Virus record (IMG/VR): IMGVR_UViG_3300034061_004620
DNA from: a virus
Lineage: Duplodnaviria > Caudoviricetes
DNA: 64,000 nt
Direction: 5' to 3' (one strand)
Below, one piece after another: positions 1 to 64,000 of this stretch. Under the pieces are notes generated by a model. That model ran no database searches. It worked only from the letters and a program-made list of their open reading frames with translations, and was not told where the DNA came from. The position numbers and the translations under genes were made by a program. Numbering within the stretch: the stretch's first letter is position 1; each line of letters starts with the position of its first letter.

Positions 1-975
1 ACCTATAAAGATTACATGTGGTGGTTTGCTAAATGGTGTAGAGAATACAGTAACAAATGGCGAGGAAGTGTTCTTGATATAGGCTGCAATGATGGCAGTC
101 AACTTGATTATTTTCACACCCTTGGATATAAGACTTACGGAGTAGATCCTGCAGAAAATTTATATCTAACAAGTAGTACCAAAGGACATCAAGTGGTTTG
201 TGGATTCTGGAATGAACAATCTATAGGGAACCTGGACAACAGAAAATTTGATATAGTAGTGTCGCAGAATGCATTTGCACACAATCCAGACCCACTCGCT
301 TACTTGAAATTGCTATCTCCGTTGTTGAACGACGATGGCTTGTTCTTTATACAAACCAGCCAAGCCAACATGGTACGTAATGGTGAGTTTGATACTATCT
401 ATCATGAACATGTGAATTTTTACAATGTTAACAGCATGAATGAATTGTGTTGGCGAGCCGGAATGTTTTTGATTGATGTGGTCAAAACACCAATACACGG
501 AACAAGCTACGTATTTGTTGTGAGCAATAGGGATACTGGTTGTGAACATGTGAAAAACCTCATTGCCATGGAACATGATCTGTTACAGCAAGAAACATAT
601 ACAAAATGGGCTGTGACTGCAAAAAGTTTGACTGATCAATTTTTAGATAAGTGCGAAACTTATCGAACACAAGGATATCAACTGATAGGATATGGTGCCG
701 CAGCTAAAGGTAACACTTTATTAAACTATGCTGGCGTGACGCTTGATTACATCATTGATGACAATCCTATAAAACAAAATACTTATAGCCCGGGCACAAA
801 CATACCAGTGGTGGGGATAGATTTATTAAAACAATATAATGCACAAGACAAAATATTATTTGTTCCATTGGCATGGAATTTTTATAAAGAAATCAAATCT
901 AAGATAAAAGCTGCAAGAACAAACACCAACGATAGATTTCTAAAATATTTTCCGGAGGTTGAAGTTGAAATTTGA
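1..975 (+). CDS. NDP-sugar C-methyltransferase-like protein (5' end lies before the window)
   Basis: Frame open from base 1. SAM motif VLDIGCNDG, DTIYHEH and C-terminal GYGAAAKGNT, typical of NDP-hexose 3-C-methyltransferases. Confidence 0.8.
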   Translation, partial: TYKDYMWWFAKWCREYSNKWRGSVLDIGCNDGSQLDYFHTLGYKTYGVDPAENLYLTSSTKGHQVVCGFWNEQSIGNLDNRKFDIVVSQNAFAHNPDPLAYLKLLSPLLNDDGLFFIQTSQANMVRNGEFDTIYHEHVNFYNVNSMNELCWRAGMFLIDVVKTPIHGTSYVFVVSNRDTGCEHVKNLIAMEHDLLQQETYTKWAVTAKSLTDQFLDKCETYRTQGYQLIGYGAAAKGNTLLNYAGVTLDYIIDDNPIKQNTYSPGTNIPVVGIDLLKQYNAQDKILFVPLAWNFYKEIKSKIKAARTNTNDRFLKYFPEVEVEI

Positions 976-1315
976 ATTTCCACTCATGGAACTTGTTGAT
1001 CGCTACACAATAGCGCAGGTCAAGTATGACCAAACTGGCGCTAATCTTGAAGAGTTACTGTTTTACGAACTGCAAATGGCTCACGTTGACAAAATTTTAA
1101 TTTGGGACGAACTACAGGCGTTAAAAATTTTGCATAGTAAGATATGGAGTTTAGAAGATGACTTCAAGAAATGTCGCATTGATGGTACAGACTTATCTGA
1201 GATAGGTAGGCGTGCATTGGAAATACGGGATTATAATAATGTTAGAGCACAACTAAAAAACACAGTGGCCGAAAAACTAAATGATCCTGTGAGAGAAATT
1301 AAAACAAACGTATGA
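965..1315 (+). CDS. Small helical protein, DUF6165-like (glycosyltransferase-associated)
   Basis: GGAGG SD at 954-958 then TTG at 965. IWSLEDD...EIRDYNNVRAQLK pattern; family recalled, not searched. Confidence 0.5.
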   Translation: MKFEFPLMELVDRYTIAQVKYDQTGANLEELLFYELQMAHVDKILIWDELQALKILHSKIWSLEDDFKKCRIDGTDLSEIGRRALEIRDYNNVRAQLKNTVAEKLNDPVREIKTNV

Positions 1316-2187
1316 ATATTGAACGACCTTTGCAAATATTAGTAAGACGCAGAGCCGCATTAGGTGATGTGATCATGAGCACTGGTGTTGTGCGCGAACT
1401 TAGAAAAAGATACAGTTGGTGCGAAATAGACATTGCTACAGAATTTCCTAACGTGTACGACAACAACCCTCATGTAAGAGCTGTGTATCATACCAATGCA
1501 ATGCCGGACCCTGCTGCATATGATTTGTATATTAATTTGGATGATGCTTACGAACTCAATCCGCTTAATCATTATCTTGACAGCTATTTCTATCGCGCTT
1601 TTGGCATATCAACAGTGGATAATAAAACACCAGAACTGTTCCCAACAGAGGCAGATGTAGATATTGTGAATTCTTTTGTTCAAGATAACGACCTTGACAA
1701 TTACATTGTGATTCACATTAGGCAATGGCACTGGCCTTTAAAAAATATGTCGTGGGACACATGGTATGCAGTTTTCGAGCAGTTATTTACAGAACGCACA
1801 GATTTTAAAATTGTGTGCGTTGGCACTGTACAGGATGGATACGTGGAACATCCATTATTTGTTGATGCAAGAGACAAACTAAGTGTACAACAACAACGAG
1901 TATTAATGGATCAAGCTCGATGTTTTGTTGGTATTGACAGCGGTCCTTATCATATTGCTGCAACCAGCACCACACACATTATCAGTCTGCACACACACTT
2001 ATTACCAGACCGTATTGCACCTCAGCATAAACCTTACACTGCAATCAAAGCAGATATAGATTGTGTGGGATGTAATGATGTGCAACGACGACCGGTTAGA
2101 CAAGTAATATGCAAGCACGGAGATTTCCGTTGTAGTAACAGTTTTAGTGCTAAAAGAATCGCCGACAATATATTAGAAATATTATGA
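1312..2187 (+). CDS. Glycosyltransferase family 9 (heptosyltransferase-like)
   Basis: RRAALGDVIMST at the N-terminus and FVGIDSGPYHIAA at the C-terminus, both GT9 signatures. Confidence 0.85.
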   Translation: MNIERPLQILVRRRAALGDVIMSTGVVRELRKRYSWCEIDIATEFPNVYDNNPHVRAVYHTNAMPDPAAYDLYINLDDAYELNPLNHYLDSYFYRAFGISTVDNKTPELFPTEADVDIVNSFVQDNDLDNYIVIHIRQWHWPLKNMSWDTWYAVFEQLFTERTDFKIVCVGTVQDGYVEHPLFVDARDKLSVQQQRVLMDQARCFVGIDSGPYHIAATSTTHIISLHTHLLPDRIAPQHKPYTAIKADIDCVGCNDVQRRPVRQVICKHGDFRCSNSFSAKRIADNILEIL

Positions 2188-2399
2188 AATGCGGAAATTG
2201 TTGGCGCTGTCTTGAAACCGAACGGAATGAATACGGATTTCCGGCGGCCTTTGGTAGAATGATTCTGTGCCCTGACTGTGGAAACAAAAGATGTCCACAT
2301 GCAGCAGATCATAGATTAAAATGCACTGGCAGTAACGAAGTAGATCAACCAGGCAGCATGTATTCTAATTTTAATTACAGAACAGGTTATGATTTTTAG
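2184..2399 (+). CDS. Small Cys-rich (zinc-binding) protein
   Basis: CxxCxxC...CPDCGNKRCPH...C; ATGA overlap with the upstream stop. Confidence 0.6.
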   Translation: MKCGNCWRCLETERNEYGFPAAFGRMILCPDCGNKRCPHAADHRLKCTGSNEVDQPGSMYSNFNYRTGYDF

Positions 2400-3138
2400 A
2401 CACTCGGGCACATTCGGAGATTTGATTTACAGTTTATCTGTGGTCAAAAAAATGGGCGGCGGCACCTTTGCTGTGCATCTTGAAAATATAGAAAATTGTG
2501 TAGCACAATATGGTTATAGGCCCGACGAAGTAGACATAGCACATCAAGGTAGATTTCGTAATCAAGATTTTGATTTATTGAGACCTTTACTATCCAGACA
2601 AAGCTACATAGATAAAGTCACAGTGTGGACTGGTGATCACGACGTGGACTTAGACAGATTCCGTGGTGTGTTGTTTAGAGGATTCGAAGGCAATTATGTT
2701 GAAGCTTATCATCACACATTTAATTTACCTTTTGATGCTGATGTTTATAACGAAACTTGGTTAGAAGCCGATACCAAGAGAGTTGCACCTGTAGTCATAA
2801 ACAGAACATTTAGATACAGATGTCCACAGGGTACAGGTACGTGGCAAGGACTGTTAGAGCAAGCCAACATCACTAAGAATGGTATATTTGTAGGAACCCA
2901 AGACGAACACACGGACTTTGTAAACAGCACAGGATTTAGTGTACAATATTATCCTGTAAAGGATTTCAAGGAACTGGCTGATATAATTGCCGGCGCAGAT
3001 CTGTTTATGGGCAATCAAAGTGCTGCTTACAGTATAGCCATGGGATTAGGCAAAGCCGCTATATTAGAAACAATCAAAATAAAACCATTACAAAACAATG
3101 AATGTTATTTCCCAAGATCAAACTGCCAGTATTTCTAA
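2389..3138 (+). CDS. Divergent GT9-like glycosyltransferase
   Basis: HSGTFGDLIYSL and ADLFMGNQSAAYSIA parallel the two GT9 motifs. Confidence 0.6.
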   Translation: MIFRHSGTFGDLIYSLSVVKKMGGGTFAVHLENIENCVAQYGYRPDEVDIAHQGRFRNQDFDLLRPLLSRQSYIDKVTVWTGDHDVDLDRFRGVLFRGFEGNYVEAYHHTFNLPFDADVYNETWLEADTKRVAPVVINRTFRYRCPQGTGTWQGLLEQANITKNGIFVGTQDEHTDFVNSTGFSVQYYPVKDFKELADIIAGADLFMGNQSAAYSIAMGLGKAAILETIKIKPLQNNECYFPRSNCQYF

Positions 3139-3877
3139 GATACAAATACTATTGGTAGGTGACAATGGTATTGATCAATATCAGTATGGTACTGTCACAC
3201 GTATCAGCCCTGAAGCACCTGTTCCGGTTGTAAACTATACGCACACTGTTACTCGGCCAGGAATGGCAGCAAACGTAAAAGATAATTTAGAAAAATTAGG
3301 TTGCACAGTAGAATTTGTTCACGGTTTAAAAACTTGTGTAAAAACACGAGTGATAGATGAACGTACAAAACAACATTTAGTTAGAATAGATCAAGACAGC
3401 CCCAGTCGTGCCGTAAAAATTGACTACAATAATATAGAACAGTATAATTGTGTTATTGTAAGTGATTACAATAAAGGATCAGTAGAGTATGAGACAATTG
3501 AAAATCTTCGCAAGAGTTACTCGGGTCCAATATTTGTTGACACAAAGAAAAGCGACCTGGCCCGCTTCGAAGGCTGCTTTGTCAAGATCAACCAAGTGGA
3601 ATACGAAGCGGCTCGAACATATCCTACTGATCTTATTGTCACCCTCGGTAGAGATGGCGTAAAGTATAAAGAACATAAGTTTTCTACTCCACAAGTAGAG
3701 GCGTTTGATGTATGCGGGGCAGGTGATACTTTTTTGTCTGCTCTCGCATACAACTACGTTTTATCTAATGATATAGCGACTGCGATCAAATTTGCTACAC
3801 GAGCGGCAAGCGTCACTGTACAGCATATTGGAGTTTACAGTCCCACATTGAAAGAAATAGAAAATGACAAGACTTGA
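3098..3877 (+). CDS. hldA: Heptose-7-phosphate kinase (RfaE/HldE domain I, PfkB family)
   Basis: RISPEAPVPVV, SDYNKG and FDVCGAGDTF motifs. Exact start uncertain. Confidence 0.88.
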   Translation: MNVISQDQTASISKIQILLVGDNGIDQYQYGTVTRISPEAPVPVVNYTHTVTRPGMAANVKDNLEKLGCTVEFVHGLKTCVKTRVIDERTKQHLVRIDQDSPSRAVKIDYNNIEQYNCVIVSDYNKGSVEYETIENLRKSYSGPIFVDTKKSDLARFEGCFVKINQVEYEAARTYPTDLIVTLGRDGVKYKEHKFSTPQVEAFDVCGAGDTFLSALAYNYVLSNDIATAIKFATRAASVTVQHIGVYSPTLKEIENDKT

Positions 3878-4232
3878 AGGTTTCGTTGAAAAAGGATGGG
3901 GGCATGAATTAATTTGGGCTACAAATGATCAGTACTGTGGCAAATTAATGAAGTTCAATCCAGGTGCTCGATTCAGTATGCACTTTCATGCAGAGAAAGA
4001 TGAAACTTGGTACGTGTTAAGTGGCAAGTTCATAGTAAAATATCTTGACACCAAAACAGCTCAAGAACATGAAAAAGAATTACATGTAGGTGATGTATGG
4101 CGTAACAAACCGTTGTTTCCTCATCAGCTGATTTGTGTTGATGAAGGAGTAATTATAGAAGTTTCAACACCAGATTCCGTAGAGGACAATTATCGTGTAC
4201 AACCTGGGGATAGTCAAAAGAGTAATAGTTAA
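3864..4232 (+). CDS. Cupin-fold sugar isomerase-like protein
   Basis: KGWGHELIW, SMHFHAEKDETW and EVSTPDSVEDNYR cupin motifs. Confidence 0.8.
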   Translation: MTRLEGFVEKGWGHELIWATNDQYCGKLMKFNPGARFSMHFHAEKDETWYVLSGKFIVKYLDTKTAQEHEKELHVGDVWRNKPLFPHQLICVDEGVIIEVSTPDSVEDNYRVQPGDSQKSNS

Positions 4233-4614
4233 TGGAACCTTCGATATCTTGCATCGTGGGCATATTGAAATGCTGAACTTTGCAAAAAGTCAAGGTACCT
4301 ATCTATTAGTAGCTATAGATTCAGATCGACAAGTTCAAGAACTAAAAGGCCAACATCGCCCAGTGAACAAGCAAGAAGATCGTAAATTTCAACTTGAAAA
4401 TTTAAAGGCAGTTAATGCTGTATGGATATTCGATTCACAAGAAGAACTTGCACATATCTGTAAAATTTATAAACCACATTTAATGGTCAAAGGCACTGAC
4501 TATTATGGTAAACAAATTACCGGCCGTGAATACTGCGAAGACATCAAGTACTTTGATCTTGTAAAAAATTATTCAACGAGTAAAATAATTGAAAATATTA
4601 ATAACCGGAAGTAG
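4195..4614 (+). CDS. hldC: Heptose-1-phosphate adenylyltransferase (RfaE domain II)
   Basis: NGTFDILHRGH (HxGH), SDRQV..LKG..RP and YSTS motifs. GTG start with GAGGA 8 nt upstream. Confidence 0.85.
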   Translation: MYNLGIVKRVIVNGTFDILHRGHIEMLNFAKSQGTYLLVAIDSDRQVQELKGQHRPVNKQEDRKFQLENLKAVNAVWIFDSQEELAHICKIYKPHLMVKGTDYYGKQITGREYCEDIKYFDLVKNYSTSKIIENINNRK

Positions 4615-5374
4615 AGGCTTTATTGGAAGCCATGCTGTAAGTTTCTGGCACAAAATTAGTGGCCATGAGATTTATACCTATGAGTGGGATGAACGTACAT
4701 TACCACGTATTGAAGGATTAGATTGGGTATTTCACTTTGGTGCTATTAGTAGCACCACTGAACGTGATGTTGCAAAGGTAATGCGACAAAACTACGACTT
4801 TAGCGTTTGGTTATACGAGGAGTGTAGAAAGCATGACGTCAATCTTCAATGGTCGAGTTCTGCGAGCGTTTATGGCCATGGTACAGTTTTTAGCGAGTCC
4901 GCCCCCGTGGATCCCAGGAGTCCCTATGCATGGTCTAAATACCTATTCGAACGTTACGTTGATAGTCATCCGACGCATGTTCGGTGCCAGGGATTTAGGT
5001 ACTTTAATGTCCATGGTGCAAACGAAATGCACAAAGGCACCCAAGCCAGTCCGCATTATCAGTTTGCTGTTCAAGCTCAATCCACTGGTATTATAAAAAT
5101 ATTCGAAGGTAGCGATCATTTCCACAGGGACTTTGTTCCTGTCGATCAAGTGTTAGGTGTTCAGTTCCAATTTATTAATCAAGATATAGATGAGAATGGT
5201 GTTTGGAATGTAGGCACAGGAACTACTCGATCATTTGCAGATGTTGCACGAGACATAGCCAATCAATACGGGGCATTGATTCAACGAATACCATTTCCTG
5301 AACATTTGAGCTATAGTTACCAACGATATACTTGTGCAGACTTAACAAAATTACAACAAACTATTCGGACTTGA
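4589..5374 (+). CDS. hldD: ADP-L-glycero-D-manno-heptose 6-epimerase
   Basis: TGSRGFIG, HFGAISSTTE, SSASVYG, YAWSK, FRYFNVHG and RDFV motifs. Confidence 0.88.
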   Translation: MKILITGSRGFIGSHAVSFWHKISGHEIYTYEWDERTLPRIEGLDWVFHFGAISSTTERDVAKVMRQNYDFSVWLYEECRKHDVNLQWSSSASVYGHGTVFSESAPVDPRSPYAWSKYLFERYVDSHPTHVRCQGFRYFNVHGANEMHKGTQASPHYQFAVQAQSTGIIKIFEGSDHFHRDFVPVDQVLGVQFQFINQDIDENGVWNVGTGTTRSFADVARDIANQYGALIQRIPFPEHLSYSYQRYTCADLTKLQQTIRT

Positions 5375-5399
5375 CAAATAAGGTTGTATCAGATACAAT
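5371..5399 (+). promoter_or_regulatory. sigma70-type promoter
   Basis: TTGACA-N17-TACAAT; ATG 8 nt downstream with no SD. Confidence 0.8.
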
Positions 5400-5407
5400 A
5401 GCGAGCT

Positions 5408-5884
5408 ATGAAATATTTTGCTTACGGAATGAACACTAATTTAGAACAAATGGGACGCCGTTGTCCGACGGCTATCTGTTTGGGTCCTGCGTGTATTGAA
5501 GACTATGAATTGGTGTTCCGTACTCACGCCGACATAGCAGAATCCCCGGGCAGCATTTGTTATGGTGTTCTTTGGGACATCACAAAAGCAGATTTACAAG
5601 CATTAGATATGCTCGAAGGATATCCTTACTACTATACAAGATTTCGTGTGCGTGTAAATCTTGGAGATCATTTTGTGTATGCATTAACATACCAAATGAA
5701 TGATCAAACTTACGTTCAAGAACCCGGCGCAGGGTATTTAGAAATGGTGCGCGAAGGGTATCAAGAAAACAGCGTACCCACTTGTCAAATTGACCATGCA
5801 ATAAATATGGTATGCTCTTCATCAATCGGGACGAAAATGGAATATCCTACTACATGGTTACCAACGACGCAGGACTGTGTCTAA
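5408..5884 (+). CDS. Gamma-glutamylcyclotransferase (AIG2-like) family protein
   Basis: YFAYGMN, GVLWDI and LDMLEGYP motifs. Confidence 0.85.
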   Translation: MKYFAYGMNTNLEQMGRRCPTAICLGPACIEDYELVFRTHADIAESPGSICYGVLWDITKADLQALDMLEGYPYYYTRFRVRVNLGDHFVYALTYQMNDQTYVQEPGAGYLEMVREGYQENSVPTCQIDHAINMVCSSSIGTKMEYPTTWLPTTQDCV

Positions 5885-6030
5885 TTCGCACCACCAATAG
5901 AAAAATCGCCGATTATGTAAATTATTACAGTTACGGCGCTCCCTTAGATGCACAGATAGCAGTTGGTGGAGACAGTAATCATCCTGAAATTGGTCCAATT
6001 TGGCGATATAAAAGAATATCCAATCGATGA
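5812..6030 (+). CDS. Hypothetical protein
   Basis: 72-aa ORF whose stop overlaps the next start (ATGA). Confidence 0.45.
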   Translation: MLFINRDENGISYYMVTNDAGLCLIRTTNRKIADYVNYYSYGAPLDAQIAVGGDSNHPEIGPIWRYKRISNR

Positions 6031-7211
6031 TTTTTGTATTTGACACGTATGGTGAAAACGGATATGTTCCTAATTTAGTACAACGTACTGATATTGTTCC
6101 TCGCAGCAAAGAATGGTGGGATCTTGCAATAACTCCTCCTTATAGCTATGAATTTAGATTTTTACGATATCTTTACACTGAAGGAATACGCTATCGTGTA
6201 GAACTTGTATCTACAATGGCCGGCACCGGTGAAACTTGTGTATACCCAATCAACCTTAATTATTTTGATCCTGCAATAGATTATTTGGCATTAATGTCAG
6301 AACAAGCACGTGATTTGGCACGTAAAGGTCAATTGACAATTGTTTTTTACTACAGCGAAGGCGATGACGTTGATTGGCACATTAGCCCAAGACTCAAACA
6401 CATGTGTAGTGAACACCATATACCAAGAACACAGATTAGATTCATAATTGCCAATCGTGCAGCCGGTCAAGATTATTTGTACGTGGCCGACGATGAACTT
6501 TATTACCGTTATCTAAACAAAGATGCTGATTTTGTTAGAGAAGTAAATCTTGCAGCAAGATCAAAAAAATTTACCTGCCTTAATAGAATTGACAAGCCGT
6601 TTAGGCGTTTGTTTGCTGCTACTTTAGTGTCTCGCAATCTACATCTTGACTCATACTTTAGTTATACTGATAAAAAGTACGCCTTAGAATATCCAACTGC
6701 TACTACAAATGTAGAACAATGGAATACCCATTGGGATCACGCTGTACTAAACAAATTTGCACCTCCTTATTGCTGCGACGAGCTGGAAGATTATCAACAT
6801 AATACTCACCAATTGATCAATAAAGATTTTTTTAACAATGCATATTGGAACGTGGTAGTAGAAACACATATAAGTGAACATACCGTGTTTCTAACCGAAA
6901 AAACATTCAAACCTATATTAAACTTACAACCATTTGTTGTTGTTGGTGCTCCAGGTAGTTTGGCTCTACTGCACGAATTAGGTTATCAAACATTCAATCG
7001 GTGGGTCGATGAAAGTTATGATACTGTTGTTAATCCAGAATTACGATTACATAAATGCTTACACATTGTTGAAAAATTAGCAAAAATGTCGCATTTGGAA
7101 CATCAAGAAATCATGCAAGAAATGCAAACCATTCTTATACACAATCAAAAACTTTTTCTATCAAACAAACGCGACAAACTTTTGGCACTTCTGCAACAAA
7201 TAGAGAATTGA
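6027..7211 (+). CDS. Putative GT-B glycosyltransferase-like protein (paralog of 44469-45632)
   Basis: VVVETH...FLTEKTFKP...PFVVVG...LHELGYQTF..VDESYD motif block. Confidence 0.55.
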   Translation: MIFVFDTYGENGYVPNLVQRTDIVPRSKEWWDLAITPPYSYEFRFLRYLYTEGIRYRVELVSTMAGTGETCVYPINLNYFDPAIDYLALMSEQARDLARKGQLTIVFYYSEGDDVDWHISPRLKHMCSEHHIPRTQIRFIIANRAAGQDYLYVADDELYYRYLNKDADFVREVNLAARSKKFTCLNRIDKPFRRLFAATLVSRNLHLDSYFSYTDKKYALEYPTATTNVEQWNTHWDHAVLNKFAPPYCCDELEDYQHNTHQLINKDFFNNAYWNVVVETHISEHTVFLTEKTFKPILNLQPFVVVGAPGSLALLHELGYQTFNRWVDESYDTVVNPELRLHKCLHIVEKLAKMSHLEHQEIMQEMQTILIHNQKLFLSNKRDKLLALLQQIEN

Positions 7212-7268
7212 TCAAAATTTGGATACAACAATGTTGACACAATATAGGTAATCTTATAATATAACAGC

Positions 7269-7532
7269 ATGAAAAAACAAACCGTTACAATGACCCCCGA
7301 AGGTGGCAATTGGTGGCGTATGCGTATCACCCACTGGAGCATACTGGCTGTTCTGTTTCCACCAATCTTTGCGGTACTCTGTATCTTTTTACTTAATCCG
7401 CTTTGGTTCAGAGACGATTTGCTCATTTGGTTTGAAAACCGTATCAATACTTTTAGTGTATGGCGTAATCGCTTGCTATACCGCATTTACTTGGGCGCAG
7501 ATCCAGAAATGTGGCACGCCTTAAAAGATTAA
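7269..7532 (+). CDS. Hypothetical protein with one hydrophobic segment
   Basis: Follows a TTGACA...TATAAT-like promoter at about 7234-7262. Confidence 0.6.
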   Translation: MKKQTVTMTPEGGNWWRMRITHWSILAVLFPPIFAVLCIFLLNPLWFRDDLLIWFENRINTFSVWRNRLLYRIYLGADPEMWHALKD

Positions 7533-7593
7533 CAACATTGCTTGAATAGCAACTGTTACAAAAGTAGCAACTTTTGTTGCAAAAATACAACGG

Positions 7594-7622
7594 TTGACCC
7601 AAATGGCCCATTTTGCTATAAT
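7594..7622 (+). promoter_or_regulatory. Early sigma70-type promoter
   Basis: TTGACC-N17-TATAAT, followed by AAGGAGC SD. Confidence 0.88.
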
Positions 7623-7652
7623 GTATGTACAGTAAATAAAAGGAGCCAAAAA

Positions 7653-7994
7653 ATGCGTATCGTCCAAACAACAGTCGTAAATATTCGCCTCCCTAAGTTT
7701 GAAGCAGTGTGCCGTGAAATGTGGAGATCCTGTGATGGTATGTTTACTGCGGCCGAGTACCGCGCGATTGGTATCAATAAAAAGGATGCAATTGAGCGTA
7801 CCAAAACCGATCCAGTGGTTCGTGAAAAGTTTGATGCCGTATTGGCCAAACTTGCCGCCCAAAAAAATGTAAGACAAATGGATTTTTACGCCGAGCATGT
7901 GGCAATGGATGTGTTGGGCAAATTGCCTGCCCGTCACTGGATCTGTAAAGCCAACGACGACTTGACAGACAAGTTCTACCCCGAAGGCTTCTAA
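7653..7994 (+). CDS. Early hypothetical protein
   Basis: Start reassigned to ATG 7653, after the promoter and AAGGAG. Confidence 0.75.
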   Translation: MRIVQTTVVNIRLPKFEAVCREMWRSCDGMFTAAEYRAIGINKKDAIERTKTDPVVREKFDAVLAKLAAQKNVRQMDFYAEHVAMDVLGKLPARHWICKANDDLTDKFYPEGF

Positions 7995-8000
7995 ATTAGG

Positions 8001-8029
8001 TTGTCCAAAAAGGTCCATTTTGTTATAAT
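8001..8029 (+). promoter_or_regulatory. Early sigma70-type promoter
   Basis: TTGTCC-N17-TATAAT followed by ATTGGTATAGTAA. Confidence 0.85.
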
Positions 8030-8067
8030 ATTGGTATAGTAAACAAACAACCAAAAGGAGCAACACC

Positions 8068-8340
8068 ATGACAACACACAAAGACATGCAGGGCCGGACA
8101 CTCAAGGTAGGTGACACTGTGGCCTATGTAAGCTACTACAATTCTAATAGTCTGGTAATAGGTAAGATCCTGGACCTCAAGAAAGTCCGTGCAGAGGTGA
8201 TTACCAACTTCCGGGGTTGGGTGGGCGGGGAAACCACAGAGACCGTACGATCGGATCAGCTGGTCAAAGTGGCTCCGGCCAAAACACAAAAGCCACAGAG
8301 CGCCAAAATTCTGGCCTTTCCAAACAAGACTTTGGCTTGA
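8068..8340 (+). CDS. Early hypothetical protein (SH3/KOW-like, DMQGRTLKVGDTV)
   Basis: AAGGAG SD; D..G..LKVGD.V beta-barrel pattern. Confidence 0.65.
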   Translation: MTTHKDMQGRTLKVGDTVAYVSYYNSNSLVIGKILDLKKVRAEVITNFRGWVGGETTETVRSDQLVKVAPAKTQKPQSAKILAFPNKTLA

Positions 8341-8365
8341 CCATAATTCCGTATTTTGCTATAAT
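8337..8365 (+). promoter_or_regulatory. Early sigma70-type promoter
   Basis: TTGACC-N17-TATAAT followed by ATTGGTATAGTAA. Confidence 0.88.
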
Positions 8366-8395
8366 ATTGGTATAGTAATTAACAAGGAGCACAAG

Positions 8396-8599
8396 ATGCA
8401 ATTTGAAACTCGTGTTATTGAACTAATAACTCCTGTACTAAGTGAAGGTCGTGCTGAATTCTTTGAAGGTTCTTTGTTCCTTGAAGGTGCGAAAGAATCC
8501 ACTGCTCGCAGAGTGTTTTCCGTTTTGTGTAAAGAGTTTGACTTTAAAGTGCAGCCCAGTCGATTCGCTGATTGCTTTGTTTATGATTTTACAGCCTAA
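8396..8599 (+). CDS. Early hypothetical protein
   Basis: AAGGAGC SD, 67 aa. Confidence 0.7.
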   Translation: MQFETRVIELITPVLSEGRAEFFEGSLFLEGAKESTARRVFSVLCKEFDFKVQPSRFADCFVYDFTA

Positions 8600-8604
8600 A
8601 CCAG

Positions 8605-8633
8605 TTGACCATAATTCTGTAATTTGCTATAAT
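8605..8633 (+). promoter_or_regulatory. Early sigma70-type promoter
   Basis: TTGACC-N17-TATAAT. Confidence 0.88.
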
Positions 8634-8677
8634 ACATGAATAATAACAATATAACTTTAAACCGTAAAGGAGCCGTT

Positions 8678-9715
8678 ATGAGTTTTGTACGAATCAAATC
8701 TGGTGCGTATCGCACTACCGATGTATCCAACCGTGTGTTCCAACTTGTAGAACAGTACAAGGCAGGTGCTAAAGGCGGTTATGTTACAGTCAAGAACGGT
8801 GGCCAATTCCCTGGCTTTCCGGAAGATATCCGTGTTAAAGTAAATGCCATGAGTGATTACGAATTTGTAGGCGCCGACGAGTTTGATGGCGAAGTTGCAG
8901 CCGTTGATGCAGATGTGCAGGCAGCGGTTAACGACACCAAATCGGACGAAGAACGCATGGCCGAGATTGCCGAGCGTTTTGAAATCCTTACAGAAATGAC
9001 CAAGGCTGCTACAGCCGGCGACATTCGTGCCATGATTGTGTCGGGTCCTCCGGGCGTGGGCAAGAGCTTTGGTGTTGAGCTTGAAATTGAAAAGGCCACC
9101 CTGATGGATCAGATTGCAGGACGCCGACTACGTGCTGAAGTAGTTAAAGGTTCTGCTACTGCAATTGGCTTGTATCAAGCCTTGTACAAGTATTCGGATC
9201 CCAACTGCGTGATTGTGTTTGACGACTGCGACAGTATCCTGTTGGACGATGTGTGTCTTAACTTGCTGAAGGGTGCTTTGGATTCGGGTAAGAAGCGTAA
9301 GATTTCGTGGTTGAGTGATAGTCGTATCCTACGCTCAGAAGGTATTCCAGACAGCTTCGAGTTCAAGGGTAGTGTAATCTTTATTACCAACTTGAAATTC
9401 GACAAAATGAAGAGCCAAAAGTTGCGTGATCACTTGGATGCTCTGCAGAGTCGCTGCCACTACTTGGACCTTACACTTGACACCATGCGTGACAAGGTGT
9501 TGCGTATCAAGCAGATTGCTCGTAGCGGTGAACTGTTTGCGGATCTTGAGCTCAGTGAGATTGCACAGGATGAGATCATTGGCTTTATGGATGCCAACAA
9601 GAATCGTTTGCGTGAAATGAGTCTGCGTATGGCAATCAAGATTGGTCAGCTGTACAAGAGCTTCCCTACCAAGTGGGCGGCACTGGCACAGTCGACTTGT
9701 ATGAAATCTGCGTAA
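8678..9715 (+). CDS. AAA+ family ATPase
   Basis: Walker A GPPGVGKS, Walker B VIVFDDCD and ALQSR arginine finger. Start set at the ATG after AAGGAG. Confidence 0.85.
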   Translation: MSFVRIKSGAYRTTDVSNRVFQLVEQYKAGAKGGYVTVKNGGQFPGFPEDIRVKVNAMSDYEFVGADEFDGEVAAVDADVQAAVNDTKSDEERMAEIAERFEILTEMTKAATAGDIRAMIVSGPPGVGKSFGVELEIEKATLMDQIAGRRLRAEVVKGSATAIGLYQALYKYSDPNCVIVFDDCDSILLDDVCLNLLKGALDSGKKRKISWLSDSRILRSEGIPDSFEFKGSVIFITNLKFDKMKSQKLRDHLDALQSRCHYLDLTLDTMRDKVLRIKQIARSGELFADLELSEIAQDEIIGFMDANKNRLREMSLRMAIKIGQLYKSFPTKWAALAQSTCMKSA

Positions 9716-9762
9716 GCAGAACATCCGGGGTTTTTGTTAGCTCCTTTTACTTCCGGAATTTG

Positions 9763-9788
9763 GCCCTACTTAGGTAGGGCTTTTTTTT
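9763..9788 (+). terminator. Intrinsic terminator
   Basis: GCCCTAC-TTAG-GTAGGGC followed by T8. Confidence 0.9.
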
Positions 9789-9815
9789 GACTTTTCTGTT
9801 ACTAAGTAATATACT
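9787..9815 (+). promoter_or_regulatory. sigma70-type promoter overlapping the terminator T-tract
   Basis: TTGACT-N17-TATACT; ATG 6 nt downstream. Confidence 0.75.
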
Positions 9816-9821
9816 TACGCT

Positions 9822-10973
9822 ATGAGAAAATTTTCGTCGGTTGAAGACTACATCGAAGTAATTAACGGTGATCGGGATGCTACCACTGGTCGACTCTACG
9901 GTTTATTTGACAGCAGGCCGCCTATAATAAATCTTGCCAGATACGATGTTCAGATTTTAGATAGCATGAGCCAAGCTACACAAAGTGGAAGGTCCTTGAC
10001 TGATAAACAAGCAGACTTGGCTGTCAAGATAGTACTCAAATATCGTAAACAATTAGAACGACAAGATATTGATGTAAGTCCGGTGGAGACTCCTAATTTT
10101 AGATTGGGTATAAGACAGATCGATAGACGTCGGCTTTTATATATTGAAAACGATTCTATTATTCTAAAGTTTCCATACGATACTATCCTAATAAATGATC
10201 TAAGAGACTTGGCAAAGATGAGTCAAGGTCGTTGGAGATTTGATAGCGATAATCGAAGTTGGGCATTGGCCTTGACTGAAATGAATGTAGTAGCAGCCAA
10301 CGGCTTTGCACAGAATCACAAATTTGAAATAGCACCTGAGTTTGAACGATACATAGAAGCAGTAGAAGCTTGTGAACAACAGCCTTATGAGATCAAGTTG
10401 TTTCGACACAACGACGGTCAATTTGCGATTACTAATGCAGCCCGGTCTTTAATTGAAGCTATAGATGACTGGACCAATTTGGATCAATTGGTGGATAGAT
10501 CCGCTGTATATGGTTATACTGTGGATGAATTATTGAGTTTAGATATAGCCACCAAGTACGGACCGCGTGTAGCTAACTTGATGACTGCACAAGAGAGCAA
10601 GTTTGCACCGACCAGTGATGAGACTGTATTTCATGATGTAATTAAGTATGCAGATATCACTGGAAGATATCCTATCTATGTATATGAACCAGACATGAGC
10701 GAAAGGTTACACAAGCATTTTGTTACACAATGTTTTAACTCAGAGGACGTATACCAAACACAAACATTGAAACCAAAAGAACTTGCCACAGATAAGAAGA
10801 TAATTTATTTTAACAAATTTAATGCACAATGGGACAAACCTATACCGTTGCTAATCAGCGGCCAAGGTATGATGCACGGAGGCGATAAAACTATTTTGTT
10901 GCAGAAAGCAGAAAAAGTTGTATACTTTGCTACAGAAGTGTATAATGTTAATACTATGAAGCGTAAAAACTAA
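9822..10973 (+). CDS. Hypothetical protein with a HARP-like segment
   Basis: LKFPYD..LINDLR.....RWRFD..NRSW pattern; coupled to the helicase through a TAATG overlap. Confidence 0.6.
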   Translation: MRKFSSVEDYIEVINGDRDATTGRLYGLFDSRPPIINLARYDVQILDSMSQATQSGRSLTDKQADLAVKIVLKYRKQLERQDIDVSPVETPNFRLGIRQIDRRRLLYIENDSIILKFPYDTILINDLRDLAKMSQGRWRFDSDNRSWALALTEMNVVAANGFAQNHKFEIAPEFERYIEAVEACEQQPYEIKLFRHNDGQFAITNAARSLIEAIDDWTNLDQLVDRSAVYGYTVDELLSLDIATKYGPRVANLMTAQESKFAPTSDETVFHDVIKYADITGRYPIYVYEPDMSERLHKHFVTQCFNSEDVYQTQTLKPKELATDKKIIYFNKFNAQWDKPIPLLISGQGMMHGGDKTILLQKAEKVVYFATEVYNVNTMKRKN

Positions 10974-12427
10974 TGCAGGCCAAATTATTAATTAAAGACG
11001 AAGTCAATGTAAAAATTGAAGGCCTTGAACTTAATACAAGAACAGCCTTGGTAAAAAAATACAAGTATGAAATACCTGGCGCTCGTTATCAACCAAGTGT
11101 TAGACTTGGACGTTGGGACGGCAAAGTGCCCTTCTTTAATCTTGGCGGTACTACTTACATCAATCTACTGCCCGAAATCTTGCCTTATTTAGATGAACAA
11201 GGTTACGACGTCAAAGTAGAAGATGCCAGAAACTATCGTACCACATTTGAGTTTGCTATTGTGGATGAAAACACATATCAACACAAGACCTGGCCGAAAA
11301 ATCATCCTCGAGCCGGCCAACCCATAGTGCTTAGAGACTATCAACCTGAAATTATCAATAGGTTCTTGACCAACCCACAGTGCGTACAAGAAGTAGCAAC
11401 AGGCGCTGGTAAAACTATTATTACAGCAGCTCTGGCCGATGCTGTCAGCCAGTACGGTCGTACCATTATTATTGTGCCTAACAAAAGCCTTGTGACACAG
11501 ACCGAGGATGACTTTGTGAATCTTGATCTTGATGCAGGTGTATATTTTGGCGACAGAAAAGAATATAATAGAACACACACTATTTGCACTTGGCAGAGTC
11601 TAAACAACTTGTTAAAGACAACCAAGAATGCCGAAGCCGAAATCACTATAGGCGAGTTTTTAGAAGGTGTGGTAGCAGTTATAGTGGACGAAGTGCATCA
11701 GGCCAAGGCCGACGCATTAAAGACCTTACTAAGCGGTCCATTCGCACAAGTGCCTATACGGTGGGGACTTACAGGTACAATACCCAAAGAAGATTATGCA
11801 AGACAGAGCATTAATTGTATGCTGGGACCAGTAGTAGGACAACTAAGTGCCAGCGAGCTACAACAAGCCGGACACCTGGCCCAATGCCATGTTAACGTGG
11901 TACAGTTAGTGGATCATAAAGAGTACACAAACTATCAAAGTGAATTAAAATATCTAATAGAAACTGAAGAAAGACTCGACTACATTAGTCGTTTGATAAG
12001 TACTATTGTTGATTCAGGAAACACACTTATATTGGTAGATCGAATAAGTGCCGGACGAGCATTAGCAGAAAGATTACCCGGCAGCGTGTTTGTATCAGGA
12101 GCAACCAAAGCCGGGGAGCGCAAAGAACACTATGACGAAGTGGCAGAGGCGACAAATAAAATTATCATCGCCACTTACGGCGTTGCTGCTGTTGGTATCA
12201 ATATTCCCCGCATTTTTAATCTTGTTCTACTTGAGCCTGGCAAATCTTTTGTGCGTGTTATACAAAGTATTGGGCGTGGAATACGCCGTGCAGAGGATAA
12301 AGACTTTGTGCAAATATGGGATATAACAAGTACCTGTAAGTTCGCAAAACGACACCTAACAAAAAGAAAAGCTTTTTATAAAGAAGCTAACTATCCTTTT
12401 ACTGTAGAAAAGGCTGAGTGGGAATGA
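10973..12427 (+). CDS. uvsW: SF2 DNA helicase, UvsW-like
   Basis: LRDYQ, ATGAGKT, DEVH, GLTGT and QSIGRGIR motifs. Confidence 0.9.
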   Translation: MQAKLLIKDEVNVKIEGLELNTRTALVKKYKYEIPGARYQPSVRLGRWDGKVPFFNLGGTTYINLLPEILPYLDEQGYDVKVEDARNYRTTFEFAIVDENTYQHKTWPKNHPRAGQPIVLRDYQPEIINRFLTNPQCVQEVATGAGKTIITAALADAVSQYGRTIIIVPNKSLVTQTEDDFVNLDLDAGVYFGDRKEYNRTHTICTWQSLNNLLKTTKNAEAEITIGEFLEGVVAVIVDEVHQAKADALKTLLSGPFAQVPIRWGLTGTIPKEDYARQSINCMLGPVVGQLSASELQQAGHLAQCHVNVVQLVDHKEYTNYQSELKYLIETEERLDYISRLISTIVDSGNTLILVDRISAGRALAERLPGSVFVSGATKAGERKEHYDEVAEATNKIIIATYGVAAVGINIPRIFNLVLLEPGKSFVRVIQSIGRGIRRAEDKDFVQIWDITSTCKFAKRHLTKRKAFYKEANYPFTVEKAEWE

Positions 12428-12621
12428 GTTTTCAAATTGAAGATCGAGGTAATGGAACAAAATGGGTGGAAATTGATAATCATCGATTGCACATGCATGA
12501 AATCGCACATTGGTGTAAATTACACCAATGCGGTAAACAAGTTAACATACGAGCAATTAGTTTTAAAAATGATGAAGAACTAACAATGTTTCTTCTTAGA
12601 TGGCAAAGTCAATTACAATGA
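12424..12621 (+). CDS. Small hypothetical protein (ends FKNDEELTMFLLRW)
   Basis: Overlap-coupled ORF. Confidence 0.6.
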   Translation: MSFQIEDRGNGTKWVEIDNHRLHMHEIAHWCKLHQCGKQVNIRAISFKNDEELTMFLLRWQSQLQ

Positions 12622-13421
12622 GAAAAAAACTAATGATTACCGGGTGTAGTTTTTCTGCACCCAGTACCAAGCCAGAGTATAAAGGAACAAGTTGGGGTGA
12701 GAAACTGGCCACCAAGCTTGATTGGGACTTGGTGAACTTGGCCAGACAAGGGATGAGTAACGGTGGCATTCGTGTTATGATAGACGAAATTATAAGGCAA
12801 CGACCAGACTTTGCTATTGTGGCACCAACATTTCATGATAGAATGGAAATCCCTGCTATCGGTGCACCTTACAATTGGGCAACTAATACTACATCATGGA
12901 ATACTCCTCTACAGCAACATTTACAAAACATCGATATCAAGAATGGATACAACCCAGATTTAGGAATTCAAAATATTAATTTTGCCAACGGTCCCTATAC
13001 AATGATATCCGAGACAATTTTTAGTTTGGCAGAAAATTATGATCACTTTTATAGATCTGCAAAATTAAACAAAGAAACTCAATTGGCGCTTAAACAATAT
13101 ATCAATCATTTGTATGACAGCAACTGGAAGTTACAGCAAGACCGTTGGCTTATTAGCGACGGAATTTTTAGATTACATGCTGCTGGTATTCCTTTTCTTG
13201 TTGTGGCGTGTAATATTTGGACCAGTGATACTATAAGAGATGCATTTCCTGACAGCATTTCTGATATACATTTTACATTAAATTATGAAGACACACCTGC
13301 GTATTCTACAAACGCTTATCCTTTTGAAGGGGAAGATCCGGGTTATCACGGCAACGAACTGAGTCAAGAATATCTTGCTAATAGATACTATTTACATATA
13401 AGGAACAATATAAATGACTGA
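12618..13421 (+). CDS. SGNH/GDSL-like hydrolase or acyltransferase
   Basis: ITGCSF (block I Ser), NLARQGMSNG and C-terminal D-x-x-x-H (DPGYH). Confidence 0.55.
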   Translation: MRKKLMITGCSFSAPSTKPEYKGTSWGEKLATKLDWDLVNLARQGMSNGGIRVMIDEIIRQRPDFAIVAPTFHDRMEIPAIGAPYNWATNTTSWNTPLQQHLQNIDIKNGYNPDLGIQNINFANGPYTMISETIFSLAENYDHFYRSAKLNKETQLALKQYINHLYDSNWKLQQDRWLISDGIFRLHAAGIPFLVVACNIWTSDTIRDAFPDSISDIHFTLNYEDTPAYSTNAYPFEGEDPGYHGNELSQEYLANRYYLHIRNNIND

Positions 13422-14355
13422 CAACACAATTACACATTCAGAATCTGATTTTGATTGGTTTAAACACAACGGCATCTACATGCCAATGATTAATGATACA
13501 GGTAGAAATGTTTATTATAAAAAAGCAATAGAAGCTGCTGTGCCCGGTAAAGTAGTTTGCGACATCGGCACAGGAACAGGACTATTAAGCATATTGGCTG
13601 CAAAAGCTGGTGCCAAAAAAGTTTACAGTGTTGAAATGGACCCCGGACGAGCAGATTTTGCAAAAAAAATAATTGACAAAATAGGTTTGTCTGAAACCAT
13701 TGAGGTAATTAATCAAAATTTTTTCGAAACCAACATAGACGCAGAAATTTTTATATCCGAAACATTAGGGACACCAATTTTCAACGAAGATATAATTGCT
13801 ATTAGTCAACATGCAGTAAGAAAAGGTGGAACTTTTCTTCCAGGCAGTTTAGATTTGCACATAGAATTATATGATGATCATCCTATTTTTCCTTTGGTTA
13901 TGACGGAGTCTGCTGCATTTGAATTTCAGCCAGACATTGATATAGATCCAACATTTGAGAGTATAATTAATAATACGTTTCAAGCACAACATCCGTTGAG
14001 TGATACAGTATATAGAGCAGGCAAAATACATAATCTTTTTACGTTACTACCAAGGTTCACGGATCTTAAACTTAAAAAATTTTACGAAACAGAACCACTG
14101 CGAATTGATTTAAACACTAAGGTAGATATTAACAATATCAAAATTACTATTCCTGCAGACAAACTAAAGACAGGAAACACATTTGTTGCAGTTTTATTCT
14201 GGACAGCTAACATGTACCAGGACATAAGAATGAATGTTAAAGAAACTTGGTGGGGAAATCCTGCCAAAGTTATTTTACCACATGTAAGAAAGCGCGGCTC
14301 TGATCTTACAATGTGGTATGATCCTGAAATCCAGGATTGGAGATTACAATATTAA
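13414..14355 (+). CDS. SAM-dependent methyltransferase, protein-arginine methyltransferase-like
   Basis: MINDTGRN..Y..AI, VCDIGTGTGLLS..AAKAGAKKVYSVE and ISETLG....NE motifs. Confidence 0.8.
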   Translation: MTDNTITHSESDFDWFKHNGIYMPMINDTGRNVYYKKAIEAAVPGKVVCDIGTGTGLLSILAAKAGAKKVYSVEMDPGRADFAKKIIDKIGLSETIEVINQNFFETNIDAEIFISETLGTPIFNEDIIAISQHAVRKGGTFLPGSLDLHIELYDDHPIFPLVMTESAAFEFQPDIDIDPTFESIINNTFQAQHPLSDTVYRAGKIHNLFTLLPRFTDLKLKKFYETEPLRIDLNTKVDINNIKITIPADKLKTGNTFVAVLFWTANMYQDIRMNVKETWWGNPAKVILPHVRKRGSDLTMWYDPEIQDWRLQY

Positions 14356-14356
14356 G

Positions 14357-14860
14357 ATGAGAATACTTACTTTAGATAACATAGCGTACGAGCTTAACGA
14401 AATTCCAGATGAAGTGGAAGACATGAGGTTTGCTGTATTAGACAACAGCGATCCTCGTACACCTGATTATTTTTACATACCTTTAATCTTTTTAGAAAGT
14501 TTCAATAGTCCAGCACTTGTACTAAAAATAGGAGATAATGTTATTAAAATGCCGGTTGACTGGCACGTATTAATAGGCGAACCAGATCTTGGTGATTTAG
14601 AAGTAGTGCCTTTGACAAGTATCAATGATCGAGGATTCAGTGTTTTCTGCTTCAATCCACTCACAAGTTTTAAACCTGAATTTGCTCAAATTGAAATAGT
14701 GGATATATATCAAGACGTCAAATGGTATTTTCCAAAACTCAAGCCCGGGCAACTGTTAGCTATTCCTTTAGAAACCGGAAAGTCAAAACCGTTATGTGCC
14801 TATTTTATTAAGGAAATAAGTAGACAAAGCGAGGTGGTTGATTATGCAAAATGTTGGTAA
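14357..14860 (+). CDS. Conserved hypothetical protein, possibly a degenerate Hint-like fold
   Basis: All-beta pattern with Hint block B- and F-like spacing; no catalytic Cys, His or Asn. Confidence 0.6.
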   Translation: MRILTLDNIAYELNEIPDEVEDMRFAVLDNSDPRTPDYFYIPLIFLESFNSPALVLKIGDNVIKMPVDWHVLIGEPDLGDLEVVPLTSINDRGFSVFCFNPLTSFKPEFAQIEIVDIYQDVKWYFPKLKPGQLLAIPLETGKSKPLCAYFIKEISRQSEVVDYAKCW

Positions 14861-15389
14861 GGCAGTAGTTGTTGTAGCACATCCTGATGACTGTATAATT
14901 TTTGCACTACCTTTTATTAAAAACCATCCTCATTTTAAGTGGCATATTATATATCTGACCTATAATGAAAGAGATCCTCGAGCGCAAGAAGTAACAAAAT
15001 TTTGGAACAAACAAAATGTTTCAACTGAATTCTTGGGATTTGTTGATAATTACCAGGATCAAGAAACACAAACTCTCAACTTTTGGACACAGAATGACGC
15101 AGAAATTGCAATTACTAATTCAATTTCTCAGCATGGTCCCGATATCGTGGTCACACACAACCACGACGGTGATTATGGACACATACATCACAAAATAGTA
15201 CACTATGCAGTTGACACATTAGATATTCCGCAAGTGTATTTTGCAAGTACATTTAATCTAACTGATACATTTAAAGCCGACGATTATGATTTGAAACAAT
15301 TGCCATTACATCAAGAAGTAATACAGGGATTCCAAGATCGTTTGATTGGTAGATACATAATAACTGACCAAGCAAGGCAGTTGATATGA
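14844..15389 (+). CDS. PIG-L/LmbE family deacetylase
   Basis: AHPDD and THN.DGDYGHIHH motifs. Confidence 0.88.
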   Translation: MQNVGKAVVVVAHPDDCIIFALPFIKNHPHFKWHIIYLTYNERDPRAQEVTKFWNKQNVSTEFLGFVDNYQDQETQTLNFWTQNDAEIAITNSISQHGPDIVVTHNHDGDYGHIHHKIVHYAVDTLDIPQVYFASTFNLTDTFKADDYDLKQLPLHQEVIQGFQDRLIGRYIITDQARQLI

Positions 15390-15655
15390 GTCAGTTGACA
15401 CCAGGTGCCACTTATGTTTATGAAAGAGTTGGCGGTCGAGTATATGCTCGCAAGTTTGGTAGTACAGAGAGAATTTTGATTGGCGAAGAGTACGAGTTAG
15501 ACACAAATCAGCGCAGCATGAAAATAGCAGCAGATTGGGTGCCTATTGTAGAAGCAGCTGAACATAATCCTGCTTTACAGGATGCACTGGATCGTGCTAA
15601 ACTAATCTATATACTAAGTCAAGAACAAGATCCACTATTTCATCATCCGGTATGA
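15386..15655 (+). CDS. Hypothetical protein
   Basis: ATGA-coupled ORF, 89 aa. Confidence 0.65.
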   Translation: MSQLTPGATYVYERVGGRVYARKFGSTERILIGEEYELDTNQRSMKIAADWVPIVEAAEHNPALQDALDRAKLIYILSQEQDPLFHHPV

Positions 15656-16116
15656 CAGATAAACTAAACATTGCCAACGAAATGCGAGCCTTTGATAGCA
15701 AGGATCGAATGTTTTATCGCGAATTAACCGAAGAAGAACGTCGAAAGTTTAGCACATATCTTATGATTCGGTGGGGTAGTTCAGTACAAGGTAGTACCGA
15801 ATTACAACAGTATTACCTTTTAAGTTGTAATGAAAATTTCAATAAACATTTTTTTGATTTGGCCAAGTATCCAGAATTGCAGTGGTTAAGTGCAACTACA
15901 GTAAGCCCGGGCATGGGCACGTTCAGGCACGACTGGATAAAACAAAAGAAACGTGAAAGTAGTAACAATAAAGCAGTAAAGTTTTTGAGACAGATATACC
16001 CAGATTACAAAGAGGACGAATTAGAATTATTAGCACAAATAAACACAATCAATGATTTGAAACAATTGGCTCGTGAGCATGGATGGGATGACAGAAGAAT
16101 CAAGTCCGAACTTTAA
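15652..16116 (+). CDS. Putative clamp-loader small subunit (T4 gp62-like)
   Basis: Size, helical pattern (YLMIRW...WIKQKK...LRQIYP) and replication context; recalled resemblance only. Confidence 0.45.
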   Translation: MTDKLNIANEMRAFDSKDRMFYRELTEEERRKFSTYLMIRWGSSVQGSTELQQYYLLSCNENFNKHFFDLAKYPELQWLSATTVSPGMGTFRHDWIKQKKRESSNNKAVKFLRQIYPDYKEDELELLAQINTINDLKQLAREHGWDDRRIKSEL

Positions 16117-16786
16117 GTGTAAATACTGTGAGCGACTGTTTAGGCGAGAAAGCACACTCACAGCTCATTTATGCGAGCCAAAACGCCGATGGCAACAAGA
16201 AACAGAAACAGGAGTTCAATTTGGGCTTAGAGCGTATCTGCAATTTTATGAAACTACACAAGGTAGCGCACAACTTAAAAGCTACACTGACTTCGTTGCA
16301 AGTCCGTATTACAATGCTTTTGTTAGGTTCGGTAGATACTTGGTTGCTATTCGCTGTATTAACAGCAACAGCTTTATCAGTTGGTTATTGAAGAACAATA
16401 AAAAATTAGATCATTGGTGCAAGGACAAGTTCTACGAAGAATGGCTTTATGAGTATATTAAAAAGGAAGCAGTCCAGGATGCGCTGGAACGCAGCCTCCG
16501 AACCATGGAGGAGTATGCCATTGGAGATAGTGGGATTACTACTTTCAGCCATTATTTTAAGTACGGTAATCATAATAGGATTTGTCATCATATTACCACT
16601 GCTCGCGTTAGTCCTTGGGTTGTTTACAACTGCAATAGTGGTATTGAGTTTCTTGAGCAACTTCATGAGGAGCATTTGGCCATTGTTCTTCCTTATCTTG
16701 ATCCTGATTATTGGAATCGTAAGTTCCGGGATTACGTGGCCGATGTAGAATGGTGCAAACACATCTTAAAAGCAGCAGGCTTATGA
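16088..16786 (+). CDS. C2H2 zinc-finger-containing protein
   Basis: FKCKYCERLFRRESTLTAHLC motif. Confidence 0.7.
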   Translation: MTEESSPNFKCKYCERLFRRESTLTAHLCEPKRRWQQETETGVQFGLRAYLQFYETTQGSAQLKSYTDFVASPYYNAFVRFGRYLVAIRCINSNSFISWLLKNNKKLDHWCKDKFYEEWLYEYIKKEAVQDALERSLRTMEEYAIGDSGITTFSHYFKYGNHNRICHHITTARVSPWVVYNCNSGIEFLEQLHEEHLAIVLPYLDPDYWNRKFRDYVADVEWCKHILKAAGL

Positions 16787-17376
16787 AATTTACCAGTGAT
16801 ATTGATATTGATGTGGCCAACAGAGATCAAGCACTTGCATTGATTAAACATGTAGATGCAAGTATTATACGCGATGGCAAAATAGCTAAACATAATACAG
16901 GTGCATACTTTACAGAAATTCCCGTTGATCCTTTTACTGGACGAGCAAGTTTAGATTATGAAGAAGCAGAAAAGCGTGGGTATATCAAGCTTGATATTCT
17001 TAATGTAGGGTTATATCAACAGGTACGATCTGAAACGCATTTGCAAGAATTAATGAGTCAAGAGCCATTATGGGACTTGTTACGTGCGCCTGATTTTTGC
17101 AGTCAGTTGATACACATAGGTTCGCATCACGACACACTAATGCGAATGCCCGAGCCTGTTGATAGTATTCCAAGACTGGCCATGTTCCTTGCTATAATAC
17201 GCCCAGCAAAGCGTCATTTAATTGGAAAATCATGGGCAGAAGTTGCAGAAACTGTTTGGGAGCGACCTGCTGGAGACGAATACTATTTTAAAAAAGCACA
17301 TGCTGTAGGTTATGCACACTTGGTAGCAGTCAACATGAACTTGATTTGTGAACAAGTCAGCTACGGATACAGCTAA
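16783..17376 (+). CDS. Miniature DNA polymerase III alpha (DnaE) core-like protein
   Basis: SDIDID, HNTG, GYIKLDIL, IIRP and YYFKKAHAVGYA match DnaE palm and fingers motifs in order. Confidence 0.8.
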   Translation: MKFTSDIDIDVANRDQALALIKHVDASIIRDGKIAKHNTGAYFTEIPVDPFTGRASLDYEEAEKRGYIKLDILNVGLYQQVRSETHLQELMSQEPLWDLLRAPDFCSQLIHIGSHHDTLMRMPEPVDSIPRLAMFLAIIRPAKRHLIGKSWAEVAETVWERPAGDEYYFKKAHAVGYAHLVAVNMNLICEQVSYGYS

Positions 17377-17750
17377 CCAACCTTACGTACCAAAGTAATT
17401 GATCTACGTTTGCTGCGCTTGGCAGCAATTTCTTTAAGGCTCACCTGCGGGCCAAACTTGATTTCCACATCTTTTGAGTTCATGGTTTTGACCACTGTCC
17501 TGAACGGTTGCCACTCGGCTTTTAGAAACACATTGATAGGTATCAATCTATTACTTTCCCACCACCACATTTCTGCAAGTTCTAAAAACTGCTGTTTTTG
17601 TTCAAGCGTTCGTAGAGCACCGTAATCGTAGATTGTGGTAATAACTTCATCCAAGTTCTGTATTACGCCTATGTATTCATTGCCGCCGTATACGAGGTAA
17701 GTCAAGAATGGGTATTTTTTTAGTAATTCTGTGTAATCAGGTTCTACCAT
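17373..17750 (-). CDS. Hypothetical protein (the only convincing minus-strand gene)
   Basis: Fills the gap between two + genes; protein-like composition; convergent stop overlap. Confidence 0.75.
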   Translation of the reverse strand: MVEPDYTELLKKYPFLTYLVYGGNEYIGVIQNLDEVITTIYDYGALRTLEQKQQFLELAEMWWWESNRLIPINVFLKAEWQPFRTVVKTMNSKDVEIKFGPQVSLKEIAAKRSKRRSITLVRKVG

Positions 17751-17771
17751 TTTTTCAATAAATACAAGATA

Positions 17772-18263
17772 ATGCAAATCCAAGCTTATTTATATCCGAA
17801 TACAGTCACGGTCCAATTATGGGATCAGAGTATTTTCACACCAAGGAACAGAGTCGTGTACAGTCGCCCCGTTAAAATTTATCAAGGCATAGATAATCCT
17901 ATGCAGATTGTTGTGCTTAATCAGGATCAAAAGCCAGTAGATCTTACTGGTTATATTGTTCAAATGGACATACAAGATCCACTTGCAGAAGGCAGCGTAG
18001 AAAGTGTAGCTGTTGGTTTTACTGACATTACAAAAGGTCGCGGTACTTTTGCTATTACCAAATCAGTTGCGAACAGTTTAGATCAACGCTTTTACAAAAT
18101 GACACTTAAACTAATTGAGCAGGCAACTAACCAAGAAAGACCGTTGTATATAGATGCCAATTGGACTGCACCCATTGACTTAGAAGTGTTACCGGGTTGG
18201 TACGAAAGCATGCCGCTTACACTAAACAGCGACGAAGTGCTTGATGCAGGAACAATACAATGA
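17772..18263 (+). CDS. Virion structural protein (Ig/BppU-N-like)
   Basis: Late promoter TAAATA at 17759-17764; DQKPVDLTG...MDI..P...G.GTF beta-sandwich pattern. Confidence 0.6.
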   Translation: MQIQAYLYPNTVTVQLWDQSIFTPRNRVVYSRPVKIYQGIDNPMQIVVLNQDQKPVDLTGYIVQMDIQDPLAEGSVESVAVGFTDITKGRGTFAITKSVANSLDQRFYKMTLKLIEQATNQERPLYIDANWTAPIDLEVLPGWYESMPLTLNSDEVLDAGTIQ

Positions 18264-21200
18264 CTATAAATTACAGCAAACAAGTTTTAATAAAAAGGGG
18301 TAACACAGCGGCCAGCAGCAGTTATACTGGTCCACTGGGTGAAATTACTTTTGACACGGATTTAAACACTATCAGAGCACACGATGGTACAACTGCAGGT
18401 GGTCATATTCTTGCAAACGTTTCACAAATTAACAGTAATATAAATCTATCAGCAGTTAATGCTAATGTAGCTGCGGCCAATTTAACTATAGCATTGACTA
18501 ATGCAAACATTGGAGCATTTCAAACCTACGCTAACATTGAATTTACAGATTTATGGGCAAATGCCGCTGCTCAAACTATTGCCCTTGACAATTTTATAGC
18601 CGGAACTGGCTTTGCTACATCAGCTAATCTTGGTGCTTATCAAATATTTGCTAATGCAAACATTGGAGCTTATCAGAATTATGCAAATGTAACATTTGCC
18701 GAATTGAGTGCAAATTTAGGAAACATAATTGTTGGCACAGGATTCGTTACACAAACCCAATTAATAAACAATGTTAATATAATAAGTGCTAATGTTGGCA
18801 GCTTTCAAATTTTTTCAAATGCAAATGCAACACTTCAAAGTCAGGCACTGTTTCAGGCAAATATAGATCACGCGGCAAATACTATTGCAGCAAATGCATT
18901 AATTTCTGCATTGCAGACAAATGCCGCTATACAGCAAACACAGATAACTGCATTAGATGCAAATATTGGTAGTATAATCACTGGAACAGGCTTTGCCTCG
19001 TTAGATCAACTTAATGCCAATGTTGGAATATTAAACACAAAATTAAGGGTGAATGTTGAAATAATAAGTGCCAATTTAGGTGCATATCAGATATTTACAA
19101 ATGCTAACTCTATTGCTCAGAGTAATTCAATTGATGTTTTGTTGACAAACGCAGCAACTCAAGCAACTTCAATCAATTCATTAAATGCAAACATAGGTTC
19201 ATATCAAACTTTTGCTAACGCCAATGTGGTAGCCATAATGGCCAACTTAGGTGTTACACAAATATGGGCTAATGCTAATATAGCTACTATTAATTCTAAT
19301 TTAGGCGCCTATCAAACTTATGCAAATGCCAGTGTGGTAGTAATACAGGCCAATTTAGGTGCATATCAAACCTATGCCAATGCCAATGCTGCATTGCAGA
19401 CTAATGAATTAAATAATTTACTTGCTAACGCCGGAGCGCAAGCTACAAGTATAAATCTATTAACTGCCAGTGTAACTGCGGCAAATAGTGCAATTACCAC
19501 ACTAACTGCCAATGCCGCCACACAGGCTGGTCTAATTACCACTGTCAATGCCAATGTGACTGCGGCCAATGCTGCCATCACAAGCTTACAAAGTAATGCT
19601 GCGGTACAACAAGGTGTTTTAGATGTATTGTCTGGCAACGCAGTGACTTCAACACTTGAGCTGCAACAATTAACCAGTAATGCAGCGGTTCAGGCAGCAA
19701 ATCTTGTTGTATTGATTGCTAACGCAGCCACACAAGGGGCAAGCCTTACAGTGTTGGTTAGTAATGCAGCAGCACAGGCCACAGCCTTGGACAATATTAA
19801 TTCAAATATTGGTGCATATCAAATATTTGCTAATGCAAATGCCACAATCCAAGCCAATTCGATCACAACAATTGATGCCAATTTGGGCTCATTATCGCTG
19901 TCAATCGACAATTTAACTACAAACGCAGCAACACAAGGTGCTTCGTTACTAAGCTTAGATGCAAATTTAGGCACAGCCACTACCAATATAACTGCATTAC
20001 AAGCCAATGCCGCAACACAGGGTAATACATTAAACAATATTGGTGCAAACGTTGGGGCATATCAAACATATGCCAATGCCAATGCCGCAACTCAGTCTGA
20101 CTCAATTACAACACTGATTGCCAACACTGTAACCTTGACTCAATCTGTCGATTCACTGAGTGCTAATGCAGCAACACAAGGTGCAACTCTTGTTACACTG
20201 GATGCCAACTTGGGTACAGCAGCCACAAATATAACCAGCTTACAATCTAATGCTGGCAGTCAAGCAGTATCAATAAATTCTATTAGTGCCAATCTGGGTT
20301 CTTATCAAACTTATGCAAATGCAAATGCTGCCGCACAAGCAACCAGTTTAAGTTCATTAATAGCAAATACCAATGTATTAACTGCTGATATTAATGCATT
20401 GTACGCCAATGCTGCTCAACAACAAAGCGATATGGCAAACATTGTGATAGGCTCTGGATTTGCATTAATCACGCAATTGACAGCTAATGTAGATACTATA
20501 AATGCCAACATTGGTGCCTATCAAACTTTTGCAAATGCCAATGCTGCCGGGCAAACTACAGAAATAAATTCACTGCGAGGAAATATTACAGCAGCAAATG
20601 CAGCCATCACTTCTTTGCAATCTAATGCTGCTACACAAGCAACAGAAATAAATTCTTTACGAGCTAATATTACCGCGGCAAATACATTGATACCAAATTT
20701 ATCTGCGGTATCAGGAAATATTTTACCAAGCGCAAATGTAACCTATAGCTTGGGTGACGCTACACATCAATGGAAGGACCTATGGGTCAGTAACAATACC
20801 ATTTATATTGGTAACACACCTATTAGAGTAGATGGCGGAACATTATTAGTTAATAATACACCACTTAGTGGCGCTGTGAATGGAAATATTGTTGTTGGAA
20901 ATAGCGAAATAAACTTTGTGGCAAACAGTTCTGGAGACGGTTTTGGATTCGGCACTATAGAATTACGTCCTGATACCAATGCCATCGAAGACAGTTACTT
21001 AATTATTGACCCTACATATCCAAGTCACATTCATATTCGTGCCGGCGGAACACAAGACAATAGCCTTACAGAACTATATCTTGGTGGAGAGAACAGTCAC
21101 TTTAAAGTCAATAATGGGCTTAATCCTGATGTCAGTGTTGCCGCTAATAATTATGTTTGGTCGTATGGTACAGATGGAAGTTTAACTTTCCCAACCGATG

Positions 21201-22438
21201 GCAATTTGATATTTGACTCAAATGCAGTCAGCGTGATTGACGGTATTACTTCCGTTATTTTGACTGATCCGGGTTATATAAGACATACCAATCTAACTTC
21301 AGAAATTATTTTATCAGAGAACACTTTTAGATTCGAAAGCAATGCGGGAACTGGATCCTCCTATATTGAAGGGCAGCAAAACGAACTATTCTTGATGGGC
21401 AATCTTACTACCGTAATTAGTGCCATGTTCGGCAGCAGTACTTGGGAGTTCACAGCCAACGGTAATATCAATCTGGCCACTGCTGGTAATAACCCTGATC
21501 GGGGCATTGTTTTTGGTGATGGATCCTTCCAATCTACAGCCTGGCGTGGCTTTGGTAATACCATTGCTATTGGTTACAACACCGGAACAGTTTCACAAGG
21601 TGGTGGTGCAGTGGCCGTGGGATCCACTGCGGGTAATGTCAGTCAAGGAATAGGTGCAGTTGCCGTTGGTGAAGCCGCAGGCACATCAAGTCAAGGCATA
21701 GAAAGCATTGCCATTGGTAAAACAGCCGGCGAGCAAACTCAAGGTGCTTATTCAATTGCCATTGGTTCGGCCACAGCCTACTATCAGCAAGGTACTGGTG
21801 CTGTTGCCATTGGTACCAGTGCTGGCGCATTACAACAAGGTAATCATGCTATAGCAATTGGTACTGGCGCCGGCAGTGCCCTACAAGGCAACAACAGTAT
21901 CATCTTGAATGCCACTGGTTCTGCACTTGAACAAACCACAGACAACACATTCACCGTGGCACCAATTCGCAACACCAGCGGCACAGATGGTGTACTACAG
22001 TACAACAATTCTACCAAGGAAATTTCCTATAGTAGCACTCTGGTTGGTAATCTTTCAGTTACTGGCAATATCACACAACAGAGTGCATACTATGAAACTT
22101 ACGCCAATGTGGTCAATGTGGATGGCAACCTGACCTGTAACTTTGTGAACGGTGCAACATTCTATGCCACGCTCACTGCCAATGTTACAGTGAACTTTAC
22201 CAATGTTGTGGCCACAGCAGGTCAAGTAACAGGAGCTACCTTGATTGTGGATCAAGGTGCTACACCATACAGCGTGGCCAACATTCAGATCAACAGTGGC
22301 GGCGTACAAACCATCAAGTGGGCAGGTGGTACAACAAACACAGGCACAGCCAGCAACACAGACGTCATGAGCTTTAGCTTGATCAGCCTGGATGGCACCA
22401 GCTGGCGCATACTGGGACAGATTGCAAACTATGCCTAA
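18260..22438 (+). CDS. Long tail fibre / adhesin (Mtd-N-like start, coiled-coil repeats, YadA-like head repeats)
   Basis: IKRGNT..YTGPLGEITFDTD N-terminus, about 13 ANxGxYQxxAN repeats and about 8 15-aa AxAIG repeats. Confidence 0.85.
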   Translation: MTINYSKQVLIKRGNTAASSSYTGPLGEITFDTDLNTIRAHDGTTAGGHILANVSQINSNINLSAVNANVAAANLTIALTNANIGAFQTYANIEFTDLWANAAAQTIALDNFIAGTGFATSANLGAYQIFANANIGAYQNYANVTFAELSANLGNIIVGTGFVTQTQLINNVNIISANVGSFQIFSNANATLQSQALFQANIDHAANTIAANALISALQTNAAIQQTQITALDANIGSIITGTGFASLDQLNANVGILNTKLRVNVEIISANLGAYQIFTNANSIAQSNSIDVLLTNAATQATSINSLNANIGSYQTFANANVVAIMANLGVTQIWANANIATINSNLGAYQTYANASVVVIQANLGAYQTYANANAALQTNELNNLLANAGAQATSINLLTASVTAANSAITTLTANAATQAGLITTVNANVTAANAAITSLQSNAAVQQGVLDVLSGNAVTSTLELQQLTSNAAVQAANLVVLIANAATQGASLTVLVSNAAAQATALDNINSNIGAYQIFANANATIQANSITTIDANLGSLSLSIDNLTTNAATQGASLLSLDANLGTATTNITALQANAATQGNTLNNIGANVGAYQTYANANAATQSDSITTLIANTVTLTQSVDSLSANAATQGATLVTLDANLGTAATNITSLQSNAGSQAVSINSISANLGSYQTYANANAAAQATSLSSLIANTNVLTADINALYANAAQQQSDMANIVIGSGFALITQLTANVDTINANIGAYQTFANANAAGQTTEINSLRGNITAANAAITSLQSNAATQATEINSLRANITAANTLIPNLSAVSGNILPSANVTYSLGDATHQWKDLWVSNNTIYIGNTPIRVDGGTLLVNNTPLSGAVNGNIVVGNSEINFVANSSGDGFGFGTIELRPDTNAIEDSYLIIDPTYPSHIHIRAGGTQDNSLTELYLGGENSHFKVNNGLNPDVSVAANNYVWSYGTDGSLTFPTDGNLIFDSNAVSVIDGITSVILTDPGYIRHTNLTSEIILSENTFRFESNAGTGSSYIEGQQNELFLMGNLTTVISAMFGSSTWEFTANGNINLATAGNNPDRGIVFGDGSFQSTAWRGFGNTIAIGYNTGTVSQGGGAVAVGSTAGNVSQGIGAVAVGEAAGTSSQGIESIAIGKTAGEQTQGAYSIAIGSATAYYQQGTGAVAIGTSAGALQQGNHAIAIGTGAGSALQGNNSIILNATGSALEQTTDNTFTVAPIRNTSGTDGVLQYNNSTKEISYSSTLVGNLSVTGNITQQSAYYETYANVVNVDGNLTCNFVNGATFYATLTANVTVNFTNVVATAGQVTGATLIVDQGATPYSVANIQINSGGVQTIKWAGGTTNTGTASNTDVMSFSLISLDGTSWRILGQIANYA

Positions 22439-23174
22439 ACTTGGTAGATTCAGTGCCATTCACCAGCCCGCACAGAAGATAATTCGTCGTCGTATCGTGG
22501 TACCATCTACTCCGGTGTCTTTTGCCAATCCTACACAAAGCACAGGATCAGCAGTAAGCATTGCGGCTGTGAGTCCGTTTGCAGGTGGTGGCAACAGTCT
22601 CCAGTTCTCAAGGTCAACCAACAGCTGGATCAGTTTTGCTGGCAGCAACGACTGGGCAGTGGGCACCGGCGACTTTACTGTAGAATGGTTTGGTTATCAG
22701 ACTGACACCACCCAATTCCAGCGTGTGTTTTCAGTGGGCGATTATCCCAGTATCAAACTTGGTGTCAGTATAGAATCATCCACATTTTACTATTGGGCCA
22801 ATGACAGTTTCCGTTATAGTTCTGCAGGTGCTACCAGCACAAACACTTGGTATCATTGGGCGGTAGTTAGATCAAGCGGAACTACCTATGTTTATAGAGA
22901 TGGCACATTAAGAGGTACCAGCATTGCTGACACAAATAATATCACAGACAATACCACGTCTCTTTATATAGGCAATACTAATACACCTGCTACCAATGCG
23001 GCCTGGGTTGGATACATTACTAATTTTAGATTTGTCAAAGGACTGGCGGTGTATACAGGTAACTTTACCACACCTACCTCGGCACTTGCAGCAGAAGCAT
23101 CAGCAAACCCCTATGGTGGTTCAAATACCGCTGCCATTGGATCGGGATTTACAAAGTTGCTGCTGGTTCCTTGA
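22431..23174 (+). CDS. ConA-like lectin/LamG-domain tail protein
   Basis: GTGDFTVEWF, WYHWAVVRSSG and GYITNFRFVKG.AVY motifs. Confidence 0.85.
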   Translation: MPKLGRFSAIHQPAQKIIRRRIVVPSTPVSFANPTQSTGSAVSIAAVSPFAGGGNSLQFSRSTNSWISFAGSNDWAVGTGDFTVEWFGYQTDTTQFQRVFSVGDYPSIKLGVSIESSTFYYWANDSFRYSSAGATSTNTWYHWAVVRSSGTTYVYRDGTLRGTSIADTNNITDNTTSLYIGNTNTPATNAAWVGYITNFRFVKGLAVYTGNFTTPTSALAAEASANPYGGSNTAAIGSGFTKLLLVP

Positions 23175-23202
23175 TGGCTAAGTAATAAAACAAAGGAAAA
23201 TT

Positions 23203-23907
23203 TTGTTTTATTTAATAACAACTTTAATTCTAACACACATTACCATAGCCTGTGTGACACTATACCTACATCGCAGTCAAGCACATCGTGGTGTCACATT
23301 TCATCCTGTGGTAGCCCACTTTATGCGAGCCTGGTTATGGCTAACTACGGGCATGGTCACTCGACAATGGGTTGCTGTACATAGAAAACATCACAGATTC
23401 TGCGAACAAGCGGAAGATCCACACAGTCCGGTACATTATGGTATATGGAGAGTCTTACTAAAAGGAGCACTACTTTATAATGAAGCCAGCAAAGATAAAG
23501 CAATGGTTAGTGCTTACGGCAGCGGCACTCCTGATGATTGGATCGAGCACCATGTATACACGCCTCACAGTAGACTTGGCATTGGCCTTTGCCTTGTGCT
23601 CAATATCATCGTCTTCGGTTGGGTGGGTGCCATAATATGGTTGGTACAAATGCTGTGGATACCCTTATGGGCGGCCGGAGTAATTAATGGCGTAGGACAC
23701 TGGTGGGGTTATCGTAACGGTGACACCAGAGACCAAAGTAGAAACATTTTACCAATTGGTATCTTGATTGGCGGCGAAGAGTTGCATTCTAATCATCATT
23801 TAGACCCAGCCAGCCCTAAATTATCACTGCGTTGGTGGGAATTTGATATTGGTTGGTTCTACATTCGAGTTTTACAATCATTAAAGTTGGCTAAACTTAA
23901 AAATTAG
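23203..23907 (+). CDS. Membrane fatty-acid (delta-9-type) desaturase
   Basis: Three His boxes HRSQAH, HRKHH and HSNHH, with transmembrane segments; TTG start after AAGGA. Confidence 0.92.
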   Translation: MFYLITTLILTHITIACVTLYLHRSQAHRGVTFHPVVAHFMRAWLWLTTGMVTRQWVAVHRKHHRFCEQAEDPHSPVHYGIWRVLLKGALLYNEASKDKAMVSAYGSGTPDDWIEHHVYTPHSRLGIGLCLVLNIIVFGWVGAIIWLVQMLWIPLWAAGVINGVGHWWGYRNGDTRDQSRNILPIGILIGGEELHSNHHLDPASPKLSLRWWEFDIGWFYIRVLQSLKLAKLKN

Positions 23908-23915
23908 TATACAAT
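23887..23915 (+). promoter_or_regulatory. sigma70-type promoter for primase
   Basis: TTGGCT-N17-TACAAT; ATG 6 nt downstream. Confidence 0.6.
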
Positions 23916-23921
23916 AACACG

Positions 23922-24947
23922 ATGTTAGACTCCGTCCAGCACCAGGTTTTGCAATTACTGCCTGCCCGCAAAAAGACAGGGCAAAACGGCTGGACCAGTT
24001 TTAATGCACCTTGCTGTGTACACAATGGAGAAACGGCTGACACAAGAGGTCGCGGTGGTGTTAAAGCAAATGCAGGGCAAGTCAGTTATCACTGCTTCAA
24101 CTGCGGGTATACCGCCAGCTTCATTCCCGGTCGCCATTTAACTTTCAAGTTTAGAAAATTGTTGGCATGGTTGGGTGCAGATGATCTAACTATACGTCGT
24201 TTAGTAATCGAAGCAGTAAGACTAAGAGAACTTGTAGCACCCGATGAACTTGAACGGGTTCCAGAAGAAGAGATTGTTTATGAAGCAAGAACATTACCCG
24301 ACCAAGCACGTAATGTTGTTGAACTGGCTAATTTTTACAGCCTTGGAGATTACAATAATGTGCCCGCAGAATTGCTGGCAGCAATAGAGTATGTACATCG
24401 CAGAGCCATTGATTTAAATAAGTACAAATTTTACTGGACTCCTGAACAAGCATACAATTTACATCGTAGGATTGTTATTCCGTACTATTATCGTGGCAAG
24501 ACGGTAGGATACACCAGTAGATCTATTGTAGACGGAATAAAACCCAAGTATTGGAGTAGTCATCCCGCAGACTTTGTGTTTAATTTAGATATGCAAAAGC
24601 CAGATAGCAAATTTGTCATTGTGTGCGAAGGACCGTTTGATGCCATGAGTGTAGATGGCGTATCAGTTAGTGGTGCAGAAATATCAGACACACAAGTAGA
24701 TCAAATTGATAGATTGCAACGTGAAGTCGTTGTAGTACCTGACACAGATCGTGCAGGACGTAAACTCGTTGATAGAGCTATAGAAGCTGGTTGGACTGTG
24801 AGTTTTCCTGTATGGCAGGACACCTGTAAAGACATTAACGATGCTGTGGTTAAATATGGTAAACTGTTTGTACTTAAGAGCATACTGGCGGCGAGGGAAA
24901 CAAGCAAGCTCAAGATTGAATTGAAGAAAAAAAAGTTATATGCTTGA
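23922..24947 (+). CDS. DNA primase (zinc finger plus TOPRIM)
   Basis: CCVH...CFNC zinc finger, EGPFDAM and PDTDRAG TOPRIM motifs. Confidence 0.9.
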   Translation: MLDSVQHQVLQLLPARKKTGQNGWTSFNAPCCVHNGETADTRGRGGVKANAGQVSYHCFNCGYTASFIPGRHLTFKFRKLLAWLGADDLTIRRLVIEAVRLRELVAPDELERVPEEEIVYEARTLPDQARNVVELANFYSLGDYNNVPAELLAAIEYVHRRAIDLNKYKFYWTPEQAYNLHRRIVIPYYYRGKTVGYTSRSIVDGIKPKYWSSHPADFVFNLDMQKPDSKFVIVCEGPFDAMSVDGVSVSGAEISDTQVDQIDRLQREVVVVPDTDRAGRKLVDRAIEAGWTVSFPVWQDTCKDINDAVVKYGKLFVLKSILAARETSKLKIELKKKKLYA

Positions 24948-26397
24948 CATTGTAATCATAAACGTACCTGGCACAATCTCAAGAACTGCACCTGCTGCCC
25001 CTGCAATTTTAAAGGCGAGTATTGAAAAAAACGGATTTACATGTAAAACGATCGACTTCAATATAGAATTTTATCACTCTAAACATGCTAATCTTAAGAA
25101 TATTGAAAATTATTTTTTAACAGAGCTGAATACCGAAGTAATCCAAGAAGCTAAGAATATTGTTAGCAAATATGTTGATAGAATAATCAAGTTAAAACCA
25201 AAATTTGTTGGTATCAGTGTTTTTACGTATCAGAATAAAGTTGCTACAAAACTTTTCTGCCAAGAACTTAAAAAACACACCAATATTAAAATAATTCTTG
25301 GTGGCCAAGGATTGGCTGACGGTGGTATTTTAGGTCATCAGGGATTTGCAAAACAATTATTAAATGAAAATTTAATTGATTTTTATATCAAAAGTGAAGG
25401 TGAAAATTCAATAGTTGAGTTGCTAAAGGGCAATTTTGAATACCCAGGAATTAATTCAGACACATTTCAACAAATTGACAATTTAGATTCTTTACCGATT
25501 CCTGACTATTCTGACTATAATTTAGATATGTATGTTGATTCTTTACCTATTACAGGTAGTAGAGGATGTGTGAGATCGTGTTCGTTTTGTGACATACATG
25601 ATCATTGGTCTTACAAATTGAGAAAAGGCGAAGCAGTAGCTAATGAAATAATAGAATTATACAAAAAATATAATATAAAAAACTTTATGTTTACTGACAG
25701 TTTGGTTAATGGCAGTTTGAAAGAATTCAAAATATTTTGTAAATTATTAGCCGACTTTAATAGGCAGAATGATGTGAAATTGACATATAGTGGCCAATAT
25801 ATTGTGAGATCGCCGTCCCAGCTGGATGATGAATATTGGAAAAATTTGGCTATGTCTGGCGCTCAATCTTTGGCTATTGGAGTCGAAACCGGGAGTGATC
25901 GGGTAAGACAGCATATGAATAAAAAATTTACTAATCGGGATCTTGACTATACTATGGAAATGTTAGATAGATACAATATTACCTGTACATTTCTAATGAT
26001 CTTTGGATATCCTACCGAAACCGAAGAAGACTATCAAGCAACACTTGATATGTTCAAAAAGTACAAAAAATATGCTAATAAAATAATTACCAATATAAAT
26101 TTTGGATCTACGTTGGGTATTCTTCCTGGTACGCCATTATTTAATGGTGCTCAAGAATTTAATATTCAATTAGATAGACACGAAAACAATTGGGTCGCTT
26201 TAGACAATGAAAGTTTAACTTTGGAAGAAAGACTTAGAAGAAGAAATCATGCTAAAGAATATGTATTGTCTTTAGGCTATCAAATTCCAGATAGTGGCCA
26301 TGACAATGTATTGGACATCTTAAAAGAACATATTCCAGCTTTTGAGAAAAGAAATAAAATTAAAAAAATGATTAGAATCAAGGAGGCGATATCATGA
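24940..26397 (+). CDS. Cobalamin-binding radical SAM enzyme
   Basis: SRGCVRSCSFC (CxxxCxxC); N-terminal B12-binding-like VGISVF...ILGG; GVETGS. Confidence 0.88.
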   Translation: MLDIVIINVPGTISRTAPAAPAILKASIEKNGFTCKTIDFNIEFYHSKHANLKNIENYFLTELNTEVIQEAKNIVSKYVDRIIKLKPKFVGISVFTYQNKVATKLFCQELKKHTNIKIILGGQGLADGGILGHQGFAKQLLNENLIDFYIKSEGENSIVELLKGNFEYPGINSDTFQQIDNLDSLPIPDYSDYNLDMYVDSLPITGSRGCVRSCSFCDIHDHWSYKLRKGEAVANEIIELYKKYNIKNFMFTDSLVNGSLKEFKIFCKLLADFNRQNDVKLTYSGQYIVRSPSQLDDEYWKNLAMSGAQSLAIGVETGSDRVRQHMNKKFTNRDLDYTMEMLDRYNITCTFLMIFGYPTETEEDYQATLDMFKKYKKYANKIITNINFGSTLGILPGTPLFNGAQEFNIQLDRHENNWVALDNESLTLEERLRRRNHAKEYVLSLGYQIPDSGHDNVLDILKEHIPAFEKRNKIKKMIRIKEAIS

Positions 26398-27005
26398 TTG
26401 ATAAGACTAAACAATTTTTGAATGTGTTTTCTCCGCTTGAAATAGCACAGATCACTACTGCAATGAGCAAATTGCAGGATCAACCAAATGATGGAGCTTT
26501 TTTTGCTTACACAAATGGATTTAAACAAAATGATTATATTTTTCCATTTATAAAAAAAATTGTGCTAAACAAAATTGAAAAGTTAATTGACGAAAAGATC
26601 TGTTTAACAGTAGGTGTGTATCTAAAAGAGGAAATTCCTTGGCTCATCCACACTGATTACGTAAAAGGCGATTTGAAACCAAAAGGTGCATTTTTAATTC
26701 CGTTGTGCAATGAAAATACTCATACTGTAATCTTTAACGAAGAGTGTTTAACAAATTTTGCCCACTTTTTAGAAGAAAATAAAAAATTAGAAAACAATGC
26801 AAAAAATCTCTATAATACATTATGCGGACACGAAACAGAAAATCGTTTAGAGTATGTGAGTTTACACGCTGCATACAAATGGCACCCGGGATCAGTAATA
26901 TATTGGGATAGAAAATTATTACATTGTAGCGATAATTTTCTAATAAATGGTGTAAAACAAAAAACCGCACTTGTACTGTTTACAAATGACAATGAAAAAT
27001 TATAA
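26394..27005 (+). CDS. Putative 2OG-Fe(II) dioxygenase-fold protein
   Basis: IHTD (HxD), FLIPL and distal LLHCS. Confidence 0.6.
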   Translation: MIDKTKQFLNVFSPLEIAQITTAMSKLQDQPNDGAFFAYTNGFKQNDYIFPFIKKIVLNKIEKLIDEKICLTVGVYLKEEIPWLIHTDYVKGDLKPKGAFLIPLCNENTHTVIFNEECLTNFAHFLEENKKLENNAKNLYNTLCGHETENRLEYVSLHAAYKWHPGSVIYWDRKLLHCSDNFLINGVKQKTALVLFTNDNEKL

Positions 27006-28422
27006 TCCAGACGTACAACGACTATTTTTAGAAATGATGTTGGAAGACGCAGAAACATACGTGCGTGTTCAAAACATTTATAATGCAGACAACTTTGATC
27101 GCAGTCTTAGAGAAGCTGCACGTTTTATGAAAAAACACAGTGATGATCATAAAACTCTGCCTACTCGAGAACAGATACTGGCAGCTACAGGAGTAGAATT
27201 GAGATCAGTCCCAGATTTGCGTGAAGGACACTATGATTGGTTCCTTACTGAGTTTGAAGGATTCAGTCGTAAACAAGAACTGGAGCGAGCTATCTTAAAA
27301 GCCGCAGACATGATCGAACAAGGCAACTTTGATCCTGTAGAAAAATTGATCAAGGATGCTGTACAAATCAGTCTTACCAAAGACATGGGTACGGACTATT
27401 TTGAAGATCCCCGTGCTCGACTAATGAAAATCAAAAGCAACAACGGCCAAGTGAGTACAGGTTGGCCTACCATGGATCAACGATTGTTTGGCGGTATGAA
27501 TAGAGGCGAGCTTAATATTTTTGCCGGTGGTAGTGGATCTGGTAAATCTCTTTTCATGCAAAATATCGCGATTAACTGGATCACCGCTGGACTCAATGGT
27601 GTGTTCCTTACACTTGAGCTTAGTGAAGAGTTGTGTGCAATGCGTATGGATGCGATGGTTGCGAACTGTAGCACGAAAGAAATCTTTAAGGATTTAGACA
27701 CACTGGAAATGAAGATACGCATGGTAGGTAAGAAGAGTGGTAAATTGCGGATCAAGTACATGCCAGCACAAAGTAATGTTAATCATATTCGTGCATACTT
27801 AAAAGAATTAGAAATTCAAACAGGTCAAAAGACAGACTTTATTATGGTCGACTACCTTGATCTTGTGATGCCGGTAAGTGCCAAGGTTAGCCCCAGCGAT
27901 TTATTTGTTAAAGACAAATATGTGTCAGAAGAACTGAGAAACTTGGCAAGAGAATTTAACATACTAATGATTACTGCGTCGCAGTTGAACAGATCAGCAG
28001 TAGAAGAAATTGAATTTGACCATAGTCATATCTCGGGTGGTATCAGTAAAATTAACACAGCGGATAATGTGTTTGGTATCTTTACTTCAAGGGCTATGCG
28101 TGAGCGCGGTCGTTATCAAATACAGTTGATGAAAACTCGTAGTTCAAGTGGCGTAGGTCAAAAGGTAGATCTTGAGTTCAATATTGAAAGTTTACGTATT
28201 ACAGATCCTGGTGAAGATGCACAAAGTGAGAACGGTGGGCAAGGTTTTCGTACAAGTACACAAATAATGGATCAAATCAAAACATCTGCTACAACATCAA
28301 GTCCGCCCATGATTGCTGCTAAACCCAAACCAGGATTTGATATTGAAAAATCTGTACAAGCCAATGTTGATAGTACAAAACTCAAGCAAATGCTTGCAAG
28401 CCTAAAAACTAAAACCGAATAA
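26986..28422 (+). CDS. DnaB/gp41-like replicative helicase
   Basis: GGSGSGKS, IMVDYLDL, TASQLNR and KTR motifs. Confidence 0.92.
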   Translation: MTMKNYNPDVQRLFLEMMLEDAETYVRVQNIYNADNFDRSLREAARFMKKHSDDHKTLPTREQILAATGVELRSVPDLREGHYDWFLTEFEGFSRKQELERAILKAADMIEQGNFDPVEKLIKDAVQISLTKDMGTDYFEDPRARLMKIKSNNGQVSTGWPTMDQRLFGGMNRGELNIFAGGSGSGKSLFMQNIAINWITAGLNGVFLTLELSEELCAMRMDAMVANCSTKEIFKDLDTLEMKIRMVGKKSGKLRIKYMPAQSNVNHIRAYLKELEIQTGQKTDFIMVDYLDLVMPVSAKVSPSDLFVKDKYVSEELRNLAREFNILMITASQLNRSAVEEIEFDHSHISGGISKINTADNVFGIFTSRAMRERGRYQIQLMKTRSSSGVGQKVDLEFNIESLRITDPGEDAQSENGGQGFRTSTQIMDQIKTSATTSSPPMIAAKPKPGFDIEKSVQANVDSTKLKQMLASLKTKTE

Positions 28423-28444
28423 ATATCTAATAACGGAGTAGATT

Positions 28445-28693
28445 TTGCAAAAGCGTACTCGCAGTATTCTTGACGAACTTGCCCATATGCCGGTCACAAA
28501 AGATCGGGAAAATCTTGTGGAAAGTCGCGCTGGACATGTTATACAAGGTGCTATTAATTTGATAAATTATATCAAAGAAAACTACGATGCCGAGCAGGCA
28601 GCTGAATTAGAGCGTAGATTACTTAATAGTATAAGGGCTCAGGATCCTGCTAAATTTGCTCGCGGAGTTAGGAGATTTAGACGTGAAGATTAA
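28445..28693 (+). CDS. Late hypothetical protein
   Basis: TAAATA near 28420, GGAG SD and TTG start. Confidence 0.7.
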   Translation: MQKRTRSILDELAHMPVTKDRENLVESRAGHVIQGAINLINYIKENYDAEQAAELERRLLNSIRAQDPAKFARGVRRFRRED

Positions 28694-29366
28694 AGACATT
28701 GTTAACGAAGTATTTGGAACACGACGCAAAAGAGATAAATTCGGCACTGATTATGAGAAGGATCCAGAAACTGGGGAATATACTGGAAGTACAGAAACCA
28801 ATCCAAGGTCATTTACAAACATGATCAAAGGCGTAGCTGACAGACTTGGAGCAGATTCAGGGAGCCAGTGGGTCAAAGCACCAGACGATAACTTGCCTGA
28901 CAAAGTCAAACGCTATCGTGTTCCCCCAGGACGAGTTTTGGTAGTGCAAAGCAGAAATGGGCGTAATTTTTTTAAATATGCTGCAAAGCCCACAGCCACC
29001 GACAAAACAGGTTTTTGGACAGATTCTGAAGGCAATACAATATTAGATTCTGAAACAATAAAAACATTAGAAAAATTAGCGCAAGAAAATGGCCAGCTGA
29101 CCTTTGATCCAAATACCACACAAAACGCACAATCAGCTGAGCCCGGTGCTGAAGCTCCTATAAACGACGAGCCAGTGGGGGAACCATCGACGTCAGAACC
29201 CTTGCATCCGGATGTTGCTATTGTACAATCAGTTCCACTGGTTATACAGTATAAAGGTAAAAGATTTGAAATGGACGACTACGGTGAGTTTCATCCATTT
29301 GGTACCACAAGAAAAGTTACTCCTGCTTTGCAAACTTTTTTGGCTAAAGAAAGGATGAAACTGTGA
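28683..29366 (+). CDS. Late hypothetical protein with MKIKDIVNE leader (putative internal head protein)
   Basis: GTG start at 28683 after GGAG. Confidence 0.65.
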   Translation: MKIKDIVNEVFGTRRKRDKFGTDYEKDPETGEYTGSTETNPRSFTNMIKGVADRLGADSGSQWVKAPDDNLPDKVKRYRVPPGRVLVVQSRNGRNFFKYAAKPTATDKTGFWTDSEGNTILDSETIKTLEKLAQENGQLTFDPNTTQNAQSAEPGAEAPINDEPVGEPSTSEPLHPDVAIVQSVPLVIQYKGKRFEMDDYGEFHPFGTTRKVTPALQTFLAKERMKL

Positions 29367-30109
29367 TGCATCTTAACGAAGGTGGGCATGTTTTTAAAAA
29401 CTCAGAAGGACAACCACTTACTCAACGTATAAATCGTGACGATGTGCCTGCTACTATCAATTGGATAGAGCATGTGAGTGGTATTCGATTTCCTGAAGAA
29501 ACCTGGTTAGGTACTACTGGAAGAAAATCAAGTTCTGGCGATTTAGATTTAGCAGTAGACGAAACCAGCATGGACAAAGATACTTTGGTGGCAGTTTTAT
29601 TATCTGCCGGAGTAGATGCCAAAGACATTAAAAAATCCGGTGACAGTGTACATGTAAAAGCACCAATAGGCGGTCGACTTGGGCAAGGTTATGTACAAGC
29701 CGATTTAATGTTTGGTGATCCTAAGTGGCAAGCGTTTAGCATGAGTGGCGGAAGTGAAGGCAGCAAACTAACTGGTATGAGTCGACATGTTATATTGGCC
29801 AGTGTTGTATCTGCCTTGCATCCTGGACTAAAGTGGAGTTACAAACACGGATTAGTTGATCGCGTAACCAATACTACCATCGAAGACGGCAAAAGTCCGG
29901 TCACCTTAAGTAAAATTACAGGTATTCCAATAGCAAAATTAAATTCGCCCGACGATATTATTGATACAATTAGTAAACGCCCCAACTACGATCAGCTGAT
30001 TGCAGCAGCGCGAGAAACTCTGGCCAAGAGTGATATACAGTTACCTGAAGCAGCACCCACACCAGGCACAGCCGCTTGGTTTAGAACATATACGGATAAA
30101 CTTTCATAA
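29363..30109 (+). CDS. Pol-beta/PolX-superfamily nucleotidyltransferase
   Basis: LGTTGRKSSSGDLDLAV (G-S/T...DxD) and a third Asp in VQADLM. Confidence 0.7.
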   Translation: MMHLNEGGHVFKNSEGQPLTQRINRDDVPATINWIEHVSGIRFPEETWLGTTGRKSSSGDLDLAVDETSMDKDTLVAVLLSAGVDAKDIKKSGDSVHVKAPIGGRLGQGYVQADLMFGDPKWQAFSMSGGSEGSKLTGMSRHVILASVVSALHPGLKWSYKHGLVDRVTNTTIEDGKSPVTLSKITGIPIAKLNSPDDIIDTISKRPNYDQLIAAARETLAKSDIQLPEAAPTPGTAAWFRTYTDKLS

Positions 30110-31221
30110 TGTATTTTGAATTTGTTGAGTATTTAATGGAGGCAACTAATCCTCGCACTCCACACCCCGAAGACGCCATATTATCTGGCAGTGCTGCCGC
30201 AGCTCAACAAATTGCTGGCTTAAAAGCAGTGATATCTAATCCACGAAATCTCACAATTAAATGGGATGGTAAGCCGGCGTTGATATTCGGAAGAGACCAA
30301 GATGGCCAATTGGCAGTCATGGACAAGTATATGTTTGATGCAGGATTCCTTGCTAAAAATGTTGAAGATTGGAAACGATATGACAGTCAAAAGGCGTCAG
30401 GAAATCTCAGAGGTAGTTTATACAGTGCGCTCGAAGTGATATGGCCTGGGCTTGATGCTGCAACAAAAGGAGCAGGATTCTACTGGGGCGATCTTTTATA
30501 TGCAGGACAAATACAACCGCAACAGGGCAAGTTTGTATTCCAACCAAACTTAGTTGAATACAGAGTGGCAACTAACAGTGCATTGGGCAAACAAATCGCA
30601 GGCACAGTGGGTGGTATTGTAGTACATCAATACTTTGACCAATTGGGTGGTCAATCAACACAGTGGAATGGAAAAGGACTGGTAACAGTCCCGGGCGGCA
30701 TGGCTATTATTTCTCCAACAGCAGGTAATAAATTTAGCCTTAAAACTCCAGTACAGCAAGAACGAGCAGCAGAATCGGCGCTTAAAAAATATGGTGCTGC
30801 TGTTGACGAATTATTGGCTTCTATACCACAAAGCACCAGGGATAGAATTAAAACTTATTTTAATAAATTTATTACCAAACAAGTATCTGAACCTTTACAC
30901 ACTTGGTTGGCAGTAAATGTTAGCAAAGTACAATACAACGCTTTAGCTGGTGATGATTATACAGGTAAACTATTTGCACAAACACCTGCTGGTGAAATTG
31001 TAGAAAGTCCTGGGTATGTGGGCCTCAAAGCCATTTGGAATAGCATTTACGCTTTCAAGCAAAATTTAGCTAAACAATTAGCAGCACAAGTACAGGGCAT
31101 TGAAGAATATGTCAATGGGCAACCCGCCGGCGAAGGATTTGTTTTTCCCACCACATCTGGGCTTGTTAAAATAGTAGATAGAGAAGTGTTTAGTGCGGCT
31201 AATTTCGCCAAAATGGCGTAA
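30109..31221 (+). CDS. ATP-dependent ligase-fold protein (DUF6267-like)
   Basis: TPHPED N-terminus; motif I IKWDG, motif IV GEGFV and motif V LVKIV. Confidence 0.65.
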   Translation: MYFEFVEYLMEATNPRTPHPEDAILSGSAAAAQQIAGLKAVISNPRNLTIKWDGKPALIFGRDQDGQLAVMDKYMFDAGFLAKNVEDWKRYDSQKASGNLRGSLYSALEVIWPGLDAATKGAGFYWGDLLYAGQIQPQQGKFVFQPNLVEYRVATNSALGKQIAGTVGGIVVHQYFDQLGGQSTQWNGKGLVTVPGGMAIISPTAGNKFSLKTPVQQERAAESALKKYGAAVDELLASIPQSTRDRIKTYFNKFITKQVSEPLHTWLAVNVSKVQYNALAGDDYTGKLFAQTPAGEIVESPGYVGLKAIWNSIYAFKQNLAKQLAAQVQGIEEYVNGQPAGEGFVFPTTSGLVKIVDREVFSAANFAKMA

Positions 31222-31225
31222 TTGG

Positions 31226-31274
31226 TATAAATATTAACATGCGATAACACGCAACTAATTAAGGAGAAACAAAA
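31226..31274 (+). promoter_or_regulatory. Late promoter, 5' hairpin and SD (copy 1)
   Basis: TATAAATA-TTAACA-TGCG(ATAACA)CGCA...AAGGAG. Confidence 0.8.
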
Positions 31275-31703
31275 ATGCCAATCGGAGTAACAAGAGTACA
31301 CGGCAGCACAGCCGGTGTAAATAACGTAGGGTCAGGTCAGAGTTTTGCTAATGCAGCAATTATTAATACTGGTATTGCATCGCCTATCACAGCATTCAAA
31401 ATCACCACACTTGGTGTAACTGCTAACTTAGCAGCTGAATTAGATGATCCAAGTGGTGCTGGTGTAGTAGGTGCAGTTGAAACATTAATGAAAGTAATTT
31501 CAACCAATGCTTCAGTTCTGGCATATCAAGTTGATAGTTCTGGATCAACTGCTCAATTGAGCGTTATAGTTGAGCGTAGTTCATGGACTGACTCGGATCT
31601 ACAAGTATCTATTCGTGCATTAGGTGGTAATATTGGTTCGCGCGGTAATGTATTTCCTGCACTTGCAGCAGTTACATCAACTGGCGGTATTAAACTTGCT
31701 TAA
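31275..31703 (+). CDS. Highly expressed late virion protein (paralog 1)
   Basis: Own late promoter, strong SD and terminator; rich in Ala, Gly, Ser and Thr. Confidence 0.7.
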   Translation: MPIGVTRVHGSTAGVNNVGSGQSFANAAIINTGIASPITAFKITTLGVTANLAAELDDPSGAGVVGAVETLMKVISTNASVLAYQVDSSGSTAQLSVIVERSSWTDSDLQVSIRALGGNIGSRGNVFPALAAVTSTGGIKLA

Positions 31704-31716
31704 TTTAATTAAGTGT

Positions 31717-31745
31717 AAAAAAGCAGACTTCGGTCTGCTTTTTTT
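31717..31745 (+). terminator. Intrinsic terminator with cUUCGg loop
   Basis: AAGCAGAC-TTCG-GTCTGCTT followed by a T-run. Confidence 0.92.
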
Positions 31746-31753
31746 ATGAACAA

Positions 31754-31798
31754 CATAAATATTAACATGCGGTAACGCAAACTATTTAGGAGAAAAAA
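31754..31798 (+). promoter_or_regulatory. Late promoter, 5' hairpin and SD (copy 2)
   Basis: CATAAATA-TTAACA-TGCG(GTAA)CGCA...TAGGAG. Confidence 0.8.
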
Positions 31799-32149
31799 AT
31801 GCCAACAGGATTAGACCGTAGCGCAGGCTACTTTTTTGCAGGTACTACAGGAACTTTGATCGAACCAGGTCAGAGTATTGCATTATATGTTGTTGATGCT
31901 GGTGTAAACTTATCAACCGAAGACGACGCAGCCAACGAAGCATACGAAGCAATCATTCAAGCTTTCCCACCAGTGCTTGCATATTTTGCTCATGCAACAT
32001 CGGGTATTATTAGTATTATCTGCGACGGTGTAAACGCACCAGCAGCAAGTGCCTTACAAACAGCACTCCAAGCACTTGGAACCAAAAAAGGTTCTGTTAA
32101 CTTGGGTAGTGCAACTGTAACAGCAGGGACAAGTTTTGTAGTATCGTAA
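31799..32149 (+). CDS. Highly expressed late virion protein (paralog 2)
   Basis: MP.G..R..G start and SA.VT.GT/GG end resemble paralog 1. Confidence 0.7.
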   Translation: MPTGLDRSAGYFFAGTTGTLIEPGQSIALYVVDAGVNLSTEDDAANEAYEAIIQAFPPVLAYFAHATSGIISIICDGVNAPAASALQTALQALGTKKGSVNLGSATVTAGTSFVVS

Positions 32150-32165
32150 TTTTTTAAATTACAAT

Positions 32166-32192
32166 AAAAGCAGACTTCGGTCTGCTTTTTTT
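32166..32192 (+). terminator. Intrinsic terminator, identical to the one at 31719
   Basis: 31-nt exact repeat (31719-31749 = 32166-32196). Confidence 0.92.
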
Positions 32193-32210
32193 ATGACTAT
32201 AAATACTTGT

Positions 32211-32645
32211 ATGAAATTTTACACTGGAGTTACCTTGGTTGATATCACAGCTACTGGAATGACAAGACATCAGGCCGGGTACGAGACACAACGTGATCAA
32301 CAACGTAATTGGGAAACTGTATTACAAGTTATAGGATTAAGGTCACAACCACAACTGATTGAAGGTCCAGTATCAGCTGAGTTTGATATAGACGAATTAA
32401 GTGAATTTGGCGAGATGTATTATGGTAAACACCGTGCATGGATTTTTTGTTTTGGGGTAGAGCACGAAGATGTATTCTTGGAAAACAGTGATCCAGTTGG
32501 TGGACTGGATAAAGACTTTGCACAGGTGCCAATCATTTGCGGTTTAGAAGAAACAGCAAGATTTATATTACCAATTTTTTATCCTTATGGTGCAATTAAA
32601 AACATATACTTTAAAACTGGCAGAATTAACTTAAATACAGTTTAA
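32211..32645 (+). CDS. Late hypothetical protein
   Basis: TATAAATA at 32198-32205, then ATG 32211. The ATG at 32193 lies in the terminator tail. Confidence 0.7.
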   Translation: MKFYTGVTLVDITATGMTRHQAGYETQRDQQRNWETVLQVIGLRSQPQLIEGPVSAEFDIDELSEFGEMYYGKHRAWIFCFGVEHEDVFLENSDPVGGLDKDFAQVPIICGLEETARFILPIFYPYGAIKNIYFKTGRINLNTV

Positions 32646-32733
32646 ATCACCGGCAATTTAAGGCACTTTTCTTTATGGCACATTTTCTAAATCATTTTAC
32701 AGACCCCTACATTTTTATAGAAAGAAGTAAAAA

Positions 32734-33000
32734 ATGGCAGCAAGCGAAAGAACAAGCCTTGAAGCGCACGTGGATTTATGCGCCGAAAGATACAAGGCTT
32801 TGGAAGATAAATTAGATAAATTAGAACAGCGTATGACCAATATGGAAGAACATATTATAATCATACGCACGAAACTATCAGAATCAGCAGCCGAGGCTAC
32901 AAGTAAAAGTAGTGGGCAATTGATTACAGTAGGCACCGCTTTTGGCGTAGCATTGCTAACAGGCTTAATTATGGTTATGGTACAACTAATTCTAAAATAA
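32734..33000 (+). CDS. Small coiled-coil protein with a C-terminal transmembrane helix
   Basis: Heptad region followed by LITVGTAFGVALLTGLIMVMVQLIL. Confidence 0.7.
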   Translation: MAASERTSLEAHVDLCAERYKALEDKLDKLEQRMTNMEEHIIIIRTKLSESAAEATSKSSGQLITVGTAFGVALLTGLIMVMVQLILK

Positions 33001-33002
33001 AA

Positions 33003-33209
33003 ATGAAGATTGTAGAACTATTAAATAAAGTTAGATTACCAATTACAAACGAAGAATCGGACATTTTAGGAAAATTCGTAGAGTCGCAAGAAATTTCTAA
33101 GAAAGATTTAACACCAAGAGAAGTACTACTTGCAAATCAATTGGTTAATAAAGATATATTATATAGAAAAAATGATGAAGGGCGCATCTATTACAAAAAG
33201 AAAATTTGA
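33003..33209 (+). CDS. Late hypothetical protein (MKIVELLN leader)
   Basis: Contiguous ORF, 68 aa. Confidence 0.7.
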   Translation: MKIVELLNKVRLPITNEESDILGKFVESQEISKKDLTPREVLLANQLVNKDILYRKNDEGRIYYKKKI

Positions 33210-33735
33210 CGATGCAAGAGATGCGTTTACAGATTTTGGGCTTAATTATATACAATCATGGACCAAGCAAGAATTAGCAAAATATAGATCGGAACCTGTA
33301 GTTATTCCAGTAGGAGACTACAGGTTTTTTGTTGGCCCATTTCAGATTCAGGGAGTACATCAGCAATGTTGGAAAGTCAGTCAAATTGACGATAAACACA
33401 CCCATGACTTTGTGGACAAAATTACTGCAATTTTATATTGTTTGTACGAAACAAGAGGACAATATGCACACTCTTCTTATCTATTAGAATTAGATAAAAA
33501 AATTGGAAAACTAAGTTCTGATATCGCATATTACGAAAACGCTCTGTACGCAAAAAAGACTGATAACTTCAAAAAAGATGTTGCATTCAATCGACTGTCA
33601 CATGCAAAAATGCAACGAAAAGATACAGTTAAGATTTTGAAAAAAACTTTAATTTCGGCTAAATACTTTAACTTTAGGAACAACAGCTATGAGACTAACA
33701 GAAATGGGCACCAAGCCCACAGCAAAAAAAATTAA
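33172..33735 (+). CDS. Hypothetical protein
   Basis: Overlapping contiguous ORF; start uncertain. Confidence 0.6.
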   Translation: MMKGASITKRKFDDARDAFTDFGLNYIQSWTKQELAKYRSEPVVIPVGDYRFFVGPFQIQGVHQQCWKVSQIDDKHTHDFVDKITAILYCLYETRGQYAHSSYLLELDKKIGKLSSDIAYYENALYAKKTDNFKKDVAFNRLSHAKMQRKDTVKILKKTLISAKYFNFRNNSYETNRNGHQAHSKKN

Positions 33736-34372
33736 CAAAGTAATGGAAAGCCGTTTTGGCGTAAAGATTGACTATGCTAATTTAGATTTTAAACGTGCGT
33801 ATGTGCTTGCAAGAGGACTAACAGAAAGTCTTAACAAAATCAAGCAAAGCCACGGCGTACATGTAGCAGAGAAGAATCCGAAGTATATGGAACTGCTGAT
33901 GGTACGTGAAGGTTTGCATCGCTGGATGGTAGAGAACAAGCAACAGCTTATTATGGAAAGCGAGATGGGCAAGAGTCAAGCAATTCTTGCTGCCAAAGAC
34001 ATGGTTGATTCGATTCAGGACATGTTAGAAGAAGTCAGCAAGATGCAGAACGAGCAAATGCCGGCGCTACTTGACACCATCCGTGATCAAATTGGTATGG
34101 AACAAGCAGATGCATTCAAAGCAGCAGTAGAACCATTGTTAGCAAATATGTCTCAGCAGTTAAGTTCAGCAAGAGGTACCGCAGATACAGCAGCTCGTGC
34201 GTTAGCCGGTGAACAAGTTGCACAACCAATGGGAATGGGTATGGGAGCTGCTCCAGCCGGTATGCCAGGAGAAATACCACCACCTGATATGGGTAGCGAT
34301 ATGGACACTGATGAATTTGCTGCAACCGATGCAGCGGCAGGTCCAAATGTTGTTGGTAGAGAAAAACGTTAA
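33689..34372 (+). CDS. Putative prohead core/scaffold-like protein
   Basis: TAAATA near 33660; many (L/I/V/M)xE sites; helical body with an acidic Gly/Pro/Met tail. Confidence 0.5.
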   Translation: MRLTEMGTKPTAKKINKVMESRFGVKIDYANLDFKRAYVLARGLTESLNKIKQSHGVHVAEKNPKYMELLMVREGLHRWMVENKQQLIMESEMGKSQAILAAKDMVDSIQDMLEEVSKMQNEQMPALLDTIRDQIGMEQADAFKAAVEPLLANMSQQLSSARGTADTAARALAGEQVAQPMGMGMGAAPAGMPGEIPPPDMGSDMDTDEFAATDAAAGPNVVGREKR

Positions 34373-34782
34373 TGCGTATTCGAGAAATTATAGTCGAGGA
34401 TGCTATTGATGAGATCCTCGAAGACGAAGCAGCCGATCCGGTTATCATGGATTTAATGAATATTCTTGAAACTATGAGGAACCGTGCTCACGACACTCAT
34501 GCTGTACCAAGAGTAAGGGCCGATTCACTAATTAATTTGGTACAAATGCAGCACCCACAATTCACTTTAGATACATTAGATCAGGCCATGTCTAATAATG
34601 AAGCATTAAAATCTTTAATTAAAGATATCAAGGATGACGCTACTGGTGTAAAGTATGTGTATCTTACACCATTTGCAGATGACGACGAAGAGGCAGTAAC
34701 CGGTGATCCAAATGCACCACGAACTCCACCAGAACGAACAGTCGACTCAATGGCCAAATCGGCTCTTGCTAAACGCAGTTAA
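34372..34782 (+). CDS. Late acidic hypothetical protein (MRIREIIVE leader)
   Basis: TAATG-coupled ORF. Confidence 0.65.
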   Translation: MRIREIIVEDAIDEILEDEAADPVIMDLMNILETMRNRAHDTHAVPRVRADSLINLVQMQHPQFTLDTLDQAMSNNEALKSLIKDIKDDATGVKYVYLTPFADDDEEAVTGDPNAPRTPPERTVDSMAKSALAKRS

Positions 34783-34811
34783 ATAATATATAATAACACT
34801 AAGGAGAAAAT

Positions 34812-35192
34812 ATGGCTTACTCAGGTCAAGTCTTGGATCATTATGAGAATCCAAGAAACGTTGGTAAACTGGATAAAAATGACCCTGCAGTGGGAACTGG
34901 TCTTGTGGGAGCACCTGCTTGCGGAGATGTTTTACAACTACAAATTAAAGTAAATGACGGAATTATAACTGATGCTAAATTCAAGACATATGGATGCGGT
35001 TCAGCTATTGCCAGCTCTTCACTTGTGTCAGAATGGGTCAAAGGAAAAACTCTCGAAGAAGCAGGGCAAATAAAAAATACTCAAATAGCTGAAGAATTGG
35101 CGCTACCGCCAGTTAAAATACACTGTTCGATTTTGGCAGAAGACGCAATAAAGGCAGCATTAGAAGATTACAAAACCAAGCAGAATGCTTAA
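34812..35192 (+). CDS. iscU: Fe-S cluster scaffold IscU
   Basis: DHYENPRNVG, GAPACGDV, FKTYGCGSAIASSS and LPPVKIHCS motifs. Confidence 0.97.
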   Translation: MAYSGQVLDHYENPRNVGKLDKNDPAVGTGLVGAPACGDVLQLQIKVNDGIITDAKFKTYGCGSAIASSSLVSEWVKGKTLEEAGQIKNTQIAEELALPPVKIHCSILAEDAIKAALEDYKTKQNA

Positions 35193-36885
35193 AGTTCTTT
35201 TTTATCACGCCAATGATACTTTAGGAACCAGCAAAGATCCGTTGTTTGTAGGAATAGCCGCTTTATATCTAAAAACACATTTAGATATGACAAATCCTGA
35301 AATCGCTAATCAAATTGAATGGTTACTTCCTATTCAAAAAAGATGTTCTGATGAACAACTTGTTGAATATTGTAATCGTGTCAAACCTGACATTTTATGT
35401 ACCAGCCATTATATATGGAATCACACATTCATAACTGAACAATTACACAGAGTTTATAAAAAATTACCGCAAAGCATGCTCATAGTATCAGGCGGACCGA
35501 GTATTGATGTAAACATTAATGATAAATTTTTTAATATGTATCCGTACATTGATTTTGCAATGTACGGTGCCGGAGAACAATCATTTGCTGATCTTATAGA
35601 AAGTATACTCAAGAAAAAAAAATTGATAGCATTTAATACATCAAACATTGCATGGATTGATAAAGAAAAAAATAAAGTTATAATTGCTGATTTTAAATAT
35701 GTTCCACAGCATAAAGTTAGTCCTTACCTGCACAATAAAGAATTTTTTTCTCAAATGATAAGTGATTTGCACCAAAAAGGCATTGAAGTGGTCATTCCGT
35801 ATGAATTAACCAGAGGTTGTCCTTACTCGTGTACTTTTTGTGATTGGAATAGCGGATTGACTAACAAAGTATCGAGACGCAAAGGAACATATAAAGATGA
35901 AATTGATTTATTTCATCATTTAGAAATAAAAAAAATATACTTGTCAGATGCTAATGTTGGACAATATGACGAAGATGTTGATATGATATCGTATCTTGCT
36001 AACAAAAATATAAATGAAAGCGCCGGATTTCAGATAGACGGTAACTTTAGTAAATTAAGAAAAGAAAATAATTTAAAGATATATAACCTAATAGGCGAAG
36101 CCAATCTTTCAACCGAACACGCAGGGTTTACACTTTCAGTTCAAGATATAAATGTTAATGTACTACAAAATATTGATAGACCAGATGTAGGGTGGGATGT
36201 GCATTTAAACATTATTAATGAGTTACATAAAAAATTTCCAAACAAACACTGTAAAATTCAACTTATACAAGGATTGCCAGGGCAAACAGTGATCTCGTGG
36301 CGAGAAACATTGTCAGAAATATGTAAACACCCTGTGACTATACAACCTTTTATAAGCGAACTTTTATCTGCAAGTCCGGCTGCACGTGATAAAGATTATC
36401 AAAATAACTTTAAATTTGAATACAGTAACAGTGAAAGATCTGAAAATAAACATTTTTTCAGAGGAGCTTTCCCAAAATCTTGTACAAGTTTTAGTCAATT
36501 AGATTTTGTAAAAATGACAATGTACACAATAATATACACCACGCTCCAAGTTTACAAAAAACAAGGTATAGAGTTTAATTTAGAAGGTGTGGTAGATGAG
36601 TTTATTGGTTCCAAAAACTATAATGTGCTTGTTGATAATTTGTATCAAAATTGGAAAGAACATGATAAATTTTATTTTACATTAGACTTAGATTTAAAAG
36701 AAAATATAGTCACTGCGTCAAATTTCACAGAATCTGTTATGGATTGGATGGATAGCGTTCTTCTTTTAAAGTTAGTACTGAACAACAGTTTATTAAAGGA
36801 TAAAAAAGAATTTATTAGAAAAGCTGTTATGATAGATCATAACAAACAATTTAAATTAAACATGAAAAAACTTAAGGCATTTTGA
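35185..36885 (+). CDS. Cobalamin-binding radical SAM enzyme
   Basis: ELTRGCPYSCTFCDW; B12-domain-like SHYIWN...SGGP and YGAGEQSF. Confidence 0.88.
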   Translation: MLKVLFYHANDTLGTSKDPLFVGIAALYLKTHLDMTNPEIANQIEWLLPIQKRCSDEQLVEYCNRVKPDILCTSHYIWNHTFITEQLHRVYKKLPQSMLIVSGGPSIDVNINDKFFNMYPYIDFAMYGAGEQSFADLIESILKKKKLIAFNTSNIAWIDKEKNKVIIADFKYVPQHKVSPYLHNKEFFSQMISDLHQKGIEVVIPYELTRGCPYSCTFCDWNSGLTNKVSRRKGTYKDEIDLFHHLEIKKIYLSDANVGQYDEDVDMISYLANKNINESAGFQIDGNFSKLRKENNLKIYNLIGEANLSTEHAGFTLSVQDINVNVLQNIDRPDVGWDVHLNIINELHKKFPNKHCKIQLIQGLPGQTVISWRETLSEICKHPVTIQPFISELLSASPAARDKDYQNNFKFEYSNSERSENKHFFRGAFPKSCTSFSQLDFVKMTMYTIIYTTLQVYKKQGIEFNLEGVVDEFIGSKNYNVLVDNLYQNWKEHDKFYFTLDLDLKENIVTASNFTESVMDWMDSVLLLKLVLNNSLLKDKKEFIRKAVMIDHNKQFKLNMKKLKAF

Positions 36886-37211
36886 TGATTATACTAACAG
36901 AAATAGCTGCACGTAAAGTTCGACAACATATTGATAAACGTGGTCGAGGACACGGAATCATGATTGGTGTGCGTACCACAGGATGTAGTGGACTGGCATA
37001 TAAATTAGAGTATGTAGATAATCCTCCAATCACAAAAGATTACATGACTTTTGAAAGTAATGGAATAAAAGTATATGTAAATGGTCGCGACTTGCCCTAT
37101 ATTGATGGACTAACTATGGATTATAAACGTCAAGGGCTTAACGAAGGATTTGAGTTTATCAACCCCAAAGAAAAGGATCGCTGTGGATGCGGCGAAAGTT
37201 TTAGAATATAA
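36885..37211 (+). CDS. iscA: A-type Fe-S carrier IscA (HesB family)
   Basis: GVRTTGCSGLAY and NPKEKDRCGCGESF motifs. Confidence 0.96.
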   Translation: MIILTEIAARKVRQHIDKRGRGHGIMIGVRTTGCSGLAYKLEYVDNPPITKDYMTFESNGIKVYVNGRDLPYIDGLTMDYKRQGLNEGFEFINPKEKDRCGCGESFRI

Positions 37212-37910
37212 ATGATCATTCAAAAATACGATTATACACCGTTATCAAGAGAAAGTGTTGAAGGCAAACGACATTATGCTTTACCAGATGGCAGTCGTGT
37301 TCCTTCTGTCACCACTATACTTGACCGAACTAAACCCGAAGAAGCAAAACAAAAACTACGCGAATGGAAAGATCGTGTAGGACATGACCGTGCTCAACAA
37401 ATAACCACAGAAGCAGCCAATCGTGGTACCAGAATGCACACATACTTAGAACGCTATGTGAAGAATAACGACATCGGCGAATTTCCAACAAATCCGTTTG
37501 CACAACCAAGTTGGTTTATGGCAGCACAGGTTATATTAGAAGGGTTACAACATGTGGATGAATATTGGGGTTGCGAGGTACCTTTATACTACTCTGGGCT
37601 TTATGCTGGAACTACTGATTGTGTCGGAATCTGGAAAGGACAGCCTGCGATCATGGATTTTAAACAAACGAATAAGCCTAAAAAAAGAGAATGGATTGAC
37701 GATTATTTTCTACAGCTCGCGGCATATGCGGCAGCTCACAACGACACACACGGAACACAGATCAATACTGGAGTTATTCTCATGTGCGCCCGCCCTGAGA
37801 GCGATCGAGCAACTCCTCAATACCAAGAATTTGTATTAGAGCCCGGTGATTTTGCTTACTGGAGCGATCAGTGGATGCGTAGAGTTGAGCTGTACTATCT
37901 CTCAAGCTAA
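37212..37910 (+). CDS. PD-(D/E)XK exonuclease (phage RecB/lambda-exo/Cas4-like)
   Basis: PSVTTIL, RGTRMH, AGTTDC, IMDFKQT and QLAAY motifs. Confidence 0.88.
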   Translation: MIIQKYDYTPLSRESVEGKRHYALPDGSRVPSVTTILDRTKPEEAKQKLREWKDRVGHDRAQQITTEAANRGTRMHTYLERYVKNNDIGEFPTNPFAQPSWFMAAQVILEGLQHVDEYWGCEVPLYYSGLYAGTTDCVGIWKGQPAIMDFKQTNKPKKREWIDDYFLQLAAYAAAHNDTHGTQINTGVILMCARPESDRATPQYQEFVLEPGDFAYWSDQWMRRVELYYLSS

Positions 37911-37934
37911 ATACACAATAATTGAGGATTTAGC

Positions 37935-39302
37935 ATGGCCGTTACGCAGATTAGCAGAATTCAACATCGTAGAGGACTCGAGCAGGATCTCCCGCAGCTG
38001 GCTTCAGCTGAATTAGGTTGGAGTCTTGACACAAGAAAATTATACATAGGAAACGGTACACTTGACGAAGGCGCTCCAAGTCTCGGAATCACAGAAATCT
38101 TAACAGAATATTCTGATCTCACAGCTTTACTTGGAGCATATACATTTGTCGGTAACGTAACGGGTTACACTGTGCAAACTGGCAGCAGTATTTTAAATCC
38201 AGTAACAAGAAGCTTCCAACAAAAATTCGATGATTTTGTTAATGTCCGCGATTTTGGTGCTACCGGTAACGGTATAGATGACGATTACGCAGCTATTAAT
38301 AGAGCAATTACACAGATATACAGAACAACTAATAATCTAACAGATCCGCGCACACGTAGAACTATTTACATTCCAGGCGGAACCTATTTAACTTCAAACA
38401 CGATTCAGATTCCGCCTTTTGCAAGATTGGTTGGCGATGGGATCAACAGTAGTATAATTAAGGCTAAATTTGGTAATATATCTTTAGCAAATTTATGCGA
38501 TTCATCATTTATTTCTGGACCATCAATTGGCACTGGCTCAGCTGTGTTACCGCAAAGTATAGAAATAAATGGAATGAAATTTTTAAATGATAATGCCACT
38601 GTGACCGCACCAATGTTCAATATTGACAGTGCAAGTAATATCAAAATCACAAACACCAATTTTTCATCTAATGTAGGTAATGGCGTTTATTCAAATATTA
38701 TACACATTAAAAGTCATGCATCTTCAACAAAATTTGTCGTAATAGATTCGTGTCAATTGGCAGGTGGTGGCAATGGTATTGTTAATTTTGGGTCAGATAC
38801 TGCTGCAATTAATATTGTTCAAAGTACATTTGACCGCTTCGCTAATGTTGTTTTAGTATTAAACGACATCGATAGTATATCTCTCTTTAATAATTACTAT
38901 GGACCGCAATCCGGGGCTATTAGTTCAAAAGATTCAGCAATTTCATTTGTCAGTATTGGTGAGGTTTTTGGTTCAGGGGCGAGCCTGTTAGACGGTCTAT
39001 TTTTAGGAAACTTGATTCAATCAACTGCAAGAGGTGTAAGTGTCAGTACCACGCCCGCAGTTATCTCCGCTTTAGTAGCTAACACAGCAGCGGCTTTGCG
39101 TTATGAAATAAGCAATAGTTCAGCTCGAAGGTTTGGCATATTTACATTTACTACAGATGGAGTTGATAATGTTTTTTCAGATTCTTATACCGAAACTGTG
39201 ATTCCTATTAAAGCAAATTTATTTGCAAATGGAAACAGTCTTATATGTTCGATTGATTCAGGAACAGGGACTTTAAAATTAAATTACACACAGTTTATTT
39301 AA
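37935..39302 (+). CDS. Tail/baseplate protein with a pectate-lyase-like beta-helix
   Basis: Late promoter at about 37907; RIQHRRG...ELGW..DTRKLYIGNG N-terminus; VNVRDFGATGNGIDDD.AAI. Confidence 0.8.
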   Translation: MAVTQISRIQHRRGLEQDLPQLASAELGWSLDTRKLYIGNGTLDEGAPSLGITEILTEYSDLTALLGAYTFVGNVTGYTVQTGSSILNPVTRSFQQKFDDFVNVRDFGATGNGIDDDYAAINRAITQIYRTTNNLTDPRTRRTIYIPGGTYLTSNTIQIPPFARLVGDGINSSIIKAKFGNISLANLCDSSFISGPSIGTGSAVLPQSIEINGMKFLNDNATVTAPMFNIDSASNIKITNTNFSSNVGNGVYSNIIHIKSHASSTKFVVIDSCQLAGGGNGIVNFGSDTAAINIVQSTFDRFANVVLVLNDIDSISLFNNYYGPQSGAISSKDSAISFVSIGEVFGSGASLLDGLFLGNLIQSTARGVSVSTTPAVISALVANTAAALRYEISNSSARRFGIFTFTTDGVDNVFSDSYTETVIPIKANLFANGNSLICSIDSGTGTLKLNYTQFI

Positions 39303-39305
39303 TTA

Positions 39306-39755
39306 ATGTTTAAATTATCTGCCAGTGGGCGTTTGATCCACTGGAGAACATTTCGTAATCAGTTAGATATGATGCCGTTGCCACAGGCATTAAAAATGAC
39401 TCAACAATTGTGGCAAACTTGTCCTTTTACTCCTTTTTATCTTGACGTTGAACAACCTGATTCTTGGCCTAATCCTTGGGATTTAATTCTTGAAAATTAC
39501 TATTGTGATCTTGCTAAGTGTTTAGGAATAGTGTATACTTTACATTTGTCCAATCATAGACACGTTCTGGATCCAGAAATAAGAGTATATAAAGACATGA
39601 GATCACAGCATCAATATCATATAGCTTACTTTGCTCATGGAAAATATGTACTTAATTTGATTGACAATGAGGTAGTAAATAAAGAACACATTAATCAAGA
39701 ATTAAAATTAAAACACCGCTATATCGCGGCAGATTTAAGATTAGAATTATACTAA
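39306..39755 (+). CDS. Hypothetical protein
   Basis: Contiguous ORF, 149 aa. Confidence 0.7.
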   Translation: MFKLSASGRLIHWRTFRNQLDMMPLPQALKMTQQLWQTCPFTPFYLDVEQPDSWPNPWDLILENYYCDLAKCLGIVYTLHLSNHRHVLDPEIRVYKDMRSQHQYHIAYFAHGKYVLNLIDNEVVNKEHINQELKLKHRYIAADLRLELY

Positions 39756-39763
39756 GGCGAGAT

Positions 39764-42061
39764 ATGCAAATTCAAGTTACTAAAAGAGACGGGCGTCGAG
39801 AATTATTAGATTTAGAAAAGTTACACAAGGTAGTTTTTTGGGCTACAGAAGGAATTACCGGAGTTAGTGCAAGTGAAGTAGAAATAAAAAGCCATATACA
39901 GTTTTATAACGGTATCAAAACAGCCGACATACAAGAAACCTTAATTAAATCAGCAGCTGATCTAATCAGCGAAGAAACTCCTAACTATCAATATGTAGCG
40001 GGCAGACTGATTAACTATCATTTACGAAAACAAGTATACGGAGATTATACACCTTGTGTACTGATAGATTTGGTTAAAAAAAACGTAGATTTGGGTTTTT
40101 ACGATCGAGGATTATTGGATGCGTATTCTGAAGATGAATGGGCAAAATTAAATAGTTTTGTACACCACGAAAGAGATGAAAGTTTTACCTATGTTGCCAT
40201 GGAGCAGTGGCGAGGCAAGTATCTCGTACAAAATCGTGTGAGTGGTGACATTTATGAAACTCCGCAGGTGGCGTATATTTTGATTGCAGCCACACTGTTT
40301 CAAACCTATCCACAAGAAACACGATTGAAATGGATCAAGGAATACTACGATGCTATCAGCTTACATGATATTAGTTTGCCTACTCCTGTCATGGCCGGTG
40401 TTCGCACACCGCAAAAACAATTCAGTAGCTGTGTGCTTATTGAAACAGACGATAGTCTTGACAGTATTAATGCTACTACCAGCAGTATTGTTAAGTACGT
40501 CAGTCAAAAAGCCGGAATCGGAATTGGTGCAGGTAGAATACGAGCACTTGGGAGCCCAATACGAAACGGAGATGCTTACCACACCGGGGTTATACCTTTT
40601 TACAAGTTGTTCCAAAGCGCAACGCGGAGTTGTAGCCAAGGGGGTGTCCGTAATGGCGCCGCTACATTGTACTACCCAATCTGGCACCTCGAGATTGAGG
40701 ACTTGATTGTATTAAAGAATAACAAAGGCACTGAGGATAATCGTGTGCGTCACATGGATTATGGGGTGCAATTTAACAAATTAATGTACGAAAGACTAAT
40801 TACAGGTGGTGATATTACCTGTTTTAGTCCTCATGATGTACCCGAGCTGTACTCTGCTTTTTTCACGGATCAAGATCGATTCAAAGAGCTTTATGAGCGA
40901 GCAGAGCGTAATACCAAGCTAAGAAAGAAAACTTTCAAAGCAAGTGATTTGTTTAGTAGATTCATGCAGGAACGCAAAGATACGGGAAGAATATATTTGC
41001 AGAATGTAGATCATGCCAATACCCATAGTCCGTTTGACGAGTCTGTGGCCCCTATTAAGATGAGTAATCTTTGCGCCGAAATAGATTTGCCAACTGTGCC
41101 GTTACGAGATGTCAACGACGAGGATGGTAGGATCGCCCTGTGTACTCTGTCAGCGATCAATTGGGGCAATGTAAAAAGCCCACATGACTTCGAGAAGATG
41201 TGTAGGTTGGCGGTAAGAGGATTGGATGCATTACTATCATATCAAAATTATCCAATTCTTGCAGCACAATTAGCCACTGAAGAGTTTAGACCATTAGGCA
41301 TTGGTATCATTAATTTTGCCTACTTCTTGGCTAAGAATGATGTCAGTTACAGTGATCCGCGAGCATTAACAATAGTAGATGAGTATGCAGAGGCTTGGAG
41401 TTATTATTTGATCAAAGCCTCTGCAGATCTCGCCGAGGAACAAGGCGCTTGCACTCGTTGGAAGGATTTAAAGAGTGCCGGTGGCGTATTGCCTATTGAT
41501 ACAAGAAAACGAGACGTGGACGAACTTGTGCCCTACCAAGAGCGTATGCCTTGGCAATCACTTCGAGAACAAATCCAACGTACTGGTCAGCGCAATGCAA
41601 CATTGATGGCTTTGATGCCAGCAGAAACAAGCGCACAAATTAGTAATGCTACCAATGGAATTGAGCCACCACGTTCGTATGTGAGTATAAAAGGCAGCAA
41701 ACACGGACAACTAAAACAAGTAGTACCTGAATACAAACGATTAAAAAACAAGTACGAATTACTCTGGGACCAAATCAGTCCAGAAGGATACCTCAAACTT
41801 TGTGCTGTGTTACAAAAATACATCGACCAAGGTGTTAGCGTAAATACTTCCTACAATCCACAATACTACGACGACGAGAAGATTCCTATGAGTGAAATGC
41901 TACAACACTTGCTATTGTGTTATAAGTATGGTTTAAAACAGTTGTATTATTTCAATACTTTTGATGGCCAAGGCGAAATTAATGTTGATAAGTTAATGGA
42001 AAGCAAATCTATAGAGGCCGAATTGGTAGATCAAGACAATTGCGATAGTTGTGTAATCTAA
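39764..42061 (+). CDS. nrdA: Ribonucleotide reductase class Ia alpha subunit
   Basis: ATP-cone VTKRDG, FSSCV, SNLCAEI, LCTLS, MPAETS and C-terminal CDSC. Confidence 0.98.
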   Translation: MQIQVTKRDGRRELLDLEKLHKVVFWATEGITGVSASEVEIKSHIQFYNGIKTADIQETLIKSAADLISEETPNYQYVAGRLINYHLRKQVYGDYTPCVLIDLVKKNVDLGFYDRGLLDAYSEDEWAKLNSFVHHERDESFTYVAMEQWRGKYLVQNRVSGDIYETPQVAYILIAATLFQTYPQETRLKWIKEYYDAISLHDISLPTPVMAGVRTPQKQFSSCVLIETDDSLDSINATTSSIVKYVSQKAGIGIGAGRIRALGSPIRNGDAYHTGVIPFYKLFQSATRSCSQGGVRNGAATLYYPIWHLEIEDLIVLKNNKGTEDNRVRHMDYGVQFNKLMYERLITGGDITCFSPHDVPELYSAFFTDQDRFKELYERAERNTKLRKKTFKASDLFSRFMQERKDTGRIYLQNVDHANTHSPFDESVAPIKMSNLCAEIDLPTVPLRDVNDEDGRIALCTLSAINWGNVKSPHDFEKMCRLAVRGLDALLSYQNYPILAAQLATEEFRPLGIGIINFAYFLAKNDVSYSDPRALTIVDEYAEAWSYYLIKASADLAEEQGACTRWKDLKSAGGVLPIDTRKRDVDELVPYQERMPWQSLREQIQRTGQRNATLMALMPAETSAQISNATNGIEPPRSYVSIKGSKHGQLKQVVPEYKRLKNKYELLWDQISPEGYLKLCAVLQKYIDQGVSVNTSYNPQYYDDEKIPMSEMLQHLLLCYKYGLKQLYYFNTFDGQGEINVDKLMESKSIEAELVDQDNCDSCVI

Positions 42062-42062
42062 A

Positions 42063-42506
42063 ATGAATATAAGAACATATCTAAATTTGTTTGAGGATGT
42101 TGGTATTAGTGAAGAATGGTTTACCAATGGATCATTTAAAACATACAAACAGCCGAATCCTGAACGCTATGAAATAGCAGAGGAAGATGGAGTTATTCAA
42201 ACGCTGGAAGGTCCTGTAAATTATAAACGAGGGTTTTATATTCTAACAGGGCCAAAAGGTGAACGGTATCCTATTCCGCCAGAGAAGTTTCGTGAGTTGA
42301 AAGACGACGCAGGTAATGGCATTTGTTATCCTAAAAAAATTATCAAAATTGCCAAACTTGCCGATCACGATGGTAGTGTTGCTACCAGCTGGGGCGAAAC
42401 ACTAAACTACCGAGCAGGTGAAGATTATATAGTGAGACACGGTCCCGGAGACTATGGCGTAGTAAAACAAGATATATTTGCAAAAACATATGTACAGGAA
42501 AAGTAA
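42063..42506 (+). CDS. PGDYG-motif protein
   Basis: [18 protein letters not shown]; two internally similar halves. Confidence 0.7.
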
Positions 42507-43633
42507 TGAGCGTATTTAATATTAACAACAAGAACAAACACACAGAATCGTTGGCATTCTTGGATGCATCCGGTGCACAACCTATTCAACGATACGATAC
42601 ACTAAAGTATAGACAGTTTGACAAACTCACCGACAAGCAGTTGGGCTTCTTTTGGAGACCAGAAGAAGTTGATGTACTTCGAGACAGCAAAGATTTCAAA
42701 GAACTTACCGAACATGAACAACATATTTTTACAAGCAATCTTAAGCGACAAATCCTTCTTGATAGTGTTCAAGGCCGTAGTCCTAACCTTGCTTTCCTTC
42801 CCATTGCTACTATTCCTGAGTTGGAAACTTGGATTCAAACTTGGGCATTTAATGAGACTATTCATAGCCGCAGTTACACTCACATTATTAGGAATGTTTA
42901 TAGTGATCCTTCTGTTGTTTTTGATGAGTTGACTGACATAGAAGAAATTGTAAATTGTGCCAAAGACATATCAAAATACTACGACGATCTTATAAGTTCC
43001 GTACAATACTACAACTTGTTGGGTCTTGGAACACATACAGTTAACGACAAACAAGTAACAGTTGACATGTATGACCTCAAGAAAAAACTATGGCTTTGTT
43101 TGAATAGTGTTAACGCTCTTGAAGGAATTCGCTTCTATGTTAGCTTTGCCTGTTCATGGGCATTTGCAGAACTAAAGAAGATGGAAGGCAATGCCAAGAT
43201 CATCAAACTGATTGCACGAGATGAAAATGTACACTTAGGGTCCACGCAAACCCTACTAAAATTGCTACCTCAGGATGATCCCGATTACATTCGCATCAAA
43301 GAAGAAACTCGTGCCGAATGTGAAGCAATGTTCTTATCAGCAGCAGCACAGGAAAAAGCCTGGGCACACTATTTGTTTAAAGATGGCAGCATGATTGGTC
43401 TCAATGAACAACTGTTGAGTCAGTATGTTGATTGGCTGACTTGCAAACGCATGACAGCCGTAGGATTGAATTGTGGTATGAAGCCGGGATCGAACCCTTT
43501 ACCATGGACTGCCAAATGGATTGCTGGTGCCGAAGTACAAGTGGCTCCACAAGAAACCGAAATTTCCAGTTATGTCATCGGCGGCACAAAACAGGATGTG
43601 GATAACAACACCTTCAAAGGATTCAGCCTTTGA
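42506..43633 (+). CDS. nrdB: Ribonucleotide reductase class Ia beta subunit
   Basis: [30 protein letters not shown] and [10 protein letters not shown] motifs. Confidence 0.98.
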
Positions 43634-44472
43634 CAGCAAGGGCAGTATTTGTTGGTGGTTATAGAATGGGTCATGCATTAATGGCCTTTCAATTTGATCA
43701 TTTCCTTGAAGGATTAGATCTTACTTATATTGTGACCAATATCGCAGAAAAGCATTACCGTGCAGCACTATCCAAGTACAATCTTGACCCTAATAGATTT
43801 CAATATGTTAATGATCAGGAACTAATTGATCGGTATCCTCAAATTTTAAATTGGGATCAGCCGGGTGACTACCGAGGTACATGGTTAAGACAACAAGCAC
43901 TAAAAATTGCAAGTCTTGATTATTTTGATTTTGAAACCATTCTTATACAAGATCCAGACACATTTGCTGTACAACCTTATCGCTGCTTTGATGGATTAGT
44001 GCCAAACTTTTTTATTTTACCACGCATAACTCAAAGTAATGGATACTATTGGGCAATTGAAAAAGGATTAGGCATCAAAAGACAAACAAAAGACTGTTTT
44101 GTAAGTGAATTTATGCCTTTCTTGAAACAAGATTGGTATAGTATGCGAGAACTGTTAGAAACAAAACATAATAAACATTTCTTAGATGGCATTATTGACA
44201 ATTGCCAGAGAGAAAGTGGTACCAATTTAATTTGGTTCAGCGAATACGAATACCTCGCCAATTATGTTTTGACATGCAGACCAATCAACACAACTGTCCA
44301 GAAACGCTTTGAAATACGAAAACTGTCGGACATAGAACAACTTAATTCTCATGATTACAACTGTTATGTTGATGCGTGTCCAAGTCTTGATGACAGTATT
44401 ATGTATGAATTTACAACTGATACAGTGGTTGATTTTGACAAAATATATCATAGTATTGCATCAAGGATATGA
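43630..44472 (+). CDS. Putative GT-A glycosyltransferase-like protein (DUF6492-like)
   Basis: [13 protein letters not shown] (DxD) and FSEYEY pattern. Confidence 0.5.
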
Positions 44473-45632
44473 AACAGTTTAAATATAAGATATTTACTTT
44501 CTTACCTCCTCGTGGAGCTATTGATGTTATTCCAGACTGGCAGGGAGAAGATTATCCGCAATTTCAAATCACAGATAATTTACAAGAATGTTTGGACCAA
44601 CCATATCGTGTGGCCGCTGTTCCGGCTATGTTTAATCAACCTGGTGGTTATGCTTACAACAAAGAATTATGTGACATAGATTGGTCAAAGTTTGATCTTG
44701 TAATTTTATCAGATATTGAATACACTGATAATGATCTAATATTAAATTACTGTATCAAACGAAGCGGTATAAAAAATTATTTGATAGCACTTGGCGGTAT
44801 CAAAGACGATGTTGTAGATAGCAATTTTATTTACAGACCATGGTGGATGTTTCAACATATGCGGCTAAATCAATATCAAGAGGTAGGACACGAAAATAAA
44901 TTGTACAAATTTGATGCCTTACTTGGTGCAAGAAAAGCGCACAGATCTTATGTAATGGCAAGATTCCAAAACAATCAAGAACTATTGGATAACTCTATTG
45001 TAACTTACCGAGATATATTCCATGGACCGGGAGATAATTGGATATCAGATTTAGATCCTGGCAGGAATAATTCTATTATAAAAGAAGCCAACGATATTGC
45101 TAATAATAAAATTGCTTGGCCATATGTGTCACCAAACATGAATCCTGACTGGGAAGTGGCCAAACAGTTGTATAGAGAAATCAGCGAAATAACTCCCTGG
45201 AATATTTACAAGCACACATGGTTTAGCATATGCTGTGAAACTTTATATTCCAATCCTGCACCTACTGCTAAAGATAGGCCAGGTCCGCATTTTATTACTG
45301 AAAAAACTACCAAGTTACTTTTAGCAAAACGTCTGTTTGTAATGTTTGGCCCCATGCACACACTCAAGTTTCTAAAAAGTCTTGGATTTCAGACCTTTGA
45401 ATCAGTAATAGATGAAAGTTACGATGATTGTGACAATGCTTTAGAGAGATTTAAACGTGCATTTGATCAAGTGGAATATCTTGCTTCTTTATCACCTGCT
45501 TGTGTTTTAGAGATGACCAAAGATATTAGAGAACACAATCATAATCATTTGTATACATATAGAAAACAAATCAAGAACAAAATGCACCAAATGATACTTG
45601 ATAAAATACCCGAGCAACATAAATTTGATTAA
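44469..45632 (+). CDS. Putative GT-B glycosyltransferase-like protein (paralog of 6027-7211)
   Basis: ICCET...FITEKT.K...FVMFG...LKSLGFQTF..VIDESYD motif block. Confidence 0.55.
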   Translation: MKQFKYKIFTFLPPRGAIDVIPDWQGEDYPQFQITDNLQECLDQPYRVAAVPAMFNQPGGYAYNKELCDIDWSKFDLVILSDIEYTDNDLILNYCIKRSGIKNYLIALGGIKDDVVDSNFIYRPWWMFQHMRLNQYQEVGHENKLYKFDALLGARKAHRSYVMARFQNNQELLDNSIVTYRDIFHGPGDNWISDLDPGRNNSIIKEANDIANNKIAWPYVSPNMNPDWEVAKQLYREISEITPWNIYKHTWFSICCETLYSNPAPTAKDRPGPHFITEKTTKLLLAKRLFVMFGPMHTLKFLKSLGFQTFESVIDESYDDCDNALERFKRAFDQVEYLASLSPACVLEMTKDIREHNHNHLYTYRKQIKNKMHQMILDKIPEQHKFD

Positions 45633-45658
45633 ATACAGAATTACAATTAAAATATATC

Positions 45659-45910
45659 ATGATTACAATTTATTCTAAAAACAATTGTCCTTTTTGTGAC
45701 AGAGCAAAACAATTATTAGAAAGCAAGGCAGTTCCTTTTAACGAAATTAACATCGAGAACGATGCAGAATCGAGGCAGATGTTGTTAGATAAAGGCCTAA
45801 GAAGTGTACCACAAATATTTCACGGTTATGAATTAATCCCTGGAGGATTTAATGGTTTACAAAAACAATCAGCAGACTTTTTTGAAAAGGTAAAAAATGT
45901 TAGTAACTAA
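45659..45910 (+). CDS. Glutaredoxin
   Basis: CPFC active site, SVPQIF and GGF. Confidence 0.95.
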   Translation: MITIYSKNNCPFCDRAKQLLESKAVPFNEINIENDAESRQMLLDKGLRSVPQIFHGYELIPGGFNGLQKQSADFFEKVKNVSN

Positions 45911-46208
45911 AGGTTATCAAGCAGGCGACATTGTGAGTTTTAAATTGATCACAGGCGACGAAGTGGTCGCTAAAGTGGTTGATGCCGGCACACTGGGTTT
46001 TGAAGTGTCTAAACCTTGCACAGTCATGCCCGGAGCACAAGGCATTGGGTTGATTCAAAGTTTATTTACTGCCGATGCAGATGTAAATGTTGTTTTAAAT
46101 AAAGATCATGTGATCATGCATGCGCCAGCAATAGACGCTATGCAAAAACACTATATCAAAACTACAACAGGCATAGAACCTGTCACAAGAGGCAGCATAG
46201 TTGTATGA
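45897..46208 (+). CDS. Hypothetical protein, Sm-like beta pattern
   Basis: SFKLITGDEVVAKV start. Confidence 0.6.
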   Translation: MLVTKGYQAGDIVSFKLITGDEVVAKVVDAGTLGFEVSKPCTVMPGAQGIGLIQSLFTADADVNVVLNKDHVIMHAPAIDAMQKHYIKTTTGIEPVTRGSIVV

Positions 46209-46417
46209 CGCACAAATTCGTAATCATGGTAAATGGTCAACTTAACACTTACTCTAATTACGAGGATATTCCCGACAAGTTTGATCATGTGATTGAGTTT
46301 CGCCCAGAAATTTCAGCAGGTCCACATACCGAGGACGAACATGAACAAATTGCCACGTGGAACGATAAATTGCAACTATTGATACAAAAGGAGACTGCGA
46401 GATTTGGCAACAATTAG
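46205..46417 (+). CDS. Hypothetical protein
   Basis: ATGA-coupled ORF. Confidence 0.65.
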   Translation: MTHKFVIMVNGQLNTYSNYEDIPDKFDHVIEFRPEISAGPHTEDEHEQIATWNDKLQLLIQKETARFGNN

Positions 46418-46865
46418 TCCAACAGTGCTTACTGCTGTAGATTTTAATCAAACGTTCAGTCAAACAGTAAACGTTAACCCTGGCATGCTTGAAACTATCA
46501 CGTCGGTGACTGCAACACTGGTTGGAGCTCCATTGGAACCTAATATCAGTATAAGTGTAAATGCCAATGTGGTCACAATCAGCGGCAAATATATGGCCAC
46601 CTTTACGGATGAGTTCAGTTACCTGGAACCAGGTGCAACAGGAGTGGGTTTGACACCCACAGTAGTCACTGGACTGTTTAATATGCCACCTGATAAAAAT
46701 CTATTCAAATTGGATCAAGACAGCCGACAATCTGAAACCAGAACCTACAATATTGTGGTCAACAGTTCCAGTGGATCAAACACCATTCCAATTACGCAAT
46801 TGGTCTTAAATACATTAGAAACCATGAGATTGTTTATGGATACATACAATTATAAAGCGAGTTAA
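46404..46865 (+). CDS. Putative baseplate/tail-associated beta-rich protein
   Basis: Thr/Val-rich; directly upstream of PAAR. Confidence 0.5.
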   Translation: MATISPTVLTAVDFNQTFSQTVNVNPGMLETITSVTATLVGAPLEPNISISVNANVVTISGKYMATFTDEFSYLEPGATGVGLTPTVVTGLFNMPPDKNLFKLDQDSRQSETRTYNIVVNSSSGSNTIPITQLVLNTLETMRLFMDTYNYKAS

Positions 46866-46868
46866 ACT

Positions 46869-47159
46869 ATGCCGGCAGTGACACGAATTGGAGACGCAGA
46901 TGTAACCCATTGTTCCGACATGGTGAGAGCACAAGGGTCGTCTGATGTATTTGTTAATAACATACCTGTGAGCAGACAAGGAGATGTAAACACTGTTCAT
47001 TTGGTGCCGGGTAGCCCATGTCCATCCCATGCAGCGGCCATTACAATAGGATCAACTACAGTATTTGTAAATGGAAAAGGTATTGGAAGAGTAGGTGATG
47101 CTATCACAGGTTGTACCTCTGTAGCACAAGGATCACCAGATTTTTTTTCTGGGCCTTGA
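46869..47159 (+). CDS. PAAR-domain tail spike tip (gp5.4-like)
   Basis: PAVTRIGD, VSRQGD and GRVGD repeats with His/Cys metal ligands. Confidence 0.93.
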   Translation: MPAVTRIGDADVTHCSDMVRAQGSSDVFVNNIPVSRQGDVNTVHLVPGSPCPSHAAAITIGSTTVFVNGKGIGRVGDAITGCTSVAQGSPDFFSGP

Positions 47160-47180
47160 ACCATAAACTGCCCATTTAAC

Positions 47181-47209
47181 TTGTAAAAAACCAATAAAAT
47201 TGTTATAAT
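47181..47209 (+). promoter_or_regulatory. sigma70-type promoter for the SleB-like hydrolase
   Basis: TTGTAA-N17-TATAAT. Confidence 0.7.
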
Positions 47210-47295
47210 ATACCTTTATTATGGGGTTATAGCAGTTGTTTTCTTCAAAATATCAACGTTATATAAAACTACAACCTTATAAAGGAGGAAAAAAG

Positions 47296-47850
47296 ATGAG
47301 ACAACATTTGCCTAACATAGCAAAATTTGTATCAATCGTTTTTGGTATGTGGCTTGCTACATACACCTTGGTAGAGGTCACCAAAAACAAATTTGAATCA
47401 CTCAAGGCCGAAAAGGCCGAGATGGCTGCTGTGCATCCGGTAACTGGAGAAGAAAGATCTCGCCAGCTACGATGCCTTACGCAGAACATTTATTGGGAAG
47501 CCGCCAGCGAACCATTTGAAGGTAAAGTCGCTGTGGCTCAAGTAACAATCAATCGCGCTAATAGTAGCCAGTTTCCCAATGATATCTGTGCAGTCGTATA
47601 TCAGAAAAATGTATTCTACTCACGAGTAGTTTGCCAGTTCTCTTGGTACTGCGATGGTACTCACAGAGTACGTCCTGTTTATCAACCCTTGTACAACGAA
47701 AGTGCAGAAGTTGCTAAAAAAGTATTACTGGAAAATTTTAGACTACCCAGTCTCAAAAATGCAATGTATTATCATGCTGACTATGTTCAACCAGGGTGGG
47801 GTAAAAAACCCATTGCCAAAATTGGGCGCCATATCTTTTATGGTAGTTAA
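47296..47850 (+). CDS. SleB-family cell wall hydrolase (Hydrolase_2)
   Basis: CLTQNIYWEA..EP..GK.AVAQV..NR, CQFSW and YYHADYV.P.W motifs; AGGAGG SD; N-terminal TM segment. Confidence 0.92.
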   Translation: MRQHLPNIAKFVSIVFGMWLATYTLVEVTKNKFESLKAEKAEMAAVHPVTGEERSRQLRCLTQNIYWEAASEPFEGKVAVAQVTINRANSSQFPNDICAVVYQKNVFYSRVVCQFSWYCDGTHRVRPVYQPLYNESAEVAKKVLLENFRLPSLKNAMYYHADYVQPGWGKKPIAKIGRHIFYGS

Positions 47851-47864
47851 GCAGGATAGTGTAA

Positions 47865-48242
47865 ATGCCAATTTTAACTTCAACAACAAAATCTAAAACA
47901 ATGGAAACTTCAAATAAAACTGATTCGAAAAAAATTGATTTTGATCGCGTTAAGCAAAGTGTGGTAGAGTTCTTCTCTACCCACTTTAGCAAAATCTCCG
48001 CAGAAACAATGGGATGGTTGGCGGCTATTGCTTTACATGCTGCCACTGTACCTACTTTACTTGCATTACTAACCGGACTAACAGATTCTACACCAAGTGT
48101 GGATGTTATTTTGTTTATGTGGTTAGGACTTGTGTTACTTTTTGGTCGAGCTGTAATTCTAAAAGATTTACTCAATATCGTAACAATTGGGCTGGGTTTT
48201 GTAATCCAGGCTGTACTAATGGCCTTGATCCTGTTCAAATAA
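47865..48242 (+). CDS. 3-TM membrane protein, SemiSWEET/PQ-loop-like
   Basis: GWLAAI....TVPT... followed by two more TM helices. Confidence 0.55.
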   Translation: MPILTSTTKSKTMETSNKTDSKKIDFDRVKQSVVEFFSTHFSKISAETMGWLAAIALHAATVPTLLALLTGLTDSTPSVDVILFMWLGLVLLFGRAVILKDLLNIVTIGLGFVIQAVLMALILFK

Positions 48243-48273
48243 TCCATAAATACTCGTAGAACAGGAGGCAGCG

Positions 48274-48498
48274 ATGACCAAACGTGCCGAAATTGAAATC
48301 GAAGAAGTAGCATACAGCATAGAAGACGAAATTGGAGAAGAAGACTACGGTTTCGTCTTTGATGCAGACGGTAATTTAAAGTTTGCATTTATTCCTGAAA
48401 TCGTTCCTGACAAACCACCTAAAAACATCACCAAAATAATGAAGATCTTGGGTGTTATTGATTTAGCACAATTCCACGAAGACTTAACAATTCATTAA
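48274..48498 (+). CDS. Acidic hypothetical protein
   Basis: TAAATA near 48248 and GGAGG SD. Confidence 0.7.
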   Translation: MTKRAEIEIEEVAYSIEDEIGEEDYGFVFDADGNLKFAFIPEIVPDKPPKNITKIMKILGVIDLAQFHEDLTIH

Positions 48499-48510
48499 CA
48501 TTTTGTTCGC

Positions 48511-48539
48511 TTGACCAAAAAGATCCTTTTTGCTATACT
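48511..48539 (+). promoter_or_regulatory. Early sigma70-type promoter
   Basis: TTGACC-N17-TATACT; ATG 6 nt downstream. Confidence 0.85.
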
Positions 48540-48545
48540 AAGAGC

Positions 48546-48773
48546 ATGAAAAAGGACATGACATTTTATCTTAAGTGGCTTGCAACTTTAGTAACAATTG
48601 CAGGAGCCATTTGCACTTCTATTAACCTTTACCCATTGGGCCCGGCCCTGCTTAACTTTGGCGCCTTACTGTGGCTCATTGTTGCAATAAAATGGCGAGA
48701 GTGGAGTCTTATTGTTATAAATGCAACACTTCTTGCAATTTATACAATAGGACTTGTTATTAAATTGTTATGA
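48546..48773 (+). CDS. Small 3-TM membrane protein
   Basis: Three hydrophobic helices in 75 aa. Confidence 0.75.
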   Translation: MKKDMTFYLKWLATLVTIAGAICTSINLYPLGPALLNFGALLWLIVAIKWREWSLIVINATLLAIYTIGLVIKLL

Positions 48774-48870
48774 TTTGGATAGTTATAATTTTTGCAATAC
48801 TGGCTATTTGGGCTTACTTTGCCCACAACGACGACAACAATCATTACTAAAATAGCAACAGATCTTTTGG

Positions 48871-48899
48871 TAGACCAAAAATACCCATTTCTGTATAAT
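48871..48899 (+). promoter_or_regulatory. Early sigma70-type promoter
   Basis: TAGACC-N17-TATAAT followed by ATAGGTATAGTAA and AAGGAGC. Confidence 0.8.
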
Positions 48900-48931
48900 A
48901 TAGGTATAGTAACTAATAAGGAGCGTAACAA

Positions 48932-49204
48932 ATGAGAACAGCATTCGAAGGTCTTACTACTCAAGAAATCCGCCAAGTTTCAATGTACGGTTGCACCGAA
49001 GCGCAGATGCGCGAAGCAGTAGAGAGCAGCAGCACTTTCAAGTTCAGCGGCCCTGCAATGATCGCTGCCAGTATGATGAGCGATGCACAAGAAATGATTA
49101 GCACCGAATACGGTGAAGTTGATTTCAACCGTGCCGAAGATGCACGCCAACAGCTGAATCGTGCCAAGTGGGTTCTGTTCACTTATGTTATGGACAAGGA
49201 GTAA
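48932..49204 (+). CDS. Early hypothetical protein
   Basis: AAGGAGC SD. Confidence 0.75.
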   Translation: MRTAFEGLTTQEIRQVSMYGCTEAQMREAVESSSTFKFSGPAMIAASMMSDAQEMISTEYGEVDFNRAEDARQQLNRAKWVLFTYVMDKE

Positions 49205-49208
49205 TTGT

Positions 49209-49358
49209 ATGGCTGACCAAACTTTGCTTGATGTATTGTACAACGAGCTGATCAATCTTGACGAGATGGCCGGATGTTTTGACGAGATGACAAATATTGC
49301 CATAGACTTTCAGCGAGAGAAACTTTTTAAACAGATCAGAGAGTTGGAGGCAGCATGA
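49209..49358 (+). CDS. Early hypothetical protein (49 aa)
   Basis: AAGGAG SD before ATG 49209. Confidence 0.65.
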   Translation: MADQTLLDVLYNELINLDEMAGCFDEMTNIAIDFQREKLFKQIRELEAA

Positions 49359-49747
49359 TGCTTGACCGTAAAGTAAATTTTATTACCAAAACCGACGGTC
49401 GAGGCTACTGGTCTAACACAGTCAAGACCGTACCAATCAATCGTGTGCGTTTGGCCTACATTGATGAAGACGGCACATTTGGTGAGCTCAGGGCATACTT
49501 TGATACTAAAGAATGGGACGTTGATGCAGATGGTCTAATTTACACTGACATGATGTGGAAGCACAGTTTCCTGACTTGCATGGAAAATGTCATGGGATTC
49601 AGCCCGGACGCTATCCTTGATGTTAGTTACAGCGAGATGGGCATGCAAGGTGAAAATTATGTGAGCATGGACGTAGGCGCACAGTTTCTATTAGAGTGCA
49701 ATGCACTGTATCGATTCACAGTACACAAAGAAGCAGTAAATAGCTAA
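49355..49747 (+). CDS. Early hypothetical protein
   Basis: GGAGG SD and ATGA overlap. Confidence 0.75.
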   Translation: MMLDRKVNFITKTDGRGYWSNTVKTVPINRVRLAYIDEDGTFGELRAYFDTKEWDVDADGLIYTDMMWKHSFLTCMENVMGFSPDAILDVSYSEMGMQGENYVSMDVGAQFLLECNALYRFTVHKEAVNS

Positions 49748-49749
49748 TC

Positions 49750-49896
49750 ATGAAAAAGATTGTAAAAATACCGTATCAAAAGACTCGAGCACATCGTGTG
49801 TTGTTCGAAGCTGGCTCACCATTCAAGAGCCGTACGGTAGAAAACAAACGGCAGTTCAAACGACAACCCAAGCATCGCAAGCAGGAGGCAGCATGA
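49750..49896 (+). CDS. 48-aa basic protein, ArfA-like
   Basis: Below the ORF-track cutoff: MKKIVKIPYQKTRAHRVLFEAGSPFKSRTVENKRQFKRQPKHRKQEAA. Fills the gap and its stop overlaps the next ATG. Confidence 0.65.
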   Translation: MKKIVKIPYQKTRAHRVLFEAGSPFKSRTVENKRQFKRQPKHRKQEAA

Positions 49897-50099
49897 CCGC
49901 AGGCTGGATCTTGATTATTGCATTGCATACCACCAGTGGTCAATTTGTTGACAAGTTTGAACTTGGGCCTTTTGCTACCAAGAAAGCCTGTATGGCTACT
50001 AAAATTTCTGGACTTAATCAGTTCAAGAAAAATAAAGTGTGTGTCACAGTAGCCCACTGGGAAGGACGTGATATTGATTCTGGTGTAGCACCCGACTAA
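49893..50099 (+). CDS. Small protein with an N-terminal hydrophobic segment
   Basis: GGAGG SD; two Cys. Confidence 0.7.
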   Translation: MTAGWILIIALHTTSGQFVDKFELGPFATKKACMATKISGLNQFKKNKVCVTVAHWEGRDIDSGVAPD

Positions 50100-50109
50100 G
50101 GAGATCAAA

Positions 50110-50322
50110 ATGGAACCCAAAGACTTTAGTAATACTTTTAACCGAGCGCGACAAGAAATACGTTATGCTCAAGGGTTAGGACGCAAGCGTCAGATTATCA
50201 ATCGACAACTTGAGGAACTGCATTCTATACATATGGAAATGATAGAAGGTGCAGTGCAGGCAAAAGAAGCTCAAGGTTTTCCGGAAGCTAATCAACTTAT
50301 TGATCATATTAGGGCACTGTAA
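50110..50322 (+). CDS. Early hypothetical protein
   Basis: AAGGAG SD. Confidence 0.7.
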   Translation: MEPKDFSNTFNRARQEIRYAQGLGRKRQIINRQLEELHSIHMEMIEGAVQAKEAQGFPEANQLIDHIRAL

Positions 50323-50606
50323 TGGATATTGATAAATTGGTAGATAATATTCTCGAAGATCGTATTGCTATTACAGATCTGGATATTCCGCAAATGGAAG
50401 CTGTGATTGATTTCATGCGCGAGCACGTAGCTAACATCGACAATGATGAGTATAGAGAAGCACTAATGTGTCTGGTTGATGCAATAGAAATTTCAGCCGA
50501 AAACAGATTTGTTAACGAAGCAGCAGGTGCCTGGGACGAAACCATTGAAGCCAGTGTTGCCCGCGGCAATAGCTATTTTGAACTTGAAAATTATGTAGTA
50601 CAGTAG
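50322..50606 (+). CDS. Acidic hypothetical protein
   Basis: TAATG-coupled ORF. Confidence 0.7.
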   Translation: MDIDKLVDNILEDRIAITDLDIPQMEAVIDFMREHVANIDNDEYREALMCLVDAIEISAENRFVNEAAGAWDETIEASVARGNSYFELENYVVQ

Positions 50607-50633
50607 TATGTGGTGCTCCTTAGGCAGTATTTT

Positions 50634-50658
50634 AACCCGCTTCGGCGGGTTTCTTTTT
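50634..50658 (+). terminator. Intrinsic terminator with cUUCGg loop
   Basis: AACCCGC-TTCG-GCGGGTT followed by TCTTTTT. Confidence 0.9.
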
Positions 50659-50671
50659 GCTAAATACTCTT

Positions 50672-50971
50672 ATGAAGATCACAGATATTATCCGCAGCGT
50701 ATTAGATGTTATAGATAATGCAGAAGCTCCTGCAGAACCTGCTCTGGCCATTACCGTACAAGTTGATCCTGAACAAGAAATGCAGGACATGCAGCGTTTG
50801 GCTGGAATTTTAGATCTCGAAGATGCAGAATTTGCCAACGAACCAAACACTATTGTAGCACCAATGGGTGCTGCTTTCCCAGCCGGGGATGATGTACATC
50901 ACAGCAAAAACCCTGCAGACATTAGAACTAATGCACCCAGCATGTTTCCCGGATATCAGGCAAGGATGTAA
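50672..50971 (+). CDS. Late acidic protein (MKITDII leader)
   Basis: TAAATA at 50661-50666, then ATG. Confidence 0.7.
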   Translation: MKITDIIRSVLDVIDNAEAPAEPALAITVQVDPEQEMQDMQRLAGILDLEDAEFANEPNTIVAPMGAAFPAGDDVHHSKNPADIRTNAPSMFPGYQARM

Positions 50972-50973
50972 CC

Positions 50974-51393
50974 GTGGCTAATATTACAATCACAGTTCAG
51001 AGTTTACTTAATACAGCAGTATATAATAGCTATACCATTGACAATGGTCAAACCATTGACCAGCTTAAAACAGCCGTCAATTCAGCGCGAGGTTTTAATA
51101 GTAGTTGGTATAATATAGTTCTAAATGAACATGTGGTATCGGGATCAGCTACCTTGGCAAGTTTGGGCATTGTGTCTGGGACCAGGCTCAGAACAGCAAA
51201 TGTCATTGATAGGTTAGCTACAAAAGAATTACGACAAAAAGCCAAATTAGACTTATCGGAACTTGACCGAACAGCAGACGGTAATCCAAGATCAACTTAT
51301 GATATAACAGAGTTGCCCACACAATACAGCGGCAATAACATTGTTGATAATCCACAACCCAACGGATTGATTTTGGGAAGACCTTGGATATAA
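50974..51393 (+). CDS. Protein with an N-terminal ubiquitin-like (beta-grasp) domain
   Basis: Residues about 3-76 align by eye with ubiquitin (TIDQLK/TIENVK, TLASLGI/TLSDYNI). Confidence 0.65.
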   Translation: MANITITVQSLLNTAVYNSYTIDNGQTIDQLKTAVNSARGFNSSWYNIVLNEHVVSGSATLASLGIVSGTRLRTANVIDRLATKELRQKAKLDLSELDRTADGNPRSTYDITELPTQYSGNNIVDNPQPNGLILGRPWI

Positions 51394-51396
51394 TTT

Positions 51397-53046
51397 ATGG
51401 CCTATGTTAAACCCAGCGCCGGCCGAGGCGATCGAAGACAAAATACTACCAACTACGAGCACCCACAAGAAACTAATCTATTAGATCTCCATCGTGCCAT
51501 GGAGTATGACCTTGCAGGCAAACCTATAATTCGTGTAATCTCCAAATTGGCAGGTCCCGAAGTTGCAGGGCAAGTTACTGCATTTGGCGAACCTTTAGCT
51601 ATATCGCCTACTGCTGTTATTCAGTTAGATGCTATCTACGGAACCACAACAGATGTAATACAAACATACACCAGTGGCACAGGATCGTCAGCTGGATCAA
51701 ACGCACAGATATTTAGAGTACAATCTGGTACCACACAAGGTGGCTATGGCGTATTACGATCAAAACGATTCATGCGATATCGCCCGGGACAGGGTGTGGT
51801 CACAAGATTTACCGCAGCCTTTACACAGGGTGTAGCAGGTAGCCTACAGTTTGCCGGCTTGGCCAATCAAGAAAACAGATTGATATTTGGGTTTGATGGA
51901 GATAGATTTGGCATTTGTCGTAGCACTGGTGGCAAAGCCACTATCTTGTTAATGACCATGACTGTGGCTCCCAATGCCACACAAACTGCCACCATTACCT
52001 TGAACGGTGTGGCCTACACAGTGGTATTAAGCAACACCACTGCTGAAGTTGCCATACAGACCATTACCAATCGTGCGGGCGGATACGGCGGATGGTTATT
52101 CCAACAAACAGACGGGGCTATGTTGTGGTTGGCACCAACACTGGGACCAATGACGGGTACTTTCAGTTTTACCAGCACCGGTAATGCACAAGCCACCTTT
52201 GAAGTCAAACAAGCAGGTATAGCACAGACCGACTACTGGACCTATCAAGAAGATTGGAATGTGGACCGATTGGATGGCAGCAACACCATTGCTACCAACC
52301 CCAGCGGCATGTTGCTTGATCCTACCAAATTGAATGTGTATCAAATCAACATGCGATGGTTGGGAGTAGGAGCCATCAGTTACGCAATAGAAGATCAAGC
52401 ATCGGGAACACTGATCTATGTGCATAGAGAACACTATACTAACCAATATACCGTTCCGCATATTGATAACCCCAGCTTTAAAATTACCTATGCCGCAGTC
52501 AACACTACCAACGCCACCAATCTTGCAGTGATTGGTGCCAGCATGTATGGTGCAATAGAAGGCACCATAAATCAAAATGAGTTGACTCGTAGCAAAAACA
52601 CCAGTAAATCAAATTTGGCACAAAACCAAGTGCATCACTGCTTGACTATCAAAAACAGTGTGGTCACCAATGGCCTGGCCGGAGCCAACAATGGCAATTA
52701 TGTTATCAATGCCAAAGAAGCCATCGTCAAACAGTTGAGTTTTAGTATACAAGGACAGGATCCAGCTGATGTGTATCTATTTTTTGACCCCACCAGTTTG
52801 TCAGCGCCACACTTGTACAACAATATCAACTACAACAATGAAGTGTTTAGCACTGTCACAGGCACATTCAATCTTGCCATAGATACTGCTATTTGGTCCG
52901 GCATTGTGGGTATCAATGGCACAATCAATATTGATCTCAGTGCTTATCGTATTACCATACCACCCGGTAGTCAAGTCAGCATTGCTGTAGAAAGTACCGG
53001 GTCAATAAGTCGCATGGACTGTTCGCTAACTTGGTCAGAAGATTAA
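51397..53046 (+). CDS. Putative virion structural beta-rich protein
   Basis: Late operon; Thr/Gly/Ser/Asn-rich; RYRPGQG and NVYQINMRWLGVG lectin-like segments. Confidence 0.6.
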   Translation: MAYVKPSAGRGDRRQNTTNYEHPQETNLLDLHRAMEYDLAGKPIIRVISKLAGPEVAGQVTAFGEPLAISPTAVIQLDAIYGTTTDVIQTYTSGTGSSAGSNAQIFRVQSGTTQGGYGVLRSKRFMRYRPGQGVVTRFTAAFTQGVAGSLQFAGLANQENRLIFGFDGDRFGICRSTGGKATILLMTMTVAPNATQTATITLNGVAYTVVLSNTTAEVAIQTITNRAGGYGGWLFQQTDGAMLWLAPTLGPMTGTFSFTSTGNAQATFEVKQAGIAQTDYWTYQEDWNVDRLDGSNTIATNPSGMLLDPTKLNVYQINMRWLGVGAISYAIEDQASGTLIYVHREHYTNQYTVPHIDNPSFKITYAAVNTTNATNLAVIGASMYGAIEGTINQNELTRSKNTSKSNLAQNQVHHCLTIKNSVVTNGLAGANNGNYVINAKEAIVKQLSFSIQGQDPADVYLFFDPTSLSAPHLYNNINYNNEVFSTVTGTFNLAIDTAIWSGIVGINGTINIDLSAYRITIPPGSQVSIAVESTGSISRMDCSLTWSED

Positions 53047-53056
53047 ACCAAAACAG

Positions 53057-53106
53057 TTGACATACTTCTCTTAGTATACTATACTCAACACACAATTCTA
53101 TAAATA
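53057..53106 (+). promoter_or_regulatory. Tandem sigma70 and late promoters
   Basis: TTGACA-N17-TATACT (53057-53085) and TATAAATA (53099-53106). Confidence 0.8.
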
Positions 53107-53112
53107 CACGCT

Positions 53113-54819
53113 ATGTTATTTGGATCACTAATCATGTTGGTGGCCATTACCATTTCGGCAATTGCTGCTTGGTATTCGGTCGCTGGTCTTACTGCCATAT
53201 TCAGTGCAGCAGTCATCCCTGTTATCATCATGGGAGGCGCACTGGAAGCCGGTAAATTGGTTGCCACGGTTTGGCTACACAACAATTGGCGTAGAGCCGG
53301 TTGGGCATTTAAAACATATCTGATTCCTGCCATTGTGTTTCTCATGCTGTTGACCAGTATGGGTATATTTGGTTTCTTGAGCAAGGCACATTCGGATCAA
53401 AGCCTGGTAACCGGTGATGCCACCAGCCGGGTTGCCATCTATGATGAAAAGATTGCCACCGAACGAGAAAACATAGCACAAGCAAAGAAGGCACTTGAGC
53501 AAATGAATGCACAAGTAGATCAAATGCTTGGTAGAACAGATACAGAGCGTGGAACAGAGAGAGCAGTTGTTATTCGTAAACAACAGGCCAAAGAACGAGC
53601 CGCGTTACAAACAGAAATTGCAAAAAGTCAAAAAAACATACAACAGTTACAGGCTGAACGAGCACCATTTGCTGCTGAAGCCAGAAAAGTAGAGGCCGAA
53701 GTAGGACCAATAAAATATATTGCTGCTCTTATATACGGCGACAATCCTGACCAAAACGTTCTTGAGCGGGCTGTACGTTGGGTTATTATTCTTATTGTTG
53801 TTGTATTTGATCCATTGGCTCTAACACTTATTCTTGCTGCCAACAAACAGTTCGAATGGGCAAGAGCCGGTAAGGGTGGTTGGGTACATGATGAGGAAGA
53901 AAAAACGGTTTCAGCAGTTACCGCGACAGAAGAACCAAAAGAAGAGTCGCCACCTCAACCTGATTATCCGGCCGATGATGGACCTCTCACCGAGGATCAA
54001 TTGAAACAAATTCAAACTACTGTAGATTGTGGCAACTGTCCTAAGTGTGAAACAAAACTAACATACGCACCAGGTATTGGTCCATTCTGTCCCAACAAAC
54101 AATGTGATGTTGTAGACGGGATCAACACAGTTGGTAGTACTGAGGAATTTTTTGAACAAGCACATTTTGCAGCACAAACAGCAGACATGTTAGATGAACA
54201 GCAACGTGCCGAGTATGCCAACCAAGAAATAAGCAAGATTGAACCCGAACATGATCTTGATATACCGGTACTGGAAAATGAAGAAATGTGGGCCAGTAGG
54301 GTAATAGACGAACAGGCAAAAGGTCTGCTCGAGCCGCCGCCTTCACCGCCGAATGTACCAATGGCCAAAATAGAGCCCGAGCCTGCCACACCTGCGGTTG
54401 ATGAATTTAACACTCCGATACGTAGGGGAAATGACTACGCAGTAAGATACAAGGGCAAAGTTTATAACCTGGATGCATTCAATAAACTGTATCCCAGCAT
54501 GGCCATCAGCGCCGATAACGACAGATTAGAAGAAGCCAGCCAGTGTGGATTTGGAGATAGATTTCCTGAATCTCCCATGAAAGGCGATATGTTTATAAGA
54601 ACAGACTATTTACCAGATCGCTTATTTAAATGGAATGGCACCAAGTGGATAGAAGTTGACAAAAACTCTACTGACAGCTATACTTACAATCAAGCCTATA
54701 TACAGCATCTTATTAGCAAGCTCGAAGCAGGCGAATATGAAATTGAGGATTTGAGTGATGCTGAGCAGGCACAGGTAGAACAACAAATTGAAGAAATTTT
54801 AAAAACCAAACGTGTATAG
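53113..54819 (+). CDS. Multi-TM membrane protein with coiled coil, Cys ribbon and acidic tail
   Basis: About three N-terminal TMs, a coiled coil, a further TM and CGNCPKC...CPNKQC. Confidence 0.8.
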   Translation: MLFGSLIMLVAITISAIAAWYSVAGLTAIFSAAVIPVIIMGGALEAGKLVATVWLHNNWRRAGWAFKTYLIPAIVFLMLLTSMGIFGFLSKAHSDQSLVTGDATSRVAIYDEKIATERENIAQAKKALEQMNAQVDQMLGRTDTERGTERAVVIRKQQAKERAALQTEIAKSQKNIQQLQAERAPFAAEARKVEAEVGPIKYIAALIYGDNPDQNVLERAVRWVIILIVVVFDPLALTLILAANKQFEWARAGKGGWVHDEEEKTVSAVTATEEPKEESPPQPDYPADDGPLTEDQLKQIQTTVDCGNCPKCETKLTYAPGIGPFCPNKQCDVVDGINTVGSTEEFFEQAHFAAQTADMLDEQQRAEYANQEISKIEPEHDLDIPVLENEEMWASRVIDEQAKGLLEPPPSPPNVPMAKIEPEPATPAVDEFNTPIRRGNDYAVRYKGKVYNLDAFNKLYPSMAISADNDRLEEASQCGFGDRFPESPMKGDMFIRTDYLPDRLFKWNGTKWIEVDKNSTDSYTYNQAYIQHLISKLEAGEYEIEDLSDAEQAQVEQQIEEILKTKRV

Positions 54820-55171
54820 TAACTTTATAACCCCTCCGGATTTTGTTGAAGATCAATTCCACACTGTGACTGTGGTCAATGCCACTGACCAGGAAGTTGA
54901 ATTGTTAGGTCGTATGTGCAAAGGCAGCGACGATCAATTCAACATTTATCTTTACAAAGCAGCCATGAATGACTTGCCATGGTTAAAAAAGGCCGTGGAT
55001 TTGAGTGATGCTGTGATAGTCAACACCGACGGCTTAGACAGTGTTCTCGAGGATCTGCTGGTTTTAGACAAAACACATTATTATGGCCAGCGTGACTTTT
55101 TGGTCAAAGCTCAGCAAGTGCAAAATGTGTTTCAGTATTTTGCTGTAAGATATCACGAACAAAATAAATAA
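54812..55171 (+). CDS. Hypothetical protein
   Basis: Overlap-coupled ORF. Confidence 0.7.
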   Translation: MYSNFITPPDFVEDQFHTVTVVNATDQEVELLGRMCKGSDDQFNIYLYKAAMNDLPWLKKAVDLSDAVIVNTDGLDSVLEDLLVLDKTHYYGQRDFLVKAQQVQNVFQYFAVRYHEQNK

Positions 55172-55411
55172 ATGATGTTTGATAAATCTAATAAAGTTAC
55201 CGGTAACCGAGTTGTAGTTGTAAACGACAACGTTGAAAAAGCTCTACGCAAATTCAAAAAGAAAGTGGCCGAAAGCGGACTGCTGCAAGAATTGCGCGAG
55301 CGCGAACACTACGAAAAACCCACCACTGCACGTAAAAAGGCCAAAGGTGCAGCGCGACGCCGCTGGAAAAAACGTTTGGCTGACGAGCAGCTACCCAAAA
55401 AACTATTCTAA
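55172..55411 (+). CDS. rpsU: 30S ribosomal protein bS21
   Basis: [33 protein letters not shown] signature. Confidence 0.93.
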
Positions 55412-55656
55412 TGTACGTGGAGTTTCGCTTGCCAATGGGTGCAGGCGGAGCAGCCGCGGGCACAGCTCTTGCTCAAATCAATATAGACATAGATAATTGG
55501 GTAAGGAACAACAATATAAAACACTGGAAATGTAAACTTCACAAGTACACATATAGATTGTGTTTGAGCGGTGCTGAAGATTACACACATTTTGCGTTGA
55601 CCTGGGATCCTGAATATGCAGCATCACGAAATTTTGAATTTAAAAATCCAAAATAG
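55411..55656 (+). CDS. Small hypothetical protein (ends DYTHFALTW)
   Basis: TAATG-coupled ORF. Confidence 0.65.
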   Translation: MYVEFRLPMGAGGAAAGTALAQINIDIDNWVRNNNIKHWKCKLHKYTYRLCLSGAEDYTHFALTWDPEYAASRNFEFKNPK

Positions 55657-55687
55657 TTGCAATCAATCACAAAATCGTGTATAAATA
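55657..55687 (+). promoter_or_regulatory. Overlapping sigma70 and late promoter of hsp20
   Basis: TTGCAA-N17-TATAAA, where the -10 element is TATAAATA. Confidence 0.7.
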
Positions 55688-55745
55688 TACATGTAGCGCC
55701 GACAGGGCTACACAGTCATACTTGCTTATTTGAAAGGAGAAAATT

Positions 55746-56198
55746 ATGACACAATTCAGTATCAACACCCTTGACCTTCCACAACTATCTGCACAAATCC
55801 ATCGTCATGCGATTGGTTTTGATCGCTTGTTTGACGAGTTAGGCCGTACCTGGGCTAACAGCGCCAAAGCAGAAAACTATCCTCCATACAACATCATTAA
55901 AGTTGATGAAAACAACTGGGCTATCCAAGTTGCAGTTGCCGGCTTTGGAGAGGATGAGTTAGACATTGAACGCAAGGACAATGTTTTATACATCAAGGGC
56001 GAGCGTAAAGCCAAAGACGAACAAGAGTATATCCACCGTGGTATCAGTGCTCGTACTTTCAATCGCTCATTTACTCTTAATGAAAATGTTGAAGTAAAAG
56101 GTGCCACAGTAATTAACGGCATCTTGGCAATCAGTCTTGAGCATATTGTTCCTGAAGAACAAAAGCCCAAAAAGATTGCAATCACTTTTGCTAAGTAA
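55746..56198 (+). CDS. Small heat shock protein Hsp20 (IbpA-like)
   Basis: IGFDRLF, NYPPYNI, AVAGF, YIHRGI..R.F.R.F.L and GIL motifs. Confidence 0.95.
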   Translation: MTQFSINTLDLPQLSAQIHRHAIGFDRLFDELGRTWANSAKAENYPPYNIIKVDENNWAIQVAVAGFGEDELDIERKDNVLYIKGERKAKDEQEYIHRGISARTFNRSFTLNENVEVKGATVINGILAISLEHIVPEEQKPKKIAITFAK

Positions 56199-56210
56199 TA
56201 TAGTGTAATA

Positions 56211-56235
56211 CAGTAGGAGCATCCTGCTCCTACTG
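56211..56235. other. Perfect 10-bp hairpin between hsp20 and clpS
   Basis: CAGTAGGAGC-ATCCT-GCTCCTACTG with no U-tract. Confidence 0.75.
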
Positions 56236-56251
56236 AAATTTGAATACTACA

Positions 56252-56563
56252 ATGAGTAAAGCCGAAACTATTAACAAACCTAAAATTGCAGTAAAACAAA
56301 CTATCCAACCTCCAAGTTTGTTTAACGTTATCTATATGAACGATAATGTAACAACCATGGAATTTGTTATAGAAAGCTTGAAAAGTATTTTTCATCATGA
56401 TGAAAATACTGCATATGAACTAACCAAAAAAATACACGAGGATGGTAGCAGTATAGTAAAAACTCTGCCATACGAAATTGCTGAGCAAAAAGGTGTCGAA
56501 GCAACCTTGTTGGCTCGTACAAATGGATTTCCTCTTTCAATTAAACTCGAACCAGCCAATTAA
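56252..56563 (+). CDS. clpS: ATP-dependent Clp protease adaptor ClpS
   Basis: VIYMNDNVTTMEFV, IHEDG...V...YEIAEQK and FPL motifs. Confidence 0.93.
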   Translation: MSKAETINKPKIAVKQTIQPPSLFNVIYMNDNVTTMEFVIESLKSIFHHDENTAYELTKKIHEDGSSIVKTLPYEIAEQKGVEATLLARTNGFPLSIKLEPAN

Positions 56564-57036
56564 TGATATTCAATAAAATTCGTGAGCTTAAGGACAAGGG
56601 ACTTAAGATTGGGATTACTTTTTCGACTTTTGATTTATTTCACGCCGGACATGTGGCAATGTTGGCTGAGGCTAAGAATCACTGCGATTATCTTATCGCC
56701 GGGCTCCAGACAGACCCAACAATTGACCGTCCGGATACAAAAAATAGACCAGTCCAGAGTATTGTGGAAAGACAAATTCAACTGGCAGCATGCCGTTATG
56801 TTGATGAAGTTGTTGTTTACCAGACCGAACAAGATCTGATTGACATTATCTTGACTTTACCAATTGATGTGCGTATACTTGGTGTTGAATACGAAGGTAA
56901 ACCATTTACTGGTGAAGAAGAAGGTTACAATAGAGGTATTGAGTTAGTATTCAACAAACGCGATCATTCTTTTAGTTCAAGCAGTTTACGACGTAGAGTA
57001 GCAGCAGCCGAAGCTGATCGAGCCCTAAGGAGTTAG
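56563..57036 (+). CDS. Cytidylyltransferase (TagD-like)
   Basis: FSTFDLFHAGH, GLQTDPTIDR and RDHSFSSSSLR motifs. Confidence 0.9.
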   Translation: MIFNKIRELKDKGLKIGITFSTFDLFHAGHVAMLAEAKNHCDYLIAGLQTDPTIDRPDTKNRPVQSIVERQIQLAACRYVDEVVVYQTEQDLIDIILTLPIDVRILGVEYEGKPFTGEEEGYNRGIELVFNKRDHSFSSSSLRRRVAAAEADRALRS

Positions 57037-57038
57037 CA

Positions 57039-57593
57039 ATGGATATAATGCTTGACATAGAAACACTAAGCACTCGCCCATGGTCGGTTATTCTTACTTT
57101 GGGTGCAGTCAAATTCAGTCCTTGGGAGTCAGATGTTGACACAGAGTCTGGGTTGTATGTTCGTCCCGATGTGGATGAACAACTGAATATGAACAGGCAT
57201 GTTCAAGATGAAACAGTGACCTGGTGGGGCACTCAACCCGACGAAGTCAGAGAAGAAGCTTTAGGCACCAATGGTCGAATCAGCATCAATGAAATGTTGG
57301 ATCAATTGAATCGCTTCTTGGTTGGAGCAGACAACATTTGGTGCCAAGGTCCGGCATTTGATATTGTAATCTTAGAAGATTTATATAGACAAATGGGACG
57401 CCCAACTCCGTGGCAGTTTTGGCAAATCAGAGACAGTCGCACATTGTTTAGTGTACACGGTGATCCAAGAGAAAAAGGTCGTCATGGTGCTCATAACGCT
57501 TTAATAGATTGTTATTATCAGGCACGTGCCGTACAACAGATATACAAAGATGCAGGTATCAAAAAACGTACATATGAAAGCGTAACCAAATAA
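57039..57593 (+). CDS. DEDDh 3'-5' exonuclease (Rv2179c-like)
   Basis: MLDIETL, GPAFD, RDSRT and HNALID motifs. Confidence 0.88.
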   Translation: MDIMLDIETLSTRPWSVILTLGAVKFSPWESDVDTESGLYVRPDVDEQLNMNRHVQDETVTWWGTQPDEVREEALGTNGRISINEMLDQLNRFLVGADNIWCQGPAFDIVILEDLYRQMGRPTPWQFWQIRDSRTLFSVHGDPREKGRHGAHNALIDCYYQARAVQQIYKDAGIKKRTYESVTK

Positions 57594-57904
57594 TGGACAT
57601 AATTTTTTCAAGGAAAGTAGCCGAGGAATTGTCGGAAAGATACACAGTCTTAGAGTTAGAACCACACATAGTAGAAGACAAAGTATTAGAAACATTTTGT
57701 GTTATTGAAAGCGATAAAATTCCTTTAAACGAAGTTACAATGTTAGAGCACTGGAAAAAACTACATAGAGAATTCGTACAGGCCAACAAAGAAAAAAATG
57801 GAAAGTTATGTAATGATCTTGCTGTATATCTAACAGGTAAGTTTGGTGGCGAATTAGATGAATTCTATGATATAGTTCGTAATCGTTATTTAGACCAACA
57901 GTAA
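57593..57904 (+). CDS. Hypothetical protein
   Basis: TAATG-coupled ORF. Confidence 0.7.
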   Translation: MDIIFSRKVAEELSERYTVLELEPHIVEDKVLETFCVIESDKIPLNEVTMLEHWKKLHREFVQANKEKNGKLCNDLAVYLTGKFGGELDEFYDIVRNRYLDQQ

Positions 57905-57921
57905 GCATTTAATTTTTTCTC

Positions 57922-57955
57922 AAAGCTCCTTAAATAATATAAAAGGAGCTTTTTC
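57922..57955 (+). terminator. Terminator-like hairpin with a late promoter in its stem and loop
   Basis: AAAGCTCCTT-N11-AAGGAGCTTT plus a T-run; TAAATA at 57931-57936. Confidence 0.7.
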
Positions 57956-58015
57956 TATTAAAAAAATTCTATAACAGCTCCGTAATAAAAAGGTCACGAA
58001 AGACCAGGAGCTAAA

Positions 58016-58480
58016 ATGAAAAAAGTATTACTTGCAGTTGTATTATTAACATCATCGACAGTTTATGCTGTTGATCCTATCATTACAGATTCTACATCTC
58101 GTAGCGTAACAGAATCTACATCTACTACCACAGTTAAATCTCCACCACCTACAGCAGTAGCACCCGCTATCACAACACTCAACAATGATCTTTGTGCAGT
58201 TGCGGCTTCTGGTGCTGTACAGACACAAATTTTTGGTATCTCTGTTGGTAAAACGTTTGTAGATAAAAACTGTGAACGTCTAAAATTATCTAAAACACTA
58301 TTTGACATGGGCATGAAGGTTGCTGCGGTTGCTGTAATGTGTCAAGACGAGCGGGTGTTTACTGCTATGATGAATGCCGGTACGCCATGTCCAGTTGATG
58401 GCAAAATTGGTGAAGCAGCAAGAGAAATATGGGATGCTGATCCAAAGCGGCAACCACAAAATGTAAAGAGCAAGGATTAA
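58016..58480 (+). CDS. Exported Cys-containing protein
   Basis: Signal peptide MKKVLLAVVLL; Ser/Thr-rich linker; four Cys. Confidence 0.8.
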   Translation: MKKVLLAVVLLTSSTVYAVDPIITDSTSRSVTESTSTTTVKSPPPTAVAPAITTLNNDLCAVAASGAVQTQIFGISVGKTFVDKNCERLKLSKTLFDMGMKVAAVAVMCQDERVFTAMMNAGTPCPVDGKIGEAAREIWDADPKRQPQNVKSKD

Positions 58481-60747
58481 TGAAACAGGTCCTGGCATTG
58501 GTATTGTTAGGTCTTTTGAATTTAGCTAACGCTCAAAGTGTAGAAACAACACCTAACCAAATTACTTCCGGTAATACACATACTTGGACGGGTGTGACCA
58601 CAGGTACATTACCGTCGACCTACATGCCAGGTGGTCCGCAACCTATATACGATCCGGCCACTAACACTATTAGTTTCAGTTACGGGCAAGCGACAGCGGC
58701 ACAAACTTTTGCTATTAACCAGGCATTACAAAATGCTGGTGCAGGCATTACTGTACAAGGATACAGTTATTCCTGGGACATTCGTAATATGAATGGTGAT
58801 AACAGACAACCAACTACTGATACATTGACCGCTACTGTCAATACCTATGCCGCAAATAACACTACTATTCGAAGAACTGATACATGGACTTATAACACTA
58901 AAATTGACTGGACTACATTTAGTGGTATTATAAATTACAACAATCCTGGAGCACCAAGTACTTTCGGAAACCTAACTGTTCAGTTCAGTGGTACAGATGT
59001 AGGATTCTGGGCAGGATATTTTGGTCCACAGATTCGTAATGTTAGTATTGGATTGAATTATACCGTTGATCCTTGCTTTAGTAATCCAGCATATTCGCCG
59101 ACCTGTGCAAATTATAACACGGTAAGTATTAGTGAAAATTTATTATCCGGTATCACTGGACCACAAGCCTATGCTATTAATCAGGCACTATCTTTTGCCG
59201 GCGCCGGCGCAACTATACATGGATTCAACTACGGATACAATTATAGCGTTGCCGGAAGATCATGCGCTGTATGGGATTTTTTCGGACTTTGTTTATCTGG
59301 GTACAATTATTCCGATGCCGGAGTCAACATTTCTTTAACAAATAGTAGTGGTGCTACCATATATTCAGAAAGCAACACACACAACGGTGGTGACAATGGT
59401 ACCAGCGGCACATATTCTAAACAGTACAGATTAAGTGCAAGTGTTCCTATGTCTACTCTGGGAACATTTAGCATGAATCCATGGACTTCGGGTTCCGCAA
59501 GTATTACCAATATGTATAGTAGTGCAGTATACACAGCAGATCCATGTGTATCTAATCCTTTATCAAGCAATACTTGTTCGGGCTACGCAGCAGCGTATTA
59601 CAATCAACAATGTAGTTTAAATGCATTGTACGATTCTGGTTGTCCTGGCTATGCTCAGGCGGTGTTCGCACAACAATGCAATATCAATCAATTATCAGAT
59701 CCTGCTTGTCCAGGGTATGCGGTTGCATATTTAAATTACCAATGCTCGTTGAATTCTCTATACAGCACAACATGTTCTGGGTATTCGACTGCATTGAGCC
59801 AGTGTAATGTAAATCCATTGGGTAATTCAATGTGTCCGGCGTATCAAACTGCAACCACTCAATGTAGTTTAAATCCTTTGTACGGTTCTTATTGTCCTGG
59901 ATATACCGCAGCACAGAACACCTGCACAACAAATCCGTTGAGCAATTCTTTATGTACAAATTATCAAACTGCAACTACCAGTTGCTCTGCAGATCCTTTA
60001 TATGGAGCATATTGCCCAGGATATGCTTTTGCTTATTCTTGTAGTCAAGATGGGTTGTATAGCAATCAATGTCCTAACTACGCAGAGGCTTACGCTAAAA
60101 AGAATATTTTGAATATTGGATCATCAACCACAACAACGACTAATACAACTTCGTCTACAATTGTGTTAGCACAAGCATCGGATCCTGTTGCACAAGCAGC
60201 ACCTGTAGTTGCAGATCCGGTAGTTAATAGTGTTGTTACCACAAGAAGTACAGCCGCCACCAGTGAAACAAATCCTGCTGCGGCAGTTAAATTAACTGCA
60301 CCATCAACAACAACTGCTACCGCTGTACAAGAATCGGCCACTAAAGAAAATAAAAAATCTGAAACTACTACTACCGCTGCTACTTCAAAGGATGGAGTAA
60401 GACCTGACAGGCCTACTACTGCCAGAGAAGCTGTTGCAGAACAAAGACGTGAAGCAGCTAAGAAAGAAGCGGTACAAAAAGGTAAAGATTTAGCCAATGA
60501 AATGGGCAAGGCAGCAGATATGCAGGCGCAAATGGAAGTACAAAATGTAGTTATTCAGGCTATGGGATATAGTCCAGGGTTCGATAATTACGGTAGATTT
60601 ATACTACCGGACGGTCAAGCATATCGACCATATACCATTTATAACAATCAGCGTACTGTAGATACACCAGCAGGGCGAGGATTATTTGGGGGCAGCGATG
60701 GTGTCCATCAAAGAATGGTCGATTCACAATATAACTTAGGAAATTAA
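58480..60747 (+). CDS. Large exported protein with Cys-pair repeats
   Basis: Signal peptide; ten C-x9-C-x2-Y units. Confidence 0.8.
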   Translation: MKQVLALVLLGLLNLANAQSVETTPNQITSGNTHTWTGVTTGTLPSTYMPGGPQPIYDPATNTISFSYGQATAAQTFAINQALQNAGAGITVQGYSYSWDIRNMNGDNRQPTTDTLTATVNTYAANNTTIRRTDTWTYNTKIDWTTFSGIINYNNPGAPSTFGNLTVQFSGTDVGFWAGYFGPQIRNVSIGLNYTVDPCFSNPAYSPTCANYNTVSISENLLSGITGPQAYAINQALSFAGAGATIHGFNYGYNYSVAGRSCAVWDFFGLCLSGYNYSDAGVNISLTNSSGATIYSESNTHNGGDNGTSGTYSKQYRLSASVPMSTLGTFSMNPWTSGSASITNMYSSAVYTADPCVSNPLSSNTCSGYAAAYYNQQCSLNALYDSGCPGYAQAVFAQQCNINQLSDPACPGYAVAYLNYQCSLNSLYSTTCSGYSTALSQCNVNPLGNSMCPAYQTATTQCSLNPLYGSYCPGYTAAQNTCTTNPLSNSLCTNYQTATTSCSADPLYGAYCPGYAFAYSCSQDGLYSNQCPNYAEAYAKKNILNIGSSTTTTTNTTSSTIVLAQASDPVAQAAPVVADPVVNSVVTTRSTAATSETNPAAAVKLTAPSTTTATAVQESATKENKKSETTTTAATSKDGVRPDRPTTAREAVAEQRREAAKKEAVQKGKDLANEMGKAADMQAQMEVQNVVIQAMGYSPGFDNYGRFILPDGQAYRPYTIYNNQRTVDTPAGRGLFGGSDGVHQRMVDSQYNLGN
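59530..60100 (+). repeat. Tandem protein repeat of about 20-22 aa (CxxNPLYxxxCPxY), 9 copies; bounds approximate
   Basis: Read directly from the translation. Confidence 0.8.
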
Positions 60748-60748
60748 A

Positions 60749-61381
60749 ATGTCAGACAAAAACAAAAACATCGACGAAAAAGTCGAAGAACTCGAAGCTG
60801 CTAAGGAAAAATATCTTAGCGAAAATACTGTTATCAGCATTGGTGGATATGCGTTTACTCCGGCCAAATTAATGATAGCGGCCACTATTGTTAGTACCGT
60901 ATTAGGTGGTCTGTATGGGGCCTTTGAAATATACAAAGACTACATGGACATGAAAGACAAAATAGCCAATTATGTAACACCAGATCTTGGCGAAATTTAC
61001 AAGAAATTAGAAGTACTTGAAGCAAGCACAAATAAAACAGTAGAATACAGTCAAGACATCAAGAATGATCTCAAAGGCGATATTCGTAGATTAGAAAACG
61101 TGGTTGAAAGCGTAGAACGTGACAGCAAGGTAGCACAACGCGAAACAGATAAAAGTGTACAGGATGCTCGTAAAGATGTAAGAGAAACCAAGGTCGAGGT
61201 TGATAAGATTACTCGTCAACTTGAAAAAGACACAACTCAACAAAACAAAGAATTACAGCGTCAAGTTGATGCAGCAGTGAGACAACTGCAAAAGGAAAAT
61301 GAGGCTGAAATAAAACAATTACGTCGAGAACTGGACGATAAAATCAAAAAAGCATTAGATAATCCATTGGCCAACAAATGA
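60749..61381 (+). CDS. Membrane-anchored long coiled-coil protein
   Basis: One TM followed by extended heptads. Confidence 0.75.
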   Translation: MSDKNKNIDEKVEELEAAKEKYLSENTVISIGGYAFTPAKLMIAATIVSTVLGGLYGAFEIYKDYMDMKDKIANYVTPDLGEIYKKLEVLEASTNKTVEYSQDIKNDLKGDIRRLENVVESVERDSKVAQRETDKSVQDARKDVRETKVEVDKITRQLEKDTTQQNKELQRQVDAAVRQLQKENEAEIKQLRRELDDKIKKALDNPLANK

Positions 61382-61391
61382 TATATACTAT

Positions 61392-61733
61392 ATGAAGAAC
61401 ATTTTAGCTGCCATCTTACTGGCCACTATAGCTTTGGCAGCTACAGCTGAGCCGAGGCCACGAAAAATACAAATGATGTGTGGCAGCTTTGAAGATGTTG
61501 AAGCTACTATGGAAAAGTATGGTGAAAAGCTAATCATGGCTACTCAGTCACCAAATGAACAAACTGTTAATTTGGTGTATGCTAATTTTGAAACAGAAAC
61601 TACAAGTTGGTTTATTCATGATTTGCAAACCGACGAATATTGTATGGTAGGAGTTGGTAAACAAATTTATATACCAGACGATAGTGTGCTTAAAAAAGGC
61701 ATAGGAATTGGATTAAAAGCTGCTTACAAATAA
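61392..61733 (+). CDS. Small exported protein
   Basis: Signal peptide; two Cys. Confidence 0.75.
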   Translation: MKNILAAILLATIALAATAEPRPRKIQMMCGSFEDVEATMEKYGEKLIMATQSPNEQTVNLVYANFETETTSWFIHDLQTDEYCMVGVGKQIYIPDDSVLKKGIGIGLKAAYK

Positions 61734-61756
61734 ACCTGGAATTTCCAGGTTTTTTT
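61732..61756 (+). terminator. Intrinsic terminator
   Basis: AAACCTGGA-ATT-TCCAGGTTT followed by a T-run. Confidence 0.8.
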
Positions 61757-61778
61757 GTGATTATAAAAGGAGAATGAT

Positions 61779-61853
61779 ATGAGTTGGTTCTCGCATAAAC
61801 CCCCAAAAAATCCCCCAACCCCAACCCCAGTAACACCACCGCATAGAATGTAA
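61779..61853 (+). CDS. 24-aa proline-rich micropeptide MSWFSHKPPKNPPTPTPVTPPHRM
   Basis: AAAAGGAG SD about 7 nt before ATG; explains the C-rich tract. Confidence 0.55.
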   Translation: MSWFSHKPPKNPPTPTPVTPPHRM

Positions 61854-62004
61854 CATCTGTCCCTCTTGAACTTTTTACTTCAATCAAAATAAGTAATAAT
61901 AAGTTCGATTACTATTGGTCCATCAAAAAAAAACAAGAACAAGGATCAACGATGTTTAGCCCAATCTATAGGGTTATAATAGTATCACGTAAGGAGCGGG
62001 GGCA

Positions 62005-62775
62005 ATGGATCCGTTAACCCTCTTTGCCCTTGCTAATGGTGCTGTCCAAGCTGTCAAAAAAGGTTGTGCTCTGTACAAAGAAATACAGAGTGCTGCTGGC
62101 GACGTCAAAGGCATCATTGCAGACCTTGATGCTCAATTTGGCGAAAAGTTCAAAGACCGACGACCCACTGTAGCTGAAAAAAATCAGTTTATAGAAGAAA
62201 AAAATCGAATTATTGAACTTAGCAAAAAGCAACCCGATGACATATTTACTACCATTGGCGAAGAGTTAGGCACCTACTTTGAAAACTATGCTTATTGTAA
62301 AGCTATTTTTGAAGAAGAAGAAAAACATGCATTTGATGTATACACCGGCAAAGACAGTATTGGCAAACGGGCACTACAACGTGTTCTCATGCTCAGTAGA
62401 TTGGAGGCCATGCAAACAGAACTGCGTGAAATCATGGTCTATCAGTGCCCACCTGAATTGGGAGATCTCTATACCCGAACTGAAGCCATGATGAAACGCA
62501 TACAGGAAGAACAGTCTGTCGCTATAAAACTCAAAAGAGAACGAGACAAGGTGGCTGCACAAAGAAATGCCAGACGTATCAAAGCTATAAAAAAGAGAAT
62601 TACTGCATGGAGTCTGACATCAGTGGCAATTCTCTATCTGATTGCACTGGTATGGAGTGTAGTAGAAATACGTAAAACCAACCGTCCTGAGTTAGGCACC
62701 TGTTTGATACCAAAAGGGCAGTGGCCATACGATCATTATAATAATTTAAAATGGGTAGAGTGTGAACCAAAATAA
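62005..62775 (+). CDS. Coiled-coil protein with a C-terminal transmembrane helix
   Basis: AAGGAG SD; MDPLTL.A.A...V..VKKG start. Confidence 0.8.
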   Translation: MDPLTLFALANGAVQAVKKGCALYKEIQSAAGDVKGIIADLDAQFGEKFKDRRPTVAEKNQFIEEKNRIIELSKKQPDDIFTTIGEELGTYFENYAYCKAIFEEEEKHAFDVYTGKDSIGKRALQRVLMLSRLEAMQTELREIMVYQCPPELGDLYTRTEAMMKRIQEEQSVAIKLKRERDKVAAQRNARRIKAIKKRITAWSLTSVAILYLIALVWSVVEIRKTNRPELGTCLIPKGQWPYDHYNNLKWVECEPK

Positions 62776-62951
62776 TGAGTAAATATGTAGCCAGTGACAA
62801 AACTAAGATTGATCTTATAACACGGATGTATCAGGACCATGGGTATACTGTAGATGAAATATGTTCAAGATTAAGGTACTCGGAAGAATTGGTACTACAT
62901 ATTATAAAAAAATGTAATTTACAACCGGGAAACAAATCCTGGCGCTATTGA
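62775..62951 (+). CDS. 58-aa putative helix-turn-helix protein
   Basis: Below the track cutoff; TAATG overlap; GYTVDEICSRLRYSEELVLHIIKK HTH-like pattern. Confidence 0.55.
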   Translation: MSKYVASDKTKIDLITRMYQDHGYTVDEICSRLRYSEELVLHIIKKCNLQPGNKSWRY

Positions 62952-63025
62952 TATAATTCTTGTATGTTATTGGTTGTTATGTTAGCATAATAACTTAAAA
63001 GTTTACACATAATATTAAATACATT

Positions 63026-63181
63026 ATGATAGATTTGCTAAAATGGGGGTTAAGATTATTTTTCTGGGTCGCAGTTACAGTAACCATTAGGCAAGGTAAT
63101 TTGTTTGCTATGGGTATGTGTCTCACAGTATTCCTGATTATGGAACATTTCATTGAAGATTTAGAAAACAATCATCCCTAA
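63026..63181 (+). CDS. 51-aa two-TM protein (holin-like candidate)
   Basis: Late TAAATA at 63016-63021; TAATG overlap with the peptidase. Confidence 0.55.
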   Translation: MIDLLKWGLRLFFWVAVTVTIRQGNLFAMGMCLTVFLIMEHFIEDLENNHP

Positions 63182-63939
63182 TGTTTATAAAATTAATTCT
63201 ATCCGCAATCCTTTTGATTGCGAGCTATCCTGTTTTTTCTACGAATATCTTAGCTAAATCTTGGTTAATTGCCGATGGGGATGGTACAGTTTTAGAGTCA
63301 CAAAATATCGAAATTCAACAACCCATTGCCAGCATAACAAAATTGATGACCGCCATGGTGATTCTTGATGCGAACGAAAATTTACAACAGCCATTAAACA
63401 AAAAGTTTAGAGGGCTTACTGTCACCCGGGAGCAACTTATCAATCTTACAGTTATTAGATCGGACAATCAGGCTGCTCGAATGTTGTGCGAAGTGTATCA
63501 TAGAGGATATAAAACATGCATTGATGATATGAATTATAAGGCCCAAATATTAGGTATGATAGATACCAGATTTGAAGATAGTAGTGGCCTTGACAATAGA
63601 AATGTTAGTACTCCGAGAGATTTAATTAAATTACTTTTAGCAGCAGAAAAATATAGAGAAATAGTGCATGCAAGTAATCAGGCCGTCGGCGAACTGGTCA
63701 AAAAGAAAAAAAAGAAGCTGATAAAATATCGTTACTCAAATACTAATCCTTTGGTAGCAAAATACAATGTTATAGTTAGCAAGACAGGTTATGTACGTGC
63801 CAGTGGCGGATGTTTAGTTATGAGTGTTAGTATAAATGGAAAGAAAAAACTTTTTATAGTATTAAACAGTAATACTACCAGAACCCGAATACGTGACATG
63901 GAAACATTGATTATAGAAACACTACAAAAATCTAATTAG
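63181..63939 (+). CDS. Peptidase S11 D-Ala-D-Ala peptidase (PBP7/PbpG-like)
   Basis: SITK (SxxK), SDN (SxN) and KTG motifs, with a signal peptide. Confidence 0.92.
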   Translation: MFIKLILSAILLIASYPVFSTNILAKSWLIADGDGTVLESQNIEIQQPIASITKLMTAMVILDANENLQQPLNKKFRGLTVTREQLINLTVIRSDNQAARMLCEVYHRGYKTCIDDMNYKAQILGMIDTRFEDSSGLDNRNVSTPRDLIKLLLAAEKYREIVHASNQAVGELVKKKKKKLIKYRYSNTNPLVAKYNVIVSKTGYVRASGGCLVMSVSINGKKKLFIVLNSNTTRTRIRDMETLIIETLQKSN

Positions 63940-64000
63940 CTATGAAATTATAAATGTGTTCTAAGTCAAGATTGTCAACTGGCAACATTTTATGCTGAGA

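Follow-up and report, generated by a model that had tools for sequence, protein, structure and literature searches.

A ubiquitin-family domain joined to a conserved C-terminal module in uncultured freshwater jumbo phages, and its possible role in a virion adhesin cassette

Phage β-grasp domains of the ubiquitin type are known mainly from the lambda-like tail protein I, whose ubiquitin-like domain (Ubl) is ThiS/MoaD-like. In this family (TAPI; gpI of phages lambda and T1; Lambda_tail_I) an N-terminal Ubl is followed by a small C-terminal domain and the gene precedes a host-specificity structural gene; the Ubl ends in a conserved Gly and is followed by a Gly-rich linker, and its neighbours are the JAB/NlpC-P60 protein gpK and gpJ (PMC1779556). 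The C-terminal domain of lambda gpI, residues 135–223, is a trimeric plug in the particle, where it is bound to gpJ by β-sheet augmentation (PMC10721106). Conjugatable modifiers expose, natively or after processing, a C-terminal Gly or Gly-Gly where the β-grasp ends, and their cognate E1 (ThiF-like) and JAB/DUB enzymes are encoded in the same genome. The Ubls of the eukaryotic adaptors Dsk2, Rad23 and BAG1 are integral, N-terminal and unprocessed, with other modules after them. Ubiquitin-like folds also occur in a phage–bacterium setting in Bil and in type II CBASS (Cap2/Cap3), which are host operons with E1, E2 and JAB enzymes and with a Ubl or target that has a free C-terminal Gly. Bil systems conjugate a Ubl onto phage tail-fibre proteins. 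Phage fibre anchors and decoration proteins, T4 Hoc among them, join a conserved part to exchangeable receptor-binding or Ig/lectin parts.

The protein described here, of 139 residues, is encoded in a window of 64,000 nucleotides (the whole stretch of DNA that was analysed) and comprises an N-terminal Ubl and a C-terminal module ending in Gly-Arg-Pro-Trp (GRPW). As in Dsk2, Rad23 and BAG1, its Ubl is N-terminal and unprocessed, and another module comes after it. Unlike ubiquitin, the domain has neither Gly-Gly nor a flexible C-terminal tail and occurs in a tailed bacteriophage; the exposed terminal Gly of the conjugatable modifiers is lacking. Whereas the TAPI Ubl is ThiS/MoaD-like, the present one is of the ubiquitin type, linker-free and without a peptidase neighbour, and the C-terminal modules of the two proteins are unrelated. 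A Pfam scan at E ≤ 1 gave PF00240 alone, with no match to Lambda_tail_I. The protein is not a member of TAPI, which by analogy would be its best functional counterpart and nearest precedent. With Bil and type II CBASS it has only the ubiquitin-like fold in a phage–bacterium setting in common: its gene lies in a phage operon with a structural-family protein and none of the above enzymes, and the C-terminus of its Ubl is not free. The logic of the fibre anchors, a conserved part with exchangeable parts, recurs in the GRPW module and also in the product of the downstream gene (q549), in which a conserved arm bears variable distal domains; described fibre anchors gave no match to the module in Pfam, PHROG or the PDB, and its attachment to the particle is a reading from comparison. 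No description of this phage ubiquitin-family protein family was found in the searchable full-text literature.

The gene and its ubiquitin-family domain

The gene and its two parts are placed as follows.

50974–51393, + strand: gene of the 139-residue protein, with a GTG start
50974–51195, + strand: Ubl β-grasp domain, residues 1–74 (about 1–75), with fold and family-level homology to PF00240/ubiquitin and without a C-terminal Gly-Gly
51196–51393, + strand: GRPW module, a candidate adaptor, residues 75–139 plus the stop codon; an independent conserved unit of 65 residues

The GTG start is sound because homologues from other samples share the same N-terminus, M-A-(N/T)-I-T-I-T-V-Q; an AAGGA sequence lies 8 nt 5′ of the GTG. 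The strings that a first-pass annotation had quoted from this protein are all present in the translation of 50974–51393, including the C-terminal LPTQYSGNNIVDNPQPNGLILGRPWI. All large open reading frames of the window are on the + strand, and its gene content includes ribonucleotide reductase, helicases, bS21, Hsp20 and ClpS. Contigs of 346–352 kb carry identical or near-identical copies of the protein, and a contig of 369 kb carries a relative with 70% identity, UFOVP257. A near-identical stretch is present in lake-water and freshwater metagenome runs of 18 study codes. The source is an uncultured freshwater (lake-water) jumbo phage, whose genome reaches at least about 170 kb past the upstream edge of the window and 44 kb past the downstream one. 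A search of a set of 5.8 billion proteins yielded 577 homologues at E ≤ 0.01, the 120th of which is still ~70% identical; the representative search returned 289 clusters at 50% identity, and IMG/VR contains 448 matching stretches. The protein had no tblastn match among 50,697 phage records, so that no cultured phage with the gene was found, and no PHROG match. The sole megablast match of positions 50000–54000, 32 bp to Pectobacterium phages, was put down to chance. Judged from the operon structure, late expression of the gene is plausible.

Taken alone, the 139-residue protein matches PF00240 weakly (E 0.081, 13.1 bits, residues 18–71; the Pfam gathering cut-off is 25.4 bits), and its match to PDB sequences is non-significant. 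The homology to ubiquitin was accepted because the family-level matches settle it. PF00240 is matched at E ≤ 0.01 by 21 of 31 family members, with a best value of 8.1e-12, and Rad60-SLD by 11 of the 31. Orthologues in two related phage contigs score 33.7 and 28.7 bits against PF00240, over the 25.4-bit cut-off, and the relative P0137 scores 34 bits; none of 14 control prokaryote genomes passed that cut-off. A family profile of residues 1–76 retrieves monomeric ubiquitin chains in the PDB with an E value of 1.7e-8, and profile positions 14–73 align gap-free with ubiquitin 9–68. The first hairpin of the phage Ubl is 5 residues longer than that of ubiquitin, and the identity between the two is only ~16%.

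The AlphaFold2 model of the protein, built with 48 sequences, has a mean pLDDT of 92.9 and a pTM of 0.82. Its N-terminal part follows the order β-β-α-β-β, with strands at residues 3–9, 17–23, 46–50 and 71–76 and a helix at 28–39. The top-ranked PDB structures in Foldseek are without exception ubiquitin, SUMO or archaeal ubiquitin (TM scores of ~0.9 by target); superposition on ubiquitin gives a TM score of 0.90 by target and an RMSD of 1.2–1.7 Å over 74–77 residues. The VIA search, which is independent of Foldseek, aligned the domain with ubiquitin with a Z score of 13.8 and an RMSD of 1.3 Å over 75 residues. Across the ubiquitin family (ubiquitin, NEDD8, SUMO) the same β-grasp fold is seen at RMSD values of 1.1–1.3 Å and Z scores of 13–14, together with homology at the family level. 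The ubiquitin-fold domain that the first-pass annotation had claimed is thus borne out by the predicted β-grasp, by both superpositions and by the family profile, and the combined AlphaFold and Foldseek check of the fold points to ubiquitin and SUMO as its closest matches. The domain is a member of the ubiquitin family proper, outside the ThiS/MoaD branch. Its N-terminal strand carries a motif, V8, Q9, S10 and L12, that is nearly invariant in 31 members.

The Ubl ends in R-L-R-T-A-N and is followed directly by the module, with no Gly-rich linker, and the family alignment has no conserved Gly at this end. The pLDDT does not dip at the junction (blocks 96–97), and in the model the two parts look rigidly joined. 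The same annotation had reported that Gly-Gly is absent and that a tail of roughly 60 residues follows; the former is confirmed by this ending, and the latter is a tail of ~65 residues that terminates in GRPW. A search of five related phage contigs, of which two have a completeness rating of 100%, found neither Prok-JAB (PF14464) nor ThiF/E1 (PF00899) domains, and the window neighbours of the gene include no E1 or JAB gene and no adjacent peptidase. With no free or freeable C-terminal Gly, no flexible linker, no E1 or JAB in the five contigs and no adjacent peptidase, the Ubl cannot be a modifier; it would be an integral, non-cleaved and non-conjugated domain.

The GRPW module and the architectures of its family

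The representative search with the 139-residue protein returned matches of two types, full-length look-alikes and module-only proteins; the latter have 63–693 residues, and their own residues 2–67 match query residues 74–139. In the AlphaFold2 model the module is composed of a helix (84–101), an L-P-x-x-Y motif, a hairpin (116–125) and the terminal G-R-P-W, with pLDDT values of 82–97. An alignment of 25 diverse module sequences (A2) contains 12 invariant columns, namely Q, K, R, P, Y, N, G-L and G-R-P-W; in the protein of the window Q88, R99, P115 and Y118 are among these residues. Module and Ubl are both under purifying selection. By sequence measures the module is the better conserved of the two, with a mean top-residue frequency of 0.60 versus 0.52, a median dN of 0.32 versus 0.49, and a dN/dS of ~0.19 versus ~0.30 where dS, which is close to saturation, was usable. 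The module has no match in Pfam, PHROGs, PDB sequences or Atlas features, the PDB matches at E 0.9–3 being noise. It is single-copy, with exactly one match in each of five phage contigs of 180–383 kb (two rated 100% complete), and no second copy occurs within the 64-kb window. One relative, P0123 (343 residues), has an additional domain of ~190 residues within the module, which parts the V-D-N-P-N segment from the final L-x-E-G-R-P-W; the two halves of the module thus need not be contiguous.

Clustered at 50% identity, the family divides into 58 clusters with the module and a C-terminal extension, 39 with Ubl, module and C-terminal extension, 35 with Ubl and module only, which is the form in the window, 8 with the module alone and 5 with another N-terminal domain; some of the short entries in these counts may be gene fragments. 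The Ubl is missing from about half of the clusters. The C-terminal extensions are of the lectin or adhesin type: Laminin_G_3 (LamG), PA14/GLEYA, Calx-beta and ILEI. The public names "Interleukin-like EMT inducer" and "GLEYA adhesin domain containing protein" of phage entries are due to these swapped extension domains. Mapped on a tree of the module, which was computed from 66 columns and is poorly resolved, the presence of the Ubl requires 8 changes compared with ~38 when the labels are shuffled. Such clustering would be expected had the Ubl been added in a particular lineage to an adaptor that already existed, and the Ubl looks like an addition of this kind; the tree may contain a single origin of the Ubl.

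The module is read as an attachment element because it is constant, constrained and single-copy and is joined to freely exchanged sugar-binding domains. The same data bear on a second, rather improbable account of the Ubl, according to which it is a mere folding or solubility aid in cis, or an inert spacer for the module, as in ubiquitin–ribosomal protein fusions, and has no interaction surface of its own. That about half of the family has the module without the Ubl, and that the Ubl is the less conserved part, would agree with such an account, as would a weak and non-significant likeness (E 1.2) to 9bh5_Ae, a chain of the Ubl–ribosomal protein fusion type. However, an inert spacer does not sit well with the purifying selection on the Ubl (dN/dS ~0.3, with dS near saturation) or with its nearly invariant first-strand motif, and the domain is kept in variants that already bear large, well-folded lectin domains.

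The gene unit and its lectin-fold protein

The gene is the second of a three-gene unit, which has the following surroundings.

50634–50660, + strand: terminator-like hairpin (GC stem, TTCG loop, T-run) closing the preceding unit; stem 50634–50651 plus T tail
50657–50971, + strand: up104, small acidic protein of 99–104 residues; likely true start ATG at 50672; synteny conserved
50661–50674, + strand: TAAATA box 5 nt ahead of the ATG, at the start of the three-gene unit; possible phage promoter (putative function)
51397–53046, + strand: q549, protein of 549 residues assigned to PHROG 1645, with an N-terminal arm, a ConA-like jelly-roll and a C-terminal β-sandwich
53113–54819, + strand: q568, syntenic protein of 568 residues; own TAAATA box at 53101

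The gene of the 139-residue protein begins 2 nt past the stop codon of up104, which has no Pfam or PHROG match, and the q549 gene begins 3 nt past the stop codon of the former. The order up104, module gene, large protein and q568 homologue recurs across 84 related loci from IMG/VR and assemblies. An up104 homologue lies 5′ of the module gene in most of them, and in most loci with room downstream a q549-family gene, or at least a gene for the arm, begins 3–14 nt 3′ of the module gene, often with an overlapping TAATG. A minority of loci, L024, L037 and L075 among them, have no recognisable q549-family gene after the module gene, and the q568 homologue comes next. In the window the Ubl gene and the q549 gene share a frame, through TAA, TTT and ATG (51391–51399). 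A fusion by stop-codon read-through was considered and rejected, as spacing and frame vary among relatives (3, 5, 6, 7, 10 or 14 nt); these variable spacings, including the overlapping TAATG, point to translational coupling instead.

TAAATA followed by ATG 3–9 nt on occurs 13 times in the window compared with 12.5 expected, which is the chance level. Twelve of the 13 copies are on the coding strand and several lie exactly at gene starts (17759, 49737, 50661, 53101, 55165 and others). From this strand bias and position, TAAATA is a possible phage promoter that would give very short or absent leaders. The q568 protein has weak matches, below cut-off, to the membrane-protein families DUF4407 and tetraspanin at its N-terminus, a long, charged middle with a Cys-rich stretch (weak YacG match), and a C-terminal domain that matches PHROG 11591, 'virion structural protein'. 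The unit sits away from the main structural gene blocks, amid small genes and those for bS21, Hsp20 and ClpS.

Genes for bS21, Hsp20, ClpS and a cytidylyltransferase-like protein stand in a row at 55172–57036, an arrangement that the UFOVP257-like contig L002 repeats after its own cassette. Positions 47236–47850, 3 kb upstream, encode a cell-wall hydrolase of the SleB type (Hydrolase_2, E 6.5e-25), which in L002 is also upstream, adjoining a PAAR-motif protein.

The q549 protein matches PHROG 1645, annotated in the database as 'virion structural protein', with an E value of 1.4e-19, and its counterpart of 771 residues in L002 matches the same PHROG with an E value of 4.5e-24. A homologue in Synechococcus phage S-T4 that is 37% identical to q549 bears the annotation virion structural protein, and its gene lies between terS and terL, beside neck, sheath and tube genes. 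Profiles of the module and of the Ubl had no match in the S-T4 locus; the small protein that precedes the q549 homologue there was examined as a relative of the 139-residue protein and rejected (BLASTP E 0.22, hhalign probability 0.1%).

The model of q549 has an overall pLDDT of 72. Its jelly-roll, residues ~70–390, is similar in fold to GH16 glucanases, to legume and ERGIC-53 lectins and to the carbohydrate-binding modules of phage baseplates, with Z scores from 17.3 down to 12. No GH16-type catalytic motif was found in it by eye, and the domain was for this reason taken as lectin-like and not as a glucanase. Residues ~180–270 (51930–52210) form an insertion of ~100 residues in the jelly-roll that is absent from relatives of 430–450 residues; nowhere is the confidence of the model lower. 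In two metatranscriptome runs, one of them labelled marine, short contigs match parts of the q549 gene (52237–52852) at 95–99% or better, and are too few for claiming transcription.

The q549-family proteins encoded 3′ of the module gene range from 430 to 771 residues and have in common the arm, of ~60 residues, and the jelly-roll, with differing distal parts. In q549 the arm spans approximately residues 1–62 (51397–51600) and is nearly invariant at T18, Y20, H22, N27, L28, M35, Y37, G41, P43 and R46, yet its pLDDT in the monomer model is below 50, which is what a segment that orders upon binding a partner would be expected to show. At two loci (L054 and L057) otherwise unrelated proteins carry just the first 40 residues of the arm, which makes the arm a separable adaptor in itself. 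In three others (L002, L022 and L026) the arm is split by an inserted domain of 130–215 residues.

The proximity of the two genes also raises the prospect, which is unlikely although not slight, that the 139-residue protein is an assembly factor comparable to lambda gpI or a fibre-assembly chaperone, helping q549 to fold, oligomerise or attach. It would then be absent from the particle or partly retained there, with the Ubl disordered or removed. The parts come in the same order as in TAPI, where a Ubl at the N-terminus and a small domain at the C-terminus are encoded ahead of a structural protein of the specificity type (PMC1779556), and only residues 135–223 of gpI are visible in the lambda virion, bound to gpJ (PMC10721106). 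Tight translational coupling to the q549 gene and a conserved acidic small protein upstream, up104, of a kind common for assembly helpers, would suit this role as well. Nonetheless, relatives fuse lectin domains to the module, as would befit a displayed protein and not a discarded chaperone. Neither a JAB nor an NlpC/P60 peptidase adjoins the gene or occurs in the relatives, the Gly-rich linker and the conserved Gly in which the TAPI Ubl ends are lacking, and Lambda_tail_I is not matched in sequence.

Proposed role and significance

The reading proposed here, in which the evidence leaves confidence evenly balanced, is that the 139-residue protein is a non-conjugatable, integral Ubl capping a virion-docking adaptor in a modular adhesin cassette, its virion location and its partner being deduced from comparative anatomy. 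The GRPW module would be the constant core, anchoring the protein on a phage partner that is itself conserved. The likeliest partner would be q549, the product of the translationally coupled downstream gene, bound through its conserved arm, and the assembly of the two would sit on the virion. Related phages may use the single-copy module gene as a chassis, with sugar-binding domains (LamG, PA14/GLEYA, Calx-beta, ILEI) placed C-terminal of the module; in one large sub-lineage the Ubl would cap its N-terminal side, and the phage of the window would carry the Ubl cap and the adaptor only. The Ubl would act by non-covalent contacts, either as a structural cap or as an interaction surface of the appendage. 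The q549 and module genes, with up104 and perhaps q568, would then form a cassette for a virion surface appendage in which module and arm are the docking pieces.

The cassette is read as a virion appendage because the neighbouring q549 follows the same logic of a constant part with variable domains, carries a structural-family annotation and is translationally coupled. The location of the unit apart from the main structural gene blocks counts against this. The loci that have no recognisable q549-family gene imply that the partner may instead be up104, q568 or a virion component encoded elsewhere. An interaction module docked on the virion was one of two roles that the first-pass annotation had put forward for the Ubl. 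This fits the comparative evidence as far as docking is concerned, but the docking part would be the C-terminal module and not the Ubl.

The other role was that of a decoy for host E1, E2 or DUB enzymes, and it is not favoured. As an anti-defence device the Ubl would block these enzymes of Bil or type II CBASS, or shield a targeted fibre. A ubiquitin-family fold that lacks Gly-Gly is compatible with such a device, and its presence in a putative fibre-associated protein is suggestive given the action of Bil on tail fibres. Against this, the Ubl is optional in the family whereas the module is constant, it is apparently rigidly fused to the module, and it is under purifying selection. The family is also highly conserved (577 homologues, the 120th ~70% identical), with no arms-race diversification seen, many relatives are fused to lectins, and the gene lies in a unit with a structural-family protein and not among early or anti-defence genes. 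A decoy is for these reasons very unlikely.

A more far-reaching version of the appendage model, which is a long shot, would give the Ubl a functional surface on the virion appendage. The Ubl would there either mimic or pre-empt the host conjugation of Ubls to tail fibres, as in Bil-type systems, or dock a new class of exchangeable adhesins on the GRPW adaptor. If true, this would be the first case of a ubiquitin-family domain that serves a bacteriophage particle structurally or in counter-defence, and a widespread reservoir of ubiquitin-type sequences in prokaryotic viruses would be added.

The domain of this widespread and abundant phage gene family passes the profile of the ubiquitin family itself. 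The GRPW module and the q549 arm are two short adaptor elements, new in that they were previously undescribed. The database names "Interleukin-like EMT inducer" and "GLEYA adhesin", given from the swapped domain alone, are hereby corrected. The swapping of sugar-binding domains around the module and the arm offers a way into the construction and variation of surface adhesins in uncultured jumbo phages.

What the first reader, a model, noticed from the sequence alone, without database searches (positions are those of the whole stretch)
57922..58018. Late-promoter-gated anti-anti-SD RNA switch controlling the exported-protein operon
Seen: four complementary blocks: A = AAAGCTCCTT (57922-57931), B = AAGGAGCTTT (57943-57952), C = AGCTCC (57976-57981) and D = GGAGCT (58007-58012, the real SD), plus an inner GGTC-ACGAAA-GACC hairpin. 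A late promoter TAAATA (57931-57936) sits between A and B. Inference: read-through RNA forms A:B (terminator) and C:D, hiding the SD (off). A late transcript starting near 57941 lacks A, so B can capture C and free D (on). Established precedent: T4 early-hairpin/late-promoter control of e, soc and I-TevI, which is a simpler single-hairpin design; this is a two-layer version.
Basis: partly seen in the sequence, partly recalled or inferred. Interest (0 to 1): 0.7.

Follow-up and report, generated by a model that had tools for sequence, protein, structure and literature searches.

The report
Late promoter inside a terminator hairpin
In an uncultured giant T4-like lake phage, a late promoter sits in the loop of a terminator hairpin, ahead of a second hairpin that hides the ribosome-binding site of an exported-protein operon. 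The layout could make translation depend on which promoter made the mRNA, but that switch is plausible rather than shown.

Summary
Four of the window's 15 GGAGCT sites fall within 89 nt, in alternating orientation.

TAAATA is a gp55-type late-promoter core. It is enriched in the window's intergenic DNA. It lies 20-120 nt upstream of the orthologous gene in 99 of 142 relatives, against 3% of random windows. The two complete related genomes searched both encode gp55.

Twelve distinct sequences share the two-hairpin layout. A:B shows compensatory changes, and the inner hairpin shows nine different stem sequences.

More distant orthologues carry the classic T4 single hairpin (5' arm, TAAATA, SD arm). 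The window's C segment aligns to that hairpin with a decayed promoter, so the two-layer layout looks like a tandem duplication of it.

The switch itself is only partly supported. At equilibrium the late RNA still folds C:D in all 12 sequences. However, B:C is the best fold of the nascent late RNA in 10-11 of 12, the barrier to refolding is 7-12 kcal/mol, and B lowers the cost of opening the SD (6.3-6.8 to 1.6 kcal/mol in the window).

No transcription start site data exist. This is a new variant of a known kind. The scan noted the same stretch once before, in an overlapping window.

The parts
57922..57931 (+). Block A, the 5' arm of the terminator-like hairpin. Its 3' end overlaps the promoter context CTTAAATA.
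   Evidence: Stem pairs are kept by compensatory changes in relatives.
57929..57936 (+). gp55-type late-promoter box CTTAAATA (core TAAATA, 57931-57936), lying in the A:B loop.
   Evidence: TAAATA: 14 of the window's 37 copies are in about 3.1 kb of intergenic DNA. It lies upstream of the orthologue in 99/142 relatives against 3.2% background. gp55 is present in complete relatives. The motif rule comes from PMC1524935.
57942..57942 (+). Predicted late transcription start (+/-1 nt). The late mRNA would begin AAAGGAGCUUUUU.
   Evidence: Inference from the T4 rule that the box spans -13 to -6 (PMC1524935). Not mapped.
57943..57952 (+). Block B, the 3' arm of A:B. It is SD-like (AAGGAGC) and is the proposed decoy for C.
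57950..57959 (+). U-run TTTTTCTATT after the A:B stem, acting as the terminator tail.
   Evidence: A U-run follows B in about 10 of 12 relatives; it is absent in L165 and weak in L002.
57967..57972 (+). Conserved box TTCTAT (TTCAAT in relatives) just 5' of C. Its role is unknown.
   Evidence: Invariant T, C and A columns in alignment A1. The box is also present in single-hairpin relatives.
57976..57981 (+). Block C, the anti-SD arm AGCTCC.
57982..57988 (+). GTAATAA, a probable decayed copy of the ancestral late promoter. It sits at the same distance from the ATG as TAAATA does in single-hairpin relatives.
   Evidence: Alignment to L112, L095 and L031. Distances are 26-29 nt in relatives.
57992..58005 (+). 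Inner hairpin GGTC-ACGAAA-GACC, ending 1 nt before the SD.
   Evidence: Present in all 12 two-hairpin sequences, with nine different stem sequences.
58007..58012 (+). Block D, GGAGCT. It is the SD of the 154-aa gene (core GGAG, 58007-58010).
58016..58480 (+). First gene of the operon: a 154-aa protein with a signal peptide (PHROG 20531, function unknown).
   Evidence: More than 560 relatives were found in IMG/VR.
58480..61752 (+). Rest of the operon: a 755-aa exported repeat protein, a 210-aa TM/coiled-coil protein and a 113-aa protein with a signal peptide. A terminator-like hairpin lies at 61732-61752.

Best explanation
This is a composite control element of a T4-like (gp55-type) jumbo phage.

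(1) A:B plus the U-run ends the upstream Hsp20-ClpS-nucleotidyltransferase-exonuclease operon.

(2) A late promoter lies in the loop of that hairpin. gp55-RNA polymerase therefore starts at about 57942, inside the hairpin. The late mRNA cannot form the terminator and begins with B.

(3) The 5' UTR carries a conserved SD-masking helix, C:D, stacked on a small conserved hairpin.

(4) In read-through RNA, B is locked in A:B, so C pairs with D and the operon is not translated.

(5) In late RNA, the 5'-terminal B pairs with C while the RNA is being made, before D exists. This leaves the SD free long enough for ribosomes to load. It is a kinetic, promoter-selected translational switch.

The layout arose by tandem duplication of a classic T4-type single gating hairpin (arm, TAAATA, SD), followed by decay of the downstream promoter copy.

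Steps 1-3 rest on sequence and comparison. Steps 4-5 and the duplication are inference. Confidence in steps 1-3 is about 0.75; the 0.45 given here is for the whole model including the switch.
For: Anatomy and non-randomness.

Promoter:
- TAAATA is enriched in intergenic DNA (14 of 37 copies).
- It lies upstream of the orthologue in 99/142 relatives against 3.2% of random windows.
- gp55 homologues are present in both complete related genomes, E 7e-63 and 3e-60.
- Published rule: the box spans -13 to -6, with a CTAAATA variant in Aeh1 (PMC1524935, PMC2988020).

Terminator: the hairpin is -12.1 kcal/mol followed by U5. Compensatory changes at stem positions 3-8 are seen across 12 sequences.

Conserved inner hairpin: nine different stem sequences.

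The same phage uses the classic design elsewhere. At 48247, CCTGTTC-TAAATA-GAACAGG(AGG) gives an RBS-opening cost of 11.3 falling to 7.1 kcal/mol. At 37908 the cost falls from 9.8 to 2.2.

Ancestry:
- Orthologues L031, L082, L095, L110, L112 and L102/104/114 have the single hairpin, with TAAATA 26-34 nt from the ATG.
- The window's C module aligns to these, with GTAATAA in place of TAAATA.
- The A module resembles the C module (p about 0.03).

Switch:
- The B:C duplex is at least as long as C:D in all 12 sequences, and of similar or greater stability in most.
- In L004, A, B and C changed together, giving a perfect 7-bp B:C against a 5-bp C:D.
- L165 keeps A:B without a U-run.
- The cost of opening the SD in the window is 5.8 (read-through), 1.6 (late), 6.8 (no B) and 6.3 (B shuffled) kcal/mol. 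B lowers the cost in about 9-10 of 12 sequences.
- The nascent late RNA folds B:C in 10-11 of 12, and the barrier to the closed state is 7-12 kcal/mol in 10 of 12.
Against: - At equilibrium the late RNA keeps the SD paired in all 12 sequences, and the closed state is favoured by 0.3-6.7 kcal/mol. In the window the SD is still about 80% paired.
- A~C and B~D could follow from duplication alone. They could also follow from independent constraints: the promoter context TCCTT forces B toward AAGGA, and the SD forces C toward CUCC.
- B:C energies are no better for matched pairs than for pairs taken from different sequences, -9.6 against -9.0 kcal/mol.
- The 12 sequences are close relatives, so few evolutionary events are independent.
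- The A:B loop is 11 nt, long for a terminator, and the consensus scan did not call it.
- The upstream operon has its own TATAAATA at 55680, so read-through RNA may also be late. That weakens the timing rationale.
- No TSS, structure-probing or expression data exist.
Confidence: 0.45

Rival explanations
1. There is no switch. A:B is a terminator with an embedded late promoter that insulates and restarts transcription. C:D plus the inner hairpin is a constitutive 5'-UTR structure that damps translation or stabilises the mRNA. The B:C match is a by-product of duplication, promoter context and the SD constraint.
For: - The best fold of the late RNA has the SD paired in all 12 sequences.
- Pairing of the SD at equilibrium hardly differs between full-length and late RNA in the relatives.
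- There is no matched-versus-unmatched signal for B:C.
- CTTAAATA-N-AAGGAG cassettes (late promoter plus SD) are common in unrelated phages, so B may be a former SD.
Against: - The only transcript expected to express the operon would carry a masked SD, costing 4-9.5 kcal/mol to open without B. Elsewhere this phage and the gene's more distant orthologues mask only read-through RNA.
- In L004 and L205, C pairs better with B than with D.
- L165 keeps A:B without a U-run.
Confidence: 0.35
2. B:C forms, but its role is to protect the late mRNA. A stem 2 nt from the 5' end would block 5'-end-dependent decay by RNase E or RppH type enzymes. It would not act mainly to unmask the SD.
For: The predicted late RNA starts 1-3 nt before the B:C stem. 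The role of 5'-terminal hairpins in mRNA stability is established knowledge, and RNase E 5'-end dependence is cited in PMC3014915.
Against: This does not explain why C is also the anti-SD. It is not exclusive of the switch. Nothing tested here separates the two.
Confidence: 0.1
3. The element is a neutral remnant of a recent tandem duplication with no present function beyond the promoter.
For: The A and C modules are similar. The downstream promoter copy has decayed.
Against: Compensatory changes in A:B and nine different inner-hairpin stems across relatives whose first-gene protein (154 aa) is 73-97% identical to the window's argue for selection on structure.
Confidence: 0.05

Closest known systems
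T4 early-hairpin / late-promoter translational gating (genes e, soc, 49, I-TevI; PMC3014915)
   Same: A gp55-type TATAAATA-like late promoter. The SD is sequestered in longer upstream-initiated RNA. Promoter choice decides the 5' end and hence the fold. The classic form is present in this window (48247, 37908) and upstream of more distant orthologues of this very gene.
   Different: In T4 the late start lies inside the SD-masking hairpin, so the late RNA simply lacks the 5' arm. Here both arms of C:D are downstream of the start. Relief would need a third segment, B, to capture C, and the hairpin that holds the promoter is a terminator rather than the SD mask.
Four-segment translational attenuation (ermC/cat type) and the trp-type attenuator logic (own knowledge)
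   Same: Segments 1:2 and 3:4 form in the off state, with 3:4 hiding the SD. The alternative pairing 2:3 frees the SD.
   Different: There is no leader peptide or stalled ribosome. Segment 1 is removed by starting transcription downstream of it, not by covering it.
Intrinsic (Rho-independent) terminators
   Same: A:B has a 10-bp stem (-12.1 kcal/mol) followed by UUUUU, 17 nt after a stop codon.
   Different: The loop is 11 nt and contains a promoter. The 3' arm is SD-like. One relative (L165) keeps the hairpin without the U-run.

Membership tests
T4-type late-promoter/early-hairpin gating | A gp55-type late-promoter box upstream of the gene, in a phage lineage that encodes gp55 | tested here: met
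CTTAAATA at 57929-57936. The motif is enriched in intergenic DNA and lies upstream of the orthologue in 99/142 relatives against 3.2% background. phrog_234 was found in both complete relatives. It was not found on the close relatives' contigs, which are 20-37% complete fragments.
T4-type late-promoter/early-hairpin gating | SD and/or AUG sequestered in a helix in upstream-initiated RNA | tested here: met
   C:D pairing probability is 0.92-1.0 in RNA from 57905. The cost of opening the RBS is 14.4 kcal/mol.
T4-type late-promoter/early-hairpin gating | The late start lies inside the SD-masking helix, so the late RNA lacks its 5' arm | tested here: not met
   The predicted start, 57942, is 34 nt upstream of C, so both arms of C:D are in the late RNA. 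The feature is met in relatives L031, L082, L095, L110 and L112 and at 48247 in the window.
T4-type late-promoter/early-hairpin gating | Mapped late 5' end and differential translation | not testable with these tools
   Only Logan contigs from RNA libraries were available, and these cannot show 5' ends.
Intrinsic terminator | A stable stem directly followed by a U-run, downstream of a gene | tested here: met
   The stem is 10 bp at -12.1 kcal/mol, followed by TTTTTCTATT, with the stop codon at 57902-57904. The 11-nt loop exceeds the limit of the scan, which therefore missed it.
Four-segment translational attenuator (ermC type) | Mutually exclusive pairings 1:2 / 3:4 against 2:3, with 3:4 hiding the SD | tested here: met
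   B:C is -13.4 and C:D is -14.6 kcal/mol in the late RNA.
Four-segment translational attenuator (ermC type) | A leader peptide ORF whose stalled ribosome masks segment 1 | tested here: not met
   There is no ATG, GTG or TTG after B at SD spacing in the window or in L001. Only an ATT at 57957 is present.
Any curated RNA family (Rfam 15) | A match to a covariance model | tested here: not met
   No hit at E <= 1 in 57500-58500.

The most novel reading that the evidence does not exclude
This is a natural four-segment RNA switch in which the identity of the promoter, not a ligand, protein or ribosome, selects the fold. Starting transcription inside a terminator hairpin puts an SD look-alike at the extreme 5' end of the mRNA. 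That decoy captures the anti-SD during transcription and licenses translation, while read-through RNA is terminated or stays silent. It would have arisen in one step, by tandem duplication of a T4-type gating hairpin.
Probability: 0.4. Interest if true: 0.65.

Novelty: new variant of a known kind. Interest (0 to 1): 0.5.

Why it matters
T4's use of a late promoter inside an RBS hairpin is a textbook way to keep late genes silent on early read-through RNA. This locus shows that the principle is widespread in uncultured T4-like lake phages, upstream of one conserved exported-protein gene. It also shows a derived, two-layer form.

If the B:C decoy works, three things follow:
- It would be an example of kinetic, promoter-selected RNA folding that needs no trans-acting factor.
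- It would show how a simple duplication turns a one-hairpin gate into an attenuator-like switch.
- It would offer a compact part for synthetic circuits that combines a terminator, a promoter and a translational gate in about 95 nt.

If the decoy does not work, the element is still a clean case of a promoter nested in a terminator loop.

Tried and rejected
- Rfam scan of 57500-58500: no hit.
- blastn against 50,697 phage records: no close relative, only short 69-73% matches.
- No whole genome is held for the window, so gp55 could not be sought in it. On the close relatives' contigs (G001-G003, 20-37% complete) phrog_234 was not found, which says nothing either way.
- RNAalifold on a MAFFT alignment of the C-to-D region gave no consensus. 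The arms are shifted by 1-2 columns between sequences, and alignment A1 has the same fault. I therefore counted pairs sequence by sequence and did not use the count of structure pairs.
- My first attempt to delimit C with a TTC-box regular expression picked the wrong box. It was discarded and redone.
- A first barrier estimate used inner-hairpin coordinates off by one. It was corrected.
- DNA pattern scan of IMG/VR for the two-hairpin module: every true instance lies upstream of this gene family. The other hits are ordinary promoter-SD-ATG cassettes with a chance CAGGAG in the coding region.
- Metatranscriptome runs: three RNA libraries hold identical short contigs at 57965-58126, 58212-58426 and 58978-59184, and none upstream of 57965. 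Contigs cannot show starts, strand or level, and DNA carry-over is possible, so this is not counted as evidence.
- A leader peptide after B was considered and rejected, because there is no start codon.
- A sigma70 promoter in the B-to-C spacer (TATAAC at 57970) was considered and rejected. There is no -35 element and the sequence is not conserved in relatives.

Full report
**Context.** The window is one strand-uniform stretch of a large phage genome, with every long ORF on the + strand. It encodes a helicase, a DnaB-like helicase, ribonucleotide reductase and structural proteins.

Upstream of the finding lie genes for Hsp20, ClpS, a cytidylyltransferase-like protein, an Rv2179c-type exonuclease and a 103-aa ORF that ends at 57904. 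Downstream is a tightly packed operon:
- a 154-aa protein with a signal peptide (PHROG 20531, function unknown);
- a 755-aa exported repeat protein;
- a 210-aa TM/coiled-coil protein;
- a 113-aa protein with a signal peptide.

The operon ends at a terminator-like hairpin at 61732-61752. No genome is held for the window and no close relative is in the phage records. IMG/VR contigs that are close relatives are rated 20-37% complete at 78-137 kb. That implies a genome of roughly 370 kb.

Every block is at the stated coordinates, and the repeat finder recovers A/B, C/D, B/C, A~C and B=D. GGAGCT is not over-represented in the window: there are 15 sites on both strands and shuffles give 14.3. Four of the 15 lie within 89 nt, in alternating orientation. 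The region folds far better than shuffles (z = -3.95).

**Is TAAATA a promoter?** The evidence is as follows:
- Fourteen of the window's 37 TAAATA copies lie in its roughly 3.1 kb of intergenic DNA, and 7 of 10 ATAAATA copies do.
- The 154-aa gene has hundreds of relatives in IMG/VR and in metagenomes.
- In 99 of 142 distinct upstream regions, TAAATA lies 20-120 nt before the start codon. The same is true of 3.2% of random same-size windows in the same loci. The motif is usually CCTAAATA or TATAAATA.
- T4's late promoter is TATAAATA at -13 to -6, and phage Aeh1 uses CTAAATA (PMC1524935, PMC2988020).
- The two complete related genomes searched (160 and 235 kb) both encode a gp55 late sigma factor, with E 7e-63 and 3e-60 against phrog_234.

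An earlier unchecked note of this scan places gp55 about 94 kb upstream in the window's own genome. I could not verify that. By the T4 rule the late start is 57942, so the late mRNA begins AAAGGAGCUUUUU. It lacks A and starts with B.

**A:B.** The stem is 10 bp with an 11-nt loop (-12.1 kcal/mol). It is followed by UUUUUCUAUU and begins 17 nt after a stop codon.

Twelve distinct sequences share the whole two-hairpin layout. They are the window (identical to L182/L183), L001, L002, L162, L003, L009, L165, L081, L005, L004, L205 and L173. Counting pairs outward from the invariant T of TAAATA, these changes appear:
- positions 3-5 change CG/TA/CG to TA/CG/GC in L004;
- position 6 changes GC to AU in L002 and L162;
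- positions 7-8 change AU to GC/CG in L165 and L205.

A U-run follows in about 10 of the 12 sequences. L165 has none yet keeps a 9-bp stem. The hairpin is therefore under selection. Termination is its most likely role, but perhaps not its only one.

**C:D and the inner hairpin.** C:D is 4-6 bp in all 12 sequences. The small hairpin that ends one base before the SD is present in all 12, with nine different stems:
- GGUC/GACC
- GGCU/AGCC
- GGCC/GGCC
- GACC/GGUC
- GGCGU/ACGCC
- GGCU/AGUC
- GGC/GCC
- AAGUC/GACUU
- GGCA/UGCC

This is the clearest covariation in the element.

**Where the layout came from.** More distant orthologues carry the classic T4 design. A 5' arm is followed directly by TAAATA, a short loop and an SD-containing 3' arm, with TAAATA 26-34 nt from the ATG. 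Examples are L031 (CUCCUUGGGU/ACCCAAGGAG), L082, L095, L110, L112 and L102/L104/L114.

The window itself has such gates at 48247 (CCTGTTC-TAAATA-GAACAGG.AGG) and at 37908. This agrees with an earlier first-reader note for other parts of this genome.

The window's C module aligns to those single hairpins, including a shared AATTC box. It carries GTAATAA, 27 nt from the ATG, where they carry TAAATA. The A module resembles the C module (local alignment score 23 against 16 +/- 3 for shuffles, p about 0.03), and B equals D over AGGAGCT.

The simplest reading is a tandem duplication of the unit arm-promoter-SD. The downstream promoter then decayed and the inner hairpin was gained or kept. This is inference.

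**Does B act as an anti-anti-SD?**

Against:
- At equilibrium the late RNA still prefers C:D. In the window the values are -14.6 against -13.4 kcal/mol, and the SD is about 80% paired.
- The SD is paired in the best fold of the late RNA in all 12 sequences, and the closed state is favoured by 0.3-6.7 kcal/mol.
- B:C energies are no better for matched pairs than for pairs from different sequences.
- The promoter context (TCCTT) and the SD already force some complementarity between B and C.

For:
- The cost of exposing GGAG in the window is 5.8 kcal/mol in read-through RNA and 1.6 in late RNA. It is 6.8 if B is removed and 6.3 if B is shuffled. B lowers the cost in about 9-10 of 12 sequences.
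- The nascent late RNA, cut just before D, has B:C as its best fold in 10-11 of 12 sequences.
- The direct-path barrier from the SD-open to the closed state is 12.5 kcal/mol in the window and 7-12 in 10 of 12 sequences. With the usual elementary rates of 1e6-1e7 per second, this implies lifetimes of tens of seconds to minutes. That is my estimate.
- The B:C duplex has at least as many pairs as C:D in all 12 sequences.
- In L004, A, B and C lost one base in concert, giving a perfect 7-bp B:C against a 5-bp C:D. In L205, L001 and L009 the flanks of C pair with B but not with D.

In read-through RNA, A:B forms first and C:D follows. The nested alternative A:D + B:C has the same energy and also hides D.

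**Verdict.** The terminator with an embedded late promoter and the SD-masking UTR are well supported (about 0.75). The decoy switch is plausible as a kinetic device but fails as an equilibrium one (about 0.45 for the whole model).

One caveat weakens the early-versus-late rationale. The upstream operon has its own perfect TATAAATA at 55680, so read-through RNA may also be late.

RNA-library contigs identical to 57965-58126, 58212-58426 and 58978-59184 exist in three studies, but contigs cannot show starts or strand.

The element is not in Rfam. The module was found only upstream of this gene family.

Its closest relatives are the T4 e/soc/49/I-TevI gates (PMC3014915). It fails one defining feature of those gates, because the late start is not inside the masking helix. 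In logic it resembles ermC-type four-segment attenuators, without a leader peptide. It is a new variant of a known kind.

Noticed in passing
window 48225-48276: A classic T4-type gate. The arm CCTGTTC lies upstream of TAAATA (48247-48252) and pairs with GAACAGG, which overlaps the SD (AGGAGG) of the ORF at 48274. The cost of opening the RBS is 11.3 kcal/mol in read-through RNA and 7.1 in late RNA.
   Followed up: partly
window 37890-37937: TAAATA at 37908 lies inside a helix that masks the RBS of the tail-spike-like gene at 37935. The opening cost falls from 9.8 to 2.2 kcal/mol when the RNA starts after the box.
   Followed up: partly
window 31226-31275 and 31754-31799: Two nearly identical late-promoter leaders, TAAATAttaacatgcg(a/g)taac..cgcaa, each with a small GCG...CGC hairpin and a GGAG SD. 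They precede two neighbouring ORFs, so this is a duplicated promoter/UTR cassette.
   Followed up: no
window 57967-57972, and the same place in L001-L205, L095, L112 and L031: The box TTC(A/T)AT, within AATTC, lies just 5' of the anti-SD arm. In the alignment it is as invariant as the promoter and the SD, and it is shared with single-hairpin relatives. Its function is unknown.
   Followed up: partly
window 53101-53115 and 17759-17774: TAAATA lies 6-7 nt before an ATG with no SD, which suggests leaderless or near-leaderless late mRNAs. This agrees with earlier first-reader notes.
   Followed up: partly
window 55680-55687: A perfect TATAAATA lies 58 nt upstream of the Hsp20 gene, so the 'upstream' operon may itself be transcribed late.
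   Followed up: no
L001-L240 (orthologous loci): The 154-aa exported protein (motifs TVKSPPPTAVAP, KTLFDMGM and four Cys) is very widespread. There are more than 560 IMG/VR and more than 400 metagenome matches, in T4-like phages of 160-235 kb and larger. Its C-terminal part also occurs in Pelagibacter podophages. Its function is unknown.
   Followed up: no
window 57910-57919 and 58018-58027; 57949-57959 and 58015-58025: U-rich tracts before A and after B are complementary to the A-rich start of the coding region (AUGAAAAAAG). In the long RNA's best fold they add an outer helix that also buries the start codon.
   Followed up: no
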